A stretch of 64,000 nt of DNA from positions 32,001-96,000 of the IMG/VR virus record IMGVR_UViG_3300036984_000039. One strand, written 5' to 3'. The notes beneath the pieces were generated by a model, which saw only the letters and a list, made by a program, of their open reading frames with translations, was not told where the DNA came from and ran no database searches. Positions 1 to 64,000 of the stretch are shown in pieces (positions within the stretch are counted from its first letter, which is position 1; each line of letters begins with the position of its first letter). The stretch is from a virus. Lineage: Duplodnaviria > Caudoviricetes. The position numbers and the translations under genes are program-made.

Positions 1-289
1 CGCTCTCTTTCGTATCCGCGCCGGTCGGCGCGGCGTCCTTCCAGCGCAACGGCGAATCGCCCGCCATCAGATTGAAAATCCAACGCGCCGGATATTTGTT
101 CGGCGTCATACCCACCGCTTCCAGGGCGGCCATCGCGCCACTCAGGAAATCGGCGTCGTCAATCTCACCGCGGGCCTACAAGCGCGCCTTGCCGCGCCGT
201 TCGACGTGCTGGATAATCGCGGAGTATTGCTCGGCGGACATCGTGTCAAAGTCCAATTGCTTCAGATCAGGCAGGTTCAGTAGGTTCAT
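1..289 (-). pseudogene. Hypothetical gene running off the window edge, with an internal TAG
   Basis: ATG at 289 overlaps the stop of the upstream gene (ATGA). The frame reads MNLLNLPDLK..GKARL*ARGEIDDADFL.. and is open to base 1 except for one TAG at 176-178. Confidence 0.5.
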
Positions 290-720
290 CTTGTTTCACC
301 CTTTCGCCTCTCGGCATAGTCCTTCGCCTTCTTCTGGCGCACCGTCCGGCAGGCCGGGCAGACCGCCGCGCGCGAGTTGACCGGCAAGTCCTTGCCGCAG
401 TCGTCGCACGTTTTCAGGGAGAACGACTTGGCCTTGAACATCGACGGCAATTTCACCTTCGCGACCTCGGCCACCTGCGCCGAAGTCACCGGCACGGGCA
501 CGCCGTTGCCCAATAGCTTGCCAATACCGCGTTGGCATTCGGCAAGCTGGTTGCCCATGCGCCAGGCCAGGTTGCTCGGCAACCCACCGGCATACTGCGT
601 CAAGATTTCGTTGATCGTCTCGACGGCGGCATTCAACCGCACAACCATCGCCTCATCGTCCAGCAGGCCGTGGCCCGCGGTATCCTTCGCGACGACAATC
701 TCGGATAATGCGATTCTCAT
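286..720 (-). CDS. Hypothetical protein with C-terminal zinc ribbon
   Basis: RBS GGAGGTG; CDDC..CPAC motif. Confidence 0.7.
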   Translation of the reverse strand: MRIALSEIVVAKDTAGHGLLDDEAMVVRLNAAVETINEILTQYAGGLPSNLAWRMGNQLAECQRGIGKLLGNGVPVPVTSAQVAEVAKVKLPSMFKAKSFSLKTCDDCGKDLPVNSRAAVCPACRTVRQKKAKDYAERRKGETR

Positions 721-868
721 TCATCACCTCCCACAATGCCCGCCAGGGCCTCGTAGCGCCTTGCTACGCCGCGCTACGGGCCAAACGTGACATTCCATAC
801 GGGCCGCTGGCTAAACGGCCTATTTTGACACAAACTACACTTTACAGCGGCCCGCTGACTACCGGGCG

Positions 869-1712
869 ACGACACTCCGCATAGACTAAATCCAGCGGCT
901 TCTTGAACTTACGTCCAAGCTACGGGTATTACTACCTGGCCCGTGTCCGGGCGTCTACGCATACTCCGCTTGCCAAAGGCAGCCGGTCTACGATGCTTGA
1001 TTTCCGTGGGCATCGGCAATCGTCCTGGCTCACCATGTTTGTATGACGAGAGGATATTGATTTGCCCTACTATGTCGCGGTGCCCACGGAAGCCACAGAC
1101 CGAGCAACGATAGACGCGCCCCTGTGGTTTATGTCGATTACCGCAACTTGGACAAGTTTGACTTGTATACGCTTCGTTTTGCAGTTTCACGGCGATACCC
1201 TCTGCCGCGGCCTTATACGTGGTATACTTGCGTACCTGACCGTGATTCCAACCGCTAACTTTCTGATTTGTGCGCTTGCCGAGCGCAACTTCATCGGCCA
1301 CGTCGCGCACATCGCCGTAGACGATAGTCGCCGCGCCCAGGACAACCGCTTCGTCTACAATCGCCCGGCTGATTTTGTGTTCCATATCGCGCAACACGCG
1401 GTTGTGCTTGGCTTTCATACGAGACTTGACACGCACCAACTTCTTATAGGCTCGACTACCGCGCTGCTTGCGGCTCAGGGACTTATCCAGAGATGCCAAT
1501 CGCTTGGCGTGACCTTGCGCTTCGTGCCGACGTTCGCGACAAGTGATGATAGTCGCACTGCTTTCATCACCAATTACAGCAGGATGAATCTCACCCGGAT
1601 CGACGCTTACTACGTTCATGCCCGGTGCTGACTTGGGTTGCTTGCCGTTTTCAACGACCACGTGCCAGGTGTAGCGCCGGTCGCGCTTGTCGAAAACCAA
1701 CCGCTGCACTGG
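869..1712 (-). pseudogene. tnpB: N-terminally truncated TnpB (IS200/IS605 family) with right end/omegaRNA
   Basis: RuvC I (VSVDPG), RuvC II (IVYGDV), zinc finger CPSC..CSVC and RuvC III (HRDIVGQINI). The HTH/REC N-terminus is absent. Right-end hairpin GAAGCCGCTGGATTTAGTCTATGCGGAGTGTC at 902-871. Confidence 0.85.
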
Positions 1713-1713
1713 T

Positions 1714-2073
1714 TCATATTCCGAGTAGCGCATTACGCTCGGCTTCCGGCAGAAACATCGGACGATACCATGCGCGCGGCATGTTGGCGTCAATCCAGGC
1801 CAGGGCTGTAGTGCTAACCATGAGCCAAACAACGGCCAACATGGATGACGGGTATCCTTCGATATCATCCGTCCAGCGAACCATTGCCTTGTTGGCGGAA
1901 TCGCCTTTGACGGCGGAAAGCACGGCATCAGCCTGTGATTCAAACATGCCGTTTGCGACCAGTTCTTTCCTTGCCCACTGCTCAAATGTCACTTTGATCT
2001 CCTTTCCTGCGAGCGGGTGATCGGCCCTTCCGCCCGATGAGGTACGGCGCTCAATCACCCGCCCAATGGTCAT
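1714..2073 (-). CDS. Hypothetical phage protein
   Basis: ORF coupled to the upstream gene by ATGA, with a GAGGA RBS. Confidence 0.6.
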   Translation of the reverse strand: MTIGRVIERRTSSGGRADHPLAGKEIKVTFEQWARKELVANGMFESQADAVLSAVKGDSANKAMVRWTDDIEGYPSSMLAVVWLMVSTTALAWIDANMPRAWYRPMFLPEAERNALLGI

Positions 2074-2240
2074 TCCTCGTCGCCGTCTTCGTCGGCGTAT
2101 TCCGCGATTTCCTTGCAGACCTCGATCAGCCGCTTGCGCGCCCACGCCTCGTCTTCGCTCAAATCGTCGTCCATGTTGTCGCGGCAGTCCCGAAGGTCTT
2201 CCAACGTGTTCTGAAACCTGCAATAGCTCATGTTCGCCAT
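2070..2240 (-). CDS. Small conserved phage protein (MANMSYCRFQNTLEDL)
   Basis: Strong RBS AAGGAGGGGTG. The N-terminal motif is one I recognise from phage hypothetical proteins. Confidence 0.7.
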   Translation of the reverse strand: MANMSYCRFQNTLEDLRDCRDNMDDDLSEDEAWARKRLIEVCKEIAEYADEDGDEE

Positions 2241-2546
2241 CTCACCCCTCCTTGTCGATCCGCACGTAAAACGGGCGGCTGGTCGGTCTCTGAAACACCG
2301 ATGCGTTGTGCCCGCGACCTTACTTGATCGGTCGCATTCATCACTTTTGAACAAGTTGGATCGGCAGCCAGCAACGCCAAGAAACTGGATCAATCCTTTG
2401 CTATCAGGTGCGCGCCCGTGTCGGATTTCTACCGCAGCAGCCGCCGCGCTTCAGGCATTTATGCGGGCGGGTTGTACGGGATGCCACTCCCGGCCAGGTC
2501 GCTTCATTCCCCGGCTGACCGACGCGCACCTGATAGAAAAGGATTC

Positions 2547-3127
2547 GATTTAGGCTCACGACACTTGCTCCGAGGTCTGCCTGTTAGCACACCTGCGCTT
2601 GACTCGTCCACATGGGTACTATGCCTACGCAGCCGGGTTCCATATCGGTGTCGGCTTGCCTACGATTATCATTCTTACTTATCCCTCATCACGCCGCGCC
2701 TCACGCTACCGAGTAGTCCTACGGTAACGGTCTGCTTGGGCTGTACCTGTCCGGGTTGCTATCTGCGGCTGCCTCACGGCATGACGCTCTTACCAGTCCG
2801 TCAACTCGCTGGCGTGTTAGCCCGGTGTCAGCGTTTGAACCTGCGCCACGGTTGCCCGTGCTTCGTGTCCACGCGCCTCCTGTTCATTACAGGGTATCAC
2901 CCGCGCTCACCGATCTGCTCTCGCCAAGTCACCGATCCGCCAGAACGGGTCGGGTGGCAAGTTTTGCGATTCGCGCTTTGTGATTCGAGAACTATGTGGA
3001 AGCGCCTGCAAACTGGTGGCTACGAGGTTCCGGTAAGAGGCCATCTGCTGTCATCCTTGCGGTGGCCCCCGCCATTCCTCTCGCCTGCGATGCGCTTCGG
3101 TTGTCAAGGTGCCTGCTACCCACCTAC
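2547..3127 (-). ncRNA. Large structured ncRNA, ROOL-like candidate
   Basis: About 580 nt with no credible ORF, directly downstream of a TTGACA-17-TATACT promoter. It has a boxA-like GCACCTTGACAAC and GNRA-capped hairpins (GCC-GTGA-GGC, CACGG-GCAA-CCGTG). Its motif order resembles ROOL from memory. Confidence 0.55.
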
Positions 3128-3133
3128 AAACAC

Positions 3134-3162
3134 AGTATAGCACAACCCGCTATGTTTGTCAA
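3134..3162 (-). promoter_or_regulatory. Sigma70-type promoter (early family, copy 1)
   Basis: TTGACA-N17-TATACT with extended TG. Confidence 0.85.
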
Positions 3163-3205
3163 GTGGGTAAACAGGGCAATTTCAGACCAATTTCAACGAG
3201 CTTGT

Positions 3206-3493
3206 TCAAAACTCTACGCCTTCTTCGGCCATGCGGGCGCGGCGTAGCTTGGTGTACTCGGCGCGCCCTTCGATGGTCATGCCGGACATCATGCGCCCGC
3301 GACAGGTGCGCCGATAGTAGTCCTCTCCTTCAAGCGGCTCGGTTTCGATGGCTTTGCACGCCGCGATGTAGGCGAGATATTCTTGCGTCCATGCCGCGCT
3401 AGGCCAAAATCCCGACCCGGTGTGCATCAACACAGGTTGCCGTGTACCCCTGACGTGTTGCTTCTGCCAACGCATGGCCTGGGCGTAACTCAC
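3206..3493 (-). CDS. Hypothetical protein
   Basis: GTG start overlapping the upstream stop (GTGA), RBS GGAAGGA. Confidence 0.6.
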   Translation of the reverse strand: MSYAQAMRWQKQHVRGTRQPVLMHTGSGFWPSAAWTQEYLAYIAACKAIETEPLEGEDYYRRTCRGRMMSGMTIEGRAEYTKLRRARMAEEGVEF

Positions 3494-3570
3494 GCTTGTC
3501 CTTCCTTCGGCGGTTTGGGCGTCATGGCCGCCAGGGTCTCCTTGAGCGACCGCTTCGCCCAATCGAGGAC

Positions 3571-4923
3571 TTGACGTACTCCCACGGCTAAAGCTCGTGG
3601 GATTCTGGGGTCAAACAGCAAGCGCCGGGCTTACCGGTCTTACCTCACCTAACCCAAGAGAGCACGCCCGCTCTCCTTCACTACGAATGTTCTTAGCTGC
3701 ATTATGGTCGCGGTCATGGATCGCGCCGCAGTTGGCGCATGTCCAGCGCCGTTCGGTCAAGCGCAACCCCTGATACAGCCATCCGCAGTCCGAGCATGTC
3801 TTGCTCGACGGATAGAAGCGATCCACCAGTGCCACGAGCTTGCCTTTGGTGCTGGCGACATAGCTTAGAATGCCCATGAATTCCGACCGGGCCAGATCGC
3901 TCACTTTGCGACCCCACAACCGAACCATGCCGCGCATGTTTAGATCCTCAAAGTACAGGTAATCGTACTGGTCGGTGAGCATGTGTGCCAGCTTGAAGAA
4001 CCAGTCCCGGCGCTGGTTGACTACTCGTTGGTGAATGCGTGCGACGCTCAGCTTGGCCTTACGCCAACCATGCGACCCTTTTACCTTGCGTGCTAAGTTC
4101 TGTTGCGCCAACTTCAACTCAGACATGACCTTCTGATAGTACAGCGGTGACTCGATCACCAGTCCCATGTCCGTGGTGATAAACGCTTTCAGCCCAAAAT
4201 CGAAACCTGCGCTGTTACCCGACATGATTCGGTTGCTTTGGTCTTCCGACATTTCTACCACGAAATAGAGCCAGAGCGCGCCCAAGTTATCGCGCTTGAT
4301 CGTCAACGTCTTGACCTCGGCCGGAATGTCACGGCTCTTGCTGTACTTATAAACCCGACCGCGAATCTTGATTCGATTGCCATCCAGCAACTTCCAACTG
4401 TTATGCTTGAGCGTGAAGCTACTGTATTTCTTGACCTTTTTAAAGCCGGGTGGTGAAGCCTTGACGCCCACTTTCAGGTTGTGAAAGAATAGCTTGTACG
4501 ACCGCTCAATGCGTTCCGCGATGCCTTGAATTGCTTGGGCATCAACTTCGTTCCAAAACGCGTAGCGTGGTCTCTGTTTGAGTTTGGCAATATGCTTCTG
4601 CAAATCGTACAAATTCAAATGTTTACCAGTCAAACGATAGTAGCGCCGATGTAAAGCAATTTCGTGGTTCCAGATAATACCAGCAATGTCGATCTGCTGG
4701 TTCAAGAACCGATTCCGCTTCGCCTTGTAGAGTTTGAACTTGTACGTTTTTATCATCGCGTTGCTCGGTTAAATGACAAGCCGCCCGGTGAAGCCATTCT
4801 TGTCGAGGGAATGTCTGTCGGACGGCCTGTGGTTAGCCCATTACTGGACGATCACCCTATTCAGCTATGGCCTCTTACTACATTCCCTCGACAAGACTTA
4901 TTCTAACACGTCTCGCTCTTTTT
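3571..4923 (-). mobile_element. Non-autonomous IS200/IS605 (IS1341-type) element carrying tnpB
   Basis: Preceded by TTGAC. Ends in the hairpin CCCACGAGCTTTAGCCGTGGGAGTACG followed by TCAA. Its removal restores an open reading frame. Confidence 0.85.
3611..4756 (-). CDS. tnpB: RNA-guided endonuclease TnpB (intact)
   Basis: N-terminal KTYKFKLY, RuvC GFDFG / FEDL / DRDHNAA, zinc finger CSDC..CANC. Confidence 0.95.
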   Translation of the reverse strand: MIKTYKFKLYKAKRNRFLNQQIDIAGIIWNHEIALHRRYYRLTGKHLNLYDLQKHIAKLKQRPRYAFWNEVDAQAIQGIAERIERSYKLFFHNLKVGVKASPPGFKKVKKYSSFTLKHNSWKLLDGNRIKIRGRVYKYSKSRDIPAEVKTLTIKRDNLGALWLYFVVEMSEDQSNRIMSGNSAGFDFGLKAFITTDMGLVIESPLYYQKVMSELKLAQQNLARKVKGSHGWRKAKLSVARIHQRVVNQRRDWFFKLAHMLTDQYDYLYFEDLNMRGMVRLWGRKVSDLARSEFMGILSYVASTKGKLVALVDRFYPSSKTCSDCGWLYQGLRLTERRWTCANCGAIHDRDHNAAKNIRSEGERACSLGLGEVRPVSPALAV

Positions 4924-5186
4924 GTCAATGCCTTTTCCCTTCATGTGTGCAAACAACTGCGCAGTACTTTCACGTATTGCTAGTTTGGCCCAAGCTTCGA
5001 CGTACTGCTGCGCGCCCGCGATGGCAAGCGTAATCATGGCCTGGGCCAGCGTAGACCACGGCGCGGGACTGTCCGACTGAGCCGCGATAAACTGTAGCAT
5101 CGGCACGGCGGCGGCGGGCAGTTCGGCTCTATGCTCGCTGTCGCACCCTTCCAGGCCGATGATCCTCACGGTGATGGTTGCCACGG

Positions 5187-5495
5187 TCATTCCTCCTTGC
5201 GACTCAGGCCAGGATACCACGCCGAAGCCGAGAGGATGCCCTGCTGGTCGTCGGCCCACTGGCGAGCCATCAGCGCCACGACGCGCGCCCACGTGCCTTG
5301 CGGCAGCGTATCGTGCAGTGCCGCGACTAGCGCCTGGGCATCGATCAGCATAGCTTCGTCTACCACGTGTTGCGGCGCACTTGGTGCAAACGCATTACTG
5401 GAAAGCGACTCAAGCATTTCGATTTTCAAATCGGGCGGCGGCGTGTCGCTCCGCCGAACTGTAGCTGCCTTGAAAATGTAAATATTACGTTGCAT
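5187..5495 (-). CDS. Hypothetical protein
   Basis: Tightly packed between coupled genes. Confidence 0.6.
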   Translation of the reverse strand: MQRNIYIFKAATVRRSDTPPPDLKIEMLESLSSNAFAPSAPQHVVDEAMLIDAQALVAALHDTLPQGTWARVVALMARQWADDQQGILSASAWYPGLSRKEE

Positions 5496-5496
5496 G

Positions 5497-6321
5497 TTAG
5501 GCCGCCTTTTTACCTTGCTTCAACGAATACCCGTCCGCCGCCACCGCGTTCAGTACGGCCACCAGATCAGGCCGCAGGAAACGCAGATGCAGATTGCAAT
5601 TGTGGCAGGCGCGGAACTCGAAGTAATCCGTCATGCCTGTGCCGTCCGCCGACGTTTCAATGGCGTCCGCCAGCGGTGACGTATAGCCGTCCATCACGCC
5701 CTTGCCGTCAAGCATGTGGAACACGCGATCCACCTGCACCAGATCAGTGCGCCGGTAGTAATTTACGCGAAACTTGCTGGCATAGCCGTTCTCAACAAAG
5801 CTGCTCAAGATGACTTTCGGGCCGACGCCGTAACGCACATTCGTGACGAGCTTCTGGCCGCGCGCCCGCGCGCCTGGCGTAAGGATGCCGTAGGCTTCCA
5901 TTGCCGCCTCACGTTGAATCTCCGGCATATTCTGTGCATAGGCTTGCAACAGGTCGTACACGTTCGTCAACGTCAGGGCCGGCATCGCGTCGTCATCGAT
6001 CTTCTTGGAGATTTCCTCCCACCGCTTGACCGACGCGATCTTGCGCATTTCGATGCGTTCCAGGATTACGCACCAGGCGTCTTTAGTAATGCCGGCGATA
6101 ACATCCGTGACGGCGCGTTCCGGGTTGTACGACCGCTCTGATAGTACGCGGGTATACTTGCTGAATGCGCTTTGCAAGGCGACCTCAGCCACCTGCAAGG
6201 CCGCATAAGCCGTGCGCACGTTGGCGCATTCGGTTTCATAGACGCCGACCAAATCGGTCAGCGTCTTGCGAATTGCCAGGTCAGTCGGTTGCTGCATCGG
6301 TTCCATCTCCCTCGTCCTCAT
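5497..6321 (-). CDS. DUF4942-family protein
   Basis: The C-terminal YFEFRACHNCNLHLRFLRPDLVAVLN pattern is typical of DUF4942. Confidence 0.75.
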   Translation of the reverse strand: MRTREMEPMQQPTDLAIRKTLTDLVGVYETECANVRTAYAALQVAEVALQSAFSKYTRVLSERSYNPERAVTDVIAGITKDAWCVILERIEMRKIASVKRWEEISKKIDDDAMPALTLTNVYDLLQAYAQNMPEIQREAAMEAYGILTPGARARGQKLVTNVRYGVGPKVILSSFVENGYASKFRVNYYRRTDLVQVDRVFHMLDGKGVMDGYTSPLADAIETSADGTGMTDYFEFRACHNCNLHLRFLRPDLVAVLNAVAADGYSLKQGKKAA

Positions 6322-6544
6322 CCTCTACGGAAATCGTCGTCCAGCACTCCGGGCAGATGTGCGTGATGGCCCACTCGCGCTGATCTACGTCAAGCCATTG
6401 CCGGCGCGCTGCCTCCAAAAACTGCTGGCTACACTGGAGGCAGCGATCTGCGGCGTCCGCTTCCGCCTGCGTCGGCAGGCCCAGGCTGCGGGCCATGCCG
6501 TCGAGGAACTCCTGCAATGCGCCGGTACGTTGCATCATTGGCAT
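6281..6544 (-). CDS. Small zinc-binding hypothetical protein
   Basis: CLQC..CPEC motif; RBS GGAGG. Confidence 0.6.
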   Translation of the reverse strand: MPMMQRTGALQEFLDGMARSLGLPTQAEADAADRCLQCSQQFLEAARRQWLDVDQREWAITHICPECWTTISVEDEDEGDGTDAATD

Positions 6545-6927
6545 GTTAGCGCCTCCGCGTCCAGGATGGTCAGCGCCCACTCAGCGCGCCGGTCGCGTTC
6601 CCGCATGGCCTCCAGTTCGGCGCGTGGTAGCTCGCACCACTGGCGGGCGTCTGTGTCGGCATCGTCCCAACTGCGACCAGCCTCCAGCCAGAAGCCGTAC
6701 CGGGCCTCTTCGAGCTTGTCGGCAGGCAGCAGGTCATAGCGCCAGATGCGGTCAAACTCCAACGGCTCGACGTAGGCGACTACGGCGTACAGGTTGCGAT
6801 TGTCCACGCGCTTGGGCGGCCAGTGGCTTTCGACGATGGTCGCGGTCAACGGGTGGCCGGCGTTGTCGCGGTCGGGATAGCAGCCTATCGAGGCTGGCCG
6901 GAGCGTCAAAATGTAGTCAGGCATCAC
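6535..6927 (-). CDS. DarA C-terminal-like domain protein
   Basis: YILTLRPASIGCYP...YAVVAYVEPL...YDLLP resembles the DarA_C/polyvalent-protein motif. Confidence 0.5.
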   Translation of the reverse strand: MMPDYILTLRPASIGCYPDRDNAGHPLTATIVESHWPPKRVDNRNLYAVVAYVEPLEFDRIWRYDLLPADKLEEARYGFWLEAGRSWDDADTDARQWCELPRAELEAMRERDRRAEWALTILDAEALTCQ

Positions 6928-7160
6928 GCCCTCCAGTCGTATTGCGCGGCGATGGTCGGGAACAGCGCCACCGCAGCCGCCTCACGGAGCTTGTCGCCGC
7001 CACTCGCGACTTCCTGATCCGTCCAGTCGCTATTGCCCAGGTACGCGGCCCACGAGCCACCGTGCCCGATAACCGCCACGATCTTGCAGGCGTAGGCTTC
7101 GTCGGGTTTGAACTCACTCTTGTTGTAATACTCGGCGTAGGTGCGAATCTGCTTAGACAT
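6924..7160 (-). CDS. Hypothetical protein
   Basis: RBS AGGAG; coupled to the next gene. Confidence 0.65.
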   Translation of the reverse strand: MSKQIRTYAEYYNKSEFKPDEAYACKIVAVIGHGGSWAAYLGNSDWTDQEVASGGDKLREAAAVALFPTIAAQYDWRA

Positions 7161-7201
7161 TATCATTCTCCTAGGCCGGACTTGCGCCCGGCCCGACGTG
7201 C

Positions 7202-7741
7202 CTACTGGCGCTTGGGCAGCGTGCCCTGCGCCGTGTACAGATCAAAAAGTTGCGCCTTGAGGTCGCGCACCGCAATCTTGGCGTCGGACAACTCGTCACA
7301 CAACGCGTTGCGCTCGATTGTGAGCTTGAGGTACTCGGCATCGCGAAAGTCGATCTCAGCATACGCCTCGGTACGGGCGGCGATCAGTTCCGCGACATGC
7401 GCGTCACGCTCGCGAACCTGCATCCGCAGTGCCTCAACCTCACGCTTCTCCGCCTCTGCTTGGGCGACTACCCGGCGCAACTCGGTCTGCGCTGCCTGCG
7501 CATCCTGTCCGCGCTGGCGCTCGGAGAAGTCCAGCACGGCCACCAGATCGGTGTTCATGTCGCTGGTGGTCTGGATGCGAAACCACTCGATCAGGCGGGT
7601 GGAGAACAGGCTTTTGAGATACGACTGCTCCGGCAATGACGCGGCGGCCTCGGCCAACCATGCCACCTCGTCGGCCTTGCTGATCTGCGCGCCGGTCTCG
7701 GCGGGTTCATCTACGGCGGGGAACTTGCGCTTGGCGGTCAT
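7202..7741 (-). CDS. Coiled-coil hypothetical protein
   Basis: RBS AAGGAG; heptad-rich C-terminal half. Confidence 0.7.
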   Translation of the reverse strand: MTAKRKFPAVDEPAETGAQISKADEVAWLAEAAASLPEQSYLKSLFSTRLIEWFRIQTTSDMNTDLVAVLDFSERQRGQDAQAAQTELRRVVAQAEAEKREVEALRMQVRERDAHVAELIAARTEAYAEIDFRDAEYLKLTIERNALCDELSDAKIAVRDLKAQLFDLYTAQGTLPKRQ

Positions 7742-7965
7742 TGTGACTCCTTCATAAACTGCACCGCCTCGCGCATGGCGGCGCTACAATTGAATGCCTT
7801 GAAGGGCAGAGTAGAGGCATCCACTACCTGCGCCTGATATAACCCGGCGCAATTGATTAGTGCTTCGTGCATCGTCTCCCAAGCGTATATCTCGCCTGCA
7901 TCTCGATCATGGAATACGGGGTGCGACTGATACTCCAGTCTGTCAAAGTAGACTACGGCGTACAT
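7738..7965 (-). CDS. Hypothetical protein
   Basis: First gene after a promoter; RBS GGAGG. Confidence 0.65.
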   Translation of the reverse strand: MYAVVYFDRLEYQSHPVFHDRDAGEIYAWETMHEALINCAGLYQAQVVDASTLPFKAFNCSAAMREAVQFMKESQ

Positions 7966-8000
7966 TGCGTCCCTCCGTGATTGATCTGACCTACAAGGGA

Positions 8001-8029
8001 AGTATAGCAGAACTCGCTTGCTTTGTCAA
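8001..8029 (-). promoter_or_regulatory. Sigma70-type promoter (early family, copy 2)
   Basis: TTGACA-N17-TATACT. Confidence 0.85.
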
Positions 8030-8063
8030 GTGGGCAACATGACCAATTTGAGACGAGTTTTCC

Positions 8064-8240
8064 TCAGTCCCATGCGCAAGCCGCGGCGTATGACGTGCCT
8101 ACGGTCGTAACATGCTGTCCCTGTGGACACACCGCCTCGCCCATGCTGCCCTTTGTAGGCCAGCCGGATTGTTCTTCTCCGCATGACGCTGCGATACACA
8201 ACAGCGCCAGAACCGCCAAAATCGCAATGAGCCTTTTCAT
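8064..8240 (-). CDS. Small putative lipoprotein
   Basis: MKRLIAILAVLALLCIAASC signal peptide with a lipobox-like end; RBS AGGAG. Confidence 0.55.
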   Translation of the reverse strand: MKRLIAILAVLALLCIAASCGEEQSGWPTKGSMGEAVCPQGQHVTTVGTSYAAACAWD

Positions 8241-8253
8241 GACGAATCTCCTT

Positions 8254-8616
8254 TTAGCCTCGATAGTCGCGCTCGCAACTCGGCCCGCAGCAGGGTTGCG
8301 ACACGCGCAGCGGCTTGAAGGCCGCGCCACACCACGCGCATTCGCGGAATAACTTGCCTTCCTTGATCCGGCGCAGCAGGCGCGCCGTGGGCGAGCGCCG
8401 ATCCACGCGATAGCCGCCCAGGCCGCGGTTGCAGTGGTCAGTGACCATATCGGCATAAAACTCGCGCACGATCTCCTGGCCCGTCACCGGCCACCAGCCG
8501 CCCAAGCCATGCTTGAACGTGGTATCGGGCTGCGCCTTCGCCGCCTTGATGCCCGCGACGTAGGCCGCCAGGCCGACCCGATTGCCATTGCCCAGGACGA
8601 TGTACTTGTCGCTCAT
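8254..8616 (-). CDS. Hypothetical protein with C-terminal Cys cluster
   Basis: RBS GGAGAGG; CAWC..CCGPSC. Confidence 0.65.
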   Translation of the reverse strand: MSDKYIVLGNGNRVGLAAYVAGIKAAKAQPDTTFKHGLGGWWPVTGQEIVREFYADMVTDHCNRGLGGYRVDRRSPTARLLRRIKEGKLFRECAWCGAAFKPLRVSQPCCGPSCERDYRG

Positions 8617-8873
8617 AGCAACCTCTCCTGCACGGCAGCCCGCCGCGCCTTGTCATTTTCCTCGCGCACCAGCTTCGCGCCCAGGTGGGCGACATGGTAC
8701 GGCACTTGACGGTCATGCAATTCAATATCCGACGCCAGCACCCGATAGACCAGCCCATGCCAATTTGCAGGCACGGGCGTGTCCAATAGCCAGGTGTCGG
8801 CAAAGTCGAAGACCTGGATGGTGAACGGCCCACGCTGTTCCTCGCGAATCACGGTGACGGCGCGTGACATCAT
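8613..8873 (-). CDS. Hypothetical protein
   Basis: Fills the gap between coupled genes; RBS GGAG. Confidence 0.55.
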   Translation of the reverse strand: MMSRAVTVIREEQRGPFTIQVFDFADTWLLDTPVPANWHGLVYRVLASDIELHDRQVPYHVAHLGAKLVREENDKARRAAVQERLL

Positions 8874-8883
8874 GCGGCTCCGA

Positions 8884-9477
8884 TCACGCGTACCAACTAC
8901 AATACTCCGGGCGACCATCCCACAGGCTACAATAGCCGTACTTCATCGGGATGTTCCAGGATGTGCCATTATCACCCGGCTGGCACTGCGGGCGCTTGAC
9001 AAACGACTCGGAACTGACCAGGAAGTCATCCTTGACCGCCACGCGCGTATCACTCATGCTGCTACCCTCGCAGCTGACCGACTTGGCGGCAATCTCGCGC
9101 AGCGTCACAGTTCCCTTCGAGACAGCGACCACCTGATAGAAGTCGCAATTGGTCTGTTCCCAACCCCACGACCAGTGGAAGATGTCACCCGCCTTGAACG
9201 GGTGGCCCTCGCCGCGCGCGGCCTGCTTTGCAGCGCGATTGGTGGCCTTCATCTGTTCGACATCCCGCATACTCACGAGCCAACGATTGGCCGCCGCAAG
9301 CGCATTCGCCTCGTTGCCATATTGATAGTGCCACGCTGAGGTATTGGCTTTGCGAGCGTAGGCGATGCCGGCGTAGAGCTTGCCGAACGGATAGACGTAA
9401 ACCACAGCGAAAACATCGGCCAGGGTTACGGGCGTGCTATCCTTCGGGATGTAACGAGTCTTGGTAATGGCGCTCAT
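8884..9477 (-). CDS. Conserved phage hypothetical protein
   Basis: GDIFHWSWGWEQTNCDFYQVV motif seen in phage early proteins; RBS AGGAGG. Confidence 0.7.
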   Translation of the reverse strand: MSAITKTRYIPKDSTPVTLADVFAVVYVYPFGKLYAGIAYARKANTSAWHYQYGNEANALAAANRWLVSMRDVEQMKATNRAAKQAARGEGHPFKAGDIFHWSWGWEQTNCDFYQVVAVSKGTVTLREIAAKSVSCEGSSMSDTRVAVKDDFLVSSESFVKRPQCQPGDNGTSWNIPMKYGYCSLWDGRPEYCSWYA

Positions 9478-9479
9478 GG

Positions 9480-10112
9480 TCAATCCTCCTGGGCTGAGCT
9501 TGTGTAGCAGGCTGCGTACTCGGCCAGCGCCGCAATACGCTCCGGTGTGCTCGCGAAGCGGTAACCGATGCCATGCGAGGTGTTGGTGCTTGACCAGTTG
9601 TCGCCGTCCGCACCGTTGCCACGCACCCGCCAGATGTGTTGCTTGGTAACGCAGATCTCTTCACCGCCACCGTAGATGGTGAAACCGCTGCCGATCTTGA
9701 TCCAGCGACCGGCAAGTTGGATCGGCTTACCATCCAGCGCGAATTCGTACACGCCATCTTCAGTCTTGAAGAGGCGCTGGATAGCCCGCTGTGCATCCGT
9801 GCGTTTGGACTTGGCGGCGAACGCGGCCTGTTCGGCCTTCCATACCGGCATGTATTCTTCCACGGTTGCCACGCGGCAGATGGCGAAATACAAGTGGCCG
9901 CTGTCGTCACCGACGCCGAAAGACAGCCCGTCCTCCCGGTAGTATTCGCTCCACGCGGTACGCACCACCACGTAGCGCATGTCAGCGGGATCGAGGAAGA
10001 TCGAACCTACGGTATAAGGTTCGCCGCCGTTGCCTTCACCGCGGCAGAGCTTGCGCTCGCCAAATGCAACCGCGCGATCTGGTGTCTGCGTTCTTGCGTA
10101 CTGCGCTTTCAT
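9480..10112 (-). CDS. Hypothetical protein
   Basis: RBS GGAGG; long ORF with coding-like codon bias. Confidence 0.7.
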   Translation of the reverse strand: MKAQYARTQTPDRAVAFGERKLCRGEGNGGEPYTVGSIFLDPADMRYVVVRTAWSEYYREDGLSFGVGDDSGHLYFAICRVATVEEYMPVWKAEQAAFAAKSKRTDAQRAIQRLFKTEDGVYEFALDGKPIQLAGRWIKIGSGFTIYGGGEEICVTKQHIWRVRGNGADGDNWSSTNTSHGIGYRFASTPERIAALAEYAACYTSSAQED

Positions 10113-10188
10113 ATCTCAATCCTCCCAGGGTGGTTCGCCTCTCCGCATTCGCCGGGTTGACGGCGCTCCGCGGAGAGGCTGGCAAAAC

Positions 10189-10500
10189 TCAATCTGAGTA
10201 ATCGCGATAGTAACGTGCGGTGCCGAATGTCACCGGGCAGCCGCCGAAGCGATACGTCCCATCACTTTGACGCCAAGCAACAATTTCCTCGGTCGTGTAC
10301 GTCGCATTGGCGAACTCAGCGGGCGTGAAGCGGTGATCAAAAACCGGGAAGTCAGCATTCTTGCCCTCCGGTTTCAATCCCGCCGTGCTGACGCCTTGCA
10401 GCGTTACCTTCCGGCGCGACGGAGAGACGGCGACTACCGCAAACGGATAGCGATCGGAAGGGCAAATCAGTGTTGCGCCTTGGCCTACTTTGGGTTCCAT
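10189..10500 (-). CDS. Conserved phage hypothetical protein
   Basis: PKVGQGAT..SDRYPF motif; RBS AGGAGG. Confidence 0.7.
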   Translation of the reverse strand: MEPKVGQGATLICPSDRYPFAVVAVSPSRRKVTLQGVSTAGLKPEGKNADFPVFDHRFTPAEFANATYTTEEIVAWRQSDGTYRFGGCPVTFGTARYYRDYSD

Positions 10501-10533
10501 CGGTGCCTCCTGGTGGTCTCTAACTACATGCTT

Positions 10534-10562
10534 AGTATAGCACCGTTCACGTCGTTTGTCAA
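10534..10562 (-). promoter_or_regulatory. Sigma70-type promoter (early family, copy 3)
   Basis: TTGACA-N17-TATACT. Confidence 0.85.
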
Positions 10563-10685
10563 GCGGGTAAATGAGGTATTTTTACATGAGTTTTGAGGCT
10601 GCGGCGAGAGATTTGCCGGGCCGGAAGCGACTCGATGCTTCCACCTGCCAGGCCCGTCGTGGTGGTCGCGGTGCGTGAAACGAGG

Positions 10686-11123
10686 TCAGCCAGAATTGAG
10701 CTTGTGTACCTGGGTCGGGCGCGCCAAGTGCCAGTCGCGCCGTCGCTTGTCGTAACCCTTGCGGTAGTCAACCACGCGCGCCACGAATTCCACCACATCG
10801 CCCGGTTGCAGGTCGGCCAGCGCCAAGCCCTGCGTGAGATTGAACCACAGGTGGTCGGTGACAATCTCGCCATCCGGCAGACTGATATCGCGCAACAATA
10901 CTGTCCGCTCATGAGCGCCGCGCCAGCCGCGCTTTATCCCATAGCGCACAAAGACGCCGCGGAAGGTGCGCCGCTGTTCATCCATCGCGCGCAAGGCTAC
11001 CCGCTGGCCTTTGGGTGCAGGCGCAGCCTTCTTGACTTCGGGCGGTTGCTCTCTTAGACGCTGCTCTGCCTCCGCGAAACTGGCGAGCAATTCAGGTGAC
11101 GGTACAATAGGTTTGCGGGTCAT
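10686..11123 (-). CDS. Conserved hypothetical protein (DHLWF motif, OB-fold-like)
   Basis: TVLLRDI..VTDHLWF..LQPGDVVEFVARV..Y.KGY pattern. Confidence 0.65.
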   Translation of the reverse strand: MTRKPIVPSPELLASFAEAEQRLREQPPEVKKAAPAPKGQRVALRAMDEQRRTFRGVFVRYGIKRGWRGAHERTVLLRDISLPDGEIVTDHLWFNLTQGLALADLQPGDVVEFVARVVDYRKGYDKRRRDWHLARPTQVHKLNSG

Positions 11124-11624
11124 CCGATCAATTCCTTCCTACTGCTAGGCAATGCGGTGGTCGCGGCGCGCCTTGCGGTCGCGGCAGGTCACGCGCGCCC
11201 GTTGCTTGTCGTGCATCCCAGGTTTTGGGCACAGTGCTCCCAACGCTTAGAAAGCGGTCGTTGAGTACAACCGGCGACAGGTGTCGCAACATGCCTCTTT
11301 ACCCGCCCTGCCGAGCCGATGATTTCGCGGGAAGCGGTCTGAGTGCCGCTTGAGCATGTCCTCCGGGCTTGCGCCCACTCGTGGGAGTCACTTGGTTTTC
11401 TTGCAGGTACGAGCATCAGTCCCGTCTTACCGGGAATGCCGTTTCCGACCGCCGTGCTCGTCTGTTTGAAGCCGCACGTCTTCCAGGTTCTCCGGCTGTT
11501 TCCCGCCTGGAGGGGCAGCGGGCTGGCAATGTTATGAAGGCTGACAGGACGTGCGCCTGTGCCACATGGTAGCGGGTTCTCAGGCCCGCCATAGCGCCAG
11601 AAAGCAAAACGCCCGACCGTTAGG

Positions 11625-11858
11625 TCAGGCGTTGGGTACAACAGTAAATTCAATGCCAATGGCGTCAGCCGAAAGCGCCGCAAAGGCAGCGCGGGCCACG
11701 ACCGATGCCGCAGCCAGCCGTTCGTATTCGGCTGGCTCAAGCGCGTCGACAGCTTCGTGCAACAACAGGCCGAAGTTGTCTACGACGACGCGCAGGCTCT
11801 CCATATCAACAGCATGGCTGTCAGACAGCGTGACCCGTTTGGCGTAGAGTGGTGGCAT
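11625..11858 (-). CDS. Hypothetical protein
   Basis: ATG follows AGGAG at the end of structured leader A. Confidence 0.6.
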   Translation of the reverse strand: MPPLYAKRVTLSDSHAVDMESLRVVVDNFGLLLHEAVDALEPAEYERLAAASVVARAAFAALSADAIGIEFTVVPNA

Positions 11859-12035
11859 AAGAAAAGCTCCTGTGCATTCGTCCGGGAGACGACCTAGCCG
11901 ACAGACAGACTCGCGCCGGGTAGCGCTTGGCAATCGGTCGGCTCCCGACGAACGAACAGGAGCCTTATCTGTCTGTCTACTGCGTACTGTCCCTCGTCCT
12001 CTGCCAGTTCCCAGGCTGGCGTCGTCAGTTCAGCA
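11859..12035 (-). promoter_or_regulatory. Structured 5' leader RNA, copy A
   Basis: Shares ordered motifs and covarying stems with 41014-41186. Promoter TTGACA-N18-TAAGAT at 12072-12043. Confidence 0.7.
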
Positions 12036-12109
12036 CGTTTCTATCTTATCACAACTCGCTTGGAAATGTCAAGTACCTGCGAGGGCAAATTTTCAAACTC
12101 GTTGCCGAA

Positions 12110-12125
12110 TGTTTCACGTGAAACA
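12110..12125. promoter_or_regulatory. parS: parS site (ParB binding)
   Basis: Exact TGTTTCACGTGAAACA, inside a 22-bp perfect palindrome at 12107-12128. Confidence 0.8.
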
Positions 12126-12137
12126 TTCCAGGCGAAT

Positions 12138-12166
12138 TTGACACCCGCCGCGACCTCTGCTATACT
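12138..12166 (+). promoter_or_regulatory. Sigma70-type promoter
   Basis: TTGACA-N17-TATACT with extended TG. Confidence 0.85.
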
Positions 12167-12172
12167 CCCGTC

Positions 12173-12408
12173 TGGTTAGGTAAGCTAGTACTGGAGCAGT
12201 CGGGTCACGTTGCGATAACGTGTGAGGAGCACGGCGGCGGCGGAGTAACGGAAAGGTTACACGGCGCACCGGAAACCGAAGACCGGCAAGTCGGGAAGCA
12301 CGATCTGAGCGTGCCAGCGATATCAGACAGGCGTAAATGACGCCCTCCATCTCGCCCAACTAACACGACAACGCCGCCCAGGTTCGTCCTGGCGGCGTTG
12401 CTGTTTCT
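12173..12408 (+). ncRNA. Stand-alone structured small RNA (~200-235 nt), family unknown
   Basis: Has its own promoter and terminator, no credible plus-strand ORF, several hairpins and a closing GTTAG/CTAAC stem. Confidence 0.6.
12369..12408 (+). terminator. Intrinsic terminator, probably bidirectional
   Basis: CAACGCCGCC(C)AGG-TTCG-TCCT-GGCGGCGTTG followed by CTGTTTCT, between convergent units. Confidence 0.7.
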
Positions 12409-12413
12409 GGCGC

Positions 12414-12611
12414 TCACGGCTTCCACACGCGGATTTTCAATTCCTCTCGCGGTTCCTCCGCCTCGGCCTCCGGTGCATCCGGTCCGATCAGCGGCGCATC
12501 GTTCGGCTTCCGCAGCGACGACTCAAGGCCGTGCTCGTTGTCGATCAGCACGGCGATGATGGCCGCCACGCACAGGGCCACCGCCAGGAATTGCGCCAGC
12601 AGATTCGTCAC
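12414..12611 (-). CDS. Small membrane protein
   Basis: One N-terminal hydrophobic helix; GTGA coupling. Confidence 0.55.
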   Translation of the reverse strand: MTNLLAQFLAVALCVAAIIAVLIDNEHGLESSLRKPNDAPLIGPDAPEAEAEEPREELKIRVWKP

Positions 12612-12862
12612 TTTTTACCGGTCATCGCCACGCCGCACACGCTCGGCGGCGATGACGGGATGTTTTCCGTCAAACGAGCATATATCTCTGGCGATAGCAG
12701 GAGGTCGGCAAGCTCCCGATGCATTTCCAGCAGCTTCCCAAGATTGGCGAGCGCCGTTTGCAGATCATCGGCGGGCCGCCCTATGATGTCGTCGCCAAAT
12801 ACGGCCAGCCATCGGCCCTGCTCATTGCGCGTCAGTGTGATTAAGTAGCTCAGCGGTAGCAT
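12608..12862 (-). CDS. HicB-like small protein
   Basis: YLITLTRNEQGRWLAVF..ADDLQTALANL resembles the HicB N-terminal fold. Confidence 0.4.
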   Translation of the reverse strand: MLPLSYLITLTRNEQGRWLAVFGDDIIGRPADDLQTALANLGKLLEMHRELADLLLSPEIYARLTENIPSSPPSVCGVAMTGKK

Positions 12863-12873
12863 AGTGTCTCCGG

Positions 12874-13377
12874 TCAAGAGAAGAACTCCTTGAGCGCCTT
12901 GCCGATGCCGGACTTGCGCGTCGGCTCAGGCGCGGACTTGCGCCGCTTGCTGCGGCCCGGTTGCCGCGGCTGATCCTTCCAGGGTGTCGGCATGGGATTG
13001 AGATCGATATGTCCGATGACGCCCCCGGATGGTAACTTTTCCCCAACGTGATTACTGTCATACCAACCGTTTTGGCGCGCCGTCCCGGTCTGCCAACGCT
13101 CGGCATATTCCAGGTTCTTTGGATTGACCGGCGTGGATTCTAAACCGAACCCGGCTCGACATAATAGATACTCAGCCCATTCTGCGGCTTGATCATGCAC
13201 GGCAATGTGAATCTTATTGTATACTCCGCGCTCATCATTCTTGACCGTTCCGCCATCCCACACAATCGGATGCTTGAAGTCATAGGGCGCAAGCAGCTTA
13301 TTGTTGATGCCGCTAACGTAACTGCGCGCGGGCGCGCACAGCGGCGCGGCTATCGTGATTGTCCTGTAGCCAAACAT
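12874..13377 (-). CDS. Hypothetical protein
   Basis: ATG directly after an upstream TGA. The longer ORF-track call runs into the IS right end. Confidence 0.6.
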   Translation of the reverse strand: MFGYRTITIAAPLCAPARSYVSGINNKLLAPYDFKHPIVWDGGTVKNDERGVYNKIHIAVHDQAAEWAEYLLCRAGFGLESTPVNPKNLEYAERWQTGTARQNGWYDSNHVGEKLPSGGVIGHIDLNPMPTPWKDQPRQPGRSKRRKSAPEPTRKSGIGKALKEFFS

Positions 13378-13423
13378 CTCAGCCGACCCCAAGCAGCGCG
13401 AATGCCGTGACACTCCGCACGGA

Positions 13424-13610
13424 CTAAAGTCCGGCGGCTTCTTGGCGCACGCCCGCCCCAACTTCAGGCCACGTTATGCGCCAGGCGCGCTGTCCGCGCG
13501 CCAGCAGATTCAATGCGGCGTTCTCGTCCCGATCCATACTCAGGCCGCATTCACAACGCACCCAACGCTCTGCCAACGTTAGATGCGCAAAGATGGCCCC
13601 ACACTGCGAG
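13424..13610 (-). pseudogene. tnpB: tnpB 3' fragment (zinc finger and RuvC III) overlapping the omegaRNA
   Basis: SQCG..LTLAERWVRCECGLSMDRDENAALNLLARG..QEAAGL*. Confidence 0.9.
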
Positions 13611-13617
13611 GCGTAAC

Positions 13618-14139
13618 TCATGTTCTTCTGCTTACCAATTGGCACATCTTGATGAATTCTATTTCAGACAGGTTGCCCTTCATATTGTTTATTCGCCAAG
13701 AAACTAAAACAACATTTCCTTTTACGTATCCACACCCGGAATCTTTCCTGTCCAGGCTAACACCAGAATCTCCAGTTTCAAAAGTTAGAGGTTCCCCGGT
13801 GTAATAGCACAAGTAACTCTGCAAATCTAGTTGCGTGAGGAGATAATCTATATCAATGTCAAATATCCATCCTTCTGACTTAGAACGAGTTTTTGCAGAA
13901 TTGAGTAGGCGTAATAGGCGACCACGAAATCCACTACGGTACGCGGCATTTGATGCAGCAACGTCACAAGTTTTGCACCGACTAGACGGATTGGTAACAA
14001 GACTGCCTGGTTGCTTATGAACCTGATAGAACTGGTCAATGGGAAGGTTTTTCCCGCAACTAATACAGACCTTGTTTGTTCTATGGCGGGTTGCTTTGTG
14101 TCCTAGTTCTTGGCAAACTGAACAACGTTGCATTGACAT
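13618..14139 (-). CDS. HNH-type endonuclease occupying the deleted tnpB core
   Basis: N-terminal Cys pairs; CYYTGEPL..SLDRKDSGCGYVKGNVVLVSWRINNMKG; visibly lower GC than its flanks. Confidence 0.85.
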   Translation of the reverse strand: MSMQRCSVCQELGHKATRHRTNKVCISCGKNLPIDQFYQVHKQPGSLVTNPSSRCKTCDVAASNAAYRSGFRGRLLRLLNSAKTRSKSEGWIFDIDIDYLLTQLDLQSYLCYYTGEPLTFETGDSGVSLDRKDSGCGYVKGNVVLVSWRINNMKGNLSEIEFIKMCQLVSRRT

Positions 14140-14140
14140 G

Positions 14141-14278
14141 CTATTGCTCCGTCTCCCACGCATCCTTGCGCTCAGCCAGGCAGACGTTGTACCAGCGCCG
14201 GCACGTCTCCAGCGTCTGGTTCAACAACCGTTCCTGACTCTTGCTCGGATAGAGACGGTAGCGAAAAGTGGCAAGCAT
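14141..14278 (-). pseudogene. tnpB: tnpB 5' stub (HTH_OrfB_IS605)
   Basis: MLATFRYRLYPSKSQERLLNQTLETCRRWYNVCLAERKDAWE closely parallels the N-terminus of the intact TnpB at 33507. Confidence 0.9.
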
Positions 14279-14652
14279 TACAGGCCCTTCTGCGCGTCGA
14301 TGTACTTCTGGTCGGGTTGCATCGTGAGCCACCACCGAGGATTTGGCTTGTCTCGATTGCCTTTCGAGCCATTGCACGCAGCGCACAATGGTTGCAGGTT
14401 GCCATCTGTGTTCGTACCACCAACAGTCAACGGGGCGATGTGATCTATGCAGATGTACTCGCATGATCCACAATGGGCACATTTACCATCATGGGCCGCC
14501 AAAACGTCCAACCATCCCTGCAAGGTGATAACCTCATTGGGGCGTCCCATGTTACGAGCCCGCGCGTTTTGACTTCCGACGCGCATCGACCACATACGAC
14601 GCACTTCCCAATCTGACATACCGTCAGTCGTTCTGATGAGAAAGCTGCGCAT
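14278..14652 (-). CDS. HNH endonuclease
   Basis: CAHCG..IDHIAPLTVGGTNTDGNLQPLCAACNGSKG; RBS GGAG; TAATG coupling to the tnpB stub. Confidence 0.9.
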   Translation of the reverse strand: MRSFLIRTTDGMSDWEVRRMWSMRVGSQNARARNMGRPNEVITLQGWLDVLAAHDGKCAHCGSCEYICIDHIAPLTVGGTNTDGNLQPLCAACNGSKGNRDKPNPRWWLTMQPDQKYIDAQKGL

Positions 14653-14800
14653 TCTCCGTCTCCGTTTCCAGCCTTTCCCATTCATCTCGCGCCAGTCGTT
14701 CGATGACTGCCACCATCGACGTGTCGGTGGCGGCAGCAATGCGGCGCAGCAAACGTCTTGTCTTGAGCCAAACCTTGATTGTCGTAAATTCTTCGCTCAT
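14624..14800 (-). CDS. Ribbon-helix-helix-like regulator (leaderless)
   Basis: TTIKVWLKTRRLLRRIAAATDTSMVAVIERLA. ATG lies 7 nt after TTGACA-N17-TAGAAT (14836-14808). Confidence 0.7.
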   Translation of the reverse strand: MSEEFTTIKVWLKTRRLLRRIAAATDTSMVAVIERLARDEWERLETETENAQLSHQND

Positions 14801-14884
14801 GGTTGTAATTCTACAACGATAACAACAGGTTGTCAAGTTACGAGCGAGGCTGCAAGCACCGAGAAACCCGCCTATCCGCTCGGC

Positions 14885-15532
14885 CTAAAGGCCGGTGGCT
14901 TGCGGCGGGTTACGTCCCGTCAGTTTGATTTCCGGTTCTTTGCGCCCACAGGATAGACAAGTGTAATCGTATTCGGCCTTCAATGACTCCCATTGCGCAA
15001 TCGAGTAGTGCTCTCCTGCCTGTTCAATGCGAAGTCTGCGCTTATGCGTTTCGCGATTTCGTATCATTTTGCCGCGTTCTGGATTTTTCTTGTACCAGTT
15101 ACGGACGCTGGTGAGATTGCGTTCTGGATGGGCTGCCCTCCAACGTCTATTGCGCTCATTTGCCTCATCGCGGTGAGCACGCGCATATTCTTTCTTGTAA
15201 GCCCGAATATCATCTCGGTGAGCAGAATGCCACGCCTTAATCTTCTCGTCTTGTTCTGCCCGGTGAGCCAAGCGCCATACCTTGCGAGCCGCGACGCTTC
15301 TTTCCGTATTGGCTTGATGCCAAGCCTTGCTCTGAGCACAAATCTGTTCGCTATGCTTGGCATAGTAGGCTTTCCTTCTGGCCTTGATTTTATCAGGATG
15401 TGCTTTTCTGTAGGCTGCATCCGCAATGGCGACACACGCCTTACAACGATATTCAAGTCCATCCTTGCTACGTGACCGTTTTCTGAATTCAGATTCTAGT
15501 TTTTCGGAATGGCAAACGGAGCAGGTTTTCAT
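14885..15532 (-). pseudogene. HNH endonuclease truncated just before its DH motif by the IS left end
   Basis: CSVC..CKAC, basic helical repeats, then WESLKAEYDYTCLSCGRKEPEIKLT followed by IS-end sequence. Confidence 0.8.
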
Positions 15533-15678
15533 ACGACTTCCTCCCGTTTGGCCTTCTCTCGGATAGCGATCTCAATAATGGCCGCCATCGATACACCGGT
15601 CTTTTGCGCCAGCAATTTGAGCAGCCGCTTGGCCTCTGGCGTGAGGCGCAAGCTTGTGGACTTGGCTTCTTTTACCAT
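15529..15678 (-). CDS. Ribbon-helix-helix-like regulator (49 aa, not in ORF track)
   Basis: MVKEAKSTSLRLTPEAKRLLKLLAQKTGVSMAAIIEIAIREKAKREEVV; ATGA coupling to the HNH gene; promoter TTGACG-N17-TACAAT containing the inverted repeat ACGCATA..TATGCGT. Confidence 0.8.
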   Translation of the reverse strand: MVKEAKSTSLRLTPEAKRLLKLLAQKTGVSMAAIIEIAIREKAKREEVV

Positions 15679-15717
15679 AACGCTATTGTAACGCATATTG
15701 CGCTATGCGTCAATTCC

Positions 15718-17574
15718 CTATTCTTGCAGTTTGCGCCCACGACGCGCTTCCATCTCCGCGACCGCAGAGCGAACCCAGTAGAATTTGATGCCGCCTTTTT
15801 GACCCGTTACCCCATCCTCGCGCTTGTAGAGTTCCGCTTCGGTGGCGCTGAGCGAACCGCGGTTTTTCTTCCATGTGCGCCAGATCGTGAGTTTATCGAC
15901 TTCGGCACTGGGCGGTACGTCCTGCGGTACGGAGGGCGGTATACCGGCGCGGGGGGTGCCATTTCCGGGTAAAACCGGGGTCTCGGAGCGGTATACCGCC
16001 TCTTGTACCGCCTCCTGTACCGCCTCGCGCACCGGTTGCACGGTGTAGGGCGTACCTGCGAACGAGGCAATGGCAAGCCGTAGCCGATCTTCGATGTCGG
16101 GCACATCGTCAGGAAGGTACTGCACGGCGCGCTTGGCTTCGGTCGCGCTGTAGCCAAGCGAGGTCAGGCCGTCGATTACCACGGCGTCGGCCTCGATCAG
16201 CGCAGCGGGTTTCTCGTGGCCATTGCCAGAAGCCATACTCAGGCCCAGGCGTTGTTCGGCGGCGAGCAGCCCCGCGGGTGTGCGTCGCGGCAACGAGAAC
16301 ATGAATTTGTCGAAGCGACCATCACTCAGGCCGGAGTAATACGCCTGCGCCGGATACAGCGCATCGCGCCGAATCAGGCAGCGCCCGCGGATGTCCGGCA
16401 GGGACGCCGCGCCGCCATCGTCCAGAATCAGGCGGGATTCGATGGGCGTGGCCGTCTTGAACGCGATGCGCGTATCCGCAATGCCGGTGATCTGCTTCGG
16501 CAACACGTCCGCGGACGGGCGCTGCGTTGCCAGAATCTCAATGATGCCCGCCGCGCCGCCGAGCGATCCGAGGCGTTGTATCAATTTGATGAATTGCTCG
16601 CGCTTGGCGGTATCGCGGTGCGTCGTCAGTTCGGCCACCTCGTCTACAATGATAATCAGGTACGGACAATGCGCGCCGCGGCCTCGATTCCACTGATTCA
16701 GGTTCTTGACGCCCGCACCGCTGAAAGCCGTCATGCGCGCATCCATCTCGGTTTCTGCATCAGTCAACATTTGCATGGTCTCGTCCGGGCTGTAGGCGAC
16801 CGGGCCGCGCAGCAGCGCCAGGTCGGGCGGCAGCAGCGCGAAGTCCATCCGTTTCAGGTCACTCAGCGCCACCTGCGCAATGCGCCCGGTCGGGTCTTGT
16901 TGCGCCAGGGCCGCGATGATGGAGGCGATCAAGGTCGTCTTGCCGCGCCGCGGCGAGCCACCGATCAGCACGTGCCCGGCATCGCCAAGCTCCAGTGTGA
17001 TCGGCCCGTTTTCACCCATGCCCAGGAGCAGGGACGGCGTAGCCAGCCGCGGCGCGTTGAACACGTCGATACGTTCCGGGAGCGATGCGCCCGGCTCAAT
17101 CATCAGCGGCGCGTCGTATTCCGGCAATGCGGGCGGTTTGACGGCGGCGGCTGGGAGACGTGTTACGACGCCATGCACCAGGGCGTGATTGCGCATGGCC
17201 TGGGCGTCCAGGTGTGAGGCGTCCAGCACATGTCCTCCAGCGACGGCGGGCAGGGAACCATCTTTCGGGTAGACGTTCCAGATGCCCACCAGAAGCCAGT
17301 GTAGGCCCCAGGCGACGAATTTGAGCGCCACGCCGATGCAGAAGCCAAGGCCCGCCACGCCGAGGCCCACGGCGACCGCGCCGGCTGCGACCAGGGCGAC
17401 CTGCTTGACGGTGAGCCAGAACGGGGCAAGCTCGCGTTGCTGCGCCATGCCGAGCGCGGCCGCTTGCTGGCGTGCGATGACGGCGCTCGGATCGGACCAG
17501 GCGAGGCCGAGCGTGGCGAGTAGGAATAGCAAAACCGCGCCCGTTAGGAGCACGGCAAAAGCACGTCCAGACAT
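15718..17574 (-). CDS. FtsK/SpoIIIE-family membrane-anchored ATPase with RuvA C-terminal-like domain
   Basis: N-terminal TM helices, Walker A GSPRRGKT, Walker B IIVDE, ATQRPS, GRC arginine finger. Confidence 0.9.
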   Translation of the reverse strand: MSGRAFAVLLTGAVLLFLLATLGLAWSDPSAVIARQQAAALGMAQQRELAPFWLTVKQVALVAAGAVAVGLGVAGLGFCIGVALKFVAWGLHWLLVGIWNVYPKDGSLPAVAGGHVLDASHLDAQAMRNHALVHGVVTRLPAAAVKPPALPEYDAPLMIEPGASLPERIDVFNAPRLATPSLLLGMGENGPITLELGDAGHVLIGGSPRRGKTTLIASIIAALAQQDPTGRIAQVALSDLKRMDFALLPPDLALLRGPVAYSPDETMQMLTDAETEMDARMTAFSGAGVKNLNQWNRGRGAHCPYLIIIVDEVAELTTHRDTAKREQFIKLIQRLGSLGGAAGIIEILATQRPSADVLPKQITGIADTRIAFKTATPIESRLILDDGGAASLPDIRGRCLIRRDALYPAQAYYSGLSDGRFDKFMFSLPRRTPAGLLAAEQRLGLSMASGNGHEKPAALIEADAVVIDGLTSLGYSATEAKRAVQYLPDDVPDIEDRLRLAIASFAGTPYTVQPVREAVQEAVQEAVYRSETPVLPGNGTPRAGIPPSVPQDVPPSAEVDKLTIWRTWKKNRGSLSATEAELYKREDGVTGQKGGIKFYWVRSAVAEMEARRGRKLQE

Positions 17575-17615
17575 CAGTTTCCTGCGCCGTCAGGCGGCGT
17601 CATGGCTGACCTCAG

Positions 17616-17960
17616 CTATGGGGCATCGTTGAATAGTGCTTCCAAATCGAGCAGGCGGTTGACTACCTCGTCAAATGACAAGTCGTGGGCAAGCGCCTTG
17701 CTCGCGGCCAGTCGTGCATGGGTCGCCGGTTGCAAATGTACGGATACGCGTGCATCCCGCTCGGTCGGCAGGGCCAGGGCCTCGCGCAAGCGTGCCTCCG
17801 CTTTTACGGATACGTGATCGGCTTTGTTGCGCATCACGTCTGACAGTAGTCCCGCGGCGGACGGCTTGAGCTTCAGCCGCTCGGCCATCTGTACCAGCGT
17901 CAGGTGCGGCGTCTCGGAGCACTGCAAGGCCATGACCGCGGCCCGCGTCGAGCGTTTCAT
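17616..17960 (-). CDS. Putative DNA-binding regulator (HTH plus RHH-like)
   Basis: LTLVQMAERLKL helix-turn-helix-like segment; VSVHL..LSFDEVVNRLL. Confidence 0.55.
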   Translation of the reverse strand: MKRSTRAAVMALQCSETPHLTLVQMAERLKLKPSAAGLLSDVMRNKADHVSVKAEARLREALALPTERDARVSVHLQPATHARLAASKALAHDLSFDEVVNRLLDLEALFNDAP

Positions 17961-17961
17961 G

Positions 17962-18543
17962 TTACGCGTTCATCCGCACGAAAAAGGCTGGTGCAAGGTG
18001 CTGGTGCTCAAACTTGTCGGCGCGCCTCTTGCCGTGCGCCCAGGAGTTCGACGGAACGTCCTCGGCTTTGACATAACACACGCGCGGATCCGCGCGGGAC
18101 ACGAAGTCCGGGCCGCAGTATGGGCCGCCGTGCTCCTGCATCCAGGGGCAATCCAGATTACAGCAGCACATATCACCTTCATGCCCGACGACAGTCGGCA
18201 GACCACCACGAATCACCCACGGCGCACCACAGCGCGGACAGACCGCGCCGACTACGCCATCGGCGGAGGGCACGTCGATCTGGCCGAGCGCCTTGAGCGC
18301 GATGCCGATGCCACGGGCCAGGTTCTCGCGCCGGGCGTAGCGCCCCGACTTCGGCAGCCGAAACAGCGGGATCGCCTTGCGCGGCACGAACAGCACGCGC
18401 CCGCCGCTCATCTTGATGCCGGGAAGAAAGCCGTTGGTGATCCACGCGCCCAACGTCGGGCGCTTGACTTGCTTGCCAAGATGCGCCGACAGCAGGGTGA
18501 TTGCCGTCTCCGTATCCACAAAATCTACTGGATTGATTTGCAT
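17962..18543 (-). CDS. Excisionase/MerR-like HTH protein with Cys-rich C-terminus
   Basis: TLGAWITNGFLPGIKMSGGRVLFV; CPRC..CCCNLDC; RBS AGGAGG. Confidence 0.6.
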   Translation of the reverse strand: MQINPVDFVDTETAITLLSAHLGKQVKRPTLGAWITNGFLPGIKMSGGRVLFVPRKAIPLFRLPKSGRYARRENLARGIGIALKALGQIDVPSADGVVGAVCPRCGAPWVIRGGLPTVVGHEGDMCCCNLDCPWMQEHGGPYCGPDFVSRADPRVCYVKAEDVPSNSWAHGKRRADKFEHQHLAPAFFVRMNA

Positions 18544-18558
18544 TTACCCTCCTAAAAA

Positions 18559-18619
18559 TATATCGCAAAGTGAACGATCCACTTTGCGATATAGTATCAC
18601 GTTATCACAGGCGTGTCAA
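18559..18619 (-). promoter_or_regulatory. Promoter overlapped by a 14-bp perfect inverted repeat (operator candidate)
   Basis: TTGACA-N17-TACTAT; TATATCGCAAAGTG-N7-CACTTTGCGATATA at 18559-18593. Confidence 0.7.
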
Positions 18620-18635
18620 TAGCGAGTTTGCAACA

Positions 18636-18836
18636 TTATTTTTCTTTCGTCAGCACCCCACCACGCGCGGCCTCGTTGCGCGACCACCATTCATAGTGGC
18701 AAAATTTGCAGCGCACCAGGACGGCTTTTTCTGTGCGACGCACCTCGCGCAGATCAAAGCCGAGGCGGTATTTGCGATTGCACCTACAACGCGGGCAGCG
18801 GGGTACGGGATACTGCGTGTACAGGCTCATGTCATT
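18636..18836 (-). CDS. Small zinc-ribbon protein
   Basis: CPRC..CKFC; RBS GGAG. Confidence 0.5.
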   Translation of the reverse strand, partial: NDMSLYTQYPVPRCPRCRCNRKYRLGFDLREVRRTEKAVLVRCKFCHYEWWSRNEAARGGVLTKEK

Positions 18837-19155
18837 CTCCCGCCGAGTGCCGCGGGTCATCAGACCAATGGCGGTCGGGTTGCGAAGGTTCCTGCAATTT
18901 CCATAGCCGCGCGACTTCCGCCAACAGCGCGGGTACGTCCTCGCGGGCACGGGCCATGAATTCGCCATCATTGACTGCCTGTGCGAAATCTGCCAGATCA
19001 GTGCCGTAAACCTGCTTGCCCCAATCCGGCCCGTTGATCCATGCAAAACGTGGTTGATGAGCGCCGTTATTCCCTTCCTTCCACGGTGCAGGCGTGGCAG
19101 CCGCAGCGCGGGCGGCGATATCGTCAAATTCCTGTTGCGTCATTGGTTTGTTCAT
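18832..19155 (-). CDS. Ead/Ea22-like phage protein
   Basis: ARAAAATPAPW..DGEFMARAREDVPALLAEVARL motif. Confidence 0.6.
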   Translation of the reverse strand: MNKPMTQQEFDDIAARAAAATPAPWKEGNNGAHQPRFAWINGPDWGKQVYGTDLADFAQAVNDGEFMARAREDVPALLAEVARLWKLQEPSQPDRHWSDDPRHSAGE

Positions 19156-19168
19156 TATCATTCCTCTC

Positions 19169-19507
19169 TTAGTCTACCGGCTGCCCGCTCAGGACGCAGC
19201 AGTCGCCTTCCGCCTTCTCAATAGCGTCCTCAACCACTGAGCGCCAGTCGCCCGATCCAGGATCAAGCGCGAATTTCAGCGCCGCCAGCATATCCGGCAC
19301 GGCCTCCGGGTTGATGCCCTCGCAGGCATTCGCCACAGCCACGATGCGCGCCGCCGTGGCCCGTTGGCGGCCTTTGGCATCGCCACGCTGAGAAGTCGCT
19401 TGAATGATAATCTCATGCGGCCCGTTCGGGTTGCCACGGGCGATGGTCGATGTTCCTGGAATGAGGAACCACGGCGTAGGCCAGGGTTCATGCGATGCGT
19501 TGCTCAC
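19169..19507 (-). CDS. Hypothetical phage protein
   Basis: PTPW..TAARIVAVANACEGI..PDMLAALK motif. Confidence 0.65.
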   Translation of the reverse strand: MSNASHEPWPTPWFLIPGTSTIARGNPNGPHEIIIQATSQRGDAKGRQRATAARIVAVANACEGINPEAVPDMLAALKFALDPGSGDWRSVVEDAIEKAEGDCCVLSGQPVD

Positions 19508-19989
19508 GGTATGTCTCCTAGCGGAAAATTCAGTCTAGCATACTCACCGAATCGTTCCTTTGCGGCTGCGTCATAGACTCTCGCGGCTTGTACTTCGTCG
19601 TCGAATACACCTAAGTATTTATGCTCTATCCATGCCGTCCATTTGCGTCTTTGACGGTGCCGCGTGACGCCCTTGAAGCGCGACGATCTGTTGTTGCTCT
19701 GACGCCCCTTGTTGCGTAGATTCTGCTGGCGCGTACAGACGCGCAAGTTACCACGTTGGTTATTTAATCCGTCACGGTCAACGTGATCCACCTCCGGGTA
19801 ATTGCCATTCTCCCCGCGCGGATTGCGAACTTCTGGTAACCCCATAATCTGGCGATGCATGTAGATACCATTCCCACGCGCTGCATATCTATCGCCTGCA
19901 GCGCAATGCCATCTCCATTGGCACAGCCAGTCATAATCTGCGTCATCTACCAAGGCAGTTTTGCCTTTTGTCAGCGGGATTTCCTTCAT
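19504..19989 (-). CDS. HNH-AP2 homing endonuclease
   Basis: IPLTKGKTALVDDAD, VDHVDRDGLNNQRGNLR, and AP2 domain SRFKGV..YLGVF..AARVYD..FGEYARLNF. Confidence 0.92.
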   Translation of the reverse strand: MKEIPLTKGKTALVDDADYDWLCQWRWHCAAGDRYAARGNGIYMHRQIMGLPEVRNPRGENGNYPEVDHVDRDGLNNQRGNLRVCTRQQNLRNKGRQSNNRSSRFKGVTRHRQRRKWTAWIEHKYLGVFDDEVQAARVYDAAAKERFGEYARLNFPLGDIP

Positions 19990-19992
19990 GGT

Positions 19993-21540
19993 TTACTCCA
20001 CGATCCCGCGAAAGCGCGGATGCCACAACTTGTTGAATTCCGTTATGCCTTGACTACAAACTTCAATCAAGTACGGTTTACCTTCGGCGTTGGCTTTTGC
20101 AAGCCCATCCAAGAGGTCTCGCTGTTCTGATTGAGTAAACCCGGTTCCTACACTGCCGAGACCCGCACCAGTGACAGGATCAGCAATCTGGATTGCCGCG
20201 AATAAACGCACAAGTTTGGTTGCTCCGGTATCTGAAAACCCCGTTACGCGTACCGTAACAACTAAGAGATGTTTCGTGCGGACGATAGGTTCCATGTGAC
20301 CGGCTCGCCCATTGGCGAGCTTGCCGCCTGTGTACGGAGCGTCCAGAAGCCGCCAAACTTCGCCTTCGCGACCCTCGGTGTGCTGCGCCTCAGCCAAGGT
20401 GTATTTCTCAGGCGCGCTATAGGCCGGCTCCAAGAACTCGAAGTATGCCGCGCCACCGTAATCGGCCAGCTTGAGCACGACCATGCGCCCATACTCAAAA
20501 CGCTTTGCCATGCGGCCTTCGGTCAAATCGCGACCGCCGTAGTACAACGCCTCGAAGATCGCGATCTTGGGCGGTGTCAGCGCGGTGGGTTGACCGAGCG
20601 TCGCGTTGGCCTGCGCGGCCTGGGCACCGGTGCGATGTTCGCCACCCGCCACGTCCGGCCACCATAACTCAGCGTCCAGGATGAACGGGCCACAGCTTAC
20701 GGCCGTAGCGGTCAGCAGCCGCGTAACGGCGGGCGACGGTTCGGCCCATAGCGCCAGAGAGCGGCTTTGATAGGCTACGGCTCGCGACGTAGCGAAGATC
20801 ACCATTCTCTTGCCGTCCCGCTTAGGCTGCCCACAGTAGGCCGGATTGCCTATGTACCACGCCCGGTTATGGGCGGCGTCCACCGGCTGCATGGTCACCA
20901 ACGTGCCCGGCCGCAGGTGCGCCGGGAAGTCCGTCCAGTCCTGGGTGCTCGCCACTTGGCCCGGCAGATCACGCACGGTCAGTTTCGGCGCGGTGACCGT
21001 AGCGGGCACTACGGGCGCGCCCTCAGCTTTTGGGTAGCACGCCTCATGTGCATAAGTGAACTTGCCGTCGACCTTACCGTAGACGATTACGGTATCGGTA
21101 TCGAAGTCTTCTGGTCTAAATTCACCCTGGCACACCTGACATACTTGACCACTCAGCATCATTGTTCCGACAAGCGCCGTGTACGGGGATTCATCCGTCT
21201 GTGGGCCAGGCGTCTCAGCCGCCGCGCGGTCGGCGTTTGGAATCACGTTCTCGCCAGTCTGCATGATATAGGCCGTCTCCCAAAAGTAGTCGGCCATCTC
21301 TGCCGCACCTTGCCCGGTGTCGAAAACGTGAAACTCGCACGTGCGCGCCAGGGCGATCAACTTGGCAACGCCGATGCCCTTGCCGTAGCGACTCAGGTAG
21401 GCTGCGCCACCGCAGCGTCCCTGCCGCACAAGACCCTGGGCCACGATGCGCGATTGCCAGCGTTCGGCAATGTCGCTCGGCACCTTGAACGGTTGGCCGC
21501 TACCCTGCGCGGCCTTGAATTCCGAGAATGTTTGAGACAT
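19993..21540 (-). CDS. ATP-dependent DNA ligase-like protein with N-terminal extension
   Basis: Motif I QPKRDGKR, III LDAEL, IIIa IFEALY, IV EGEVWR, V RTK, OB-fold GSVGTGF, VI HPRFRG. Confidence 0.85.
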   Translation of the reverse strand: MSQTFSEFKAAQGSGQPFKVPSDIAERWQSRIVAQGLVRQGRCGGAAYLSRYGKGIGVAKLIALARTCEFHVFDTGQGAAEMADYFWETAYIMQTGENVIPNADRAAAETPGPQTDESPYTALVGTMMLSGQVCQVCQGEFRPEDFDTDTVIVYGKVDGKFTYAHEACYPKAEGAPVVPATVTAPKLTVRDLPGQVASTQDWTDFPAHLRPGTLVTMQPVDAAHNRAWYIGNPAYCGQPKRDGKRMVIFATSRAVAYQSRSLALWAEPSPAVTRLLTATAVSCGPFILDAELWWPDVAGGEHRTGAQAAQANATLGQPTALTPPKIAIFEALYYGGRDLTEGRMAKRFEYGRMVVLKLADYGGAAYFEFLEPAYSAPEKYTLAEAQHTEGREGEVWRLLDAPYTGGKLANGRAGHMEPIVRTKHLLVVTVRVTGFSDTGATKLVRLFAAIQIADPVTGAGLGSVGTGFTQSEQRDLLDGLAKANAEGKPYLIEVCSQGITEFNKLWHPRFRGIVE

Positions 21541-21554
21541 GGAATTGTCCTCCC

Positions 21555-22043
21555 TTAGCGGTAGATCACCGCCGATGGCGCGGTGTACTGCGGCGTGCCG
21601 ACCAGTCCGTAGACTTGCGCCCAACGGGTAACACCGTGCCAGTCCGACATCTTGACGGTATCGACCACGGCATCGGCCAGGGCGTCCAGCCGTTTTTCGA
21701 GCAGCCGACGCTCGTCACTATAGCGTCCCGGCAAGTCACAGAAGGCCATGACCGGCATACACTGGTGTTGCGCGATGGGCGAGATCATGAAGGCCACGAA
21801 TCGCCAAACGTAAGCCGTCATACCCGCCTGTCGCCCGGCGTCATCGGCATAGTCGTAGTCGCCGTCACCGGGGAAGCGCGCCACGGCGGGATCAGCCTTG
21901 TAGAACTTCTTGCGCGACAGCGTCGGCTTGGATGCGCGCAAGCAGCCGGTACGGGTGTTGACAATCCCGGCGACCAGGACGTAGTCTTCGGCGCTCAGAT
22001 GAGCCTGCAACTTCTCCAGATCGATCTTCGGCATGTCAGGCAT
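21555..22043 (-). CDS. Conserved phage hypothetical protein
   Basis: LRASKP..AYVWRFVAFMISP..HQCMPVMA motif; RBS AAGGAG. Confidence 0.7.
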   Translation of the reverse strand: MPDMPKIDLEKLQAHLSAEDYVLVAGIVNTRTGCLRASKPTLSRKKFYKADPAVARFPGDGDYDYADDAGRQAGMTAYVWRFVAFMISPIAQHQCMPVMAFCDLPGRYSDERRLLEKRLDALADAVVDTVKMSDWHGVTRWAQVYGLVGTPQYTAPSAVIYR

Positions 22044-22220
22044 TAGATGTCTCCTTTTTAACGTCTGCGCTTTTGGTAACATCTTCGCTCAAAGCAGCGA
22101 GACGTTTCGCCTCAGCGGCACGCATCGCACGGGCGACGTGCGCTTTGCGTAATCGTTTTGACATCGGAACTAATTTCTTGGACATCGGGAACCTCCTGGG
22201 TGATCTCTACCTACACGCCA

Positions 22221-22249
22221 ATCATAGCACAAGTCCGCCTGTTTGTCAA
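22221..22249 (-). promoter_or_regulatory. Sigma70-type promoter (early family, copy 4)
   Basis: TTGACA-N17-TATGAT. Confidence 0.85.
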
Positions 22250-22264
22250 GTGGGCAATATGATA

Positions 22265-22750
22265 TTACTTCATCGGCACTTGCACCATGCCGACGAAAAG
22301 CGCGCCGCGATATAGCAGGAGTGGATGTCGCCTATTGCCGCGCTTCAGGGTGTCGGCTTTGGTCAGATGCACCGCATAGGCCAGCTTCGCCGCGGGCACG
22401 GTGAATTCCTTCTCAAGAAAGTAATCGGGCACCGCGTAACGCAGGAATGCTAACTCACTGGCGCAGCCCAAGAATTCGACTTCCGTCAAACCTTTCGGGT
22501 CAGCCAATTCTCCGGCGACGAGCTTGTCCAGACGTTCGGCCTCTGGATCATTCATTGCCATTTTGGGCTTGGGCCACTTGGCGTGATTTTCCAGATAGAC
22601 CCGGTCACGCTTCGTAATGCGGTCGGCCAGTACCAGCACCGCGCCGTCACAGGCCCACTTGTCGCCAAGATGCACGGTGCGCCCCCAGCCGTCCTTGACG
22701 GACGGCATTGGCAACGGGGTGAGATGTTCGAGATTCGTGGCGATTATCAT
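22265..22750 (-). CDS. Hypothetical protein
   Basis: RBS GGAGGTG; ATGA coupling. Confidence 0.6.
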   Translation of the reverse strand: MIIATNLEHLTPLPMPSVKDGWGRTVHLGDKWACDGAVLVLADRITKRDRVYLENHAKWPKPKMAMNDPEAERLDKLVAGELADPKGLTEVEFLGCASELAFLRYAVPDYFLEKEFTVPAAKLAYAVHLTKADTLKRGNRRHPLLLYRGALFVGMVQVPMK

Positions 22751-24348
22751 TGTAGCACCTCCGCGGCTTCCGGGAAGACCATGCCCACATACCAGGGCGT
22801 GCGCCCGCGCAGGATCGGTTCTTCCGTCTCCCAAACACGCGAGCGCCATTCGTAGACTTGTTCGTGCAGATCATCCAGCGAGGCCGCCGCGAAGCGCATG
22901 GTCGCGCTGGTCGGGTGGTCACTGGTGTCGCGATAGCGGTGCAGATTGATCGGGACGCTGTAGCGGATCATGACTCCTGCTCCAGAATGGCGTAACCACT
23001 CACGATCTGTTTCAACGTGAACCCTTCAGCGATAGCCTCGCGAACTTTGATAACTGCGGCCTTCTCTGCGTCATCTGGTTCGGACAGTCCTGTGGGCATT
23101 CCCGATGTTGCCCGATAAAATACCACGGCAGTAAACGTCAGATACACGTATTTTCGCGGGCGCAACTGCTCAGACAGCCACGATGAAAATAGCCGGTCGG
23201 TTTTGTCATACATCTCTCATTCCTCGATTTGAAACACGGTGCACGCCTGGCCGAACCCTTGCCAGTTGCCCAGGCCGCGCGTATTGCCGTAGCCGTACTG
23301 CCCGATGCACTCGGCCTTCGCCGGTGCGATCTTGCGCCACAACTTCCAAGACTTGACGCCCGCCTGCGCGCCGCTGCCCGTGAAGACGCCATCGCAGAAG
23401 ACGGCCTCGACGGGCACATCGCGGAACAACTTCGCCGTCCCTACGGGCGGGGTCTTACTGTTGCTTGCCATCTCACGCCTCTTTCTTTGGCTCGACATAG
23501 CGTCGTGCGGCGACCAGGGCCGCGCGCAACTCGTCACCGCCGACTCCGGCCTCGACAAGCAATTCAGCCACGGCCTGCACCAGCGGCGCGGGAAGCAAGG
23601 CCCAGTCTATGTGACTGACGCGGGAGGCTAGGCCGCGCTTTACGGCGCGCTGCTGCGCCTCAGCGAACACGACCTGCGCCTCAGCGTCAAAGACGTAGGC
23701 ATACTGACCATCATAGGTGTCAGAGCCAACCTTGCGCCCGTTCTTTTTCCAGTAGCGCACCTCAAACTTGTCGTATTGCACAACGATCTGCGTTGGCGTG
23801 ACGCGCGCAACTTCTTTCACTCTCCAACCGGGACTCAGGTCAAGTAGTATTTTGTCGCCCGCCTGGACTTGCCACAGTTCACTATTCAGAGCCATCGTGT
23901 TTCTCCTGGGCCTGGGCCAGCGCCTTGCACGTCTTGCACTCAATCATCGTCATGATCCACCAATTTGCACACCAGTTGAAGGTGCCTACGCCGACCCGTG
24001 CGCCGCAGATCGGCGCGCCGTCCACGGCGGCGTGCACTTTCGTGCGTAGGCCGCGCTTGGTCACATAATATCCAGTCTGTTTCATGCGATCCTTCCTTCG
24101 TCATGGTTTATCCAGCGCCAGAAACTCGCGATGCGCTTGGAGCGCATGGCCGAAGCGGCCTGTCTGATAACGCGCCGGGCATTCCCGCGATGTGCTTGAC
24201 AGTGCCAAACTGTGCGCGAGAGCGGAGGCGCATCGGGATCGAGCGGCTCATTTTGTGACCAGTAAGCCGCGGGTTGTTTGCAAAATTCACAGGTATGATC
24301 TTCCCAATCTGCCCATCGGTTGCGATTCATACGGTGCGTGCGTATCAC
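22747..24348 (-). CDS. Run of six small translationally coupled hypothetical genes (22747-22971, 22968-23213, 23217-23471, 23473-23895, 23882-24085, 24082-24348)
   Basis: Consecutive ORFs with RBSs and ATGA overlaps downstream of promoter copy 5. Confidence 0.6.
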
Positions 24349-24384
24349 TGCAAGCCTCCTGCGCTAGTTTCTACCTACATTTTC

Positions 24385-24413
24385 ATTATAAGCGAAGTCG
24401 GCTTATTTGTCAA
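24385..24413 (-). promoter_or_regulatory. Sigma70-type promoter (early family, copy 5)
   Basis: TTGACA-N17-TATAAT. Confidence 0.88.
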
Positions 24414-24666
24414 GTGGCAATGTGGGCAATATCAGGGCAATATCACGAGGATTGAGGGGAAGTTTCGGGGTTGCCAGGAGAAGACGACGCGGGCGGAGAC
24501 TCCGCGCGCAGAATGGTATCTAGGTCTGCGGCACTGAGACGCACTTCCTGATGCTCGGCTTTGTCCCACAGCGCCAGGCCGCCCGGCACAACCCGCGCCA
24601 AGCGCGTGCGGGTCGGCAGGGCGACCAGCCAGTCGCCGTCGAGCACCCAACGATTGTGCGGCACGG

Positions 24667-24864
24667 TCAGGCGGCCTTGCTCTTTGGCGCGGCTTCGTCG
24701 GCCCAAAACGCCTGCCACTCGGATTTCCATTCGGCCTCGGTCGCATCGTCCTTGAAGCCGTCACCGGCGAGCGCCTTGCCGAAATTGCGCACCCATGCCT
24801 TGTAAGCGGCCAGGCTCTTGTCCTTGGGCCGACCGAGCACCAGTTGCGGTTTGCTGTCAGGCAT
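24667..24864 (-). CDS. Small hypothetical protein
   Basis: RBS GGAG; overlaps the stop of the upstream gene. Confidence 0.55.
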   Translation of the reverse strand: MPDSKPQLVLGRPKDKSLAAYKAWVRNFGKALAGDGFKDDATEAEWKSEWQAFWADEAAPKSKAA

Positions 24865-26086
24865 ACACAGTCTCCATTGCTTTCAAGTCAAAAATGGCAA
24901 GCTGACTGTGCTTCTTTGCCAGGGTCAGCGCCTCGGCCTTGCTGCCACGCCGCACCGAGATGTCGATGTAGGCTTTGCCGTCATCCACCCAACCACCCAT
25001 GTAGTGATCCTTCTGCGTCAATAACTTGCGGTGGCCGCGCATATACTTCATCAGTTTCAGGCCCGAAACCTCAGCGACGGGTAACACGAATTCACAGTCT
25101 TTGTAGGGGCTGACCATGAAGCCATCGGACGGCGACTCGTTGAGTAGCGGCTGATAGGTGAAACCGCCGTTGTCCTTGAGCAGTTGGCGCAACATGCCCG
25201 TTTCGCCCTTGTCTACGATGTCCGGCACATCAGTCGTGCCCGCCGTGCCCTTCTTCGCGAACTGGCCGCCTTTGCGCGATCCGGCAGGCTGGTGCGCGGC
25301 GTTATACAGGTCGGTCGTCCAGTCCGCGCCGAGCACGCGGTCAAGCAGGGTGTCAGTCATGGTTGCCTCCATAGGCATTTCGCTCGCGTTCCAGTCCGGC
25401 AGCGGGCCACTTCCGACCAGCGCGGCGGCCTCCGCTATCGGCACTTCTTTGATCTCCAGATGGCAACGGCAATGGCCGTCGCATTCAGATGTATTTGGCT
25501 CTCCCGGCATCGGGACTTGAGCGATGGGCCGGAAGCCCGCACGACTATACATAACGCAAGAATTGCAATGTTCTGCGATGCCGAGCCGCCTGGCAGCAAG
25601 CACGACGAAACCGGGCTTACTCGTCAAGGAGCGTCGCTCTTTGACGGCATCATAGTATTGCCAACGCGCCTGGCCCAAATAGCCAGTCAAGCGCGCGAGC
25701 GCCTGAGCCTCGGATATTGAGCCGTCTGCAAGGCCATTCGCGAAACCAATCAGGCGGCGATAGCTTTCCTTGATGTTCGCGCCGATAACCCCGTAATCGT
25801 GGAAACCAAGTTTATCAAGGCCGCCTGCTCCAAGTGCCCTGTTTTCGATTGCCGCGCGTCTTAGCTCGTCGCGCATGGTCGCGAGCCACGTCGAGGCGTC
25901 GAGCACGCCGGCCTTGTAGTCCAGCGTCAGCCGCGCCAGCCGGTCGCCGCGCGCCTGCACCTGCGCGTCGAGCAATTCCACGATCTTCGCGCGCGCCACG
26001 GTACGCCCGGTCGTTAGGTTGCGATAGGCGTGCAACCTGGGATCGAACGTGTATCCCGTAAGCAGGGACGTGCGGCTAGACGGCAT
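24857..26086 (-). CDS. MuF-like head morphogenesis protein with C-terminal extension
   Basis: AEHCNSC..PMPG..CDGHCRCHLE Cys motif, then an HQPAGSRKGGQF linker and a conserved phage domain (GGFTY..YMGGW..YIDIS..QLAIFDL). Confidence 0.65.
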   Translation of the reverse strand: MPSSRTSLLTGYTFDPRLHAYRNLTTGRTVARAKIVELLDAQVQARGDRLARLTLDYKAGVLDASTWLATMRDELRRAAIENRALGAGGLDKLGFHDYGVIGANIKESYRRLIGFANGLADGSISEAQALARLTGYLGQARWQYYDAVKERRSLTSKPGFVVLAARRLGIAEHCNSCVMYSRAGFRPIAQVPMPGEPNTSECDGHCRCHLEIKEVPIAEAAALVGSGPLPDWNASEMPMEATMTDTLLDRVLGADWTTDLYNAAHQPAGSRKGGQFAKKGTAGTTDVPDIVDKGETGMLRQLLKDNGGFTYQPLLNESPSDGFMVSPYKDCEFVLPVAEVSGLKLMKYMRGHRKLLTQKDHYMGGWVDDGKAYIDISVRRGSKAEALTLAKKHSQLAIFDLKAMETVYA

Positions 26087-26855
26087 TGACAACCTTCGGT
26101 TCACCCAAGGATGGATTATAAACCCAACGATTCCCGGCATTCCAAGCATCTGCATACATCTGCGCCGTCACTCGCCAGGGGCGACCTTCGTACGTGCCTT
26201 TTTCATCATCGGTTTGTCGCAACACGCCAGGGGGATCATGCTTACCGTCGCCCCATTCAGCCAACACCATTCGCTTCTGTTTATACTCGCCTTCGTATGT
26301 GGTAAAAATTCCCGGCTTTGCAAAGCGCGTGAGCGGAACGACATCAGGATGCGGCGGAGTTGCCCATTCGTAAGGCCCAACCTCCTGTTTTCTAGCCATG
26401 TATGCGCGCATCCGTTGCGCTTCTACCTTGGACGCCTGTTCTATGCGCTGCTCAGTGGTGGATGGCAAGAATTGTCCACCACGATAGATACGCTCATTGA
26501 TACCAAGAGTTCCAGCACCGCCACGTGCACGGCCTTCCTCGCCCTGAGGATACATCTTTTCGCCGCCGACGTTTACCCATTCTCCCCCATCCGGCGATCC
26601 GGCAGGTATACGCGGTTGATTCACTGCCATCAACTTTGCTTCTTCGCTGCCCTTGCCACCCATCTGCGCCTCCGCTTGACCAGGATTATCATTCTCTAGT
26701 ATAGCGGAAGTCGTGGTATTTGGCAAGTCGGAACCACGCGGCGCGCCCGGCCCGTACTTGGCGACGTGCGCGCGCCAGCGGCGCAGGAAGATCGCCTCCT
26801 GCCGGTCAAGATCGGCGGTGAGAGCCGCTACTGCCTTGTCAAGCGCCTCACTCAT
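26076..26855 (-). CDS. Hypothetical head-associated protein
   Basis: Contains QPRIPAGSPDGGEW and YRGGQF motifs. Confidence 0.6.
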   Translation of the reverse strand: MSEALDKAVAALTADLDRQEAIFLRRWRAHVAKYGPGAPRGSDLPNTTTSAILENDNPGQAEAQMGGKGSEEAKLMAVNQPRIPAGSPDGGEWVNVGGEKMYPQGEEGRARGGAGTLGINERIYRGGQFLPSTTEQRIEQASKVEAQRMRAYMARKQEVGPYEWATPPHPDVVPLTRFAKPGIFTTYEGEYKQKRMVLAEWGDGKHDPPGVLRQTDDEKGTYEGRPWRVTAQMYADAWNAGNRWVYNPSLGEPKVVNAV

Positions 26856-29152
26856 GGTTGCGCCTCCCGGTCAATCTCCCACGTGCCCACGTAGGCATCC
26901 TGATACGTGCGCGCCAACTGATTCCACCCGATGCGCGCATGGAAGCCGGGAATCAGCCAGGCGTCACCGCGCCGACCGTCCGGCGCTAGGATCACGCCGA
27001 GCGTGTAACCCTGCATGTCACCGCCGATGATGGTGCTCATCTCGCGCAGCATATCGGCCTTGCGCTCCATGACGAGTTCTTGCTTGATCTGATTGTACTC
27101 GGCTTTCTCCGCCGCGGTCAGGCCGCGCATGGCCGCCTTTTCTTCGCGACCCGGCTCGCCTATCGTCGCCCGCCAGTGCTGTGCACTCGCGCCATTGGAC
27201 GCCAGGCCGGTCTTGACCTCGACGGCTACATGATCGCCCGCCACGTCGAGCGGCGCGTTATTGAGGCCCTGATTCAGCGTCTCAAAGCGCGCGCCGAAGC
27301 GTTGACTCAGCACGTGCGCGGCCAGCGCCTCGCCCAGTGCGCCCGTGGTCTCTTTGCTCAGGTCGCCGGCGGCGGGTTGGCTCTTGCCCGTCCAGACGCG
27401 CTCGGCGGTCGGCGCGAATGATAATCCGGGGCCGGAACCGCCGATCTCGCCAGGTCTGCCCTTATGCCCATAGTTACCAGAACCGGGGCCACCGAATGCG
27501 GCTTCGGACAAGCCGATCTCGTCGGAGATGGTGCCAAGCGTCGCATCAATGAAGCGGCCAGAATATAGCGACCAACGAAATGGTGTAGTCGGCGGAAATC
27601 CCGCACGGATAAGGCGGCGCGCGGCTTCGGCCACAGCAGGCCGTGCGGTAGTATCCCAGGCGGCTGCTGTCCGAGTACGCTCCATTCCCTCGGAATCTAT
27701 CTTGCGCTGAAGTTTGCGCGCCGCTGCTACGGGAATTGCCCACGGCGTAGAAATCTGTATCGGTGAAAGTGGGCCATTTTCCACGGAGCGCCATACGTGT
27801 ATGCCCTCATCCTCCATTGTCTGGCGCAACGCGGCTTGTTCCGGCGTCGAAATAGATGCCAGAAGATTGTCGTGACTCTTACCCTTGAAGCTCCTACCAG
27901 AAATCACGGTGGCGTCACGCGTAATGGTTGCCACGAAATCATAGGACTTTTCCGTGACTTGAACGGGAAGCGTTTGCCCTATCTTGGCGATATAAACAGG
28001 CCCAAGCGACGTACTCAACTTTACGGCTTTGCCAGAAACGGTACGTTGCGAGTCAATGGCTGAGGGGGTGCTATCCGATGCACTACCGCCGACTCCGACA
28101 CCCGGTCTGCCTGCATGGCCGTAGTTGCCGCTGCCAGGGCCACCAAGCTCGGCAAACAGCGCCTCCCAGTCCATGTCGAGCCATTTGCGGAGAGCCGCCT
28201 GCTGTGACGGACTACCGCGCAGCGCCACGACGAACGCATCGGCGTATAATTCGCGAGCATTGCTGATCGAGTAATTGCGCAAGCCGCCACTTTCCAATGG
28301 CCGCGGGATATCCATGCTTCGGTAGTCAAACTTGTCGTTCAACAAGCTGCGCATCTCTCGTGCGTCGTGTTGGCGATACATGACGTGATGACCGACTTCG
28401 TGGATAACCGTATCGGATGCGTTTACAGACGCGGGTGCAATGTGAATGGTATCCGTGCTCGGCACGTATAGGCCGTTGATGTTTGGAAGGGGATCGACTG
28501 GATCAAGAAAACTGCCATTGCCAGCTAGGCGGTAACCGTATGGCGGATCGGTTGAAAACTGAACGCCCTCAAGATAGCGTCGCGGGATGCCGCTGTGTCC
28601 AATCGTCCAGGCCAGCGTATCGGCATCGCCCAGGTGCGTCATACCAGAGCCGGATATTTTGATATTATCATTGACCCAGGCATAATCGGCTACCGGCCCG
28701 ACTAGTTGCGGTGATTCTTCGCCGTCAGCGACAATTTGATGCTCTGGCCCGATGGTCGCATAGCGGCTCGGCGCGGAGCCGCCCACCCCTACGCCCGGCC
28801 TGCCTGCGTGTCCGTAATTGCCCGAACCAGGGCCACCCAATTCGACATCCTGCGCCGGATCATAAAACACCGCCTCGCCCAGGCCGACCGCCTCTTGCGG
28901 CGGGCCGAGGTCATCCAGCAGCAGCTTGTATTCCAGCGGCGCGACCACGTACCAGTCGGCGCGGGCGTCCTGCACCGCGGCCTCGTCAATCACGGCGCTC
29001 AGGGCGAACGCGCCGGGATCGGGCAGCCACGTGCGCGGGTCAGCACCTTCCGGCACGGCGGCTGCTGCTTCGCGCACCCAACGCGCGGCATCGCCCGGCG
29101 TGAAGCCCGCGGCGATGATGGCGGCGACTTGCGCCGTGGCGCGGTCAGGCAT
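26852..29152 (-). CDS. Modular protein: GGPGSG repeats, HExxH zinc peptidase and PD-(D/E)xK nuclease
   Basis: Three GGPGSGNYGHxGRPG repeats; VIHEVGHH..YSISNARELYADAF; TGALGE..PLDV..AVEVKTG. Confidence 0.75.
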   Translation of the reverse strand: MPDRATAQVAAIIAAGFTPGDAARWVREAAAAVPEGADPRTWLPDPGAFALSAVIDEAAVQDARADWYVVAPLEYKLLLDDLGPPQEAVGLGEAVFYDPAQDVELGGPGSGNYGHAGRPGVGVGGSAPSRYATIGPEHQIVADGEESPQLVGPVADYAWVNDNIKISGSGMTHLGDADTLAWTIGHSGIPRRYLEGVQFSTDPPYGYRLAGNGSFLDPVDPLPNINGLYVPSTDTIHIAPASVNASDTVIHEVGHHVMYRQHDAREMRSLLNDKFDYRSMDIPRPLESGGLRNYSISNARELYADAFVVALRGSPSQQAALRKWLDMDWEALFAELGGPGSGNYGHAGRPGVGVGGSASDSTPSAIDSQRTVSGKAVKLSTSLGPVYIAKIGQTLPVQVTEKSYDFVATITRDATVISGRSFKGKSHDNLLASISTPEQAALRQTMEDEGIHVWRSVENGPLSPIQISTPWAIPVAAARKLQRKIDSEGMERTRTAAAWDTTARPAVAEAARRLIRAGFPPTTPFRWSLYSGRFIDATLGTISDEIGLSEAAFGGPGSGNYGHKGRPGEIGGSGPGLSFAPTAERVWTGKSQPAAGDLSKETTGALGEALAAHVLSQRFGARFETLNQGLNNAPLDVAGDHVAVEVKTGLASNGASAQHWRATIGEPGREEKAAMRGLTAAEKAEYNQIKQELVMERKADMLREMSTIIGGDMQGYTLGVILAPDGRRGDAWLIPGFHARIGWNQLARTYQDAYVGTWEIDREAQP

Positions 29153-29154
29153 GG

Positions 29155-29352
29155 CTAGGCTGGCTCCGGCTGGTCTTCGATCTGCACGACATAAAAATAC
29201 GGTACGCTCTTGGCCGTCTCAAGCTCGCCGGGATCAGTAACCTTGCGCAAGATCATCGGGATCGCGCCATTCGCATCTGGCGGGCCATCCTTGATCTCAA
29301 ACAGCGGCAGGTTCCGGTGTAGCGTCGGGTTGTAGTCCTCGTAATGAGTCAT
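29155..29352 (-). CDS. Small hypothetical protein
   Basis: RBS AAGGA; ends 2 nt before the next ATG. Confidence 0.5.
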   Translation of the reverse strand: MTHYEDYNPTLHRNLPLFEIKDGPPDANGAIPMILRKVTDPGELETAKSVPYFYVVQIEDQPEPA

Positions 29353-29492
29353 TGGATATTTCCTTAGCAGGCGGTGCGCAAAACGTGCAGCGCCAGACGA
29401 TGGGCTTGCCGCTCGGCTCATAGCCGACCACCTGGCCGGCGACCAGGCCACAGTTGCGCGGCGCATGGTCGGCGTACTGGCAATAGGCCAAC

Positions 29493-29885
29493 TCAGCCAT
29501 CGGCCACGTCATTCGGCCACAGGTCGGCGGGTAAGTCCAGGTACGCGCAGATCAGCCGCGCGGCGGTCAGCCAGTCGTAACATACCGCCGTGTGCCAGCC
29601 TTGCCGGGCGAGATAGGCCAGATACAGCTTTTGCTCCGGCGTCGGCTTGTTGCGACCGCTCTTAAGTTCAATCACCATGCCATTGCAGCCGTGCGCCCGT
29701 TCGCAAATCCAGACGTCCGGTACGCCTCTCCGCGTCCCAAGCCGCTGCATGTTGGCCGCGGTCGCCTTGCTGCGCATCCCGCCATTGGGTGGGTGAAAGG
29801 CAAAACGCAGCGCCTCTACCTCACCTTCGCGGGCGCGAATCCAGGCAAACAGCGCGGCTTGCTGCTCATCTTCGTCGTGTCTCAC
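29493..29885 (-). CDS. VRR-NUC domain nuclease
   Basis: EDEQQ..FHPPNGG..GVPDV..IELKSG..TPEQ. Confidence 0.9.
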   Translation of the reverse strand: MRHDEDEQQAALFAWIRAREGEVEALRFAFHPPNGGMRSKATAANMQRLGTRRGVPDVWICERAHGCNGMVIELKSGRNKPTPEQKLYLAYLARQGWHTAVCYDWLTAARLICAYLDLPADLWPNDVADG

Positions 29886-30241
29886 GGCTGCACGTCCACG
29901 CGCGCCAGACTATCACCTACCGAGAAGCCGTTCGGGTAACGCACCCTCAGCTTGGCGATGTTGGCGGCCATGATCTCGGATAGGTCAAGGCCGGTCAGCG
30001 TGCAGATGGCGGCCAAATACCACAGACAATCGCCGGTTTCGTCCGCCAGTTTCGCCATATCCAGGCCATGTCGATGCCAAACTTGCTTCTTAATCGCATT
30101 ACACATTTCGCCCGCTTCACCTGCAAGGCCCAGGGCGTGAAACAGCAGCGCAATTTCCTCCGGCGTGAAGGCTTGCGGCTCATGGTGCAGCGTGCGCGCG
30201 GCGGCGATCTGATAGGCGCGGGCGTCCAGCGGCTCAGGCAT
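29882..30241 (-). CDS. MazG-like nucleotide pyrophosphohydrolase
   Basis: LGLAGEAGE..ADETGDCLWY..NIAKLRVRYPNGF. Confidence 0.92.
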   Translation of the reverse strand: MPEPLDARAYQIAAARTLHHEPQAFTPEEIALLFHALGLAGEAGEMCNAIKKQVWHRHGLDMAKLADETGDCLWYLAAICTLTGLDLSEIMAANIAKLRVRYPNGFSVGDSLARVDVQP

Positions 30242-31895
30242 GGGCGAATAACTCCACGTCGGCGTCCGCGCCCTGCCCACCCACAATCCTCTCAGCGGCC
30301 ATTAGCAGGGCGCTACGCACGACTTCCGGGTAAATGCCGGTCTCAGGCGCGGGTGGCTCAGATAGGCTCGCTACGGCGTCCTGCGCCTCACTCGCCTTGA
30401 CCTCTGCCTCCGGCTGTTCCGTGCCCGCCTGCGCCTTCTGGCCCGGCGCGGTCGCGGGTGGCTCTTTGGTTGGCTTACCGTTACCCGCAGCGGCATTGGC
30501 GGCAGCCGCGGCGCTCTTGGCAAGCTGTGGCGGTACGACGCCCGGCGTATTGGGCGGCAACTCGCCGGCAGCAGCCTGCGCCGCCAACTGCTTCGCCGCT
30601 TCCGCCGCCGCTTTCTCGGCATCCGCTTTCGCCAGCTTTTGCGCTTCCTCGATATCCTTCGCGCTCTTGTACGGCATATTGAAAATCGCGCGCAACCACT
30701 CGGCATCTTCCGGCGCGGCGACGTTCAGGAATTCCGTGATATTGGCGAGCCATTGCGCGGTCGCGGGCGGCAGGACGGTGACGCGGGAATGGCTGATACG
30801 GGGATGATCGGAGATGCTGCCAAACTTACCGGGGTTGTTCGCCAACATACGCGGTACAAGATGCCGATTCCACACGTCCTGGATGCGATCCAGTGCGCCG
30901 TCCACGCCCATCGTAAACGCATCGTACATCGTGCCGCCGAGCGACTGCGTACCGCGCTCGGTGCTGCCCAAGCGCACGAACGTCGCAGCTTGCAGCGCGG
31001 CGATCTCCCAACGCAACTGGTCGATCCAGCCGCGAATGTCGCCCAGGTTGGAGAGTGAGACGGTCTTGAGGTCGCCGTCAACCATCGGGCCGGGCAACTT
31101 GACGTACTGCAACTCGCCCGCGGCCAGGCCCTCGCCGATCTCATCGACGGCGTTCAGGATCTTGTCATCGGGCGGTGAGAGGAATTTGAACCACGGCAGG
31201 CCGGTGCCGCCGCGCTGCGCGGTCGCGCCGCCGATCTGTTCAAGCTGCTCAATCAGGTACGCAATCCAGTACGCGGGTTCGAGCCAACCCAGGCCCTCAA
31301 TGCTGCCGCGCTCGTCGCCACCCACGTAATGCAGGAGCTTTTCAATGGGGATCGGCTCGGTCTGTTTGCCGGTGTTCGGGTCGGTTTGAATCATGGCTTG
31401 CAGGCCACCCGTTTCGTCAAGCTCCCATTTGTAGAGCGTTTCCTGGCGGCGCGTGGCGAGCTTCTTGAGGCCGATCAGCCCATCATCCCATTTGCTCGGC
31501 GCGGCGTCCTTGCCGGTGGGATTCTGACCGTTGCGCTTCTTCCAGACGATTTCGTGGTCGGCCCACCCGAAGGCCCAGGAGGACAGTGCAAATTGCACTG
31601 CGGACGCCAGGCTGGTACTAGTATCCTGTAAGCATTGATCCACGAACTCCGCGGCGTCCTGGTCAGCTTTGCTTTCGGCGGCGGGCGTCACCGTCCAACG
31701 CACTGACGAAGCGGCCAGGGTAACCATATTCCATGAGGTGTAGGCAGAAGGTTCACGACGCAAAACGCGGGCCATCTTGGCAATTCCCGATGGCCCGCGA
31801 AGAATTTCTGCATAGCGGTCACTGAGCAGACCGGCATACTCTTGCACACCGGTAACGCCCATAGACGCATAGAGGTTGAATTTCTTAGTCGGCAT
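30234..31895 (-). CDS. Portal protein (DUF935/Mu gp29-like)
   Basis: Follows the terminase; GWADHEIVWK, IPIEKLLHY, EGLGWLEPAY, WNRHLVPRM patterns. Confidence 0.85.
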   Translation of the reverse strand: MPTKKFNLYASMGVTGVQEYAGLLSDRYAEILRGPSGIAKMARVLRREPSAYTSWNMVTLAASSVRWTVTPAAESKADQDAAEFVDQCLQDTSTSLASAVQFALSSWAFGWADHEIVWKKRNGQNPTGKDAAPSKWDDGLIGLKKLATRRQETLYKWELDETGGLQAMIQTDPNTGKQTEPIPIEKLLHYVGGDERGSIEGLGWLEPAYWIAYLIEQLEQIGGATAQRGGTGLPWFKFLSPPDDKILNAVDEIGEGLAAGELQYVKLPGPMVDGDLKTVSLSNLGDIRGWIDQLRWEIAALQAATFVRLGSTERGTQSLGGTMYDAFTMGVDGALDRIQDVWNRHLVPRMLANNPGKFGSISDHPRISHSRVTVLPPATAQWLANITEFLNVAAPEDAEWLRAIFNMPYKSAKDIEEAQKLAKADAEKAAAEAAKQLAAQAAAGELPPNTPGVVPPQLAKSAAAAANAAAGNGKPTKEPPATAPGQKAQAGTEQPEAEVKASEAQDAVASLSEPPAPETGIYPEVVRSALLMAAERIVGGQGADADVELFAHA

Positions 31896-32008
31896 GACGC
31901 CTCCAATCAGGCGGACGAGGCGTCAACGCGCCTTTGGCGGGTGGATATTTGCATAAGTGTTAGTATAGCACTTCCGTTGCATTTTCGCAATAGGCAAAAT
32001 ATCACGCA

Positions 32009-33478
32009 TTACGCGGGCATGGCCCAGCGGTTCGGCGTCCTCTTTCCCGTCCCACCGATGGCATCGAATGACCATCCGGTTTGCCCGCGGCCCGCGCAGG
32101 CCAGGGCAAAGGACATAGCAAGGTCATCATGTTCTCCAGTCGGCGCGCTCAGCGTCGCGCCCTCTATCAATGCCAATTCTGTGAGGGACTCGAAGTCGTG
32201 CAGCTTGACCTCGCCGTTGCGCAGTTGGTCGGCCAGCGTGTTGTACATCAGCGTCTTGGAGAGCGTGGTCGTGCGCCAACCGGTCTTACCGTCATGGCCG
32301 GGCAGCAGGTAGAGTTTGGAGTGCTCGCGCAACCATAGGAGCACGGCGGTGCCTATGGAATTTGTCTCCAACATCACGGCCGCACGCATGTAAAACGTTC
32401 CGGTCATATCGACATACGAAGCCAAGACGGACGGTTCCACGCGTTCCCCGAACACCGCGGCCTGCTCGCCGGTCGTGCAATCGAGCACCTGAAAGGCCGA
32501 GGCGTCCGAGCCGGGATTGCCTTCGGCGGGATCGACGCCAATTACGTAGCGACCATCGGGTTTGGGCGGCGCGAAGATGCGCAGGCCGGGCACGGCGGGC
32601 GCACCGGGTACGTTACGCAGTGGCGGCATCTCGGCGGCGCAGAGCGTGAACCAGTCGGCGGCCAGGCGCTTGTCGAGTTGCGCGGGCCGTAACGCTTCTT
32701 CGTCGGTCAGCGGGTATTGCTCAAGCACATCGTCCAGCGCACCGGTGCGCGCCAGCACGTCGCGTTTTTGGGCCTCATACCATGCCTGCGTCCGTGAGGG
32801 CCGCGCTGTCCAGGGCAGGAACACCGGCGTCCATTCGCTGCTTTCCGGGTCACGCACCGCGCCGCGGTAGATAGCCTTGAAGATGGATTGCGGTTGGGTT
32901 TTGTCGCTTCGACTCAGAAGCGTCATGCGGCCGCCCGCGTCGATGGTCGGCTTGGCGCGGCGCAACAGGTCGTTCAGGTCGGGACAGATGTCGGCTTCGT
33001 CCACAAGCGCGTAGGTGACCGTGAATGCGTCACCGGCTCCGGCTGGCAAGGCGCGGGCGATGGAGCCATTGGACAGGCCCCAGGTATGATCGGAATCATT
33101 CGTAATGGTGATGCCCGCCTTGAGCCAGGCCGGCAGCCGCTCCCACATGCCGCGCAAGCGTTCCGGGCCGAGCAGGTAGACCGCTTCGCGATCCGTGCGA
33201 CAGAAGATCAGGATGGTTGCCGCGGGTCGGAAGATCATCAGCCACAGCGCATAGGCCAGGCACAGCCACGTCATACCCAGTTGCCGCGCCTTGAGGATCA
33301 CGACAAGCCGGTCGGCCTCCAACGTCTGCGCGACCTCGATCTGGCGCGGCCACAGGTGAAACGACAGCCAGTCGCCGGACACCGCGTCGTAAATCTCGCA
33401 GTAGGTATGCACGAAGTAAGCCAGCGCCTTGCGGCATAACGCAGCTTGGAGGATAGTTTCTTGCGCGCCTATTGACAT
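32009..33478 (-). CDS. terL: Terminase large subunit
   Basis: Walker A ILKARQLGMT, Walker B ALVDEA, nuclease IGVDPAEG..D..HDDLAMS. The longer ORF-track call is antisense to tnpB. Confidence 0.93.
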   Translation of the reverse strand: MSIGAQETILQAALCRKALAYFVHTYCEIYDAVSGDWLSFHLWPRQIEVAQTLEADRLVVILKARQLGMTWLCLAYALWLMIFRPAATILIFCRTDREAVYLLGPERLRGMWERLPAWLKAGITITNDSDHTWGLSNGSIARALPAGAGDAFTVTYALVDEADICPDLNDLLRRAKPTIDAGGRMTLLSRSDKTQPQSIFKAIYRGAVRDPESSEWTPVFLPWTARPSRTQAWYEAQKRDVLARTGALDDVLEQYPLTDEEALRPAQLDKRLAADWFTLCAAEMPPLRNVPGAPAVPGLRIFAPPKPDGRYVIGVDPAEGNPGSDASAFQVLDCTTGEQAAVFGERVEPSVLASYVDMTGTFYMRAAVMLETNSIGTAVLLWLREHSKLYLLPGHDGKTGWRTTTLSKTLMYNTLADQLRNGEVKLHDFESLTELALIEGATLSAPTGEHDDLAMSFALACAGRGQTGWSFDAIGGTGKRTPNRWAMPA

Positions 33479-34670
33479 TGTATAGATTCCGCGATACAAT
33501 ATCGCCATGAGATTAACGTACAAGTATCGAATCTTTCCGAGTAAATCACAGCGAACTTCCCTTAAGAAGGTACTTGGTGCATGTCGCTTCGTGTACAACA
33601 AGGCATTGGAAACTAGAAAAAATGCATGGGAAGAACGCCAAGAAGCTGTCAGTAAATACGATACGATTAATCTCATCCCTCAGTGGAAAGCTGAAAATGA
33701 ATGGCTTAAAGACGGTCACGCACAGGCTATGCAAGAAGCCTTGACGCGTCTTGATTTGGCTTTCCGCTCGTTCTTTCGCCGCGTGAAAGCTGGAGAAAAA
33801 CCAGGATATCCACGATTCAGATCGGCTGATCGTTACGATTCGTTTACGTATCCTCAAGAAAGGGGCAACTGGCGATTTCTCGATAATGGCCGCGTACGTC
33901 TGTCTAAGATTGGTGATGTCAAAATCAAGTTGCACCGCCCTCTTAGCGGGGAGTGCAAGACCCTGACCATTCAACGCGATGCTATTGGCAACTGGTACGC
34001 TTGCTTCTCTTGCATCGTTGAAGCCAATCCACTGATACCTACGGATAAGATAGTTGGAATCGACGTTGGTTTGACTCACTTTGCAACCCTGAGCGATGGA
34101 AGCCAAATTGATAATCCCCGCTTCTTTCGCAAGAGTGAAGATGCACTTGTAGCCGTACAGCGCCACTTGTCGAAAGAGACAAAGGGCACACCGGGATTTC
34201 ATCATTACAAGCGTGTGCTCAATCATATTCATCAGCGAATTGCCAATCGGCGCAAGAACTTTGCACACCAAGAATCGCGTAAGCTGATCGACAAGTATCA
34301 ACTAATCGCCTTTGAGGATTTGGACATCAACGGTATGATGGACGGCAACCACCGCGGTATGAACAAGAGTATTTGTGACGTTGCGTGGAATCAATTTGTG
34401 CAATTCACGACGAGCAAGGCGGAAGGTGCTGGCCGTCGCGTGGTACTTGTTGATCCGCGTAACACAACAAAACTCTGTTCCCGTTGCGGTGAAATTGTCC
34501 CCAAGAAAATGTCCGTTCGTGTTCATGTCTGCCCTAAGTGCGATATCGTGCTTGATCGGGATCATAATGCTGCTTTGAACATTCTTGCCCGCGGATTAGC
34601 TGGCATCAGCACCGGTTCGCCGGTTGTAGCTGTAGAAGCCCCGGCTTTAGCCGTGGGAGTAATCACTGAC
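33477..34670 (+). mobile_element. Non-autonomous IS200/IS605 element carrying tnpB, inserted at the terL start
   Basis: Right-end hairpin GAAGCCCCGGCTTTAGCCGTGGGAGTAATCAC. TGACA occurs on both sides, so the equivalent boundary is 33473-34666. Confidence 0.8.
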
Positions 34671-34709
34671 ACGGCCATGTTTTCAGTATATGCTAAGGCA
34701 ACACGTTAG
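33507..34709 (+). CDS. tnpB: RNA-guided endonuclease TnpB (intact, leaderless)
   Basis: TYKYRIFP, GIDVG, FEDL, CSRC..CPKC, DRDHNAA. ATG lies 6 nt after TTGACA-N17-TACAAT. Confidence 0.95.
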   Translation: MRLTYKYRIFPSKSQRTSLKKVLGACRFVYNKALETRKNAWEERQEAVSKYDTINLIPQWKAENEWLKDGHAQAMQEALTRLDLAFRSFFRRVKAGEKPGYPRFRSADRYDSFTYPQERGNWRFLDNGRVRLSKIGDVKIKLHRPLSGECKTLTIQRDAIGNWYACFSCIVEANPLIPTDKIVGIDVGLTHFATLSDGSQIDNPRFFRKSEDALVAVQRHLSKETKGTPGFHHYKRVLNHIHQRIANRRKNFAHQESRKLIDKYQLIAFEDLDINGMMDGNHRGMNKSICDVAWNQFVQFTTSKAEGAGRRVVLVDPRNTTKLCSRCGEIVPKKMSVRVHVCPKCDIVLDRDHNAALNILARGLAGISTGSPVVAVEAPALAVGVITDTAMFSVYAKATR

Positions 34710-34724
34710 TCAACAGGATGGCAC

Positions 34725-35240
34725 ATGGCAAAGATCAAAGACTTCAAGACTGCTTCGGTGAATAGCAACCGACATACACAAAGAGGCTTAAGCGCACTAG
34801 ACAAGTCCATCCGCACCGATGGCTGGATCGGCGCGATGACGACCGCTGCCGATGGCGAGATGATCGCTGGTAGTGCGCGCCTGGAGCGCATAGCCGATGT
34901 GTTCGGCGTCGAGATTGAACCACTGGTTATCGAAACTACCGGACAACAGCCGATAGTCATTGTTCGCAAAGACATTCCCAATGCTGCCGATCCACGCGCG
35001 CAGCGCCTAGCCGTGGCCGACAATCGCATCGCACAACTCGATCTCAGTTATGATGTTGAAGTGCTCGCTGGTCTGAGCGCCGAAATTCTGGAAGGCTTGT
35101 TTGAACCGCAAGAGTTATCCGACCTGGGCCAGCAGTGGGCGGAGCAGCAGCCGCCTGACTTCAAGGAGTATGACGAGTCCGCCGCCGATGACGTGGAGAT
35201 GTGCACGTGCCCGAAGTGCGGTCACAGCTTTCCAAAATGA
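34725..35240 (+). CDS. ParB/Srx-like N-terminal domain protein
   Basis: NSNRHT..LDKSI..IAGSAR..LAVADNRI and a C-terminal CPKCG, typical of phage ParB-like genes preceding methyltransferases. Confidence 0.75.
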   Translation: MAKIKDFKTASVNSNRHTQRGLSALDKSIRTDGWIGAMTTAADGEMIAGSARLERIADVFGVEIEPLVIETTGQQPIVIVRKDIPNAADPRAQRLAVADNRIAQLDLSYDVEVLAGLSAEILEGLFEPQELSDLGQQWAEQQPPDFKEYDESAADDVEMCTCPKCGHSFPK

Positions 35241-36325
35241 TGGATGATTGGTTTCCGAAGGCGGAGAGTAGGCCGATTTCCCTTGAAGTAGCTTGGCGAG
35301 AAGTTGGAGAACCCGAACAGGAGTGCGATATATCGAGATTCGCAATCGGAGATGAGTGGCACAAACTTCGACAGGGGCAAAAAAGTACAAGATTTCTTAG
35401 TCTAGTAAAACCGCTACTATCTATGCCGAGTCCCACCATTACAAAGGGTACAGGCATGACACTATCTCTCGCTTCCGTTGTCCATCCTACAGAGTGCCGA
35501 AAATACTCAAGGCAGGAAGCGAAAAGAGCGACATCAATTCCGGATACATTTATCTTTACAGGATCATGGGGCGAGTGCTTAGAGCGTATCGGTAACAGTG
35601 TCCCGCCCTTGTTTATGCGCAGTATCGCGAGAAACATAAAGAGCATGATGGAAACCGGCCAACCGCTTCGCCAAGCAGGAGGATTGCAGAGGATAGCCGA
35701 TTATCCGGCATACCTGGCAGCGGCCTGGGCCGAGCACCTTGCGCCACGGCAAGCGGATGCGCCAACCGTCATCAGCACATTTGCCGGTGGAGGTGGAAGC
35801 AGCTTGGGCTACTCGATGGCTGGCTTCCGGGAACTACTGGCCGTCGAATGGGACGACAACGCAGTAGCGACGTTCAAACTCAACTTTCCAGATGTACCAG
35901 TCTATCACGGCGACATCTGCAAGTTGACGGTTGACGAGTGCCTGAAGCTGGCAGGCTTGACCGGGCCACGCCAGCTTGACGTACTAGATTCGTCGCCGCC
36001 GTGCCAGGGCTTCAGCACGGCAGGCAAGCGGGATTTTGGCGATGACCGCAATCAACTCTTTCGCGAGTTCGTGCGCCTGCTGCGAGGACTACAACCGAAG
36101 GTCTTCGTCATGGAGAACGTGTCCGGTATGGTCAAGGGCAAGATGAAGCTGATCTTTGCCGACATCCTGCGGGAACTGAAAGCGAGCGGCTATGTCGTCT
36201 CTGCTCGCTTGCTAAATGCGATGTGGTTCGGCGTGCCGCAGAGTCGGGAGCGCATGATCTTCATTGGCGTGCGAGAAGACTTGGGATCGCGCCGAGTCAC
36301 CCGAAGGCAGAGAGTAGACTGGTAA
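35237..36325 (+). CDS. C5 cytosine DNA methyltransferase in circularly permuted order (TRD-IX-X-I..VIII)
   Basis: RIGNSVPP precedes FAGGGG, SPPCQGFS, ENV and QSRER. Confidence 0.85.
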   Translation: MMDDWFPKAESRPISLEVAWREVGEPEQECDISRFAIGDEWHKLRQGQKSTRFLSLVKPLLSMPSPTITKGTGMTLSLASVVHPTECRKYSRQEAKRATSIPDTFIFTGSWGECLERIGNSVPPLFMRSIARNIKSMMETGQPLRQAGGLQRIADYPAYLAAAWAEHLAPRQADAPTVISTFAGGGGSSLGYSMAGFRELLAVEWDDNAVATFKLNFPDVPVYHGDICKLTVDECLKLAGLTGPRQLDVLDSSPPCQGFSTAGKRDFGDDRNQLFREFVRLLRGLQPKVFVMENVSGMVKGKMKLIFADILRELKASGYVVSARLLNAMWFGVPQSRERMIFIGVREDLGSRRVTRRQRVDW

Positions 36326-36738
36326 AATTACGCGATGCCTTACCTAGTGCGGATGTGTCCGGTTTGCCAAAGTTTGACGATGTATATGCTCGATTGTGGC
36401 CGCGAGTGCCGGTGCCAACCGGTGCGCGGCTGACTTCAGCCGCGCACCGCGTCATCGGGAAAGGATTCAATAGTTGCGTGAAACCCAATCCGAATATGCC
36501 ATGCTGTACTTTGCCGAAAACGCAAACTGGCAGAGGATTTGCGACCATTGCGCATTTTTCAGAACAACGCGCCTTGTCAATCGGTGAAGCAAAACGGATA
36601 GGATCATTTCCAGATGTGTTCCAAACCGTAGGGGATTATTCAACGCAATGGATGCGCATCGGCAACAGCGTGCCGCCGCTTCTCATGCGAAGTATCGCGC
36701 GGCACATTCGCGCAGAAATCCTAAGTAAAGCGCCATAA
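36283..36738 (+). pseudogene. Second TRD plus motif IX/X module, out of frame with the catalytic core by one base
   Basis: GIAPSHPKAESR..RALSIGEAKRIGSFPD..RIGNSVPP. TTG-GG(G)-ATC would join the frames. Confidence 0.8.
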
Positions 36739-36778
36739 TTTGTGCGTAACGGGGCTTGCATACGCAAGTTGAAACAAG

Positions 36779-37201
36779 ATGAGTAACCCAACGGGCAAAG
36801 GCGGCTTTGCCGAACGCAAGCACCAGATAAACAAGAAGGGGCGGCCAGCCTCCTTCGACGCTTTGCGCGCGCTTTCGCAGGAGATCGCGCACGAAGTTGC
36901 CAAGACGAAGGACGGTCAGCAGGTCGAGATTGAAGGGCACAGGGTCACGAATGCCGAACTGATCCTGCGGCTCTGGGCATCCTCGCAGGACTTCCGCAAG
37001 CAGCAGGGCTTCATGGAGATCGCTTACGGCAAGGTGCCGCAGGAGACGCGCATCACCGGCGCGGAGGGCAAGCCGTTGCTGAACATGCAGGAAGTCATCG
37101 CGCTGATGGCCCAGGCGGACAAGCTGCTGGCCGAGGGGATGGTAACGTTGACGCCTGCTGAAACCGTCCTACCCGAACCGCCCGCGGAAGTTCACGAGTA
37201 G
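36779..37201 (+). CDS. Putative terminase small subunit (DUF5681-like)
   Basis: NPTGKGGF..INKKGRP N-terminus; EIAYGKVPQ..ITGAEGKPL. Confidence 0.6.
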   Translation: MSNPTGKGGFAERKHQINKKGRPASFDALRALSQEIAHEVAKTKDGQQVEIEGHRVTNAELILRLWASSQDFRKQQGFMEIAYGKVPQETRITGAEGKPLLNMQEVIALMAQADKLLAEGMVTLTPAETVLPEPPAEVHE

Positions 37202-37256
37202 CCGTTTGCCGCCTCATGGCGACATACTCGACTTGCGCGTGATCCGCATGTCCACC

Positions 37257-38089
37257 TCATAACCCAAGCGTGACCTGGCGCGCACAGTCGGCGTGATGTC
37301 CCACTCTGTCAAGGGCAGAACACCACGGGCAAATCCATTTATCATCCGAGAAGCATATCCACTCGATGGCTTCCAGCGCAGCGCGCAGCTTTGCTGCTTT
37401 CGCTTGCAGGTCGACAACCTCGGCGTGATATACTGCATTGACCTGCCTGAGCGCGGTTTCGGTATCGCGTAGGCGGGCGACCTCCGCCTGGAACTCGCCG
37501 CGCTGCACAAGCGCCAGACTCAGCGCCTCGGTCAGTTCTGCCACGTTGTCATCACTCACGTTGCAACCTCCGTCGTGTAAACCAACCACCATTCCTGGTA
37601 ACGATAAATCTTGCGGCCTTGCGCATCATATTTGCCGGTATACTCGAAACCGGACAGCATTTGGCCGTCTGCGCCGACGAAATCCAACTTAGCGCGTTCC
37701 ATATCCGCGACAATCCGCGCATCAGCGTCCGGGCCGGTGAAGGCCAGCGCCTCGCCCTTCTGGTCTACGGAGAGCAGGACGCGTCCGAGTCGCTTCGGTT
37801 TGGGCTGCTGCGTGATAAGCTCGTAGTAACGATTCATGGTCAACTTCCTTCCTGCGCTGTCCAGTGGATCAGCTTCAAAACCGCCGCCGCTCCGTAGGTC
37901 TGCCGCGCTCGACGCAAACCCACCTCGGCCTCCGCCTGGTCATAGATGCGCGTCTTGCCCGCGCCGTCCTCAAGCTTAATCCAGCCGCCGAACAGCACCG
38001 CCGAAGCGTCCCATAGCCAAATTCCCCAATACTCGCGCATGTGGCGCACCAGCAACTTGTTACGCACTTCCTCGGTGTCCTGGTACATC
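37257..38089 (-). CDS. Three small hypothetical genes (37257-37559, 37556-37837, 37840-38089)
   Basis: Coupled ORFs with RBSs; the first has a coiled coil and CPWC..H..C. Confidence 0.55.
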
Positions 38090-38660
38090 ATGCACCTTCC
38101 TGTGTTACGCTCAGGGTACTTGCGACCCCCCACACCTTGACGCGCGTCTTGTGGTCGGGACGGATCAATTTACCCACCGCGAAGATGCGCGGTGGCTTGT
38201 CGTGCAGCAGATGATGCCACGCGCCGCGATAGGCGTTATACACCTCTCGGTCGTCACGCGGCACGGCGAGCGCCTCAAGGATTTCCGCGAACGTCAGCGG
38301 GCGCGCCTGCGCGATCATGCAAGCGAGCAGCCGCTCGGCCATGTCATTCATGGCGACTTGCTGGTCTTGGCGCACGACCTGCCGTTCGACCTCCGCAACG
38401 CGGACCCGGCACGGCATAGGCTCCAAGCGGATCGCGGCGCGCATACATACGACGCGAAACTCACAAGGCTGATTGGTTGTCACGTCGAGGCACTTGCCCA
38501 TGCCGTCCACGTCCTGCGCATCTCGCACGGCCACCAGCGGCGACATGGCCGTTACGCGCACCTGATCCGCCTCAGCCTGCGTCATGCGCCAGGCGTTCGC
38601 TTCGCCCGGATCGCCACCGGCGAAATTGCGGGATGCGCGCCAGACGTGGCTACCGATCAT
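38088..38660 (-). CDS. Hypothetical protein with possible C-terminal winged helix
   Basis: Follows promoter TTGACA-N17-TATAGT (38715-38687); RPLTFAEILEAL. Confidence 0.6.
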   Translation of the reverse strand: MIGSHVWRASRNFAGGDPGEANAWRMTQAEADQVRVTAMSPLVAVRDAQDVDGMGKCLDVTTNQPCEFRVVCMRAAIRLEPMPCRVRVAEVERQVVRQDQQVAMNDMAERLLACMIAQARPLTFAEILEALAVPRDDREVYNAYRGAWHHLLHDKPPRIFAVGKLIRPDHKTRVKVWGVASTLSVTQEGA

Positions 38661-38711
38661 GGTTCATTTCCCTCTTTCGTACGTATACTATAGCACAAGT
38701 CTTGCCATTTG

Positions 38712-38918
38712 TCAATCGGCAGTTTCGAGGTATTCCAGCAGCGCCAGCGCGCACAGATCATCGGCGCGCGCGTTGTGCTCGCGCGGCACCCACTTGATCC
38801 AGGCCCGTGCCTCGTCTAGCCGATCTTGAATTTCAAAGCACAAGGGCCGCAGGTGCGCCGCGTGAATCTGCCAGCGCCCATTGACCGTCAAGACCAACAG
38901 CCGCGAATCACTCAGCAG
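38712..38918 (-). pseudogene. RNase HI-family gene, 3' half only
   Basis: LSDSRLLV..VNGRWQI..LRPL..WVPREHNARADDL; in-frame TGA immediately upstream. Confidence 0.8.
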
Positions 38919-38949
38919 CCCTCATCCCACACGCCCGTGGGGTGAACCC
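38919..38949 (+). repeat. Solitary degenerate type I-E-like CRISPR repeat
   Basis: CCCTCATCCCACACGCCCGTGGGGTGAACCC resembles repeats of the form ..CCCCACGCCCGTGGGGGTGAACCG; single copy. Confidence 0.4.
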
Positions 38950-39000
38950 TAACGAGCGTTACCCCACGTATGCGATTGTCAAAGCGTGTGAGTTCCTGGT

Positions 39001-39645
39001 TCATCTGGCGGCCTTACTGCTCCTACCATCCCCAGGCCGATAATCAACAATCTTATCGTGCTTGCTGCAATTGCAGGACTTGCAAAGCGGCTGAAGGTTA
39101 TCGATGGTATGCGATCCGCCTTTTGACAAGGGTACAATATGATCTTGCGTGATATTCTCTGACGAACCACATCGAAGACAGACGTTCCCGTAATGGTTAC
39201 ATAACTGCATCCATGCAGACTCGGAAACGACTCCACCAGCCCCCTTCTTTCTAGCTCTCCGCCGTCTGTGTGCCTCTCTTAGCTTATCGACGTTAGTCTT
39301 CTGCCATTTCCTTACCGCCTCCAAACATCGTCCCGGATGCCGCAAGTAGTATCGTCCCGGATGCCGCAAGTGGTACAGGCGATCATTTGCTTGCTTTTTG
39401 TCGGGGTTGTTTTTCGCCCACTGTCGAGACCTTTCTCTATCCCTAACGGCTATTCCAGGATACCGTTCGCGTTGCTTCTCGTTGATCTCGTCCTTGTTTT
39501 TTGCGCGCCATTCGCGTTGATAAGCGGCATGTTCAGCCCTATTTTCCTGTCGCCAAATCCTTGAACGTTCTCTCCCGCATGGCGCGCATTTCCCGTTTTT
39601 CAACCATTCAGACGAACCACATCTAGGACATATCTTAGTAGCCAT
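39001..39645 (-). CDS. HNH endonuclease occupying the position of tnpB
   Basis: CPRC..CAPC; CLRCG..QDHIVPLSKGGSHTIDNLQPLCKSCNCSK. Confidence 0.92.
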   Translation of the reverse strand: MATKICPRCGSSEWLKNGKCAPCGRERSRIWRQENRAEHAAYQREWRAKNKDEINEKQRERYPGIAVRDRERSRQWAKNNPDKKQANDRLYHLRHPGRYYLRHPGRCLEAVRKWQKTNVDKLREAHRRRRARKKGAGGVVSESAWMQLCNHYGNVCLRCGSSENITQDHIVPLSKGGSHTIDNLQPLCKSCNCSKHDKIVDYRPGDGRSSKAAR

Positions 39646-39745
39646 TTGTCCAATTCCAAGTAAAGCGCGCAATACCGGCACAGCGCCAAAAATACTGTTC
39701 CTGCTCAGGCGTCGGGTTTAGTCGTATACGATGCGCTCTGTGCAT
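39635..39745 (-). pseudogene. tnpB: tnpB 5' stub (36 aa, not in ORF track)
   Basis: MHRAHRIRLNPTPEQEQYFWRCAGIARFTWNW matches the TnpB N-terminal HTH; RBS AAGGAGG. Confidence 0.85.
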
Positions 39746-39884
39746 CGACACCCTCCTTCTGTGCCTTCTCGCGAACGGCTATCTCGATGACTGCGGTACG
39801 CGTTACGCCCAACTTGTGCGCCAGCAACACGAGTAACTCGCGACACTCATCTGTGAACCCGTAGGTGGATTTCGTCTTTGGCAT
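39705..39884 (-). CDS. Ribbon-helix-helix-like regulator (leaderless)
   Basis: Paralog of 15529-15678 (LLAHKLGVTRTAVIEIAVREKA). ATG lies 6 nt after TTGACA-N16-TATAAT. Confidence 0.8.
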   Translation of the reverse strand: MPKTKSTYGFTDECRELLVLLAHKLGVTRTAVIEIAVREKAQKEGVDAQSASYTTKPDA

Positions 39885-40011
39885 ATTTACATTATACATA
39901 CTTTTCGCGTCTTGTCAAGCAACTGCAAACGGGGTTCTCAACTGATTGCCTTGACTGTGTAACGGCTAAAAGCCTGTCCAGCGGGCCTATAGGGTGAAGT
40001 TAAATGCACGG

Positions 40012-41013
40012 TCATCGCGCGTACCATAGGCGGCTCAACGGCACGCCGCAAGACACCAAGACGGGCGGTAGATGGTCGCTCAACTTGGCGGGTATGAAGG
40101 GGCGCGTGTACCAGCGATACGACATGGACAGATGAGAAAGATCGGATGTCGGAAGGGCCGTCGAGTTCTGCGAGCAGCGGTGCGCCGGCAAGGGCTTTTT
40201 TTCTGCGTGCATGTGGGTCGCCAAACGGCGACGGCGGGTCTGTGTGCGTGGGCGGGAAAGTTGATTGATAATCTGTCCAGGGCGTAGGTCGCGGGTTGGG
40301 AAGTAACTATTGGCAAGCTGCCAAACGATAAGGTAGACCTCCTGACAAGTGCGACGATGTTCGATGAATTCAGCCAAGCGCGTAGACGAGAATAGTCGGC
40401 CACATTCGCAGTGCATCTCGTGCGGACGTTCCGGCATATCGTGCAGCGTCTCCGGCAAGGTGAAAGCCCAGTTCGACAGGTGTTTGACGCCGGCGCGGCG
40501 TTCCCAATTGCGCAGGGTAGTGGCGGTGACGCCGAACGCCGCGATGAGCCGACTGCGCGGGATGGGCGCAGCGCGCACTTCGCGATAACCGGCATGTGTG
40601 ACGACTTCGGGCATGGGCAGCCAGCCGGCAAAGCACAAGGCGTTGAAATGGTGTAGGCTGGCGAGTTCGGGCAGCGGGATTAGGATGGGCGATACTTCGG
40701 CCTGGGCGTCGGTGGCGATCTGCGCCAGCACGTAATTGGGGTTACGCACATAGAGGCGGGCGTGCTTGGCGTCCACGTCCCACCAGATACCGTCGCCGCG
40801 CTGTAGCAGGTGTTTCGTCCAGCGCCGTGAGACACCGAATGCTTCATGGGCGGCGTACAGCGCCTCTACCTGGGTCAACCAGCGGCGCGCGCCTTGCCGG
40901 TCGTGCAACAGGGCATACAGGCGATGCTCGGCGGCTTGCCCGGCGCGCACGGCATGGCGAAAGAGTTCTGGCTGTACGCGGATGGCGGGCGGGTTGGCGG
41001 GATCGTCGGGCAA
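40012..41013 (-). CDS. Hypothetical HTH protein, possibly replication-related
   Basis: TTG start after AGGAG; RSRLIAAFGVTATTLRNWE HTH; CECG..H..C. Confidence 0.6.
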   Translation of the reverse strand: MPDDPANPPAIRVQPELFRHAVRAGQAAEHRLYALLHDRQGARRWLTQVEALYAAHEAFGVSRRWTKHLLQRGDGIWWDVDAKHARLYVRNPNYVLAQIATDAQAEVSPILIPLPELASLHHFNALCFAGWLPMPEVVTHAGYREVRAAPIPRSRLIAAFGVTATTLRNWERRAGVKHLSNWAFTLPETLHDMPERPHEMHCECGRLFSSTRLAEFIEHRRTCQEVYLIVWQLANSYFPTRDLRPGQIINQLSRPRTQTRRRRLATHMHAEKKPLPAHRCSQNSTALPTSDLSHLSMSYRWYTRPFIPAKLSDHLPPVLVSCGVPLSRLWYAR

Positions 41014-41186
41014 AAGAAAAGCTCCTGCGCGCTGCGGTGGTGCCGACTAGCCGACAGGAAGCTTTCGCACTTGCTGAGGGTGCTAGGCATTATCGGCCTC
41101 ACCGCAACGGGTAGGAGCCTCGCTTCCTGTCTACTGCACTTGTGGCATTCACCAGTTCAGCGGACTGGCAACCTTCACCTCAAGCG
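41014..41186 (-). promoter_or_regulatory. Structured 5' leader RNA, copy B
   Basis: Homologous to 11859-12035. Promoter TTGACA-N16-TATAAT at 41220-41193. Confidence 0.7.
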
Positions 41187-41407
41187 TCTTTGATTATATC
41201 ACAACCTGCCCGTTTGTCAAGAGGCAGTTTTGCGCATCACGCGGCGCGTTCCTGCTAGGCGTCGCGCAGCGCCTCGTTGAGCGTGAGATTTTGCATCACG
41301 CGTTCTCATCTCCATCGGCCCGGCTTGCCACGCACAGCGCGGCCATGATAAGCGTACCGCCGATAGCGCCGATAACTGCTGCGGCCAGGACGGTCAACCA
41401 CGTAGGA

Positions 41408-41847
41408 TCAGGCATTCTCGTCTCCATCGGGGTCTTCGTCCAGGCGCACCGGCTCGCGCAGGATGGCGTAAGACGGAGAGATCATGTAAGCATTATCCGA
41501 GAAACGCTTGATTATCATTTGAGGCGTCCAATCGACAAAGCCGCGCGCGACGAGCAGGTTTTGCAGGGTGAACCACTGCTCGGCAGCCGCGCAGACGATC
41601 TCGACTTCCGGGCGGCAGCCATATGATACGCGGGTGCGGGAAAGGGCCAGCGATTGTTGTGCGTTCATTCTACACCATTCTGTCTGAGCAGCCAGGTCAA
41701 GCGCGCCACTTCGTCGGCCAGGGCGTCGCGCTCGGCAATCAAGCCCTCACGTTGCAGCCGCAGCGCCTCGAACATGCGTTGCGCATGTAGGGTTGCCGCG
41801 TGCGCGCTGACATCCGGCGCGGGTTGGGGTTCGGTGGGCTCATTCAT
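41408..41847 (-). CDS. Two small hypothetical genes (41408-41668, 41665-41847)
   Basis: Coupled ORFs with ATGA overlap. Confidence 0.55.
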
Positions 41848-42115
41848 GGCCTTGCACCTTCCATGCGTTTCGTATCGCCTCAGCCACCCACAGCGGCACG
41901 TAGGCGGGGGCTTTGTCCGCGTCGGCAGATACGGCCAGGATCAGGCCGCGGTCGGCGGCAATTTGCAGGGCGTACTTGGTCACGCTATAGGCCGGTTTGC
42001 CCATCGCGGTGCTCAAGGCGCGCAGCGTCGGCGGGCGACAGTGTTCGGCCCAATATGCGTCGAGCGCCTCAAGCGTCTCTTGAAGGCGCACCTCGGAGAC
42101 GACGTGCCCGGTCAT
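41840..42115 (-). CDS. LexA-like N-terminal HTH protein
   Basis: YWAEHCRPPTLRALSTAMG..VTKYALQ..DRGLI. Confidence 0.6.
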   Translation of the reverse strand: MTGHVVSEVRLQETLEALDAYWAEHCRPPTLRALSTAMGKPAYSVTKYALQIAADRGLILAVSADADKAPAYVPLWVAEAIRNAWKVQGHE

Positions 42116-42321
42116 GGCGTGACTCGCACCACAAGGGGCAGCCACCAGCCGCCCAAGCGCACGCGCCGCCAGGCAATACCGTTGACGCGCTCCTGGAACC
42201 ACCAACCAAAGCTAAGTCGCATATGATCCTCCCGGCTAGACTGTGGCGGGCCAGCACTGCAACTAAGCATTCAGCCGACCCGCCATGCCGATCTACCGTA
42301 GGCTACGAACCTACTGCGCTT

Positions 42322-42409
42322 AGTATATCAGAACTCCTGTACTTTTGTCAAGTATCTGGCGGACGAGTTTTGGCAACTGCTTGACATCTGGTGAAATACG
42401 TGCTATTGT
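42322..42409. promoter_or_regulatory. Back-to-back promoters at the start of the capsid operon
   Basis: Minus: TTGACA-N18-TATACT (42351-42322). Plus: TTGACA-N17-TATTGT (42381-42409). Confidence 0.75.
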
Positions 42410-42490
42410 TGACGTAATCCTAGCAGCCAGAGCCGAGTCAGAGCCAGAGCTTCATTAGCCCTGGCTTTTTTCGTTTTGCGAGGATTTGCA

Positions 42491-43921
42491 ATGCCATACT
42501 CGAAGGAATCCAAGAATTTACCCAAGGCTGTCAAGGCGCTCTCTGAAGCCGAACAGGGCGTGTGGATCGCGGCTTTCAACGCGTGTTGGGAACGCTACAA
42601 AGACCTCCCCGACGCGGAGCGTGAGCAGAAGTGCTTTTCCATTGCTTTCGCCGCCGTGAAGAAAGCTGGGGACGGGGCCAAGTTGGCCGAAGAATTGATG
42701 CGGGAGGATGAAGACGATGGCGTGCAAGACCAAGAAGGGGAAGGCGGGGAAGAAGACCCGCTGATTCTGGACTTTGCCGCGCAAGACGCCGGGCACGTGG
42801 TCACGCTCGCGGCTCTGAGCGAGGACGTGGTAAGCGCCACCGAAGTCGAGCGCGTCTCCAACGTCGAGGTTGCCCGCGTCGGCGAGTACGTCGATGCTAA
42901 TGGCAAAAATATCAGCATCACCGTGGAACGCCTTGACGACATGGTGCGTAACTTCGAGGCCCAGGCCGCGGGACAGGATGTCCCCATTGATGTACAACAC
43001 GAAAAGCGCGAGGCGGGTGGCTGGCTGAAACGTCTCTGGCGTGATGGTAAACTACTTATGGCGGAGGTCTCCTGGAACCGCCTCGGCTCGCAACTGGTGG
43101 GGGATCGGGTCTACCGTTACCTCTCCGCCAGCATCGCGATGCCCGATTGGGTGCTCAGGAGTATCAGCCTGGTCAACTTCCCGGCCATCAAGGGACTGGC
43201 TCCTGTCCAGCTTTCCGAGTGGTTGCTATCGCAACCTTATCCCACATTATCCCAAGTTATCCCACAAAATGTGTCCAAGCGCGCTGGCCCGCGCGTTTCA
43301 CAGCACGTCGCGCCGATAGGCAGCGCCCGGCAGCGCCCGCCCTCAGCCCGCACGTCGCAACATACCGGAGGTAAGAACATGCCAAACGATACCGTGTTGC
43401 AAGAGGAAATCGTGCAGCCGGAAGTGCCCGTCGCGGTCGAGGCCGAGCTTGCTGAATTCAAGCTGGCGCTGGCGAAGGCCAAGACGGATGCTGTCACCCA
43501 ACTTTCCGAGCAGATCGTCGCGGAGTTGGCGGCCAAGCGCACGGAGATGCTGACCGAGTTGCGGCAGGAAATGGAGGACGAGCGCCAGTTGTCCGAGTTC
43601 GTCGCCAGCACCAGCCGCGGGGCGCACGCCCTGCCCATCCGCGAGGATGATCTGCGCGCCGTGCTGAGCGAGTTGCCGCGCACGCAGCGCGTCAAGGTGA
43701 TCGACCTGTTCGCCAAGATCACGCAGGCGGGCACCGTCGATATGCGCGAACTGGGCACTAGCGCCGCGAAAACGGACAAGCGCCTGCTCGACCCCGCAGT
43801 CGGGGCGATCCTCAAGGCGCACCTACAGCACGGCGACCTGCAAACCTTCTTCGCCGCGAATGAGGAACTTGGTAAGCCGGAAGACTACGACTTGACCGAG
43901 TACGGAGGCAAGCATGGCTGA
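42491..43921 (+). CDS. ChaB domain fused to Mu gpI-like prohead protease and scaffold
   Basis: ChaB-like MPYS..LP.AVK..VWIAAFN..AFAAVKK; PIDVQH..AGGW..YRYLSA..LVNFPAIKGL; internal RBS GGAGG and ATG at 43379 for the scaffold. Confidence 0.88.
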   Translation: MPYSKESKNLPKAVKALSEAEQGVWIAAFNACWERYKDLPDAEREQKCFSIAFAAVKKAGDGAKLAEELMREDEDDGVQDQEGEGGEEDPLILDFAAQDAGHVVTLAALSEDVVSATEVERVSNVEVARVGEYVDANGKNISITVERLDDMVRNFEAQAAGQDVPIDVQHEKREAGGWLKRLWRDGKLLMAEVSWNRLGSQLVGDRVYRYLSASIAMPDWVLRSISLVNFPAIKGLAPVQLSEWLLSQPYPTLSQVIPQNVSKRAGPRVSQHVAPIGSARQRPPSARTSQHTGGKNMPNDTVLQEEIVQPEVPVAVEAELAEFKLALAKAKTDAVTQLSEQIVAELAAKRTEMLTELRQEMEDERQLSEFVASTSRGAHALPIREDDLRAVLSELPRTQRVKVIDLFAKITQAGTVDMRELGTSAAKTDKRLLDPAVGAILKAHLQHGDLQTFFAANEELGKPEDYDLTEYGGKHG

Positions 43922-44369
43922 TCTCTCAGCAGATGGCACCATCCGCTTTGGCGGAGAATACTTCACCCGGAAGTGGTATCTGGACACCTCGGCAGCGCAG
44001 ACGGTCTACAAGCGCCAGCCGATGATCCTGGACAACAACGTAGACTCGCTGAATCCGGTGGGCTACAAAGACGCGGTTGTGCTCACCACGAGCGACCACT
44101 TCCTCGGCATCCTGCTCAGTGCGCAGACTTCGGTGGTTCTCGCCGCCGCCGAAACGACCGAGATCGAAGTGCTTTGGAAGGGCATTGTCGGTTTTCCGAC
44201 GACGACCCTCACGAACGCCAGTGTGGGCGCACCAATCAGTATGGCCGACTCTGGCGTGGTCGGTCTCGATGCGGAGGCCGCGGGCTTCCTGCTGATCGGC
44301 AAATTGCAGTACGTCGAAAACGGCTACGCGTTTGTGGACATCGACGCGCCGCACGTTTGCGTAGCATAA
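43914..44369 (+). CDS. Head decoration / capsid cement-like protein
   Basis: Position between scaffold and capsid; beta-rich with G..IGK pattern. Confidence 0.65.
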   Translation: MADLSADGTIRFGGEYFTRKWYLDTSAAQTVYKRQPMILDNNVDSLNPVGYKDAVVLTTSDHFLGILLSAQTSVVLAAAETTEIEVLWKGIVGFPTTTLTNASVGAPISMADSGVVGLDAEAAGFLLIGKLQYVENGYAFVDIDAPHVCVA

Positions 44370-44381
44370 GCGAGGTGTGAC

Positions 44382-45293
44382 ATGCCAGTTTCTACCGCTG
44401 TACCGTATCATCTTGTCGTGGGGGCCAGGGCGGGCTTCATGCAAGCCTATAACGAGGCTGCCCCACGCGCGGCATGGGCACGCATCGCGCAGCAGATCAA
44501 TCTGACCGCCAAGAGCGTTGATTTTGTCAATCTCGGCGCGGCTCCCATGCCTACCGAATCCCTGGGCGGCCAAACCGTCCAGACCTTCATCGAGAAGCAC
44601 ATTCAGGTCAGTCCCAAGAACTGGGACATCACGGTCGGCGTCAGCCGTAACGCTATCGCTGATGACCAAACCGCGGCCCTGGATCAGACCGTGCGTTCCG
44701 CGGGCGACCGCTTCAACGAACACTTCGACAAGCTCTGCTACTCGGCTCTCAACGCCGGTGATGCTGCGACCTACGGGTTGTGCTATGATGGGCTGAACTA
44801 CTTCAGCAATAGCCACCTCGACAAAGGCGCGGACTACACCAGCGTGCAGGATAACCTGAACGCCTTGAGCCTGACACTGACCAACTTCAACACGGTTTGG
44901 ACCGCGGCGATGAACTACAAGGACGACCGGGGCGAGGTGGCACGCTTCAACTACGATCTGCTGATTGTCCCTCCCGCGCTGGTTCTGAACGCGGCGCAGA
45001 TCACCGACAACGCCGAAGACGCCACGACTGGTAACCGGGCCATGAATCCGTTCAACGGCAAGGTGTCCTATCTGGTCTCTCAGGATTTCGATGCAACGGC
45101 CTGGGCGTTGGTCGCTTCAAGCCAACGCATCAAGCCGATCCAACTCATCATGCGCGAAGCGCCACACCTTCCTGAAGGGAATGCCTGGTACGACCCGCAA
45201 GGGCCGGACGGCGGTATGTTCTACTTCAAATTTGTCGCGCGGTATAACATCGCGTACGGCGAATGGCGATTGAGCGCCCTTGGGAATACATAG
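44382..45293 (+). CDS. Major capsid protein (Mu gpT-like)
   Basis: LGAAPMPTE, NWDITVGVSRNAIADDQ, CYDGLNYFSNSH, LLIVPPAL, KPIQLIMRE, YGEWRL. Confidence 0.92.
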   Translation: MPVSTAVPYHLVVGARAGFMQAYNEAAPRAAWARIAQQINLTAKSVDFVNLGAAPMPTESLGGQTVQTFIEKHIQVSPKNWDITVGVSRNAIADDQTAALDQTVRSAGDRFNEHFDKLCYSALNAGDAATYGLCYDGLNYFSNSHLDKGADYTSVQDNLNALSLTLTNFNTVWTAAMNYKDDRGEVARFNYDLLIVPPALVLNAAQITDNAEDATTGNRAMNPFNGKVSYLVSQDFDATAWALVASSQRIKPIQLIMREAPHLPEGNAWYDPQGPDGGMFYFKFVARYNIAYGEWRLSALGNT

Positions 45294-45482
45294 AATTATG
45301 CAATTTCGCCATAAGACTGCACGAGATAATTCTCCTCGGTTTTGTGGCAGGAATTGCATGACAACCTGCTTACGCCTGCGGGCGCATCATGCCGGTGGCG
45401 TTTCCTCCCAACGTACCGGCTCTCCTTCTTCAAGCCGACCTGTCGTTTGGCTAACGCGGCGGGTCGGCCAGGAGCTTGATCT

Positions 45483-46772
45483 ATGACCACATTTTCGGAC
45501 TTGAAAGACGATACGATTGACGTACTCACGGTCGATCCAGCCGTGGGCAATAAATGGTACGTCGATTCTGGTAGTGGCACGGGTGGCGACGGCGGTGGCT
45601 ACGGCACGACGCCCGCGACGCCCTTCGTGACGCTGGACTACGCGGTCGGCGCGGCCACGGCGAGCAACGGCGATATCATCTATCTGATGCCGGGTCACGC
45701 CGAAACCAAAGCTGCCGCGAGCAACCTGTGGGCGATTGACAAAGCGGGTCTGACCATCGTCGGCCTGGGTAGAGGTGCGGAACGACCGACCTTTACCATG
45801 TCCGATGTTGGCGCGGTTTGCACGATCACGGCGGCCAGCACGTGGCTCGAAAACGTGCTGTTCGTCTCAGCCATCGACAGCGTGGTCGCGCCGTTGACGG
45901 TCAGCGCGGCGGACTGCACGATCAAAGACGTGGAGTTTCGCGACACGACCGATGTTGAATTCGTGCGCGGCCTGATCACCACGGCTACGGCGGATCGCAT
46001 CACCATCGACGGCCTGTACTACAACGGCTATACGGGCGGCAACGCCTGCACGACTGGCCTAGCCCTGGTGGGCGTCAATGGCGGCGTCGTCAAGAATTGC
46101 CGTTTCTCCGGCCTGTTCTCGACGGCTTGCATCGACATGCTGACCACGCTCTCGAACAACATCGTCATCGAGAACTGCTACTTCTACAACGCCACGGCAG
46201 CGGTGACGCAGGACGTGGCGATGAACATCGCGGCCTGTGTGTATCAGGTCAAGAACTGCTATGACGGCGTAGCAGGCTACGAAATCGCCGGCTCGCAGAC
46301 GAACGGCGTGCAGTGGGCGGGCAACAAGCCGCTCATGTCCAGCAAGCTGAGTGGCACAATCACCGTCGCTTCGCAGGCCATGTTCAACTACATCGGCATG
46401 ATCCGCGTGCACGGTCTGTACGGCTATGTCGCAACGGCAATGCAGAACGCGACCGTCAACATCTCATTCGCCGCTCAAGGCAGCGCGGATGCGGCGGCTC
46501 TGGCCGTCAGCGCCGCGACTGACTTCGACAACGATGTGGTCAACACGGCCTGGGCCTGCACGGGCGACTTCAATCAGGTGCTACTCGAAACGGCTGACGT
46601 GAGCACCATCGAACTGGCGCAGACTGCCGTTTCCGTCGCACCCTGGCTGATGTACTCACCGGCTATCACCGGCGTCGTCAACCTGGTCGGCGGACACGTC
46701 AACAGCGGCAAGCTGCAAGCCTATCTGCTGTGGGAACCCGCTTCGCCGGGGGCCTACGTCAAGGCCGCGTAG
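45483..46772 (+). CDS. Virion protein with parallel beta-helix (pectin-lyase-like)
   Basis: WYVDSG..TPATPFVTLDYAV..GDIIYLMPGH; repeated I.NC.F strands. Confidence 0.7.
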   Translation: MTTFSDLKDDTIDVLTVDPAVGNKWYVDSGSGTGGDGGGYGTTPATPFVTLDYAVGAATASNGDIIYLMPGHAETKAAASNLWAIDKAGLTIVGLGRGAERPTFTMSDVGAVCTITAASTWLENVLFVSAIDSVVAPLTVSAADCTIKDVEFRDTTDVEFVRGLITTATADRITIDGLYYNGYTGGNACTTGLALVGVNGGVVKNCRFSGLFSTACIDMLTTLSNNIVIENCYFYNATAAVTQDVAMNIAACVYQVKNCYDGVAGYEIAGSQTNGVQWAGNKPLMSSKLSGTITVASQAMFNYIGMIRVHGLYGYVATAMQNATVNISFAAQGSADAAALAVSAATDFDNDVVNTAWACTGDFNQVLLETADVSTIELAQTAVSVAPWLMYSPAITGVVNLVGGHVNSGKLQAYLLWEPASPGAYVKAA

Positions 46773-46831
46773 TTGGTGCGGGAGCCGGGTTAGTGTCCTC
46801 TCCACTGGCCCGGCTCGCGAGGAGCAAACAC

Positions 46832-47080
46832 ATGAGACAAGTCTTCTCTGTAGCGCCGGGCGTCATCTGGATTTGCGTCATTCTCGCGCTTACACTTGGC
46901 GCGGAATGGCTCGCGACATACTTCGGTGGCGTGGCCTGGGTGGCGCCGCTTGTGGGACTCTTGACAGCGGTCATCGTGCCAATCCTCAAGGTCTTGGCAC
47001 AGGGCGACATGACGCCAACCGCGCGGGCGCTGGACGAAGCGAAAGCGCCGCCGAGCAAGTTCAAGCGATGGCTGCTGTAA
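46832..47080 (+). CDS. Two-TM membrane protein (holin-like)
   Basis: Two hydrophobic helices and a basic C-terminus. Confidence 0.5.
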   Translation: MRQVFSVAPGVIWICVILALTLGAEWLATYFGGVAWVAPLVGLLTAVIVPILKVLAQGDMTPTARALDEAKAPPSKFKRWLL

Positions 47081-47103
47081 TATCATATTGACCGGAGGCA
47101 CGT

Positions 47104-47394
47104 ATGCCACGACCGCGTAAGGCGCAGCCTGAGACAGCCGAGACCGGCGCTCAGGCTGTTGTTTTTCAAGAGGACATTCCCGCAGATACCCTGGTCGCGC
47201 CGTTAGCGCCAACCGAAGCACCCGAACCAGTCGCCGCCTTCTACAGCGTCGGCGTGCGCAACCGCTGCCCGTGGGCCACCGTGCGCAGCGCCAGCACAGA
47301 TTGGGGGCGCACACCGACCATCATCCGGGCCGACGATGCGCGCCTGAACGAACTGCAACGCTGCGAATGGCTGCTGGTCGCGCCTGTACCGTGA
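47104..47394 (+). CDS. Hypothetical virion-associated protein
   Basis: RBS GGAGG. Confidence 0.6.
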   Translation: MPRPRKAQPETAETGAQAVVFQEDIPADTLVAPLAPTEAPEPVAAFYSVGVRNRCPWATVRSASTDWGRTPTIIRADDARLNELQRCEWLLVAPVP

Positions 47395-47402
47395 GGTTTG
47401 AT

Positions 47403-47855
47403 ATGGGACTACTCGACACAATCCTGGGCAAGTCCTGGGTGGCGCACTTCTTCAATCCCAACCACGTGCGTGCGGGAAGTCCGACAGGTGGACAGTTTAC
47501 GTCAGGTAAGGGCGGGGCGTCCGAAGTAGGTAAGCAGACGGGGCGCAATAAAACTGGCCGAGAGCAAGACCCACAAAAAACCGCTAATATGTTGCGCAAG
47601 GCCGGTTGGCGCGTAGAGCACTATCAGGACAAATGGACGGCGGAGGCAGGTGTACAAATGGGCCGTCCCGGCAAGCGCGCGACGCTTACCTATGATCGCA
47701 CGAAGGACGAGTATGTCGGCAATGCCATTCATCGCGCCGACAATCAGGATAAGGGCGTGTGGCATAATCGCGGCAGCGATGGTGACGCGATGGCGCGCAA
47801 GCTGCACAAGTGGCTAACCGACAAGACGGCCACTGACACACTCGCGGAGGATTGA
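47403..47855 (+). CDS. Hypothetical protein with NPNHVRAGSPTGGQF motif
   Basis: Motif shared with the 24857 and 26076 proteins. Confidence 0.6.
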   Translation: MGLLDTILGKSWVAHFFNPNHVRAGSPTGGQFTSGKGGASEVGKQTGRNKTGREQDPQKTANMLRKAGWRVEHYQDKWTAEAGVQMGRPGKRATLTYDRTKDEYVGNAIHRADNQDKGVWHNRGSDGDAMARKLHKWLTDKTATDTLAED

Positions 47856-47919
47856 CTTATGGCAACAGGGTCTGGGTCAAAAGCAACGAGACGGGATTGC
47901 TCCCGCCTCGTTATCCGTA

Positions 47920-47990
47920 CCTGGCCGTGCCGGGCCGTGCCAACGCCTAACCGCGCCTTGCCCAACCCTGTCCCGCCGTGCCGCGCCATG
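47920..47990. repeat. Degenerate 5-bp tandem repeat (CCnnG/GCCGT type)
   Basis: CCTGG CCGTG CCGGG CCGTG CCAAC..CCGCG CCTTG..CCGTG CCGCG CCATG. Confidence 0.7.
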
Positions 47991-48039
47991 TAAGGCAAGT
48001 ATAACACAAAAGATGCAATTCGTGAAACGGAGGTAGTCC

Positions 48040-48342
48040 GTGGCAACAGGTTCTTGGAACGCTTATAGTTCAGCAGTTCACACCGCGCCGACCGTCGCGG
48101 TTGGCACGACCGCGGCGCTCGCGGCCAACGCCAGCCGCACCTATGCGCTGTTCATCAACGACGCGGATGAAGTGATCTATCTCGGCCTGGGCGTGGCCGC
48201 GGTCGCGAACAAGGGCGTCCGGCTGAACGCCAACGGCGGATCATACGAAATGTCGGCGGCGCTCGGCAATCTGTACGCCGGCGCGGTCAACGCCATCTGC
48301 GCGAGCGGAGGCAAGCTCTTACTCGTCACCGAGGCGACGTAG
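48040..48342 (+). CDS. Small virion structural protein
   Basis: RBS GGAGGT; AANASR..INDAD..IYLGLG..GVRLNANGG. Confidence 0.7.
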   Translation: MATGSWNAYSSAVHTAPTVAVGTTAALAANASRTYALFINDADEVIYLGLGVAAVANKGVRLNANGGSYEMSAALGNLYAGAVNAICASGGKLLLVTEAT

Positions 48343-48418
48343 CAGGGCGCTACAGGCCCGCCACGCCGCGCTACGGGCTAACGGGTAGCTTTACTCAAGG
48401 GAGATCGGAGGTCGGCCT

Positions 48419-48955
48419 ATGCCACTTCATAACCCGCTTGCCTCAACCGTCGCAGGCACGAAGAATGACTTTGTAGACGCACCGAACGCGACCGCGGTCA
48501 CGGCGATCAATCTGGCTGTGGCGCGCCAGGTCGCACGCTGCACCGCGGCCAAGACGCAGGCCGCAGTCGCCTCGGCCAACCTGTTCACTATCGCGGGCGG
48601 CCCGGTGCGGCTCCTGGCACTGATCGGGCAGATCACCAGCGGTATCGAAAACACACCCAACGCCTGCAAGATCACGCACACACCCACGGGCGGCGCGGCG
48701 GTCGATCTCTGCGGCACGTTTGACGTGGACACGGCGGCAGAACGCAAGGTGCTGGCACTTGACGGCGTGAAGGTGACGGCCCTGGTACTCAGCGCGGATA
48801 CCGGCGTGGTCATCGCATCGGCGCTGCACATGCCCATCATCCTGACGGCTGGCACATTGGCGCTCGCGGCTGTGGCATCGTCTACGGGCGCAATTTCCTG
48901 GTACGTGGAATACGAACCACTTGCACCGGGGGCCACAATCACGGCGGCTCCTTAA
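48419..48955 (+). CDS. Virion structural protein
   Basis: RBS GGAGGT; the C-terminus (YEPLAPGATI) resembles the C-terminus of 45483-46772 (WEPASPGAYV). Confidence 0.7.
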   Translation: MPLHNPLASTVAGTKNDFVDAPNATAVTAINLAVARQVARCTAAKTQAAVASANLFTIAGGPVRLLALIGQITSGIENTPNACKITHTPTGGAAVDLCGTFDVDTAAERKVLALDGVKVTALVLSADTGVVIASALHMPIILTAGTLALAAVASSTGAISWYVEYEPLAPGATITAAP

Positions 48956-49164
48956 ACACAAAGGCACCAGCGCCGCGATTACGCTGATGCCTCGACCGGA
49001 TGACAGCAGTCAACCAGCGGTGAGCACGCCGATTGGCTCGTCATAAATACAAACGCAGCAGATGGCGTAATGATACGCGCAATACTTGCCGACTGCGTAG
49101 GAGGTTCCCGGTCACGCTCACGCTCATGGTATAATGTCGCATCGCAGCTAACGAGGTGAGCACT

Positions 49165-49524
49165 ATGGAACAACCACACCGCCCTAAACGGGCGGCGCGT
49201 ATCTGGCATACTTGGCAATCGCTCGGCATCCGGCGCGACGTTGGCGTCATTATGCTGATTATGGGCTTGGGACGTTTGGGCCTATATCGCACGACATCTT
49301 CGGCTAACTTCTTGTCATTGGAGGTGTACGGCATCCTGCTGGTCGGCATGGGCCTGCTGGTCATCATTTCAAAGCCCTGGCGCACAAAGCTATGGGCACG
49401 CATCATTGCCATTTTGGGCGCGGCGTTACTGTTCGGCATGGCCGCGGACGTGGGTGTCATAAGCGTTACGATGCTACTGGAAGCCTGGCTAGGCTACCTG
49501 TTGGCGGAGGAAGGTTTGCTATGA
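49165..49524 (+). CDS. Multi-pass membrane protein
   Basis: Three to four hydrophobic helices; RBS GAGGTG. Confidence 0.7.
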   Translation: MEQPHRPKRAARIWHTWQSLGIRRDVGVIMLIMGLGRLGLYRTTSSANFLSLEVYGILLVGMGLLVIISKPWRTKLWARIIAILGAALLFGMAADVGVISVTMLLEAWLGYLLAEEGLL

Positions 49525-50330
49525 CTTCCGAGTTCGTCAACGTCGCAACGCTGGTTGGCCTGGGCCTGATTGTCATTCTGCTGTTCCTGTTCACGACGGG
49601 GCGCATCGGCAGCCGGGATCGGCTATCGAATGGCCTGAGTCACGAAATACAGCGTTTGAATCTAACAATCGATACGCTGTTGAAACGCAATGAGGAATTA
49701 CTTGCGGAGATTGGCAGGCTGCGCATCGAGTTAGAGCGCACGCAAACTGACTTGCGGGGCGCATTGGAACGCAATAACGTACTGGTGGGCAAGGTGCAAT
49801 CGTTGCCATCGCTCGTCACCGAGGCGGCCTATCTCGGCCCGAAGTTACTGGTGGGCGTAGGCGACGATCCGGCGTTGCTGCTTGACGTGACGATCCTGCG
49901 AACGGTCAAGTCCAAGACCGGCTTGGATTACAACCGCATCCAGCCGGTGACAAAAGATGGCCTGGAACGCATGTTGGCACGGCGGCGCTTGGCGGGCGAT
50001 CCAGTGAGGTATGTCCACCTGGGCGTCCATGCTGGGCCACAAGGGTTGCAATTTGCCGATGGTTTGGCGACGGGCGCATGGCTCTCCGAGCATTTCGCGG
50101 GAGTTTTGGTACTGCTGATTGCCGGATGTCAGGCGGACGGTGTAGGCGATCTGCTCGGCGTCGTACCTGCGGTTATTACATTGCGCGAGGACTTGCGTCA
50201 TGAGGACGCAGCCGATCTAACACTAGCCTTTTGGACGGCCATTGGCGAGGGCTTGACAGCAACGGCGGCCTTTCTGCGAATGCGCGAACGTTGTCCCGCG
50301 GTTGCCGATTTCGCGGAGTTGCACAGATGA
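49521..50330 (+). CDS. TM, coiled-coil and CHAT/caspase-like domain protein
   Basis: YVHLGVHAG..GLQFADG..VLLIAGCQA His/Cys pattern; ATGA coupling. Confidence 0.6.
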   Translation: MTSEFVNVATLVGLGLIVILLFLFTTGRIGSRDRLSNGLSHEIQRLNLTIDTLLKRNEELLAEIGRLRIELERTQTDLRGALERNNVLVGKVQSLPSLVTEAAYLGPKLLVGVGDDPALLLDVTILRTVKSKTGLDYNRIQPVTKDGLERMLARRRLAGDPVRYVHLGVHAGPQGLQFADGLATGAWLSEHFAGVLVLLIAGCQADGVGDLLGVVPAVITLREDLRHEDAADLTLAFWTAIGEGLTATAAFLRMRERCPAVADFAELHR

Positions 50331-50412
50331 CGGTCAGCGTGTGCGGCCACTCATTGACACGGCTCGCATATAGCCGAAAGTACCTGCGCAGTAGCCGATT
50401 GGGGTAATTGCT

Positions 50413-51840
50413 GTGGCAAATTGGTCTGCTGACTTTCTCGAACGCAATCCCGACCTCGCCGGGAAGACTTTGACGCGGCATCGTCACGGCATCACCGCGG
50501 CGCTGAATGCAAGTGAAAGTGTTACCCACTTCGTCGGCTGTCCAGCGCATTATCAGGATGGCAATGGCGCCTGGCAGCCGCTCGATACCGCGCTCCAGTT
50601 GATCGGCACCGAGTATGGTGCGCCGGGCCTAGCGACGCGCATCGGCCTCGATGGGGCGGTGCGCATCGCCGGCCAGAGCCACAGCCACCGCTCCACGCGC
50701 GTCGGCATCCTCACGCCGGCGACCATGAGTTTTGTCGGCTATCGCACGATTCCGCTCGGCCATGTTTCCGGCAACCAGATCATTGCCGAGAACGGCATCT
50801 GGCAGCGCGTGTTGACGCTGACTGAGCGCGGCTTGCGTGAAGAGATCGTCATCGCCGAGAAGCCGGCGATCCCCGGCGTGAAGCTCGGCGACTGGCTGGT
50901 GCTGGAAACGGCGATCACCGGCAGCAGTTTCCCGGACGGTTGGCTAGACGCGTTCGAGGCGAGCGAGATGCGCTTCCCGCCGCCGCGTGCTCACGACAGC
51001 CGCGTGGGGCCGGGCAGCCGCGCCGAGTGCAAACGCTATGCGCGCACGGTCGGCAACATCCAGTATCTCTACACCGGCGTACCGGTGAGTTGGCTGGCCG
51101 ATGCTGTCTATCCCGTGACGATTGATCCCGACTACGCCGCGGGCAGCGCTGATGTCGTCATATATGGCGCCGACCCCACCTACGCGACCGCGCGTAGCAC
51201 CTCCTACGGCTACAACGATACCCTCGAATACGGCCTCGTCGGCCAGATTACGAGCATTCAGGTGTACCGCGTGCTGCTCGTCTTCAGCACCAGCGCCATC
51301 CCTGACACTGACGTCATCTCGCAAGTCAATCTCAAGGCGACCTGCATCACGAACGTGTCAGACACGGATTTTGATGTCCAGATCGTCAAACAGGATTGGA
51401 GCGCGCAAAACCCAGTCGGCGCGGCCAACCAGGAAGCGGCTTACGATAACTGCCTATCCGCCACCGCCGACGCTAATATTTGGCGCGGCACGAGCGGCAT
51501 CAGCGAGAATACGCAGTACACCTCCGGCAATCTCGCCACCGACTGGCCGAGCAAAACCGGCAACACCTATTATTCGTTGCGCTCGTCCCGTGACAAAGCC
51601 GGCACAGAACCGAGTGGTAACGAATATATCTCAATCGGCACGCAAGACAATGCCACGTCGGGCTATCGGCCGCTGCTGGCGATCACGCACGCGGCCGGCG
51701 GGCATCCCGCCATGCTGCGCGGCACGTCCGTGCCCGGCTTGCGCCAGTGGCAGCCGAGCGGGCCGGGACGCTGGTTCCGGCGCTTGGGCGCGGATTGGAC
51801 ACAACGCCGCGGCGGGCTGCTCGCGCCGACAGGAGTTTGA
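50413..51840 (+). CDS. Virion/tail-associated protein
   Basis: WLADAVYPVTIDP motif followed by a DNRLRE-like beta domain. Confidence 0.65.
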   Translation: MANWSADFLERNPDLAGKTLTRHRHGITAALNASESVTHFVGCPAHYQDGNGAWQPLDTALQLIGTEYGAPGLATRIGLDGAVRIAGQSHSHRSTRVGILTPATMSFVGYRTIPLGHVSGNQIIAENGIWQRVLTLTERGLREEIVIAEKPAIPGVKLGDWLVLETAITGSSFPDGWLDAFEASEMRFPPPRAHDSRVGPGSRAECKRYARTVGNIQYLYTGVPVSWLADAVYPVTIDPDYAAGSADVVIYGADPTYATARSTSYGYNDTLEYGLVGQITSIQVYRVLLVFSTSAIPDTDVISQVNLKATCITNVSDTDFDVQIVKQDWSAQNPVGAANQEAAYDNCLSATADANIWRGTSGISENTQYTSGNLATDWPSKTGNTYYSLRSSRDKAGTEPSGNEYISIGTQDNATSGYRPLLAITHAAGGHPAMLRGTSVPGLRQWQPSGPGRWFRRLGADWTQRRGGLLAPTGV

Positions 51841-51855
51841 CACATGGCCGAAGGG

Positions 51856-52581
51856 CTACAATGCGTCACCATCCAGCGAATAGGACAATCTTTTCAGGGT
51901 ACCTACGCGTTCACGCATAGCTTCGCGTTCCTCTGCTATGGCTGGCGTAATAATGTGATTAGTAGTCATCGTGGCCGCGAATCTAATGGCGCATTCTGCT
52001 TGTTCACGTTTCACGACGAGATATGGCTGCATCTCACTAACAGCCTTCGCTGCCTGCGCGCTCGATGCCTTCCAGTAAAAAACTGGACGTTTCGTTTGTT
52101 GTCCATGCGTAGTCAATCTTCCGCCGAAAAGAGCTTGCATGATATAGAGTGGCCGCGTATCGACTTGGGCTGTTGCGATTTCAAGAGTATGTCTATCATG
52201 GCTACTGCTATTCTTGTAGATGCCGATACATCCTTCACCGTCAAAGAAACCAGCAGCCCATATCAGCCATTGCTCTCTGGTATGCTCAGGAGGCAAATCC
52301 GTCAGCGGCGGCGTACCTCGCATGGGCGTAATTGGTGTCTCTCTGAGATCATGGGCACGTTGGCGAGCGTAGTGCGCTCCGCACAAGTCCTTACATTTGA
52401 TAGGCTTATTACAACCATCGACGGAGCACGTGCTACCGGGTGGATATCTCCCAACATGCCGAACGATAAGATCACCGTTTCGCCAAAGGCGATCATAGTG
52501 AGTTTTGCACATCGCGTGCACATAACCTGGATTAGTGCAACCATCGACGCTACAAGGGAATATATGCTTTGCGCTTCTCAT
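51856..52581 (-). CDS. Free-standing LAGLIDADG endonuclease with two N-terminal Cys/His zinc modules
   Basis: WAAGFFDGEGCIGI, ALFGG, PYLVVKREQA; CSVDGC..C..HY twice; own promoter TTGCAT-N17-TATAAT and RBS AAGGAG. Confidence 0.9.
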   Translation of the reverse strand: MRSAKHIFPCSVDGCTNPGYVHAMCKTHYDRLWRNGDLIVRHVGRYPPGSTCSVDGCNKPIKCKDLCGAHYARQRAHDLRETPITPMRGTPPLTDLPPEHTREQWLIWAAGFFDGEGCIGIYKNSSSHDRHTLEIATAQVDTRPLYIMQALFGGRLTTHGQQTKRPVFYWKASSAQAAKAVSEMQPYLVVKREQAECAIRFAATMTTNHIITPAIAEEREAMRERVGTLKRLSYSLDGDAL

Positions 52582-52631
52582 TGGATTCTCCTTGCGGGGC
52601 ATTATAACATAACTAACAGAGAGATGCAACT

Positions 52632-55478
52632 ATGGCCGAAGTAACTGCGCTACGTTCCAACGCCCTTCCGTATGCGGTATACGGTGTGCCATTTGGAATT
52701 GTTTTCCCATACTACGATGCGGATGGCGACTTGGTCAGTGCCGCGACTACGCCGGATTCGGAGATCAGCAAAAATGGCGATACTTTCGCGGACTGTACCA
52801 ATGAGGCGACGGAGATAGCAACCACTTCAGGCATGTGGTATTTGCTATTGACTGGCACGGAGTTGACCTGCGACGTCGCAGCCATTATCTCAAAAAGCGC
52901 CACAGCGGGCATGAAGACCACACCGATTGTGCTATATCCCCGCAAACTGGTGACGCTCGCCTCCGGCACGGCGGCGGGCGGCGACACCGGCTATATCACG
53001 CTGGCGAATGGCACCGTCACATATGACGACCAATTCAACGGCTGTTTGTGCGTGGCGGTCATTGATTCCGTGACCGAGGCGCGTATCTTGCAGGACTGCA
53101 CCGCCTCGAATCAGCAATGCACCGTGACGCCAGCCTGGAATACTGCACCGGATAACAATGATACCTATATCATCTACCTGCCAGAAGGCAGGCAAGTGCC
53201 CACGAGCAACGTCATTCGCGTGACTGGCACGGCGCAGACGGCGCGCGACATTGGCGCATCTGTGCTACTCAGCACTGGCACGGGCACGGGGCAACTGGAC
53301 TTCACGAGCGGCGTCGTCAAGGCCAATCTCGCACAGATTCTCGGCACGGCGCTGACCGAAACTAGTGGCTTGATTGCGGCCGCCTTCAAGAAATTCTTCA
53401 ACGTGGCGACCCCGACCGGCACGGTCAACAGTCTGGCGGATGCTGTGCCCGGCGCGGCGGGCGGCGGATTCATCGCGGGTACCAATGCGGCGACCACCGT
53501 GACCACAGCGCTAACGACCACCTTCACCGGCAATCTGACCGGCTCGGTGGCGAGTGTGGCGACCAACGGCATCACGGCGACCTCCCTCGCCGCCGATGCC
53601 ATCAATGCTGCGTCAATCAAAGCGGCTGCGATCACCAACGCTAAATTTGCGGCGGGCGCTATCGACGCGGCGGCGATTGCGGACGCGGCGATTGACAATG
53701 CGACATTTGCAGCCGATGTAGGTTCGACGGCGCTGGCAACCAACGTGATCGCAAAGGCCGCAGAGAAGGCAGTAGGGGTAGGCGGCTTGAGTCTAACGGC
53801 CATCCCTTGGAATGCTAACTGGGATGCTGAGGTGGAAAGCGAAGCCAATGACGCCCTGGTCGTCAATAACCTGGATCATCTCATCAAGGTCGCCAAAGAT
53901 ACCGACTGGGCGACCACCGTCACGAAAGAGAGCGTCATCGACCTGATGACCTCAAAGAGCAGCGCGCAGACCTTTGACCGGGCTACCGACACCCTAGAAG
54001 CCATACGCGACGCGGTAACGGTCGTCAGCGCGGGCGTGGCGGCTACCATCCAGGCGACGGCCAACACCGAGACCACCGGCACACTGGTAGGCGGCACGTA
54101 TGCGGTGACATATCTCTCCAACGCCACTTACTACATTCTCGCGCCAGTCACGCCCGCCGTGGGCGGCTATGGCCTGAATGCTTTCCTGACCTTCGGCGCA
54201 GCCAGCGGGCAGTATATCAACTCGGTCACGATCCGCGGCTACTTTGCAGCCGGGCCGGGGCGCTTCTGTCATATTGGTGCCTACAACTATCTCACGTCCA
54301 GCATTGACATCCTGAGTGATACGACCAGCCGCATGAACAACGCCTCGGCCAACGCGACCTACGCCTACTCGCTGCTGAGCGCGCATCAGAAATCGGACGG
54401 CGAAGTCAAGATTTACTTCCTCTCGCCGTCCGTGACGACCGGCGACCGCCTCAACATCGATCAATGTCTGGTCAACGTCAACACCGCTGGCGCATCGGCC
54501 TCCGACATCGCCGCAGCCGTCAAGCAGACCATGATCACGCTGTACTACCCGGAAGGCGTCTGGATCGACACCACGGTCGGCGGCGGGGTGGCTGGCACAA
54601 CGCTGGGCGTCAACGGCCTGCGCACGAATCCATGCAGCACCTATGCCGACGCCATCATAATTGCCGCCGCGCTGAACCTGCGGCAGTTGCGCCTCAAGAC
54701 CGGCTCGTCAATCGAGCTAACGCAGAGCCACGCGCAATGGCAAATCTACGGCGGCACGGTGGCGCTCGCCGGGCAAGTCATCACCAGCGCGCACTTCGAC
54801 AACTGCGTGCTCTCTGGCACTTCCTCCGGAACGGGCATGGACTTCTTTGACTGCCACTTCACCGGCACGGCGACGGTCGGCGGCGGCGATTACTACCGCT
54901 GCGGCTTCGGCGTCGTGACGTTCACCATGATCGCGAGCAGTCTCTACAACTTCGTCAATTGCTTTGATGACGACCCGGACACGGCGACGAGTCCGATCTT
55001 CGTCTTTGCCGCCAATGCCGTCGTGGGTGCGCGCAACTGGCGCGGCGCATTCCAGGTTAACGGCATGGCGAGCACCAACAAGCTAACCATCGACGGCGCG
55101 GGGCGGCTGGTCATCGGCAGCACCTCCGAACACGGCGCGATCACCATCCGGGGCTTCTTCTCGCCTGTCACGGGCGGCGATGGCCTGCACTCGGAGGCCG
55201 AGTTCGTGGCGCACGGCGGCAGCATCACGCAGACCTCGCGCTTCGATACCACCAACGTTTCCGACGCCGCGTTGATGCGCGATTGGACAGCCGTCACCGG
55301 CACCGTGCCGGATCGCTCAACGCTGAACGCCCTGCGTTTCTTACGCAACAAGCGCAGTATCGCAGCAGGCACGCTCACCGTCACCAAAGAAGACGACACG
55401 ACCGCAGCTTGGACAGCCGCGGTCACCACCAGCGCCGCGGCGGAACCCGTCACGGCTATCGATCCAGCCGGGCCTTGA
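52632..55478 (+). CDS. Large virion/tail fibre-like protein
   Basis: Ala/Thr-rich mosaic with AAAI repeats and a beta-helix-like segment. Confidence 0.7.
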   Translation: MAEVTALRSNALPYAVYGVPFGIVFPYYDADGDLVSAATTPDSEISKNGDTFADCTNEATEIATTSGMWYLLLTGTELTCDVAAIISKSATAGMKTTPIVLYPRKLVTLASGTAAGGDTGYITLANGTVTYDDQFNGCLCVAVIDSVTEARILQDCTASNQQCTVTPAWNTAPDNNDTYIIYLPEGRQVPTSNVIRVTGTAQTARDIGASVLLSTGTGTGQLDFTSGVVKANLAQILGTALTETSGLIAAAFKKFFNVATPTGTVNSLADAVPGAAGGGFIAGTNAATTVTTALTTTFTGNLTGSVASVATNGITATSLAADAINAASIKAAAITNAKFAAGAIDAAAIADAAIDNATFAADVGSTALATNVIAKAAEKAVGVGGLSLTAIPWNANWDAEVESEANDALVVNNLDHLIKVAKDTDWATTVTKESVIDLMTSKSSAQTFDRATDTLEAIRDAVTVVSAGVAATIQATANTETTGTLVGGTYAVTYLSNATYYILAPVTPAVGGYGLNAFLTFGAASGQYINSVTIRGYFAAGPGRFCHIGAYNYLTSSIDILSDTTSRMNNASANATYAYSLLSAHQKSDGEVKIYFLSPSVTTGDRLNIDQCLVNVNTAGASASDIAAAVKQTMITLYYPEGVWIDTTVGGGVAGTTLGVNGLRTNPCSTYADAIIIAAALNLRQLRLKTGSSIELTQSHAQWQIYGGTVALAGQVITSAHFDNCVLSGTSSGTGMDFFDCHFTGTATVGGGDYYRCGFGVVTFTMIASSLYNFVNCFDDDPDTATSPIFVFAANAVVGARNWRGAFQVNGMASTNKLTIDGAGRLVIGSTSEHGAITIRGFFSPVTGGDGLHSEAEFVAHGGSITQTSRFDTTNVSDAALMRDWTAVTGTVPDRSTLNALRFLRNKRSIAAGTLTVTKEDDTTAAWTAAVTTSAAAEPVTAIDPAGP

Positions 55479-55499
55479 CCCGCTTAGGAGAAGAAGATC

Positions 55500-55985
55500 A
55501 TGGCAGCAGCAGTCTCTATCCGAGTGTACACCGGTGCAGATGCAGGCACCGAAAGCTCCGCCGTTACCGGTATTGACTTGATCAGCGCCGATAACGCCAC
55601 CAACAGCACGGCCAACCGTGCAGCTTACCCGATCACCGCGGGCACGCGCTCCTACGAGAAGTGGATCAGGGCCTACGTGGACGCAGCCGCGGACAACTAC
55701 GTGAGCACCTTCCAGTTGTGGGGCGACGGCGTAGTGCAATCCTCGACTGTGCTCTACGTGGGCAAGACCGCCACCGGCGTCACGCCGACGACCACGACCA
55801 GCACCGTCGCGACCAACGATTGGGTGACGTACACCAGCACGTCCAAGTTTGCCTGGCACGCCACGAACATGACCGGCGTGGGCAGCAAGTCTGATGCGGC
55901 TGTGTACCAAATTTCTGTTTCTGGGGACGCCGCGGCGGGCAACTGGACTCAAGAAACGCTGAATTATTCCTTCAACGAGGCATAA
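55500..55985 (+). CDS. Conserved virion structural protein
   Basis: SADNA..PITAG..SYEKW..YSFNE; RBS AGGAG. Confidence 0.7.
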   Translation: MAAAVSIRVYTGADAGTESSAVTGIDLISADNATNSTANRAAYPITAGTRSYEKWIRAYVDAAADNYVSTFQLWGDGVVQSSTVLYVGKTATGVTPTTTTSTVATNDWVTYTSTSKFAWHATNMTGVGSKSDAAVYQISVSGDAAAGNWTQETLNYSFNEA

Positions 55986-56030
55986 TTCATTGCGTCATGA
56001 TGCAACCTGATTGCACAGGGAGGCAATCCA

Positions 56031-57359
56031 ATGCACCTACCACAAACCACCGTCTTCGGCGTTGCCACGCTCCAGAATTGGAGCGACTTGGCGTTATGGG
56101 AACTATTCCTGAACGACCACCCCGACCTCAAGTGCATCATCGAGATCGGGACGTATGCGGGCGGCCTGTCGTTGTACTTGCAGCAGCAGGCCGCAGCGCG
56201 CGGGTTGCGCTTTGCGACCTGTGACAACGAGCGTTATCCGAGCGCGGCCATCGAGAAACTGGGTAGCAACTTCATCCAGGCCGACGCCCTGACCGATGCC
56301 ACGATCCACGCGGTAGTGGCCGATCCCGGCAACCATCCCCTGCTGATTTACTGCGACGGCGGCGACAAGCCCGCCGAATTCGCGCACTTCGTGCCGCTTC
56401 TACAACCCGGCGACTTCATCGGCGTTCACGACTATGGCAGCGAATTCACGGACGCCGACGCGGAACCGTTCTCCGCCCTGCTCAGACCCGCCGCCGTCGA
56501 GCGCCACCGCCAAGCCAATAGCTTGACGCGTTTCTACCGGCGCATCGCCCAAGACGGCTGGGGCAGCATTGGCGTGGGCGTGCGTATCTCCAAATATCCT
56601 GAACCGGCCTTTTTCTGCGCGTGGACGGCCATGCTTACGGGCGGCCTGCGCAGCGAGGACATGGTGCTTTTGCCTGCTACGCACATGCCCGCGCATTGGG
56701 CCGCCGATGCCCTGGTGCGCGAGTTCATCAAGTCCGGGCGCGACACGCTACTCCTGGTAGATGACGACATGACCTTCGCACCGGACACGCTCAAGACGCT
56801 GCGCGAGCACGCGACCAACTGGCAATATGATATTATCACCGCCGTTGCCACGCATCGCTCCTGGCCGCCGACGCCGGTCATCATGCAATTGCAGGAGCAA
56901 CCCAGCGGCCCGGAGGCACGCAAAGGCGAGTTCTTCAAGACGGTCACCGATTGGACGCCTGGCGAGGTTGTACCCGTGGACGCTTGCGGACTGGCCTTTA
57001 CGCTGATTCGTCGCAACGTGCTGACCGAGATGGCTGATAAAGCCTATAATCTCGATCTAAATTACTGGTTCCACTACGGCCCTGGCAACGAATCCGACGA
57101 CATCCCGTTTTGTCGCCGGGCACGCAACATGGGCTTCCGGCTTGGCGTCGATACGTCTATCGAGCTTGGACATATCGCCGCCGTGCCCCTGACCGCCGAA
57201 AACTGGCGCGGCTTTCAGGCACAACGCGCCCTGGTGCAAGAGGGCTACCGGGCCGATGTAGACGGCGACCGTCTGGCCGCGGTCTTGCGCGAGGCGCTGC
57301 CCAACCTGACCGAGCATAAGGCCGACGCCGAAAAGCTCTTGGAGGTGATTCGTGCTTGA
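56031..57359 (+). CDS. SAM methyltransferase (CmcI/Methyltransf_24-like) fused to a GT-A glycosyltransferase
   Basis: IIEIGTYAGG, YCDGG, GVHDY; LLLVDDD, CGLAFTLIRR, SDDIPFC, LGHI. Confidence 0.85.
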   Translation: MHLPQTTVFGVATLQNWSDLALWELFLNDHPDLKCIIEIGTYAGGLSLYLQQQAAARGLRFATCDNERYPSAAIEKLGSNFIQADALTDATIHAVVADPGNHPLLIYCDGGDKPAEFAHFVPLLQPGDFIGVHDYGSEFTDADAEPFSALLRPAAVERHRQANSLTRFYRRIAQDGWGSIGVGVRISKYPEPAFFCAWTAMLTGGLRSEDMVLLPATHMPAHWAADALVREFIKSGRDTLLLVDDDMTFAPDTLKTLREHATNWQYDIITAVATHRSWPPTPVIMQLQEQPSGPEARKGEFFKTVTDWTPGEVVPVDACGLAFTLIRRNVLTEMADKAYNLDLNYWFHYGPGNESDDIPFCRRARNMGFRLGVDTSIELGHIAAVPLTAENWRGFQAQRALVQEGYRADVDGDRLAAVLREALPNLTEHKADAEKLLEVIRA

Positions 57360-57720
57360 GTACCTGTACGATATCGCCATCGAAGCGCCAGGCGGCCAGG
57401 TCAAGATCGACTGGGGCAATGCGCCCGGTTGGATGGAGACGCAGCGCGTCTTACTCGACACGGCGGAGCGCGTCAGCCTATTGCCCAAAGACCCGGCTGT
57501 AGGACTGCCCTTGATCTCGACGCAACTGCAACCCGGCCAGCGGTGGGTGCTGTTCAGTCGCGTGTACGGCCAGGTGACGGGTGGCAAACAGGTGCGCTTG
57601 TACTGCATCGGTTGGCAGCAGACCGTGGGCGGTAAGAGCATCAAGGCGCTAACCTGGGTGTACCCAAACGGCGTCATCGAGAACGGCAACGAGCCGACTT
57701 ACTGGCTCAACTTTCTCTAG
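57352..57720 (+). CDS. Conserved hypothetical protein
   Basis: YCIGWQQTVGG..WVYPNG; RBS GGAGGTG. Confidence 0.7.
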   Translation: MLEYLYDIAIEAPGGQVKIDWGNAPGWMETQRVLLDTAERVSLLPKDPAVGLPLISTQLQPGQRWVLFSRVYGQVTGGKQVRLYCIGWQQTVGGKSIKALTWVYPNGVIENGNEPTYWLNFL

Positions 57721-57827
57721 CCAAAGGCGCGGCAATCCCATGCCGCGCTGAGGTGCGCTATGGCAACGAATCCAATCGCAGAGCAATTTAACAACCGAAT
57801 AGTCGCGGCTGTTCTGGACGGGCAGCC

Positions 57828-60800
57828 ATGAGCGCGGGCTTATTCGATCTGCTTGGCCTTGGCCTGGGTCTGGGCGTACCACAGGTAGTCGGCTCATTCA
57901 CCGCCGATGCGATCCTGCAACGGGCGCGTAGTGGCTCGGTGATCGCCAATGCAATCATTGCATCGACACAGACTGGAAGCATCGCAGGTTCGGCGGTCGT
58001 ACTCGGTACTGTCTCAAGCAGCATCACCACTAATGCTGTCCTGGCAAAGAGTCAAGCGGACAGCATCATGGCCTCCGCGGTTATTGTCAAGGCGGGCAGC
58101 GGCTCGGTAAGCGCCGCCGCCGTTGTCGGCAAGGCGCAGGCGGGTAGTCTCACAAGTGCGGCCATTATCCAAAGCGCTATCTCAAGCAGCATTAGCGCCA
58201 ATGCCGTACTGGTAAAGAGTCAAGCCGATAGCTTTACAGCCGACGCGATTATCATTAAGGCGGGCAGCGGATCGGTCACCACCGACGCGATTATCGTCAA
58301 GGGTCAATCATCCAGCGTAACCGCAAGCGCCACGATACTCGCGAGCAAAACTTCCAGTGTCACGGCTGATGCCGTACTCCAAACGAGCAGGGCCGCGAGT
58401 ATCACGGCTGACGCCATTCTCCTGCACGGTCAAACAGATAGCGTAACCGCCGAAGCGGTCATCAGCAAGACCAATTCCGCCAGCTTTACAGGCGCTGCGA
58501 TCCTGTTGCGGGAGCGCAGCGATTCAATCACTGCCGACGCGGTTTTGGTCAAGGCGCAAGCCGCCAGTATAGTCGCAAGCGCCACGATACTCGCGGGCAA
58601 AGCCGCCAGCATCACGGCTGATGCCGTACTTCTCCGAGAACGGACAGGTAGCGTCACAGCAGATGCGGTTATCAGCAAGGCCCAGTCATCCAGTGTCACC
58701 GGCGACGCGATTCTACTTCGGGAGCGCAGCGGCTCGGTAACCACCAATGCCGTTTTGGTCAAGGCACAAGCGGCGAACTTTACCGCTTCTGCAATCATCC
58801 AACAATCTGGCAGCGCCCAAACCGCAGCGGATGCCGTAATCATCAAGGCGCAAGCCACCGGCATCGCAGCTAACGCGATCATCCTGCGGGCGGCAACAAC
58901 TAGCATCGCGGCAGATGCGGTACTGAGCAAAGCACAAGCCGCCAGCATCACAGCGGATGCGATTATCATTCTCGGTCGGACTGGTTTGCTGACTGGCGCA
59001 GCCGTAATCGTGCGGGCGCAGGCAGCGGCCCTTACCGCCGACGCGACAATTCAGAACGCTCTCGCAAGCAGCATCACGGCCAACGCGGTTATCCAGCGCG
59101 CTCGTGCAGGCACCTTTACAACCGATGCCATTCTCCAGGCATTACGCACCGGCAGCGTCTCCGCCAACGCGACGATTTTCAAGGCGCAGGTTCAAAGCGT
59201 TACAGCGGATGCCTACATCGTCACTATAGGCGCACAGGCTATCTCTGCTGACGCAGTAATCCAGCAGGCGCGTGCTTCCAGCGTTACCGTCGATGCCTAC
59301 CTCGTTTGGACGCGGGCGGCCAGTCTGACCACTGACGCAATTTTGCTCAAGGCGTCAGCCGGAAGCATCACCGGCGCGGCGATCATCCAACAGGGTAGGG
59401 CGTCAAGCATCACGGCGAATGCCACGCTAAAATCCGTAAGCGCAAACAGCATCACGGCGGATGCGATTATCATTGGCGCTCAGGCAGCCGCGTTTAGCGC
59501 CGACGCCATAATCCTGCTACTCCGGTCGAGTAGCCTTACCGCCAATGCTATTGTTCAGAGTCGCGCAGACCGTGCCATAAGCGCGGACGGCATCATTCAA
59601 CAGGCGCGTTCGACCAGCATCACGGCGTCCGCCGTTATTGACAAGGCTGGTTCCGGGTCGCTGATCGCCGATGCCGTGATACAAGGCGCACAAACTGGCG
59701 CTGTAACCGCGGATGCCGTACTTCGCAGGGAACAGACAGGCAGCATCACCGCCGATGCCGTAATCGGACAATCTCGCTCAGGCACCTTTACAACCGACGC
59801 CATTCTCCAGGCATTGCGCAGCGGCAGCACCACCGCCGACGCGACAATCGTCAAGGCGCAGGCCCAAAGCCTTACGGCGGACGCCTATATAGTCACCATA
59901 GGCGCACAGGCCATCTCCGCCGATGCCGTAATCCAACAGGCGCGGACTTCCAGCGTCACCGCTGACGCCTATATCATTTGGACAAGCGCGGCCAGTCTAA
60001 CCGCGGATGCAGTCTTGCTCAAGGCGCATGTCGGGGCCATTACCGGCGCGGCGGTCATTCAACGGAGTCGGGCGTCCAGCATCACGGCTGACGCCACACT
60101 AAAGTCTGTAAGCGCAAGTAGTGTCACGGCGAACGCCGTTATCAGCGAAGGTCAGGCAACGGCGCTAACCGCCGATGCCATAATCCTGCTACTCCGTTCG
60201 GGTGGCGTCACTACCGATGCCGTTGTTCAGGGCCGCGTAGACCGCGCCATAAGCGCGGATAGTATCATTCAGCGGACGGTATCACTCAGTGTCACGGCGA
60301 ACGCCGTTATCAGCAAGGCGGGTTCCGGGGCGCTGACTACCGACGCCGTAATCGGTCAATCACGGGCCAGTTCCTTTACAACCGACGCAATCCTGCTCAG
60401 GCAGCGTAGCGGTCAAGCCAGCATTGACGCCACGATCTTCCGCGCACAGAGCGGCAGCGTCACCGCCGATGCGTATATCAGCACGGCGGGCTGGCAAACA
60501 ATCACCGCCAACGCGACGATTCAGCGCGAGCGCACAGGCACAGTCACCGCGGACGCGTTTATCATTACGGCGCAAGCGGGGAGCCTGACAGCCGATGCCG
60601 TGGTGCAGGTCGGGCGTACTGCCTCGGTCAGCGCGAACGCTGTTATCCAGAATTCACGTACCGGACAGATCACGGCGCAAGCGATAATCCAGGCGGCGCG
60701 CAGTTCCAGCGTCGGCATGGATGCCGTCATTCGCCAGGCGCAGAGCGGCTCCTTCACAAGCGACGCGGTTCTAACGGCAACACGCACCGGGCAAGTCACG

Positions 60801-61616
60801 GCGCAAGCAATCATCGTCCAAGCGCGCGCCGATAGTATCACGGCGAACGCCATTCTCAGCAGGACGCGCACCGGCAGCGTCACAACCGACGCCGTCCTGC
60901 TACGGACGCAGGCCAGCACCTTTACAGCCGACGCCTATATCATCACGACTGGCGGGCAGGCTATCACCGCCGCCGCCGTCATCTTACGCACACAAACGGG
61001 CAGCGTCACGGCGGGCGCGTTCATCGTTACGCCACGCACGGGCAGCGTCACCGCCGACGCCCTGGTGTTGGTCGGGCGTACGGGTAGCGTTACCGCTCAG
61101 GCAGCCGTACAACAAGCCAATACCCGAAGCATCGTGGCACAGGCGGCAATCCAGGCGGTGCGCGCCAGTAGCGTCACGGCGAACGCCCTGCTGCAACAAA
61201 CACGGGCCGGGAGCGTCACCGCCGCCGCCTTCCTACAAACGCCGCGTAGCGCCAGCATCACGGCACAGGCCGTGGTCAAGACGACTCAGGCGGGAACAAT
61301 CAGCGCCGCGGCCTGCATCGCACAGCCGCGGGCGAGCACTCTTAGCGCAAACGCCTACATCGTCTACTCCGGCGAGCGCGTGTTGCTGGCTGATGCGACG
61401 ATCTTGCGGGAACAAACCGCAAGTCTGACGGCTCAAGCGGTCATCAAGGCGGCACGCAGCGGCAGCATCACGGCGGGTGCCTACATTCTGAGCGGCATCA
61501 TACCGGAATGTCGCCTGTTCGACATCGAAGCGGAAGAACGCTTCTTTGACATAACTGAAGAACGCTTCTTTGACGTTGAGGCGGAAGACCGCTTCTTCGA
61601 CATAGACTGCGGCTAG
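57828..61616 (+). CDS. 1262-aa protein of tandem 14-aa repeats (xSITADAVIxxxRx)
   Basis: Strict 42-nt periodicity over about 85 units; C-terminal RFFDxxxE repeats. Confidence 0.85.
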   Translation: MSAGLFDLLGLGLGLGVPQVVGSFTADAILQRARSGSVIANAIIASTQTGSIAGSAVVLGTVSSSITTNAVLAKSQADSIMASAVIVKAGSGSVSAAAVVGKAQAGSLTSAAIIQSAISSSISANAVLVKSQADSFTADAIIIKAGSGSVTTDAIIVKGQSSSVTASATILASKTSSVTADAVLQTSRAASITADAILLHGQTDSVTAEAVISKTNSASFTGAAILLRERSDSITADAVLVKAQAASIVASATILAGKAASITADAVLLRERTGSVTADAVISKAQSSSVTGDAILLRERSGSVTTNAVLVKAQAANFTASAIIQQSGSAQTAADAVIIKAQATGIAANAIILRAATTSIAADAVLSKAQAASITADAIIILGRTGLLTGAAVIVRAQAAALTADATIQNALASSITANAVIQRARAGTFTTDAILQALRTGSVSANATIFKAQVQSVTADAYIVTIGAQAISADAVIQQARASSVTVDAYLVWTRAASLTTDAILLKASAGSITGAAIIQQGRASSITANATLKSVSANSITADAIIIGAQAAAFSADAIILLLRSSSLTANAIVQSRADRAISADGIIQQARSTSITASAVIDKAGSGSLIADAVIQGAQTGAVTADAVLRREQTGSITADAVIGQSRSGTFTTDAILQALRSGSTTADATIVKAQAQSLTADAYIVTIGAQAISADAVIQQARTSSVTADAYIIWTSAASLTADAVLLKAHVGAITGAAVIQRSRASSITADATLKSVSASSVTANAVISEGQATALTADAIILLLRSGGVTTDAVVQGRVDRAISADSIIQRTVSLSVTANAVISKAGSGALTTDAVIGQSRASSFTTDAILLRQRSGQASIDATIFRAQSGSVTADAYISTAGWQTITANATIQRERTGTVTADAFIITAQAGSLTADAVVQVGRTASVSANAVIQNSRTGQITAQAIIQAARSSSVGMDAVIRQAQSGSFTSDAVLTATRTGQVTAQAIIVQARADSITANAILSRTRTGSVTTDAVLLRTQASTFTADAYIITTGGQAITAAAVILRTQTGSVTAGAFIVTPRTGSVTADALVLVGRTGSVTAQAAVQQANTRSIVAQAAIQAVRASSVTANALLQQTRAGSVTAAAFLQTPRSASITAQAVVKTTQAGTISAAACIAQPRASTLSANAYIVYSGERVLLADATILREQTASLTAQAVIKAARSGSITAGAYILSGIIPECRLFDIEAEERFFDITEERFFDVEAEDRFFDIDCG

Positions 61617-61629
61617 ACTAAGGTGTATC

Positions 61630-61905
61630 ATGGCAAGCAAACGAACCGTCACCAAAGACCCACAAGCCATCCTGGACTACGGCTTCCGCTACTCCGGGTG
61701 GCTCGGCATCGACACGATCACGGCATCGACGTGGACGGTGCCAACCGGCTTGACGAAAGTCTCGGACTCTTTCACCGCGACCACGACAACTATCTGGCTC
61801 AGTGGCGGCGCGGTCGGTGAGCAATATCAGGTTGTCAATAAAATCGTCACGGTCGGCCAGCGCACCGATGAGCGAACGCTCGTCGTCAACATCGAGCAAA
61901 AGTAG
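61630..61905 (+). CDS. Conserved phage protein (KDP..LDY.F..W family, fibre-tail adaptor-like)
   Basis: KDPQAILDYGF..WL..WLSGG..G..Y..GQRTDERT. Confidence 0.75.
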   Translation: MASKRTVTKDPQAILDYGFRYSGWLGIDTITASTWTVPTGLTKVSDSFTATTTTIWLSGGAVGEQYQVVNKIVTVGQRTDERTLVVNIEQK

Positions 61906-61912
61906 GTGGCCT

Positions 61913-62275
61913 ATGTCCTTTACCTATCTACCCGGTCTAAGCAATGACACGTCACGTATCCGCGTGACAATTGGCGACACCACGGAGGGCGCGGGCATCC
62001 GGCCCGGCCAGGCCAACTTCAGCGACGAAGAACTGGCGGGCCTCGTCACCCTGCACGGCAACTGGCAGGCCGCGGCGATTGCGGCGGTCAACGCGGCGCG
62101 CGCCCAGTGGGCGAGCAAGGCGAGTTCGATAAATCTTGGTGATTATGGCGAAACGCGGAGACAAGTAGAAAACTTGACGCAGTTGGCGCGGGAACTCACT
62201 ACATCCCTTCCTGGGCAGTGGCTTGGGATGGGACTTGGATCATCTAGTGCTGGAAATCCAGCGGTGGTTAAGTGA
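61913..62275 (+). CDS. Head-to-tail connector protein
   Basis: MSFTY..RIRVTIGDT..FSDEEL pattern. Confidence 0.75.
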   Translation: MSFTYLPGLSNDTSRIRVTIGDTTEGAGIRPGQANFSDEELAGLVTLHGNWQAAAIAAVNAARAQWASKASSINLGDYGETRRQVENLTQLARELTTSLPGQWLGMGLGSSSAGNPAVVK

Positions 62276-62343
62276 CGCCATGAAAGCGCGAACGGCACTA
62301 GGGCAAAGCAAAGGGCAGAGCAATCTCTTGCCCCGCCCTTGCA

Positions 62344-62853
62344 TCAGTCCTGCGGCAACAATGCGAAGAAGGCATTCGCGCGTTCTTGTAGGGCGGCAAC
62401 GTCAGCGCACAGAAATAACTCGACACCTATGCGCTGACAACCAATACGTGTCACACTCGCGATGGCGGCTCTTTCCCACGTTTCACGGCAAGGCCACGTT
62501 TGAAGGAGTTCGGCATCTGGCGTGATCGTCTTATAGGCAGAGAGGCGAGATTGCGGATTGTTCGTCCAGCCAACCTTGATTCTTGCGGGCGCAATGTCGG
62601 GAAGCGGTCGCACGATGTAGAAGAAACCACAGCCGTTTTCGACCGGTGAACTAGATTGACCGAATCCTTGATTACGGCGCAACTCATAAAGCGTCTCAGC
62701 ATCCTCCTGGGTTAGTGCGAGCGTCAATTGATTTCTGGAGTCTAAGGTGCGAATTTTGATGAAAGAAAATCCCTGCTTGATGATGTACTTGCGAGCATTC
62801 GACACATCAAGTTTGAGTTCTTTTGCGAGTTGCGACATTGAAACGTAATTCAT
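62344..62853 (-). CDS. HTH plus GIY-YIG (T5orf172-like) protein, antisense insert
   Basis: GFFYIV..RIKVGWT..RL..Y..E..VELF; own promoter TTGACA-N17-TATGCT. Confidence 0.8.
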   Translation of the reverse strand: MNYVSMSQLAKELKLDVSNARKYIIKQGFSFIKIRTLDSRNQLTLALTQEDAETLYELRRNQGFGQSSSPVENGCGFFYIVRPLPDIAPARIKVGWTNNPQSRLSAYKTITPDAELLQTWPCRETWERAAIASVTRIGCQRIGVELFLCADVAALQERANAFFALLPQD

Positions 62854-63049
62854 ATAGCCCTCCGTGGGTGGATTGGCATGGTAACTCACTTATGCTAACC
62901 GTAGCATACCATGCATTACGGGTGTTGTCAAATAACCGTCATCGAATAACGCTTGCGTATGTGTGGTACAATGGTTACAGCAAATCAGACCGATCAGTGC
63001 GGGGAATCGGCGCTACCGAGCATCTAAGTTCTAACGTCATTGGAGCAGC

Positions 63050-63760
63050 ATGAGTAAGCCAACCAATGCCAAAGCGAAAGCATCGCGCGGAGGCACCATG
63101 CCGCCGCCCGATGAGCCAACCGGCCCGACACCAGAACCGGGCGGGCCTATTGCGCCGGTTGAGCCGGACGCACCACAGGAGTTACCAGACATGCCAGAAG
63201 ATTCCACTTGGGCGGAAACCGTAGAGCAGGCGAACTCGCAGAATCTCAAGCGGTTTGTCGATGAATGGGCGGAGGTCTCGCACAACAAGGCGAGCCAGCA
63301 GGCGGGGCTTCAGGATCAGGTCAACAGCCTTTTCCTGAAATGGGCGATGGACGCGCAGGGTATCACCAACCGTGCGGCCAATGACGGCGCGAGTGTCAGC
63401 ACGGCGATCAACAGCGCAATGGCGCTGGCGTCGGCGCGCGGCAGCGATCAGGCTGCGGCGATGCAGGGCTTGGTTTTGGCCGCAGCCCTCGGTCAGCAAA
63501 TTTCCGCCAACAAGATGTCGGCGGAAGTGGCGAGCGCGGATGTCATCGCGAAGAAGGCCATCGACGCGGCTATCGCAGCCGTGCCAGGCACAGGGGCACC
63601 GGCACAGGGCACGTCCGGCGCAGCGCAGGGTGGCATCCAGACGGTCGGCGCGGTCGCCAGCGAAGCGATCATGGCGCAGATCACGAAGTTGGCCGAGGTC
63701 GTCAACGTCCTGACCTTGAAAGTCGCGGCTCTGGAAGTCAATCCGACTCCCGCAGGGTAA
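63050..63760 (+). CDS. Ala/Gln-rich hypothetical protein
   Basis: RBS GGAG; extended -10 TGGTACAAT upstream; GC-rich hairpin at 63770-63795 downstream. Confidence 0.65.
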   Translation: MSKPTNAKAKASRGGTMPPPDEPTGPTPEPGGPIAPVEPDAPQELPDMPEDSTWAETVEQANSQNLKRFVDEWAEVSHNKASQQAGLQDQVNSLFLKWAMDAQGITNRAANDGASVSTAINSAMALASARGSDQAAAMQGLVLAAALGQQISANKMSAEVASADVIAKKAIDAAIAAVPGTGAPAQGTSGAAQGGIQTVGAVASEAIMAQITKLAEVVNVLTLKVAALEVNPTPAG

Positions 63761-63805
63761 GCAGTAACGCGCCGGGTGGCCCGCACCACCCGGCGAGGAC
63801 AGCAC

Positions 63806-64000
63806 ATGGAAACCGTAGAACACGTCGGGGAAATGTGGGATCATAGTTGCAGCGTCGTGCAGGCCAGCACGTCCGCGGGTGGCTACGGTCACAGTGCTTT
63901 CGATTACACAAGCCCAACCGCGACGACGCTGCTGGTGGATTGTCATTACTCGCCAGGTGGCGTGCGCGAGATCATCTCTGCACGCACGGCAGGCGTGGAC
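63806..64000 (+). CDS. Partial gene, probably a head-closure/adaptor protein
   Basis: RBS GAGGA; METVEHVGEMWDHSCSVVQ..GGYG is open to the window end. Confidence 0.45.
   Translation, partial: METVEHVGEMWDHSCSVVQASTSAGGYGHSAFDYTSPTATTLLVDCHYSPGGVREIISARTAGVD

Follow-up and report, generated by a model that had tools for sequence, protein, structure and literature searches.

A predicted promoter-driven, non-coding and locally structured RNA of no described family in a lineage of sediment phages

GOLLD and ROOL belong to a small number of large structured RNAs that are borne by phages, and the functions of both are unknown despite the solution of their structures by cryo-EM (PMC12286853). ROOL is an untranslated phage RNA of several hundred nucleotides that contains multistem junctions (PMC5737381, PMC12286853), while GOLLD has a 3′ region that is conserved and a 5′ region that is variable (PMC12286853).

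We have analysed a phage locus that had been predicted to encode a large ROOL-like RNA. The window, i.e. the whole 64,000-nt stretch of DNA that was analysed, comprises bases 32001-96000 of a 107,546-bp IMG/VR virus record that is rated complete; positions are numbered from the first base of the window. The record encodes a large terminase, a portal, a head protease, an FtsK-like protein and a ligase. Every gene around the untranslated stretch is on the minus strand, where a TnpB gene is followed in the 5′ to 3′ direction by orf95, a promoter, the untranslated stretch, orf56 and a second TnpB gene:

4756-3611, minus strand: TnpB gene, upstream of orf95
3206-3490, minus strand: orf95, the upstream gene, with its true start at GTG 3490 and 95 codons (MSYAQAM...)
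3134-3162, minus strand: sigma-70-type promoter, TTGACA-17-TATACT with a TG extended -10, 11 of 12 consensus matches
2241-2388, minus strand: orf56-proximal part of the leader, which contains a Shine-Dalgarno sequence (AAGGAGG) and has an unremarkable fold (z = -1.1)
2070-2240, minus strand: orf56, the first gene downstream of the RNA, encoding a small acidic protein of family phrog_8760
1985-909, minus strand: second TnpB gene, downstream of orf56

The 118-codon frame of orf95 (3206-3562) is over-extended; its homologs and the called protein P0002 begin at the GTG at 3490, which is preceded by GGAAGGA. The changes within orf95 in relatives are mostly synonymous and at the third position, as expected of a gene. 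The orf56 protein begins MANMSYCRFQNTLEDL... and is very acidic at its C-terminus. Its family, phrog_8760, is widespread in phages, with 188 relatives of orf56 confirmed by tblastn in IMG/VR.

ROOL is family RF03087 of Rfam, with a gathering score of 99.1 bits. When the window was searched by cmscan against all 4227 families of Rfam 15, no match reaching a gathering score was found, ROOL included. At E ≤ 10 the ROOL model matched neither the 1601 nt around the stretch nor the exact 586-nt span, and it found nothing in the 107.5-kb phage genome, as was also the case for 14 control genomes. The exact span was matched at E ≤ 10 by none of GOLLD, OLE, HEARO and raiA, nor by any other of the 4227 families. 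The search with the ROOL, GOLLD and OLE models that had been proposed with the original prediction was thus negative for all three. Only two matches were returned at E ≤ 10 from the 1601 nt, both inside the 3′ module described below. These were c4-a1b1 at 16.7 bits (cut-off 46.7, E = 0.34) and isrK at 12.9 bits (cut-off 50, E = 9.1), and are at chance level.

The resemblance had been drawn on the basis of an ordered series of short strings, and a boxA-like string had been noted near the 5′ end. Reading the sequence, we find on the minus strand:

3112-3100, minus strand: boxA-like string GCACCTTGACAAC
2889-2882, minus strand: TAATGAAC
2805-2790, minus strand: GTTGACGGACTGGTAA
2751-2741, minus strand: GACAGGTACAG
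2556-2547, minus strand: terminal string AGCCTAAATC

These strings are present in the predicted order, but the place assigned to ATGAACC (2643-2636) reads ATGGAACC, and the covariance model lends no support to the likeness to ROOL that the strings were held to show. The boxA-like string is where it was said to be, but it agrees with the consensus of E. coli in 9 of 12 positions, and the window contains 28 such matches where 29.6 are expected.

In common with ROOL this is an untranslated RNA of several hundred nucleotides in a phage, with several predicted multistem junctions, but it differs in having no covariance-model match, no neighbouring tRNA gene, no supported pseudoknot, and a distribution restricted to one shallow lineage. 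It is phage-borne like GOLLD and is longer than 800 nt if the whole untranslated stretch is counted, and its strict core and variable 5′ domain recall the conserved 3′ and variable 5′ regions of that RNA; it differs in lacking an Rfam match and a tRNA neighbourhood, and GOLLD is moreover associated with expression during lysis and with self-assembly. The phage setting of ROOL and GOLLD is found here (terminase, portal, protease), but not the tRNA-adjacent setting. Neither the window nor the 107.5-kb genome as a whole contains a tRNA or tmRNA gene, and hence the usual position of these RNAs beside tRNA genes is absent. The RNA is not ROOL and belongs to no described family, and should not be given the name ROOL. 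The set of large phage RNAs would be broadened by an unrelated member from an environmental phage of high GC content.

Other RNA classes were considered and rejected. Strings GGUAAGAGCG, GGAGCAAG and GAACCCGGCU, which are reminiscent of the M1 RNA of E. coli, occur in an order that differs from that of RNase P, and the RNase P RNA model (RF00010) has no match in the genome at E ≤ 10, while the same search was positive in 11 of the 14 control genomes. For a group II intron, retron or diversity-generating element there is no group II match in the span and no RVT_1 (reverse transcriptase) domain anywhere in the phage genome; the sole match to RF01998 in the genome scores 9.5 bits and lies away from the span.

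The untranslated stretch extends from about 3127 to the start of orf56 at 2240, a distance of 887 nt, and contains 10-15 stop codons in each minus-strand frame. The prediction of about 890 nt without a credible open reading frame is therefore borne out. The sole long frame is on the plus strand (2418-3140, 240 codons). The GC content at its three codon positions is flat (0.589, 0.577 and 0.602), its translation resembles junk and it has no Pfam hit. A search of 5.8 billion clustered and 1.84 billion representative proteins revealed no relatives beyond its own lineage, and there were no further relatives among shorter proteins. The only related 'proteins' are three from the same lineage, P0005, P0006 and P0007, which are translations of this spurious frame from three metagenome contigs of about 1 kb (P0005 and P0007 from ENA, of 1084 and 1027 nt, and P0006 from JGI). 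Base-3 periodicity is absent in every frame of the stretch. Moreover the relatives have indels whose lengths are not divisible by three, and the lineages differ by frameshifts in the 5′ domain, so a conserved reading frame on either strand is unlikely. A decayed protein gene, or a decayed tnpB, was rejected, since no frame resembles any phage protein (the best score, to TnpB, is 25.8 bits). In composition the RNA is rich in purines (56.8%) and poor in U (16.7%).

The promoter at 3162-3134 on the minus strand, with its 11 of 12 matches to the sigma-70 consensus plus the TG, is in keeping with the strong promoter that had been claimed. Judged by its position, transcription would begin near 3127. 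There are about 32 near-consensus sites (at least 10 of 12 matches) genome-wide, for example at 8029, 10562, 12138, 22249, 24413 and 41220, compared with 4.8 in shuffled sequence. Most of the sites are on the minus strand, and the extended form CCCACTTGACAAAC...TGCTATACT, i.e. CCCACTTGACAAAC-N-TGCTATACT, is common to many of them, so that the promoter at 3162-3134 is a regular member of the phage set. The sites have the look of strong promoters dedicated to early transcription. What distinguishes the present member is the length of untranslated sequence that follows. For the other promoters the distance from the predicted start to the nearest frame of at least 50 codons is 0-225 nt, whereas here the first real gene lies 887 nt away. 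In a relative from sequencing run X3 both promoter hexamers are unchanged, while the spacer has one substitution and one deletion; P0006 and P0007, viewed as amino acid sequence, are consistent with a 17-nt spacer. No second promoter was detected between the RNA and orf56, and there are no terminator-like sites in 1800-4000, and hence none between the RNA and orf56.

The distance from the likely start at about 3127 to the stem of the module at 2547 is 580 nt, both ends being placed from the sequence. Folding energies were compared with those of 100 dinucleotide shuffles (40 for the whole 578-nt span). The whole span folds no better than its shuffles (z = -1.1), and five coding controls gave z-scores between -0.5 and +1.2. 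Unusual folding energy is limited to three parts (3098-2999, 2990-2682 and 2549-2389), and the RNA can be divided as follows:

2999-3098, minus strand: Domain 1 (D1), a 100-nt irregular hairpin closed by GAAGCGC/GCGCUUC, pair probabilities 0.8-0.99
2682-2990, minus strand: Domain 2 (D2), a 309-nt multibranch closed by helices 2990-2966 / 2704-2682 (probabilities 0.8-0.9)
2830-2877, minus strand: variable arm, with helices GGCG/CGCU (2877-2874 / 2833-2830) and 2871-2867 / 2840-2836
2860-2847, minus strand: hairpin CACGG-GCAA-CCGUG, carried by the helices of the variable arm
2732-2830, minus strand: invariant core of about 100 nt, including the GACUGGUAAGAG loop hairpin (2803-2782)
2781-2770, minus strand: hairpin UGCC-GUGA-GGCA within the invariant core
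2705-2728, minus strand: hairpin GUUACCG / CGGUAGC, pair probability 0.97
2879-2872 and 2702-2695, minus strand: 8-nt direct repeats GAGGCGCG, bounding a 177-nt segment that is missing in P0006
2550-2681, minus strand: purine-rich 3′ part (purine 0.60), with no significant predicted structure (z = -1.0)
2389-2549, minus strand: 3′ module of 160 nt, consisting of a four-way junction of about 100 nt and the 28-nt inverted repeat (89% complementary) that closes it (z = -5.4)

D1 has similar z-scores on the two strands (-2.8 on the minus strand, -2.5 on the plus strand), while that of D2 is lower on the minus strand (-2.5, compared with -1.1 on the plus strand). The minimum-free-energy folds contain two or three junctions, as calculated by a method that is blind to pseudoknots. 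A pseudoknot-type pairing of 3037-3028 with the core loop at 2796-2787 (10 bp) was rejected; it is a match of a size expected by chance and is not kept in the relatives. The many GNRA-capped stems that had been reported reduce to two GNRA hairpins with at least three pairs (2860-2847 and 2781-2770). Shuffled sequences contain a mean of 1.8 such hairpins with a 3-pair stem and 0.6 with a 4-pair stem, and 54 of 500 shuffles reach two with four pairs.

The helices of the 3′ module are of 16 and 8 bp, with pair probabilities of 0.89-0.96, and its 28-nt inverted repeat is the best long inverted repeat of high identity in the window. The predicted stem makes the module a candidate RNase III processing site and a candidate 3′ boundary of the large RNA. 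Leaders and intercistronic stems that are processed by RNase III occur in phage early transcripts, such as the T7 early region and the lambda N leader. As in those systems, an untranslated segment of an early-type transcript is separated from the following gene by a near-perfect stem (16 + 8 bp), but the present stem has a branched insert of about 100 nt within it and is a candidate cleavage site only. The module also contains a hairpin (2492-2477, loop GUGGCA) that bears some likeness to the c4/a1b1 antisense RNAs of P1 and P7 (CL00128), to which the weak c4-a1b1 and isrK matches correspond, but those scores are at chance level and there is no complementary target in the phage genome.

We note that a similar architecture to that of 2389-2549 is found elsewhere in this phage. 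At 4798-4896, downstream of a promoter at 4928 and within a TnpB leader, a perfect 17-bp stem surrounds 65 nt.

The element has been found only in one small, shallow lineage of sediment phages, with few near relatives. The same phage is present in two sediment metagenome runs and one freshwater run. Run X3 contains a variant of roughly 91-94% identity over orf95, the promoter, the 5′ part of the RNA and orf56. A 252-nt contig from X22, a freshwater-sediment metatranscriptome library, aligns to 2732-2964 with 19 substitutions and 10 indel bases and is almost wholly D2 of a relative; while its origin is an RNA library it is possibly contaminating DNA, and does not prove transcription. The comparison of sequencing runs left out X4-X7, X9-X21, X23 and X24, whose word shares were small and which have no bearing on habitat or distribution, and parts of the locus that are uncovered in a run do not signify absence. 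P0005-P0007 were compared solely at the amino acid level of the spurious frame, so that DNA changes in these are deduced from codon changes.

Outside this lineage the searches were uniformly negative. A blastn search with the region revealed no relatives among 50,697 phage records or among 72,556 plasmids. A 21-mer of the core has no matches in IMG/VR and a 20-mer none in the GTDB genomes. A two-anchor pattern of the core gave one chance match in IMG/VR (L094), which has no other similarity, and a slightly longer version gave none in a single scan of metagenome contigs. Degenerate patterns taken from an alignment of the spurious frame (A2) found nothing in IMG/VR or the GTDB genomes, and the five nearest terminase relatives (28-51% identity) have chance matches only to the RNA.

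Nor does the RNA accompany its neighbouring genes. By blastn and nhmmer the 80 loci of orf56 homologs that were kept (GC content 27% to 65%) and eight loci of orf95 homologs have no similarity to it. In 79 of the orf56-homolog loci the gap upstream of the gene has a median of 37 nt and a maximum of 483, and none of these gaps resembles the RNA. The eight orf95 homologs, 46-60% identical and located in other phage contigs, are followed by packed small genes and no RNA. Since the RNA is absent beside the homologs of both flanking genes, we deduce that the stretch entered the lineage as a unit with its own promoter.

Within the phage genome the only DNA similarity to the stretch is short. Nucleotides 3097-3116, in the first 20-30 nt of the predicted RNA, have a same-sense match of 19-20 nt (95%) to 59106-59125 and 59779-59797, which are two repeats in a 1262-codon gene (57828-61616). 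This is probably due to chance (E = 0.02-0.08). An antisense regulator of another phage gene was rejected, as this match is of the same sense and there is no complementary target genome-wide.

Conservation within the lineage is markedly uneven. The X22 relative has no differences over the 99 nt of 2732-2830, while the adjoining 47 nt (2831-2877) contain 11 substitutions and 10 indel bases; further 5′ of the variable arm the differences fall to about 6%. The core residues within the spurious frame are identical in P0005 and P0007, and no part is better conserved in P0005-P0007 than D2 as a whole (94% when judged by that frame). By contrast D1 is frameshifted or divergent in these relatives, and the part 2550-2681 has substitutions and a 12-nt length difference. 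At the tip of the variable arm the 5-bp GCAA hairpin is replaced in X22 by an 8-bp stem with a GAAA loop, so the GNRA loop is kept. Identical blocks beside divergent ones could arise by phage mosaicism, but a variable hairpin of 47 nt is not on the usual scale of mosaic exchange.

A number of changes preserve pairing. In the closing helix of the arm GGCG/CGCU becomes AUCG/CGAU in X22, by one two-sided change and one one-sided change (G-U to A-U). In the former G2876-C2831 becomes U-A, with both sides changed and the pairing kept. The pairwise consensus fold contains four compensatory changes, one consistent and none broken among 62 pairs, where the structure was predicted from the same sequences that were used for testing the pairing. 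In the hairpin 2728-2705 the amino acid changes indicate that C2724-G2709 becomes U-A in P0007 and A2725-U2708 becomes G-U in P0005. There are therefore two clear two-sided pair changes (2876-2831 and 2724-2709), and up to four, among a few very close relatives; with relatives so few and so close the covariation rests on two to four pairs, in part deduced from amino acid sequence. Single-sided changes in the predicted helices are divided about evenly between those giving G-U (kept) and those giving A-C (broken) on the minus strand, and so carry no signal of structure or strand. In the X3 relative neither terminal pair of the helix 2961-2920 is retained.

In P0006 exactly 177 nt, bounded by the two copies of GAGGCGCG, are missing, while its near-twin P0005 retains the segment. 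The junction in P0006 (...VTP|RLLF..., on a JGI contig of 986 nt) is as expected of a deletion between the repeats. The missing segment consists of the variable arm, the whole core and the hairpin 2728-2705. Either the core is dispensable, therefore, or the P0006 genome is defective.

The locus thus has a strong promoter, no coding signal, parts with local fold stability and a distinctive pattern of conservation, and these support an RNA, unusual in this phage, that is promoter-driven, non-coding and locally structured. The reading that we prefer, with a probability of about 0.45 and so a little short of an even chance, is that this is a lineage-specific structured non-coding RNA of no described family that is probably cut from the orf56 transcript. 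Several lines of evidence favour it: the uneven conservation, the exchange of one hairpin for another, the two-sided changes and the z-scores of D1, D2 and the module; a promoter typical of the phage that is followed by an 887-nt leader instead of 0-225 nt, with no coding signal; the 252-nt contig from an RNA library that is almost wholly D2; and the acquisition of the element as a unit. It is weakened by the insignificant z-score of the whole span (-1.1), by the similarity of D1 on both strands, by the absence of the core from P0006, by the lack of a terminator before orf56, by the broken helix ends in X3 and by possible mosaicism.

On this preferred reading the stretch would be transcribed by host RNA polymerase, probably early in infection, and host RNase III would cut the 28-nt inverted-repeat stem of the module (2549-2389), so that about 580 nt of stable RNA would be freed from the message of orf56. 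The freed RNA might then act in trans through its invariant core, in host takeover or in counter-defence. A protein or RNA of the host or the phage would bind to the core in a sequence-specific manner, with the variable peripheral helices acting as a scaffold only. It would be an abundant stand-alone structured RNA, like ROOL and GOLLD in manner and unrelated to both. That it represents a new class of large stand-alone phage RNAs, with a core on a variable scaffold, excised by RNase III and acting in trans on a host or defence factor, is possible but doubtful. The relatives are too few to define a new RNA family. Given the shallow lineage and the modest evidence for structure, the present value of the element is as a lead. 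The clear promoter, the sharply defined core and the natural 177-nt deletion of that core would provide a simple experimental handle, in the comparison of wild type with deletion.

The most serious competitor to a stand-alone RNA is that the orf56 operon has a long 5′ leader acting in cis. The structured RNA, either remaining joined to the message or processed from it, would set the stability, translation or read-through of the message and have no function in trans. With no terminator-like site or second promoter intervening, orf56 must be read from the promoter at 3162 or from further upstream; the 28-nt inverted repeat could serve as a message stabilizer or a processing site, and the stem-closed module at 4798-4896 lies behind promoter 4928 in another leader of the phage. 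Yet the homologs of orf56 have short upstream gaps with no similar RNA, so the gene does not need such a leader, and its Shine-Dalgarno sequence is not confidently sequestered (pair probability 0.23). At 887 nt, with the core 450 nt from the start codon, this would moreover be far beyond known leaders. We consider a purely cis-acting role unlikely, while giving it appreciable weight.

It is rather less than likely, too, that the stretch is a non-functional remnant, i.e. a spacer or the fossil of an acquired segment that lies behind a promoter by chance. A hypervariable arm of 47 nt set in invariant flanks, the replacement of hairpin by hairpin and the two-sided changes are unlike neutral decay, there is no similarity to phage proteins (TnpB at 25.8 bits being the best) or to other DNA of the genome, and it is rare for a phage genome so tightly packed to retain 0.9 kb of junk after a strong promoter. 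The identical block would nevertheless be explained by recent common ancestry or mosaic exchange, with the hairpins kept by chance, and the confinement to one shallow lineage, the natural variant P0006 that lacks the core, the single-sided helix changes with no bias toward keeping pairs and the insignificant overall z-score are all in keeping with a remnant. Taken together we judge this improbable.

Small proteins encoded by one or more minus-strand frames are very unlikely. Three candidates exist, one of which has a plausible ribosome-binding site:

3123-2992, minus strand: 43 codons
3044-2907, minus strand: 45 codons, with AAGGA 9 nt upstream of the ATG
2559-2404, minus strand: 51 codons

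Frames of such size are expected by chance in 887 nt, however, and two of these contain single-base indels in the relatives (a deletion at 3090, and a change of frame near 2997-3010 between the window and P0005-P0007), in addition to the lack of base-3 periodicity in all frames.

A primer or R-loop RNA for a transcription-activated replication origin, comparable to ColE1 RNA II or the T4 oriF and oriG transcripts, is more improbable again. A long, untranslated, structured and purine-rich (56.8%) transcript from a strong promoter does resemble the preprimer RNAs, but no inflection of GC skew occurs at the locus, no iterons, AT-rich unwinding region or antisense promoter are seen, and the core can be deleted in nature (P0006). 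A divergent GC-rich member of ROOL, GOLLD or OLE is scarcely credible, since only the size range and the phage setting fit, while the phage has no tRNA genes and neither RF03087 nor any other of the 4227 Rfam families matches the span at E ≤ 10.

Finally we note the nature of the genes that surround the element. The two TnpB genes, each with OrfB_IS605 and Cas12f1-like zinc-ribbon domains, flank the block of orf95, RNA and orf56 and share its strand. A 43-nt contig from X22 matches, over 34 nt and with four differences, the right end (3572-3605) of the TnpB element at 3611-4756. The word depth of this contig is 81.6, compared with 3.3 and 4.3 for the other X22 contigs that were compared, and the contig possibly represents an abundant guide RNA (omega RNA) from a related element.

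Follow-up and report, generated by a model that had tools for sequence, protein, structure and literature searches.

A tailed phage from a sediment metagenome carries two copies of a structured 5′ leader RNA, and a third copy stands in another phage. Two alternative folds of this leader are conserved in the three copies, with covariation maintaining both. The leader is very probably a real, conserved, two-state cis-regulatory RNA of a new family. Our fuller reading is that it is kinetically ON and thermodynamically OFF and so gates the gene directly behind it, to which we give a probability of about 0.5; that kinetics, and not a factor, sets the switch is, taken alone, an even call at best.

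Three leader copies ahead of unrelated genes

The window analysed is a stretch of 64,000 nucleotides, bases 32001-96000 of a 107.5-kb IMG/VR virus record that is rated complete. Terminase, portal, head protease, ligase and FtsK-like genes mark the genome as that of a tailed phage, and it has no close cultured relatives. An earlier note, made from the letters of the window, had described two leaders that share ordered sequence blocks in front of unrelated genes, and this description is borne out. Both leaders lie on the minus strand, and each spans the distance from a near-consensus sigma-70 promoter to the start codon of an unrelated gene. The parts of the two units are:

12043-12072, minus strand: promoter A, TTGACA-18-TAAGAT with TG before the -10 box, 10/12 matches
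11859-12036, minus strand: leader copy A
11625-11858, minus strand: cargo gene A, encoding a 77-aa orphan, ATG at 11858
11608-11633, minus strand: intrinsic terminator closing the copy-A unit
41193-41220, minus strand: promoter B, TTGACA-16-TATAAT with TG before the -10 box, 12/12 matches
41014-41186, minus strand: leader copy B
40012-41013, minus strand: cargo gene B, encoding a 333-aa protein, TTG start

Alignment of A with B gives a mean column identity of 74%, variable stretches alternating with the exact blocks GCAGTAGACAG, AGGCTCCT, CTGTCGGCTAG and CAGGAGCTTTTCTT, and the likeness stops at the start codons (ATG 11858 and TTG 41013). The blocks occur together at just two places in the whole 107.5-kb genome, A and B. 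A covariance model was built from the two copies, a check that the earlier note had proposed, and it too finds two copies only in this genome. Judging from promoter spacing, transcription would start near 12036-12038 for A and near 41186-41187 for B.

The two cargo proteins are mutually unrelated. Protein A has no Pfam, PHROG or Atlas lead and no homologue except a fragment of itself; its unit is monocistronic and ends at the terminator, 11633-11608. Protein B has a winged-helix N-domain, a helix-turn-helix (TLRNWER) and a Cys/His cluster; it belongs to no Pfam or PHROG family, and its sequence has no significant match in the PDB. Its AF2 model has pLDDT 85 (AF2 from the single sequence gave pLDDT 32 and was useless). 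Foldseek with this model returned no match below E 1e-3, RepE/Pi appearing at TM 0.3-0.4. VIA-align gave Z 5.0-6.6 to DnaD-NTD, plasmid initiator, ORC/Cdc6 winged-helix domains and Pi, a range also reached by unrelated winged helices, and the fold match is middling. Protein B may be replication-initiator-like, which we offer as a lead rather than a finding.

An exhaustive phmmer search with protein B returned 92 remote homologues and provided the route to the third copy. The closest homologue, P0003 (34% identity), comes from a complete 73.5-kb phage with terminal repeats, and the model built from A and B matches this phage once, at L171:1373-1550 (49.6 bits, E ~1e-12). This match, copy C, lies ~950 nt upstream of the P0003 gene and not directly ahead of it; it precedes instead a 76-aa ORF unrelated to cargo genes A and B, and its promoter is TTGACA-17-TAAGAT. 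Promoter scores across the three copies are 10-12 of 12, and the SD (Shine-Dalgarno) sequence AGGAG stands 8 nt from the start codon in A and B and 12 nt in C. Copy C has strand a (defined below) through the start region, without the 5′ domain of A and B. Identity of the leader core is 72-74% in all three pairings, so that the paralogues A and B are as distant from one another as from copy C, and the family is an old, maintained one. With three copies ahead of three unrelated genes in two phages, the leader is a portable module.

The flanks of the unit point the same way. The terminator of unit A is identical at 27/29 positions to one that follows the three-ORF cargo of copy C, the cargo being unrelated. 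A contig in another sediment run keeps 11854-11962 at ~95% identity, its other 200 nt being off-window, and a contig in a third run follows the divergent side, 12074-12602, as far as the -35 box and differs beyond it. From these breakpoints the leader is seen to be a portable book-end of a variable cargo slot.

Further members were sought by exact-pattern scans of the viral_contigs, metagenome_contigs and genome_contigs collections, with matches screened by the covariance model. The search of phage and metagenome data suggested by the earlier note thus had a mixed return: the other phage yielded the third copy, but among the matches listed all except the L171/L189 contig were due to chance. 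Five metagenome matches of 13-23 bits (L029, L074, L105, L123 and L134) were rejected as relatives; they are palindromic intergenic repeats of CAGTAGA heptads and share only the search words. The phages collection held no further copy by DNA search or by tblastn with P0003, and no leader copy was present in five terminase relatives (28-51% identity, all incomplete records). In the search for a host, transposase-gene DNA had no match in the plasmids collection.

Two conserved alternative folds

The view of the earlier note that this is a structured 5′ leader RNA is supported: the helices that it named (a/a′, b, c and an inner hairpin) are all present in A and B, and the MFE z-scores against dinucleotide shuffles are -3.4 (A) and -3.1 (B). 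On the segment from a to a′ RNAalifold finds a three-way junction, and on the segment from b to b′ a long hairpin. We call these the ON and OFF folds. Their main elements are:

11984-12036, minus strand: 5′ domain of copy A, the helix GUGCUG/CAGUAC round the hairpin GCCAG-CCUGGGAA-CUGGC
11967-11981, minus strand: strand a of copy A, AGUAGACAGACAGAU, which supplies the 5′ side of the helix that closes ON
11956-11966, minus strand: anti-SD strand b5′ of copy A, AAGGCUCCUGU, paired with the SD in OFF and with the mimic GGGAGCC in ON
11896-11910, minus strand: strand a′ of copy A, GUCUGUCUGUCGGCU, inside the long hairpin, partner of a
11859-11966, minus strand: OFF hairpin of copy A, SD AGGAG at 11867-11871, tail CUUUUCUU
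41121-41135, minus strand: strand a of copy B, AGUAGACAGGAAGCG
41049-41063, minus strand: strand a′ of copy B, AGCUUCCUGUCGGCU
41014-41121, minus strand: OFF hairpin of copy B, SD AGGAG at 41022-41026, tail CUUUUCUU

Helix pairs were counted on ungapped strands, as a/a′ of copy A falls out of register in the MAFFT and model alignments; the covariation rests on three sequences, a number at which an R-scape-type test has no power. Helix a/a′ is GACAGACAG/CTGTCTGTC in copy A, GACAGGAAGC/GCTTCCTGTC in B and GACUGAAGGC/GCCUUCAGUC in C. Twelve of its 13 columns pair in all three copies, the thirteenth being a conserved A.G mismatch, and compensatory double changes occur in 5/13 columns. Overall 36/39 cells pair, whereas controls with the 3′ strand shifted by 1-8 positions gave 8-23. 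The helix reaches into the two most conserved blocks (AGU-A-GACAG... with ...CUGUC-G-GCU), which therefore pair with one another, and the seemingly conserved GACAG/CUGUC becomes GACUG/CAGUC in copy C.

The other helices behave similarly. Helix c (TTCGTCGGGAG/CTCCCGGACGAA in A, TGCGGTG/CACCGCA in B) keeps 9-13 pairs, although no two copies share its sequence; for the inner hairpin, A has GCGC/GCGC and B has GCAC/GTGC. Helix b, AGGCUCCU/AGGAGCUU, covers the SD with GCTCCT/AGGAGC, as the earlier note had proposed, and through this helix a complementary strand from upstream occupies the SD in the ground state; helix b has one compensatory change, G-C to A-U, and helix f has two compensatory columns. 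The outer helix of the 5′ domain covaries as well (GUGCUG/CAGUAC in A, CGCUUG/CAAGUG in B). A kissing loop between the 5′ loop and the f loop was considered and rejected, the 4-6 complementary bases of each copy lying at non-homologous positions. This complementarity was read by eye without a control, and by our estimate chance could explain it.

In the ON fold, two arms extend from the three-way junction that a/a′ closes: hairpin f, and an arm in which the anti-SD GGCUCC (GACUCC in C) is held by an internal SD-mimic (GGGAGCC or GAGGCC). The OFF fold is an interrupted hairpin of ~30 bp made of helices b, c, d, e and f (MFE -81 kcal/mol in copy A), in which the real SD is the partner of the anti-SD and pairing of the flanks extends to the start codon through GCA/UGC (A, B) or GGCA/UGCC (C). 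The existence of two alternative folds, also claimed in the earlier note, is supported, since both predicted folds covary in the three copies. Neither a nor a′ finds a strong partner in OFF, which suggests that a/a′ exists only to support the ON fold.

The full b+c stem and a/a′ should exclude each other, by a topological argument rather than a computation: their coexistence would be a pseudoknot in which a linker of 0-3 nt crosses 12 pairs. Helices e and d also need bases that form the outer AGU/GCU pairs of a/a′. The joining strands UGCCwAGC and GCGAAAG/GCGAGU are conserved in the three copies while the helices vary. An invariant GUCGGC stands twice in tandem and has two possible partners, AGUAGAC of strand a and the look-alike AGCCGAC of strand d; this looks like a built-in path by which strand exchange could turn ON into OFF.

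A palindromic unit of this kind might act as DNA, being a recombination site or origin-like site used in cassette exchange, or might be a functionless duplicated relic. Such an account fits a cargo that varies among copies and among related phages behind a leader that is retained, as is, in two phages, the terminator downstream; changes that preserve structure are also seen at recombination sites made of folded DNA. Yet the promoter and the start codon mark the exact limits of the unit, whose 3′ stem contains the SD, no recombinase gene adjoins A or B, and a simple DNA hairpin needs no second conserved fold. Moreover, G-U pairs occur in both folds (3-9 per copy), and the model gives the sense strand 205 and 198 bits but its complement 21 and 17.5 bits. 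Folding also favours the sense strand in A and B, whereas the two strands of copy C fold equally well. We regard action as DNA, or lack of function, as hardly credible.

The earlier note had likened the leader to the antisense systems P1 C4 and P4 CI. By this analogy a small RNA would be processed from the leader and would act on RBS targets in trans, with the variable a/a′ setting specificity. The specificity-like part of a/a′ does differ between A and B with matched changes on both strands, which recalls the matched differences between P1 and P7 (PMC8198154). In other respects the analogy fails, and we give it next to no credence. Strands a and a′ occur once each per leader, neither overlapping the SD or start codon, there is no second target site, and the pairing is intramolecular and fully explained in cis. 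No complementary partner stands out in the 107.5-kb genome for either leader; complementary 10-mers elsewhere extend to 13-mers at most, and the five 13-mers seen across both leaders are mutually unrelated and at chance level. Duplex energy with a neighbouring ~235-nt RNA-like unit was no better than for shuffles in a crude test at full length.

Comparison with Rfam is likewise against a C4-type RNA, neither leader matching C4, c4-2 or c4-a1b1 even at E<5, where nothing rose beyond noise. At gathering score, Rfam 15 has no match in the window or in L171. A strong match to an existing family, which by the earlier note would have removed the novelty, was thus not found. The best match to a riboswitch model was Guanidine-III, with 14.5 bits against a gathering score of 36 (E 1.8), and the lack of a family match leaves room for a new riboswitch-like class.

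Energetics, possible termination and what may set the switch

The OFF fold is the more stable, exceeding the best fold that contains a/a′ by 12.6, 12.9 and 10.3 kcal/mol in the three copies, and the computed probability that the SD is unpaired at equilibrium is 0.0002-0.01. Prefix MFE folding, which is a thermodynamic proxy for folding order and not a kinetic simulation, gave the same course in all three copies: a/a′ is held once a′ has been made, at 115-160 nt, and the flip to b/c/d comes only on adding the 3′ strands.

These results are consistent with a switch that is timed by transcription. A strong constitutive sigma-70 promoter would make the leader, and the ON fold would form first as the RNA emerges, the 12 pairs of a/a′ closing round their A.G mismatch. 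With the anti-SD held on the SD-mimic, the real SD and the start codon would be unpaired and ribosomes could load. Strand exchange through the tandem GUCGGC, AGUAGAC and AGCCGAC would then lead to the ground state, with the anti-SD on the SD and the flanks on the start-codon region, ahead of the U-tract. Each transcript would thus be translatable for a short window and then lock itself, a self-limiting switch. Where a/a′ is prevented from forming, the hairpin would also terminate transcription.

The step from ON to OFF is the most demanding part of this kinetic reading. By findpath, the predicted barrier to leaving ON amounts to 25-30 kcal/mol or more, itself an upper-bound estimate, so unaided refolding may be too slow to matter, which would favour a switch driven by a factor. 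Given the closing helix of 12 pairs, OFF might rarely be reached.

The main rival is therefore a three-way junction held by a ligand or protein, and three sequences cannot separate it from the kinetic reading. Here the junction with its conserved joining strands would be the aptamer of a riboswitch-like ON switch, for a small molecule or an RNA-binding protein: bound, it would hold ON; unbound, it would give way to the terminator or SD-sequestering hairpin. The architecture is that of an ON type, with a covarying closing helix, two arms, a conserved junction and a platform that reuses aptamer strands, and the predicted folds join an aptamer-like fold to an exclusive expression platform at the SD and terminator. 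The conservation of the joining strands amid varying helices, and OFF as the ground state, agree with it too. However, a/a′, at 12 pairs much stronger than a typical ligand-dependent P1 helix, should form unaided. No known aptamer class was matched, no candidate RNA-binding regulator was recognised near A or B, and a binding pocket cannot be defined from three sequences. The junction strands also pair in OFF (GCC/GGC, GCCGAC/GUCGGC), which alone could account for their conservation. We judge this rival unlikely, if the most serious, and its narrower form, a new riboswitch class with the junction as aptamer and a small molecule or second messenger as signal, less likely still.

The OFF hairpin ends like an intrinsic terminator. 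Its stem base, CAGGAGC/GCUCCUG, is G+C-rich and is followed directly by a U-tract (UUUUCUUAU, UUUUCUUUU or UUUUGUUUU in the three copies), with U-tail scores of -3.94 in A, -4.31 in B and -3.9 to -4.3 over the three copies. A simple terminator scan misses this hairpin, the long structured stem that it encloses exceeding the 8-nt loop limit. If formed in time, the OFF hairpin may also terminate transcription.

Termination might even be the main output. In a factor-dependent attenuator, a/a′ and the mimic arm would be the antiterminator, and a trans factor on strand a (AGUAGAC...) before a′ is made would bring termination at the U-tract and a leader RNA of ~130-175 nt. The tail, UUUUCUU(A/U)U or UUUUGUUUU after the stem base, is kept in the three copies, also in C, where the AUG lies 12 nt from the SD, and bona fide terminators of these phages carry similar tails. 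Nonetheless the closing stem encloses ~95 nt, strand a has no antisense partner in the genome, the neighbouring small RNA lacks special complementarity, and leaders A and B contain no antisense promoter. As the SD and start codon are inside the structure, translational control would be at least equally served, and an attenuator of this kind seems to us improbable.

RNase III offers another possible input, since RNase III-processed phage leaders are well known (lambda N, T7 early RNAs). Cutting of the OFF duplex by the host enzyme would free the SD, as it does for lambda N, or destroy the mRNA, and a/a′ would decide whether the duplex exists. A near-continuous duplex of ~30 pairs is indeed present in OFF in the three copies, but bulges interrupt it every 5-13 pairs, and cutting leaves the conservation of the U-tract and SD-mimic unexplained. 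We consider an RNase III site very doubtful.

If the kinetic reading holds, the leader is a compact portable RNA module that connects a constitutive promoter to an unrelated gene and limits or times its expression. A DNA-phage leader in which covariation supports both alternative folds, and for which neither a ligand nor an antisense RNA nor a leader peptide is known, is rare. It could be a natural case of self-timed, kinetically controlled translation outside RNA phages, and could equally be a new riboswitch-like class. Were the latter true, the phage would gate an initiator-like gene and exchangeable cargo on the state of the host cell, with the long hairpin as a combined terminator and SD-sequestering platform. 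The leader also marks a variable cargo slot, and such slots often hold accessory or host-interaction genes. The design, in which the sequence of the long closing helix can be chosen freely, could find use as an orthogonal synthetic switch.

Comparison with known systems

The C4 RNAs of P1 and P7 (immI operon) and the CI RNA of P4 are leader-encoded RNAs whose short complementary boxes control downstream translation or termination, their specificity being set by matched changes in the two partners. C4 and CI RNAs are processed and have two target boxes, one of them at the RBS, whereas in the leader described here the box occurs once and pairs intramolecularly.

Two conformations, with the SD or start codon exposed or sequestered, are also known in lambda cIII mRNA and in hok and other type I toxin mRNAs, and metastable co-transcriptional folds play a part in the toxin mRNAs. 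These have other sequences and layouts, and their input is RNase III binding, 3′ processing or antisense RNA, none of which is evident here; unlike the genes of type I toxin mRNAs, the cargo genes here are not small hydrophobic toxins. In the com-mom system of phage Mu a hairpin buries the translation start and a small zinc-finger protein opens it. Here no Com-like gene was recognised, and it is an internal RNA strand (a/a′ with the SD-mimic) that gives the alternative fold.

In ON-type riboswitches such as the adenine riboswitches pbuE/ydhL, the closing helix competes with a terminator or SD hairpin, and the choice is made during transcription. The leader resembles such platforms in setting a covarying closing helix and junction against a more stable hairpin that reuses its strands. 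It differs in matching no known aptamer class and in having a closing helix far longer than P1.

In the leader of the Levivirus maturation gene (MS2, fr, KU1), a metastable hairpin delays the long-distance pairing that sequesters the SD, which gives a short window of translation, and compensatory changes back both structures (PMC4615214). This maturation (A-protein) leader is a precedent for the kinetic mode: there, as in the leader described here, the SD is paired in the ground state with an upstream complement. By the thermodynamic proxy of the prefix folds, a metastable fold would come first here as well. The two have no similarity by sequence or model, and while Leviviruses are RNA phages whose RNA is made by a replicase, the leader here would be a sigma-70 transcript of a double-stranded DNA phage. 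The metastable element is a small hairpin holding the anti-SD in the Levivirus leader; here it is a three-way junction closed by 12 pairs, together with an SD-mimic, and the terminator-like U-tract is a feature that goes beyond the Levivirus leader.

A cargo slot behind the leader

The 77-aa orphan gene behind leader copy A is unrelated to the three ORFs behind copy C, the third leader copy, carried by another complete phage (contig L171), and both cargoes are followed by terminators that share 27/29 identity:
11608-11633 (-), intrinsic terminator 3′ of the copy-A cargo gene
L171:2337-2358 (+), terminator 3′ of the copy-C cargo
Leader and terminator thus bound a slot whose cargo can be exchanged.

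Elements near the leaders and elsewhere

Divergently from leader A runs a stand-alone RNA-like unit, in which a promoter (TTGACA-17-TATACT) is followed by ~235 nt with no credible ORF, a G+C-rich hairpin and then the tail GTTGCTGTTTCT. It matched nothing in Rfam, even at E<5. The palindrome between the two divergent promoters looks like an operator.
12138-12405 (+), RNA-like unit
12108-12129, perfect 22-bp palindrome GAATGTTTCACGTGAAACATTC

Genes for a transposase (PHROG 506, E 6e-109) and HNH endonucleases were also found in the window:
33507-34709 (+), transposase
32009-33676 (-), large-terminase ORF
39001-39681 (-), HNH endonuclease
14278-14739 (-), HNH endonuclease
The transposase gene adjoins the large-terminase ORF, overlapping its annotated 5′ end; a near-identical copy was not found in the plasmid collection. 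The HNH gene at 39001-39681 lies immediately 3′ of the copy-B unit and has its own consensus promoter (39918-39891).

Search words from the leader also caught palindromic intergenic elements in metagenome contigs, with heptads (CAGTAGA)n ... (TCTACTG)n flanking a GGCTCCGC core and gene starts often adjoining:
L029:279-400, L029:4688-4800, L074:190-310, L105:234-355, L123:1675-1812, L134:1982-2149
These matched nothing in Rfam and were rejected as unrelated to the leader.

Protein B and its upstream repeats

Protein B, the cargo product of copy B, matched no Pfam or PHROG model; its family is uncharacterised and counts 92 remote homologues. The N-domain is a winged helix, and the protein also carries an HTH and a Cys/His cluster. 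An AF2 model built from an MSA has a pLDDT of 85. Short direct repeats lie 5′ of its gene and of the protein-B-type gene in the copy-C phage:
40012-41013 (-), protein B gene
41230-41300 (-), CGCGTGATGC twice
L171:2380-2465 (+), CGTCAG four times
A replication-initiator-like protein could use these repeats as its iterons or operators.

Follow-up and report, generated by a model that had tools for sequence, protein, structure and literature searches.

Introduction

IS200/IS605-family transposons of the IS605 type, for which IS608 and ISDra2 are the studied models, have subterminal hairpin ends, insert 3' of a fixed tetranucleotide and carry overlapping tnpA and tnpB genes, and members of the type have an omegaRNA that overlaps the 3' end of tnpB. 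The phage element described here shares this layout; its tetranucleotide is TGAC, and its right end (RE) closes in TCAC, as in a Chloroflexota subfamily with a 380-aa TnpB. Unlike those members, it keeps only 11 codons of tnpA and 45 plus ~61 codons of tnpB and is therefore unable to transpose or home alone. Like PATE-type shells and TnpB-only elements of the IS1341 type, it has retained its ends but no transposase, and could move, if at all, only with TnpA acting in trans. PATEs, however, are short and multicopy and have no cargo, whereas this element is present in a single copy of 1512 nt with three foreign or accessory genes, and is not a multicopy PATE or MITE.

Arc is a known accessory repressor of IS605 elements, and homing endonucleases adjoin the arc genes of the clade (Moon, Zedaveinyte, Wiegand & Sternberg, bioRxiv 10.64898/2026.09.24.754181). 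Arc-containing IS605 elements and the present one alike have a small ribbon-helix-helix (RHH) gene inside the IS boundaries beside a strong promoter; in the present one, the gene after arc is an HNH gene that ends in the tnpA tail, and binding to the promoter is predicted from sequence. In phage T4, a defunct element is reported to home in trans with the help of mobE, a free-standing HNH gene next to it (PMC2790892). The nuclease genes described here resemble mobE and the Seg/Mob genes in being small, sporadic, deviant in GC content and inserted ORF-exactly in or between genes, but their landing site is the transposon's own genes, and one of them (HNH#2) encodes a PacI-like variant that lacks the His. 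IscB and Cas9 likewise have HNH-type sequence flanked by the two terminal parts of an RNA-guided nuclease gene of the RuvC type, beside a guide RNA. In contrast to their in-frame HNH-in-RuvC arrangement, there is no fusion at this locus: a TAG follows tnpB codon 45, HNH#2 has an ORF of its own and the RuvC-I/II core is missing. An intein or fusion was rejected because stop codons separate the frames.

Results

Boundaries and ends of the element

The window analysed is a 64,000-nt stretch of a 107-kb uncultured phage. A single IS200/IS605-family element lies at 14918-13407 on the minus strand and, at 1512 nt, compares with ~1680 nt in canonical relatives. It consists of a TGAC target motif, a canonical left end (LE), three IS-homologous blocks and an RE closing in TCAC (Table 1). 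The preliminary description, which had reported an IS605 shell that retains its ends and omegaRNA but has a nuclease-type gene in place of the tnpB core, is borne out, every part that it listed being present on the minus strand. Its span of 13407-14913 is correct at the right end, but the left end lies at 14918, directly after TGAC (14922-14919). Nor is the replacement confined to the tnpB core: tnpB is indeed hollowed out, and so is tnpA, as seen from HNH#1, which ends in the TnpA tail QKYIDAQKGL.

The three blocks (14918/14911-14843, 14311-14144 and 13610-13407; 76, 168 and 204 nt) match ~190 canonical relatives, which carry either tnpA and tnpB or tnpB only, and their edges are sharp and reproducible. 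Two stretches have been swapped out, the tnpA body and TnpB residues 46 to ~319 (274 residues in the alignment to 380-aa relatives). Since this virus contig was assembled from a metagenome and IS copies are repeats, an assembler might have joined reads of different genomes at conserved IS sequences. Such an artefact would require four chimeric joints within 1.5 kb, all at the edges of conserved blocks and none inside, and these joints yield coupled gene starts (TAATG and GGAG-7-ATG) and an in-frame fusion; we consider it extremely unlikely.

Table 1. Features of the element and its flanks (positions in the window)
Feature	Position	Strand	Description
Interrupted target gene	14888..15532	-	Paralogue of an HNH gene (HNH3) at 39004-39681; now ends inside the LE
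Target motif TGAC (TAM-like)	14919..14922	-	Flanks the LE; within codons L-T of the interrupted phage gene
Left end with subterminal hairpin	14843..14918	-	Outer stem AACCCGCC...GGCGGGTT; inner stem CCGGCC/GGCCG
Sigma-70-type promoter	14808..14836	-	TTGACA-17-TAGAAT; 11/12 consensus matches
Arc-type ribbon-helix-helix gene	14627..14800	-	58 aa; inside IS boundaries; weak Pfam RHH-type match
HNH#1, canonical HNH endonuclease gene	14281..14652	-	124 aa; CxxC...DH...N...CxxC; Pfam HNH
tnpB N-terminal stub	14144..14278	-	Codons 1-45, then TAG 14143-14141; Pfam HTH_OrfB_IS605 (PF12323), E 1.2e-15
HNH#2	13621..14139	-	173 aa; zinc knuckle, zinc ribbon, C-terminal His-Me-finger domain without catalytic His
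tnpB C-terminal stub	13427..13609	-	Codons ~320-380; zinc finger and RuvC-III remnant; Pfam Cas12f1-like_TNB (PF07282), E 5.8e-7
omegaRNA scaffold	13410..13521	-	Three hairpins and closing helix; includes right-end hairpin 13437-13415
Last three bases of RE	13407..13409	-	RE closes ...GAGTGTCAC; element ends at 13407
Flank readable as 20-nt guide	13387..13406	-	GGCATTCGCGCTGCTTGGGG; from position relative to RE; next phage gene starts at 13380

Alignment of the LE to 88 relatives and of the RE to 161 shows that each end has a subterminal imperfect hairpin and that there are no terminal inverted repeats. The LE is 82-91% identical to its counterparts in canonical elements, the stems differ by compensatory changes, and its DNA fold has an energy of -16.2 kcal/mol. 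In 68 of the 88 distinct relatives, TGAC precedes the conserved left-end core by 6-9 nt; the distance here is 7 nt. At the other end, homology to all relatives stops at 13407, and TCAC closes 130/161 right ends; the element is thus inserted 3' of a short fixed motif, TGAC, that resembles its RE terminus, TCAC. These cis elements are intact, whereas the proteins are not: just the last ~11 codons of the Y1 (HUH) TnpA are left, and TnpB (WED/REC/RuvC) is reduced to residues 1-45 and ~320-380 of 380. A search for Y1 tnpA (PF01797) anywhere in the phage gave no match, and the four other TnpBs of the phage all come from other subfamilies. With neither tnpA nor a cognate tnpB in the phage, the shell is non-autonomous.

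Replacement of tnpA

In place of the tnpA body stand a strong promoter, an Arc-type RHH gene and a canonical HNH gene. The RHH gene is probably leaderless because only 7 nt separate the end of the -10 box from its ATG. Its product is 44% identical over 41 aa to the RHH protein of phage contig L013, where the arc gene immediately precedes tnpB and has the same promoter layout, and is probably a repressor of its own promoter. The closest arc-less relatives of the element give no sign of arc being native.

HNH#1 shares a 29-nt overlap with the RHH gene and has the residues CAHC...DH...N...CAAC, that is, a DH...N...H/N motif with two CxxC zinc pairs; it matches Pfam HNH (PF01844, E 3.3e-8) and phrog_1035 (E 2.4e-15). 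Its last ~11 codons (14311-14281) are an in-frame tnpA tail. Indeed, TnpA of the relatives ends ...QKYIxAQKGL, and DNA homology to their tnpA 3' ends begins at 14311. The HNH#1 stop overlaps the tnpB ATG (TAATG).

Replacement of tnpB

The N-terminal tnpB stub has 84-91% aa identity to many 380-aa TnpBs, and the C-terminal stub, recognized also from a protein alignment (A1) and the DNA blocks, still has an open frame. Between them, foreign low-GC DNA spans 14143-13611. The low GC content of HNH#2 that the preliminary description had pointed out is 42.8% (GC3 0.376), the lowest of any 520-nt stretch in the phage (mean 59.4, sd 4.3). The gene is placed almost ORF-exactly, so that its translation starts from a Shine-Dalgarno sequence that belongs to the tnpB stub; this ribosome-binding site, GGAG (14150-14147), had been correctly recognized and lies 7 nt before the ATG.

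HNH#2 has no family match in Pfam or NCBIfam and no sequence match in the PDB; it matches phrog_1035 (E 8e-27), and its family has 10,238 representatives. Its AF2 model (pLDDT 94) matches PacI (Z 6.6), Gme HNH (Z 6.3) and T4 EndoVII (Z 4.7), HNH nucleases dominating the list at middling Z. The fold is probably of the His-Me-finger type, as the earlier assignment as HNH implies, but the canonical catalytic His is absent; the position is Arg (SLDR) across the whole family, and Y138, N142, N151 and K154 are invariant. PacI uses a loop Tyr in place of His (PMC5714182). By this likeness, and with Y138 invariant, HNH#2 may be an active nuclease.

omegaRNA and putative guide

A structured RNA overlaps the tnpB 3' end and ends at the RE, as expected of an omegaRNA. 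The consensus from 23 elements has 29 pairs, 23 with compensatory changes. Pairing is found in 97.7% of cells, against 30-50% with the partners slid, and the covariation score is 0.587, against at most 0.125; the copy in the window retains all 29 pairs. Rfam searches of the region and the whole window returned nothing relevant and no omegaRNA family match, and thus do not point to an IStron or a group I/II intron. By analogy with the established TnpB/omegaRNA layout, the flank at 13387-13406 may serve as guide. We propose from the sequence that all four reading frames form one operon off the Arc-controlled promoter, with a transcript that would continue through the omegaRNA region; no terminator-like site was found on the element's strand.

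The retained RNA had been suggested to serve TnpB in trans or, more speculatively, the HNH protein. The former is possible only with a host enzyme, since the phage has no cognate TnpB; nothing points to use by the HNH protein. The element might persist through its RNA alone, the omegaRNA being loaded by the TnpB of a host IS and directing cleavage of insertion-free phage genomes (TGAC then GGCATTCGCG...), with homing between co-infecting phages that needs no TnpB of its own. Such a lifestyle would fit the fully paired scaffold, the intact RE, the position of the RNA region downstream of a strong promoter with no terminator-like site, and the abundance of the cognate TnpB subfamily in genomes of Chloroflexota, the likely hosts of the phage. 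A recent event, however, explains the intact RNA equally well. Moreover, a second, independent tnpB stub in the phage (39650-39745), consisting of an arc gene, tnpB codons 1-32 (PF12323, E 7e-15) and an HNH gene, has its RNA reduced to a degenerate remnant, which argues that such RNAs are not generally maintained. We regard this lifestyle as quite unlikely.

Distribution of the nuclease genes

No homologue of HNH#1 or HNH#2 occurs in the ~190 related IS loci. Neither nuclease gene was found in 406 host-phylum genomes; HNH#2 gave no match in 5 IS-rich genomes (E<=1e-3) or in 401 genomes of the same phylum (E<=1e-5). Searches of protein databases returned no close relatives of either gene. HNH#1 had no relative in viral contigs, and its sole match in a set of 5.8 billion proteins is an 81-aa protein (55% identity). 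Similarly, the junction 24-mer had no match in viral contigs, nor DNA 12600-15700 in the GenBank phage collection. The preliminary description had looked to other copies of the whole unit and had named uniqueness as an argument against its reading; there is one copy in the phage and none was found elsewhere, and with neither nuclease gene in related IS copies, in the 406 genomes or, closely, in protein databases, the unit is a singleton. It had also proposed to score how often homologues of 13618-14139 lie beside tnpB stubs and omegaRNA. Relatives of HNH#2 in 8 viral loci are accompanied by neither tnpB nor IS ends, and a locus scan with a narrower alignment (A5) gave four loci, none with TnpB.

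Presence at one of many otherwise homologous loci, with absence from ~190, is what is seen for free-standing homing endonucleases, and the sporadic distribution of HNH#1 and HNH#2 is typical of homing-endonuclease genes. It also bears on the proposal that the HNH protein replaces TnpB as maintenance nuclease, or, more broadly, that HNH proteins took over the site-keeping job of TnpB, or the job of TnpA, as an adapted part of the element. The nuclease genes do sit exactly at the places of tnpA and tnpB and use the element's expression signals, and the tnpB-to-HNH swap occurred twice in the phage. Yet neither the ~190 IS copies nor the databases covered by the searches contain a relative of the composite. 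HNH enzymes are not known to carry out Y1 single-strand transposition. A protein-guided nuclease, it has been argued, cannot follow a transposon to new sites, as it cannot be retargeted after each transposition (PMC13565253). Functional substitution is accordingly very unlikely.

Target site

The target gene is cut just upstream of its DH catalytic motif, and the HNH motif is absent; by tblastn, HNH3 residues 40-175 match 15331-14936. HNH#1 was considered as the missing 3' half and rejected, since both cover the same part of HNH3. Reconstruction of the empty site (...AAACTGAC joined to GGCATTCG..., 14919 to 13406) fails to give back a complete target gene, which calls for one or more additional deletions or a more complex history. 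Searches of IMG/VR with the downstream gene and an FtsK-like gene found no kin phage and no empty site that would confirm insertion without a duplication.

Two other RHH-HNH pairs occur in the phage, one directly upstream of the element. Together with the failed join and the missing 3' HNH motif, they could indicate that 14918-13407 was never one transposon and that the LE and the tnpA-tail/tnpB/RE part are two IS insertions flanking a resident Arc-HNH cassette, followed by deletions. This would take two same-orientation insertions within ~700 nt and a pair of deletions, of which one kept the frame; it is simpler to assume one element whose length is near-canonical, and we think the two-insertion history unlikely.

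Discussion

The locus is probably a non-autonomous IS605 derivative that was invaded by homing-endonuclease-type genes, the IS blocks being left as flanks. Selfish genes nested in one another are most likely what is seen here, rather than a new RNA-guided system. This reading draws on the homology blocks, the TGAC/TCAC rule, the covariation-backed RNA, the low-GC HNH#2 segment, the sporadic distribution and the non-autonomy, and fits the earlier suggestion that HNH genes hitch-hike on IS ends. Recurrence in the same phage, at the second stub, counts for nuclease invasion of IS copies, as do the arc genes beside homing endonucleases and the defunct neighbour that mobE is reported to carry along. 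Against it stand the lack of the canonical catalytic His in HNH#2, the empty-site join that fails to restore the target gene, the failure to find a kin phage with an empty site and the intact RNA module, which could equally be a sign of selection and not of youth.

We infer the following order of events. An IS605-type parent (LE-tnpA-tnpB-RE), from the subfamily abundant in Chloroflexota and their phages, would have inserted 3' of TGAC in a phage gene, and phage-type nuclease genes would have invaded afterwards. An Arc(RHH)-HNH cassette bringing its own promoter may have replaced the tnpA body; alternatively, arc may already have been resident, and an HNH gene alone may have displaced tnpA beside it. 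TnpB residues 46 to ~319 would have been lost to a PacI-like His-Me-finger gene of foreign, low-GC origin. The retained IS blocks are most simply flanks left over from these replacements, but they would also act as homology arms should intact tnpA or tnpB alleles be cut by the nucleases, which would amount to homing into transposon copies. Spread by homing is not established for the element, given that no second copy and no close HNH relatives were found.

A larger cycle can be imagined, in which host TnpA would move the ends, the omegaRNA would borrow host TnpB to cut element-free phages, and the nucleases would hollow out intact IS605 copies through the IS-block arms. That the locus is such a maintained three-layer selfish element seems rather improbable; if it were, its nucleases would represent a class of homing endonucleases whose special targets are the genes of transposons. 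If the IS blocks act as homology arms, protein-guided homing nucleases would prey on RNA-guided ones, an added conflict between selfish elements that the literature searched mentions only in passing (arc genes beside homing endonucleases).

As a single copy known from sequence alone, the element is by itself a curiosity. It illustrates how, in phage genomes, genes of the homing-endonuclease type use transposon genes as landing pads, with tnpA and tnpB replacements in one element and a second tnpB replacement in the same phage, and offers a natural test of an orphan omegaRNA working with TnpB supplied in trans. Elsewhere in the window, a right-end-like hairpin at 871-905 was considered as a second copy and rejected, since the TnpB subfamily to which it belongs is a different one and its motif is family-wide.

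Boundaries and content of the element

The element is a non-autonomous IS605 shell with free-standing homing-endonuclease-type genes and an Arc gene, all parts on the minus strand. It lies in a virus record that is a single sequence of 107,546 bases, rated complete by CheckV, in which we found no end repeats; the window covers bases 32001-96000 of it. For comparison, 110 loci of the stub's TnpB subfamily were fetched from viral contigs and genomes, mostly Chloroflexota MAGs, and 80 more related TnpB loci were taken from metagenomes (about 190 related IS loci in total). In BLAST comparisons of the element with these loci, homology always fell into the same three blocks. Canonical relatives read left end (LE)-tnpA(Y1)-tnpB-right end (RE), of about 1,680 nt, or LE-tnpB-RE; no Y1 transposase was found in the phage.

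In 68 of 88 distinct flanks, TGAC lies 6 to 9 nt ahead of the left-end core AACCCGCCGCAAGCC; in the window it lies 7 nt ahead, and this spacing in relatives places the element start at 14918. Of 161 relatives, 130 have a right end that closes in TCAC, as the element does at 13407. The preliminary description had drawn the element as 13407-14913; its boundary at 13407 holds, whereas the left start lies five bases further out.

Features of the element and related loci (window coordinates unless stated)
Feature	Coordinates	Strand	Remark
TGAC	14922-14919
Homology block 1	14918/14911-14843	-
Replaced stretch	14842-14312	-
RHH (arc)	14800-14627	-
HNH#1	14652-14281	-	124 aa; HNH endonuclease (Pfam, E 3.3e-8)
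Homology block 2	14311-14144	-
tnpB N-terminal stub	14278-14144	-	HTH_OrfB_IS605 (Pfam, E 1.2e-15)
HNH#2	14139-13621	-	173 codons
Homology block 3	13610-13407	-
tnpB C-terminal stub	ends 13427	-	Cas12f1-like TNB (Pfam, E 5.8e-7)
omegaRNA scaffold	13521-13410	-
Interrupted HNH-like gene	14888-15532	-
RHH upstream of interrupted gene	15532-15696	-
Second tnpB N-terminal stub	39650-39745	-	within 38985-39920; PF12323, E 7e-15, profile positions 1-33
Arc-type RHH paralogue	39705-39884
HNH gene	39004-39681		paralogue of interrupted gene
Full-size tnpB	3611-4756	-	subfamily differs
Full-size tnpB	33507-34709	+	subfamily differs
Full-size tnpB	genome 29170-30426		outside window; subfamily differs
TnpB	871-1724	-
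RE-like hairpin	871-905
GC-rich stretch	2400-3140	-	about 750 nt
Low-GC stretch	genome ~98600-99300		outside window

Both tnpB and tnpA are hollowed

The 45-residue stub shares 84 to 91% identity with the N termini of dozens of 380-aa TnpBs, one of them named Ardenticatenaceae. Alignment to six 380-aa TnpBs assigns the stubs to residues 1 to 45 and about 320 to 380, with about 274 residues absent. The Pfam domains and this alignment agree with the initial reading that the first 45 and last ~60 codons were kept and the core exchanged. A TAG ends the N-terminal stub one base ahead of the HNH#2 ATG.

Homology block 2 begins 33 nt ahead of the tnpB start codon. Its first bases encode the TnpA C terminus in relatives (...IQKYIxAQKGL*) and the in-frame end of HNH#1 in the window (...DQKYIDAQKGL*), where the HNH#1 stop and tnpB start overlap as TAATG. 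tnpA is hollowed as well as tnpB.

In a database protein, P0079 (ENA contig, 1,008 nt), TnpB residues 1 to 45 run in frame into a PF12684 (PD-(D/E)XK-like) domain. Its TnpB part breaks off at the codon where the stub in the window also ends, which could be chance; the list holds about 10 such truncated proteins.

The RHH gene and HNH#1

The replaced stretch begins with a promoter (TTGACA-17-TAGAAT, 11/12 matches) whose -10 box ends 7 nt from the RHH ATG. Among the fetched loci, six or more lineages have an RHH gene directly upstream of tnpB (L013/L014, L016, L024/L102, L030-L032/L034, and L103); in L103, the left end is 112 nt ahead of the RHH start. Within the ~190 related IS loci, the window RHH has a single homologue, the arc that precedes tnpB in L013/L014 (44% identity over 41 residues to the L013 protein, whose gene shares the promoter and leaderless arrangement). 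The protein matches Arc of IS605 elements, recently shown to repress IS605 promoters; according to the preprint describing it, arc genes in this clade have homing endonucleases as neighbours (bioRxiv 10.64898/2026.09.24.754181). Arc may have come in along with HNH#1 or may have been there before it; L137 and L142, the closest relatives that lack arc, show no sign of an arc native to the lineage. HNH#1 has no relatives in viral contigs, and a set of 5.8 billion proteins yielded only an 81-aa protein at 55% identity.

Two phage contigs (L013:2830-4163 and L016:2820-4160) hold promoter-arc-tnpB-RE modules with a canonical RE and TGAC just upstream of the promoter. Because they have no left-end hairpin, these copies look non-mobilisable by TnpA.

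HNH#2 is a plausible nuclease

HNH#2 stands in place of the tnpB core in the phage's lowest-GC 520-nt stretch (GC 42.8%, GC3 37.6%; phage mean 59.4%, SD 4.3), with a GGAG 7 nt ahead of its ATG inside the tnpB stub, as had been noted from the sequence. The sole other phage stretch with GC of ≤46% in 520-nt windows is listed in the table.

No Pfam or NCBIfam model matches HNH#2; PHROG families labelled endonuclease VII or endonuclease do (E 8e-27 and 4e-24). At E ≤ 1e-3 its large family has 10,238 representatives, the nearest of them 47% identical; it keeps a zinc knuckle, a zinc ribbon, and the motif CxYTG...S(I/L)DR...GY...N...W..N.MK, with Arg at the position of the HNH catalytic His. The structure model is confident (pLDDT 94), and its matches are dominated by His-Me-finger nucleases at middling scores: PacI (Z 6.6, RMSD 4.0, 87 aligned), Gme HNH (Z 6.3), T4 endonuclease VII (Z 4.7), and many Cas9 HNH domains. 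Since PacI-type enzymes without the His use a loop tyrosine in its role (PMC5714182) and Y138 is invariant in the family, nuclease activity is plausible.

The omegaRNA is retained

The last ~234 nt of 23 elements were aligned, giving a consensus fold of 29 pairs in six helices with compensatory changes at 23 pairs. Paired cells amount to 97.7% on this structure versus 30 to 50% with partners slid by 1 to 3 columns; the covariation score of 0.587 compares with ≤0.125 for the slid versions and was reached by 0 of 500 shuffles. The scaffold lies wholly within a retained block. Because the window copy keeps all 29 pairs, the omegaRNA first called apparently intact is supported in sequence and structure. 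For the RNA to act in trans, the host would have to supply a TnpB from the cognate subfamily, which is possible since that subfamily is common in Chloroflexota, as the fetched loci indicate. The phage itself has four other full-size tnpB genes, all of different subfamilies.

Distribution, recurrence, and origin

None of the ~190 related IS loci holds a homologue of HNH#1 or HNH#2. For HNH#2, a word-based search found nothing above 35% identity, and there was no match in 5 IS-rich genomes (E ≤ 1e-3) or in 401 genomes of their phylum (E ≤ 1e-5). None of eight viral loci with distant HNH#2 relatives has a TnpB remnant or IS end. In four of the eight, the adjoining large capsid-like gene is presumably of giant-virus type. 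Viral contigs gave no match to a junction 24-mer. With no homologues in IS loci, no close relatives, and no junction match, the specific unit is a singleton; such lack of conservation in relatives is an outcome that the preliminary description had itself set against its proposal.

A Pfam scan of the genome located a second tnpB N-terminal stub, placed between the arc-type RHH paralogue and the HNH gene, with a degenerate omegaRNA-like remnant after the stop of the latter. This locus is an independent tnpB-to-HNH replacement in the same phage.

The simplest account would be selfish genes nested in one another. An IS605 copy would have inserted at TGAC within a phage HNH-like gene, and phage-type nuclease genes would then have displaced its genes, leaving flanking IS blocks of 76, 168, and 204 nt. 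Should the nucleases cleave intact alleles of tnpA or tnpB, these blocks would suffice as homology arms, and homing into tnpA/tnpB would fit the sporadic distribution, foreign GC, ORF-exact placement, and recurrence. The earlier proposal that the HNH replaces TnpB as the retention nuclease runs contrary to the argument that a protein-guided enzyme is unable to track a transposon that moves to new sites (PMC13565253); overall, the original observation stands and is extended, and its interpretation is supported in part only. In the literature searched, we found no account of tnpB being replaced by nuclease genes in phage genomes. The element alone is of moderate interest, with some added weight as a further tnpB-to-nuclease replacement in phage genomes.

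Joining the flanks gives ...KLTAFALLGVG* and leaves the interrupted gene still lacking its catalytic part, so a further deletion or a two-insertion history may have shaped the site; searches for a kin phage with the site empty found none. The upstream RHH gene and the start of the interrupted gene share an ATGA overlap identical to the one between arc and tnpB in L013, and this pair may be a former arc-tnpB module with its nuclease gene exchanged completely.

Other features of the phage

The GC-rich stretch upstream of a small gene at ~2240 has no convincing ORF and matches no Rfam family. The RE of the plus-strand tnpB copy (…GGGAGTAATCAC) falls within that copy's own reading frame. The TnpB at 871-1724 probably starts at ~1724, immediately behind the stop codon of the preceding phage gene, and about 100 N-terminal residues seem to be missing from it. 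Its RE-like hairpin is 89% identical to the hairpin at 13409-13444, and the central RuvC Glu position looks altered by eye (IVYGDVRDV).

Follow-up and report, generated by a model that had tools for sequence, protein, structure and literature searches.

We asked which enzyme is encoded by a C5 DNA methyltransferase gene in a 64,000-nt stretch of viral DNA (IMGVR_UViG_3300036984_000039:32001-96000; the whole stretch analysed is called the window below). In this gene, one catalytic core with motifs I-VIII lies between two modules, each composed of a TRD and motifs IX and X, and the second module is one base out of frame with the rest. An earlier note on this DNA had proposed that the enzyme was caught in circular permutation and could switch its specificity between the two TRDs. 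The locus thus raises the questions of whether the order of its parts is real, whether it is peculiar to this phage and whether the frameshift is a lesion or a device of regulation.

Order of the gene parts

ORF1 starts with an ATG, with a GTG at 35201 as an alternative start, and its product of 362 aa ends in a 14-codon out-of-frame tail (Table 1). Within this single frame, TRD1-IX-X is followed by a linker of about 40 residues and then by motifs I-VIII. ORF2, in the -1 frame (36223-36738), overlaps ORF1 by 103 nt. The Pfam profile PF00145 matched ORF1 in two stretches (E 4e-58), of which the core covers profile positions 2-167, and matched ORF2 over profile positions 262-322, corresponding to motifs IX-X (E 1e-08). 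Between PF00145 and direct reading, all the hallmarks of a C5 DNA methyltransferase were found: motif I, motif IV with the catalytic Cys, and motifs VI, VIII, IX and X. The description in the earlier note, in which TRD1-IX-X and motifs I-VIII share a frame and TRD2-IX-X follows one base out, is therefore borne out by the ORFs, the Pfam matches and the motifs. Equally, its statement that the present frame yields a permuted enzyme using TRD1 agrees with the positions of the N-terminal motif X (RIGNSVPPLFMRSIAR, at 35588) and motif I (35780) in one frame. The second TRD-IX-X is absent from ORF1 solely through the one-base frameshift, and an intact copy follows in the -1 frame.

The gene as called in the public record begins at 35645 (P0011, 226 aa, 100% identical) and omits the N-terminal module. 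On the upstream side, the TGA stop of a ParB-like gene and the ATG of the methyltransferase overlap as ATGA, and the same ParB-like zinc-ribbon gene lies directly upstream in three phages (the window, L003 and L035). The window also carries, between its terminase and ParB-like genes, an intact IS605-family TnpB of 400 aa (33507-34709, + strand), with Pfam matches to HTH_OrfB_IS605, OrfB_IS605 and the Cas12f1-like TNB.

Table 1. Features of the methyltransferase locus, in window coordinates
Feature	Position	Strand	Basis or detail
Upstream ParB-like gene	34725..35240	+	phrog_620, E 1.8e-12; CxxC...CPKCGH zinc-ribbon-like tail
ORF1, permuted C5-MTase as deposited	35237..36325	+	ORF calls, Pfam, homologs, AF2
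N-terminal module TRD1-IX-X	35237..35644	+	IX about 35500-35570; X 35585-35640
Left bracket, copies 1 / 2	35255..35271 / 36301-36317	+	17 nt, 16/17 identical (94%); encodes PKAESR
Right bracket, copies 1 / 2	35584..35637 / 36654-36707	+	54 nt, 76% identity; motif X, RIGNSVPPL.MRSIAR
Linker and leader helix MMETGQ...DYPAYLAAAWAEHLAPR	35645..35779	+	AF2 helix, residues 156-168
Catalytic core	35780..36283	+	Pfam, motif reading, structure match to 8yf3
Motif I FAGGGG	35780	+	direct reading
Motif IV PPCQGFS	35996-36016 (motif position 35999)	+	direct reading
Motif VI ENV	36113-36121	+	direct reading
Motif VIII QSRER	36239	+	direct reading
Break point TTGGGATC	36281..36288	+	one G short of TTG GGG ATC in many relatives
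C-terminal module TRD2-IX-X, -1 frame	36286..36738	+	motif X 36658-36700; stop 36736-36738

The similar sequences said to bracket both modules are real (Table 1), and the interiors of the modules do differ: aligned over 84 aa that take in the last part of the TRD and motifs IX and X, the two share 48% identity, and identity within the TRD interiors is 13%. Because both brackets encode conserved peptides, their nucleotide similarity follows from protein conservation; the codon classes of the left bracket are conserved family-wide. The N-terminus of ORF1, FPKAESRPI, corresponds to the HPKAESRP that follows motif VIII. Recombination between the brackets had been proposed as a way of bringing in TRD2. 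We rejected it as a switch on topology: the copies of each bracket are direct repeats, one on either side of the core, and a crossover between them would remove the core and not exchange one module for the other.

To the extent that a structure prediction can tell, ORF1 holds together by itself. An AF2 model built on an alignment of 57 family members reached a mean pLDDT of 90.9 and a pTM of 0.91, and indicates that ORF1 alone would form one compact enzyme body. Compared with solved structures by sequence-ordered aligners, the model was closest to 8yf3, over the core only (Z 18.8, 184 aligned residues), as is expected of solved C5-MTases when the chain compared with them is permuted. The longer form was modelled through the full-length relative P0001 (pLDDT 83, pTM 0.69). 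Here residues 167-513, which comprise the core and the C-terminal module, adopted the canonical fold (8yf3, Z 37.5, 320 residues, 2.4 A), and the N-terminal module was folded separately, outside the canonical unit, with a pLDDT of 80-94. Taken together, the two models suggest that either module can complete the fold in silico.

A two-module family and the exchange of its modules

Comparison of homolog architectures placed the gene in a family. About 47 of the 120 best database relatives are single ORFs of roughly 470-545 aa with the order module-core-module (X-I-IV-VIII-X); 59 have the standard order I-IV-VIII-X, and a few have the N-terminal module only and are truly permuted. Two-module proteins of about 470-545 aa match 96% of ORF1 at 54-81% identity (60-81% for proteins of about 500 aa) and then run into a second TRD-IX-X. 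The homology of the window locus to this family extends along its whole length, and its C-terminal module follows the family consensus; only in lacking a single ORF, through the frameshift at 36281-36288, does the window differ. Rather than a transient form caught in this phage, as the earlier note had it, the arrangement is that of a conserved single-ORF family of about 500 aa from which the window copy departs.

A 101-residue junction that stretches from motif X, across the linker, to motif I is diagnostic, as it occurs in permuted or two-module forms only. Searched against 1.84 billion representatives at 50% identity, this junction was matched end to end in about 35-40 of the best 150 proteins, most of them 437-547 aa long. 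Intact two-module ORFs were found on nine viral contigs. With one genome per prokaryotic species, motif X preceded motif I in 3 of the 80 best loci, all three on MAG contigs, which together with the viral contigs points to an architecture that is mainly a feature of uncultured phages. A blastn search of the locus against GenBank phage records returned no match, and our literature searches found no publication describing a two-module C5-MTase. Module-core-module C5-MTases apparently constitute a widespread, undescribed family.

Motif X is invariant in both modules across 43 two-module proteins. The layout of P0124 (813 aa; sister P0135, 547 aa), with two TRD-IX units ahead of the core and three behind it, shows that the family can carry more than two recognition modules. 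Another member, P0143 (498 aa), which has the N-terminal module only, carries an intein-like insert of about 150 residues in motif IV, which separates PPC from QGFS at the catalytic cysteine (PPCF...VHNCQGFS).

Between pairs of two-module genes, cores are 57-88% identical and both modules 23-44%. Judged by such sequence comparisons, the modules are mobile and mosaic and the core is not. The TRD1 type of the window occupies the N-terminal position in P0001-P0003 and is also found as the sole TRD, in C-terminal position, of standard enzymes, P0004 (69% identity) among them; likewise, the standard enzymes P0056 (90% in the TRD) and P0097 carry the TRD2 type. Across 44 complete two-module proteins, the N- and C-terminal TRDs of one protein are never alike (median 13%, maximum 29% identity), and TRD pairs taken across different proteins reach 71%. 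The GC content of the N-terminal module (35275-35650) is 44-49%, compared with 55-63% for the core and 59% for the genome, which suggests a recent import of this cassette. Among the two-module loci considered as dN/dS candidates, there was no pair with modules at least 60% identical.

We built a FastTree phylogeny on the cores of 161 proteins of the family (92 standard, 60 two-module and 9 with the N-terminal module only); it is a quick tree with many open forks. On it, the presence of the N-terminal module changes at least 37 times, and the well-supported branches alone force 8-10 changes. These recurrent changes are likely to result from recombination and not from repeated invention. Standard, two-module and permuted-only forms are intermingled, even within the tight clade that holds the window. 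This supported clade of five members includes, besides the window, P0042 and P0108, which are standard, P0013, which has two modules, and P0092, which has the N-terminal module only; the core of P0042 is 92% identical to that of the window. In P0092, the C-terminal module has been deleted and REDLGIAP is fused to the tail of a neighbouring ParB-N6-methyltransferase gene, a tail that equals the C-terminal peptide PKYCAVILERM of the corresponding protein in L035. That gene, at L035:4616-6019, fuses a ParB N-terminal domain to an N6/N4 DNA methyltransferase and lies directly downstream of the C5 gene.

These comparisons bear on whether the deposited gene encodes an enzyme at all. If the N-terminal module were a relic or a regulatory appendage, the frameshift would kill the enzyme and the gene would be a fresh pseudogene. 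In favour of such a reading, AF2 puts the C-terminal and not the N-terminal module of the full-length relative in the canonical position, and broken copies of the family are common in metagenome assemblies. Furthermore, one of 71 conserved columns deviates in the window core: DGSPPCQ has become DSSPPCQ, with a Ser at 35987-35989 (VLDSSPPCQ), just before the catalytic PPCQ, where at least 93% of 160 family cores have Gly. In M.HhaI, another small residue, Ala, occupies the equivalent position. Against this, the N-terminal module has motifs IX and X that vary little or not at all in the family, standard enzymes exist whose only TRD is of the TRD1 type, and the predicted fold of ORF1 alone is compact. 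In addition, forms with the N-terminal module only, which stop right after motif VIII, are retained as intact ORFs in diverged lineages (L073, L075, L109, P0229 and P0237), and their persistence argues that this module can serve an enzyme alone. We therefore regard a fresh pseudogene as unlikely.

Nature of the frameshift

Across the break, the family consensus is G[VI]R[ED]DLGI.PSHPKAES. The DNA of relatives often reads GAC TTG GGG ATC at this point and that of the window reads GAC TTG GG- ATC, so one G of the G4 is missing from the window. With one base added at TTGGGATC, the sequence becomes REDLGIAPSHPKAES, which is the family consensus; the earlier note was thus correct that a single G gain would join TRD2 to the enzyme. 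The module that is cut off aligns at 85% identity and without gaps to its counterpart in the intact standard enzyme P0056, with only two differing residues in the TRD interior, and the two cores are 89% identical. Given that the cut-off module has not decayed, the lesion is of very recent date or else arose in the assembly.

An error of assembly or sequencing, in which case the phage would encode an intact two-module protein of about 500 aa, has a considerable chance of being the whole story, although we put that chance short of even. The undecayed C-terminal module fits this reading, as do the position of the break in a short G run where relatives have G4 and the exact family consensus that one added base restores. 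Moreover, L035, a related phage of 103 kb, is frameshifted in a run of nine Cs, a typical site of homopolymer error. However, the 107-kb genome has long intact ORFs elsewhere, up to 1275 aa, which argues that indel errors are rare in this assembly, and short-read assemblies do not usually go wrong at a run of three or four bases. In a genome-wide frameshift screen, overlapping stop-to-stop ORFs were found everywhere in this genome of 59% GC, so that the case for a low indel rate rests with the intact long ORFs. The DNA pattern across the break, with either G3 or G4, had no match in viral_contigs or metagenome_contigs, and these collections thus yielded no near-identical copy for comparison.

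Two other broken copies help to place the lesion. In L035, the C9 run (L035:3372-3380), which holds one extra C, falls within motif X of the N-terminal module and shifts this module out of frame; with C8 it would be fused. The run could be a contingency tract or a homopolymer error. In L003, an in-frame TAG stands in the C-terminal module of an otherwise intact two-module gene at L003:2807-2809, and the remainder of the module continues in frame behind it. As homopolymer error cannot explain a TAG, real module loss does occur in the family, which again speaks against a mere error in the window. With the window, L035 and L003 each broken differently, loss of one module is, on these sequences, a recurrent and real event. 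Long homopolymers also occur in relatives, with G8 runs in L004 and L093 and a C7 run in L073; runs of at least eight are present in 3 of 15 genes where about one is expected, an enrichment that is not convincing.

The earlier note had proposed a switch. In this reading, -1 frameshifting or slippage in the G run would produce either a TRD1-only enzyme or one with both TRD1 and TRD2. The frame relation would allow it, since TRD2 is joined by a -1 shift or by one more G; the C-terminal module has stayed intact, and a C9 tract gates the N-terminal module in L035. The expected signals are nevertheless missing. Direct reading of 36260-36325 found no X XXY YYZ heptamer, and the downstream RNA (36286-36400, 115 nt) folds no better than shuffled sequence, being in fact less stable (z +1.09), so that this interval offers neither a slippery heptamer nor a stimulatory RNA structure. 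There is no contingency tract (about seven or more) at the frameshift point: the G3 at 36283-36285 is far below the length known to slip, and the longest run in the gene is A6. The relatives are in frame at this site, none of them sharing the frameshift, and the three broken copies are broken in three different places and in three different ways. Without a slippery site, stimulatory RNA, a long repeat tract or a frameshift shared among relatives, neither a programmed switch nor the switchable specificity drawn from it is supported, and we consider regulation of this kind very improbable indeed.

We also weighed a split enzyme of the M.AquI kind, in which a separately translated TRD2-IX-X would complement the core in trans and compete with the attached TRD1. 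When C5-MTases are bisected at this inter-domain point, in nature or by design, their parts complement each other efficiently (PMC5944983), and in the M.AquI type the break lies there and the reading frames overlap, as they do here by 103 nt. Unlike that type, ORF2 has no credible start codon or ribosome-binding site: the sole start ahead of the module is the GTG at 36223, which on direct reading lacks an upstream Shine-Dalgarno. In addition, the short homologs that databases hold for the module stem from truncated gene calls, whose start lies inside the core and not at the TRD boundary. Complementation in trans is accordingly, in our estimate, very improbable.

The explanation that we think likely is that the gene is a phage orphan C5-MTase of the two-module family, in which a one-G lesion leaves a permuted TRD1 enzyme and not a regulated switch. 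According to this proposal, the one core (I-VIII) would be flanked by two different TRD-IX-X modules, the N-terminal one in the permuted position and the C-terminal one in the usual position, with all three parts in one ORF of about 500 aa in most family members. In the window, one G of an ancestral G4 run would have been lost right after motif VIII, either very recently or in assembly. The deposited copy would then give the 362-aa enzyme TRD1-IX-X-I..VIII and leave the intact TRD2 module untranslated, and this enzyme should methylate the TRD1 target only.

Implications and comparison with known systems

The full-length form probably covers two target sequences. Both it and the permuted form are presumably active in methylation, and they may serve an anti-restriction role, as orphan methyltransferases that protect phage DNA from host restriction. 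More tentatively, and with the balance of our judgement on the other side, full-length members could be bispecific by means of two chain topologies, the core pairing in a permuted topology with the N-terminal module or in a canonical one with the C-terminal module, each for a different target. One polypeptide would in that case be two enzymes, and losing either module would leave a standard or a permuted one; permutation by duplication would, moreover, have left a living record in the family. Provided that both modules work, these enzymes would represent a second phage route to a multispecific anti-restriction methyltransferase and would offer swappable specificity cassettes for engineering. 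What the window itself adds is more modest: a single family member, from a sediment phage, with a one-base lesion that may be real or an error of assembly.

In textbooks, the circular permutation of DNA methyltransferases exemplifies the model of permutation by duplication, and the literature examined offered no description of natural intermediates for C5 enzymes. The link that the earlier note drew to this model holds, in that close relatives are standard, two-module and permuted-only. The family supplies such intermediates, with cores about 90% identical among the three forms and with module loss by deletion, nonsense mutation and frameshift, and it looks like a natural set of stages of permutation by duplication. 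Peisajovich, Rockah and Tawfik reportedly made laboratory intermediates of this process in 2006 from M.HaeIII, engineered from an exact tandem duplicate (work cited in PMC5944983). Like the two-module forms, those intermediates are partly duplicated, truncated at one end and placed between the standard and the permuted order; unlike them, the two modules described here are natural, have different TRDs and belong to a conserved family. The model itself is summarised in PMC3320104.

By sequence as well as by structure, the closest solved relative is PDB 8yf3, a DNA cytosine C5-carboxymethyltransferase (36-41% identity, E 6e-53). It has the standard order and a single module, and the likeness carries no information on the cofactor of the window enzyme.

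A functional parallel is offered by the multispecific C5-MTases of Bacillus phages (M.SPRI, M.Phi3TI, M.Rho11sI and M.H2I), which carry more than one TRD on one core and presumably overcome several host restriction systems together. Like the window family, they are phage-encoded and combine one core with several TRDs. Their TRDs, however, stand side by side between motifs VIII and IX and use a common IX-X, whereas in the window each TRD has its own IX-X and one of them precedes motif I.

In motif order, the deposited enzyme is closest to the natural permuted C5-MTases of Type H, of which the earlier note had cited M.BssHII as an example. Type H comprises M.BssHII, M.Alw26I, M2.Eco31I, M.Esp3I, M2.BsaI and 22 further REBASE entries, in which TRD-IX-X precedes motifs I-VIII and the N-terminus falls in the variable region after motif VIII (PMC5944983). 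ORF1 as deposited has exactly the same order, with IX-X ahead of motif I in one polypeptide and its N-terminus in the variable region. All Type H enzymes end soon after motif VIII and none contains a second TRD-IX-X (PMC5944983, S5 dataset). They belong to other sequence subfamilies and mostly to restriction-modification systems; the permuted form of the window, by contrast, stands among standard and two-module sisters with about 90% core identity.
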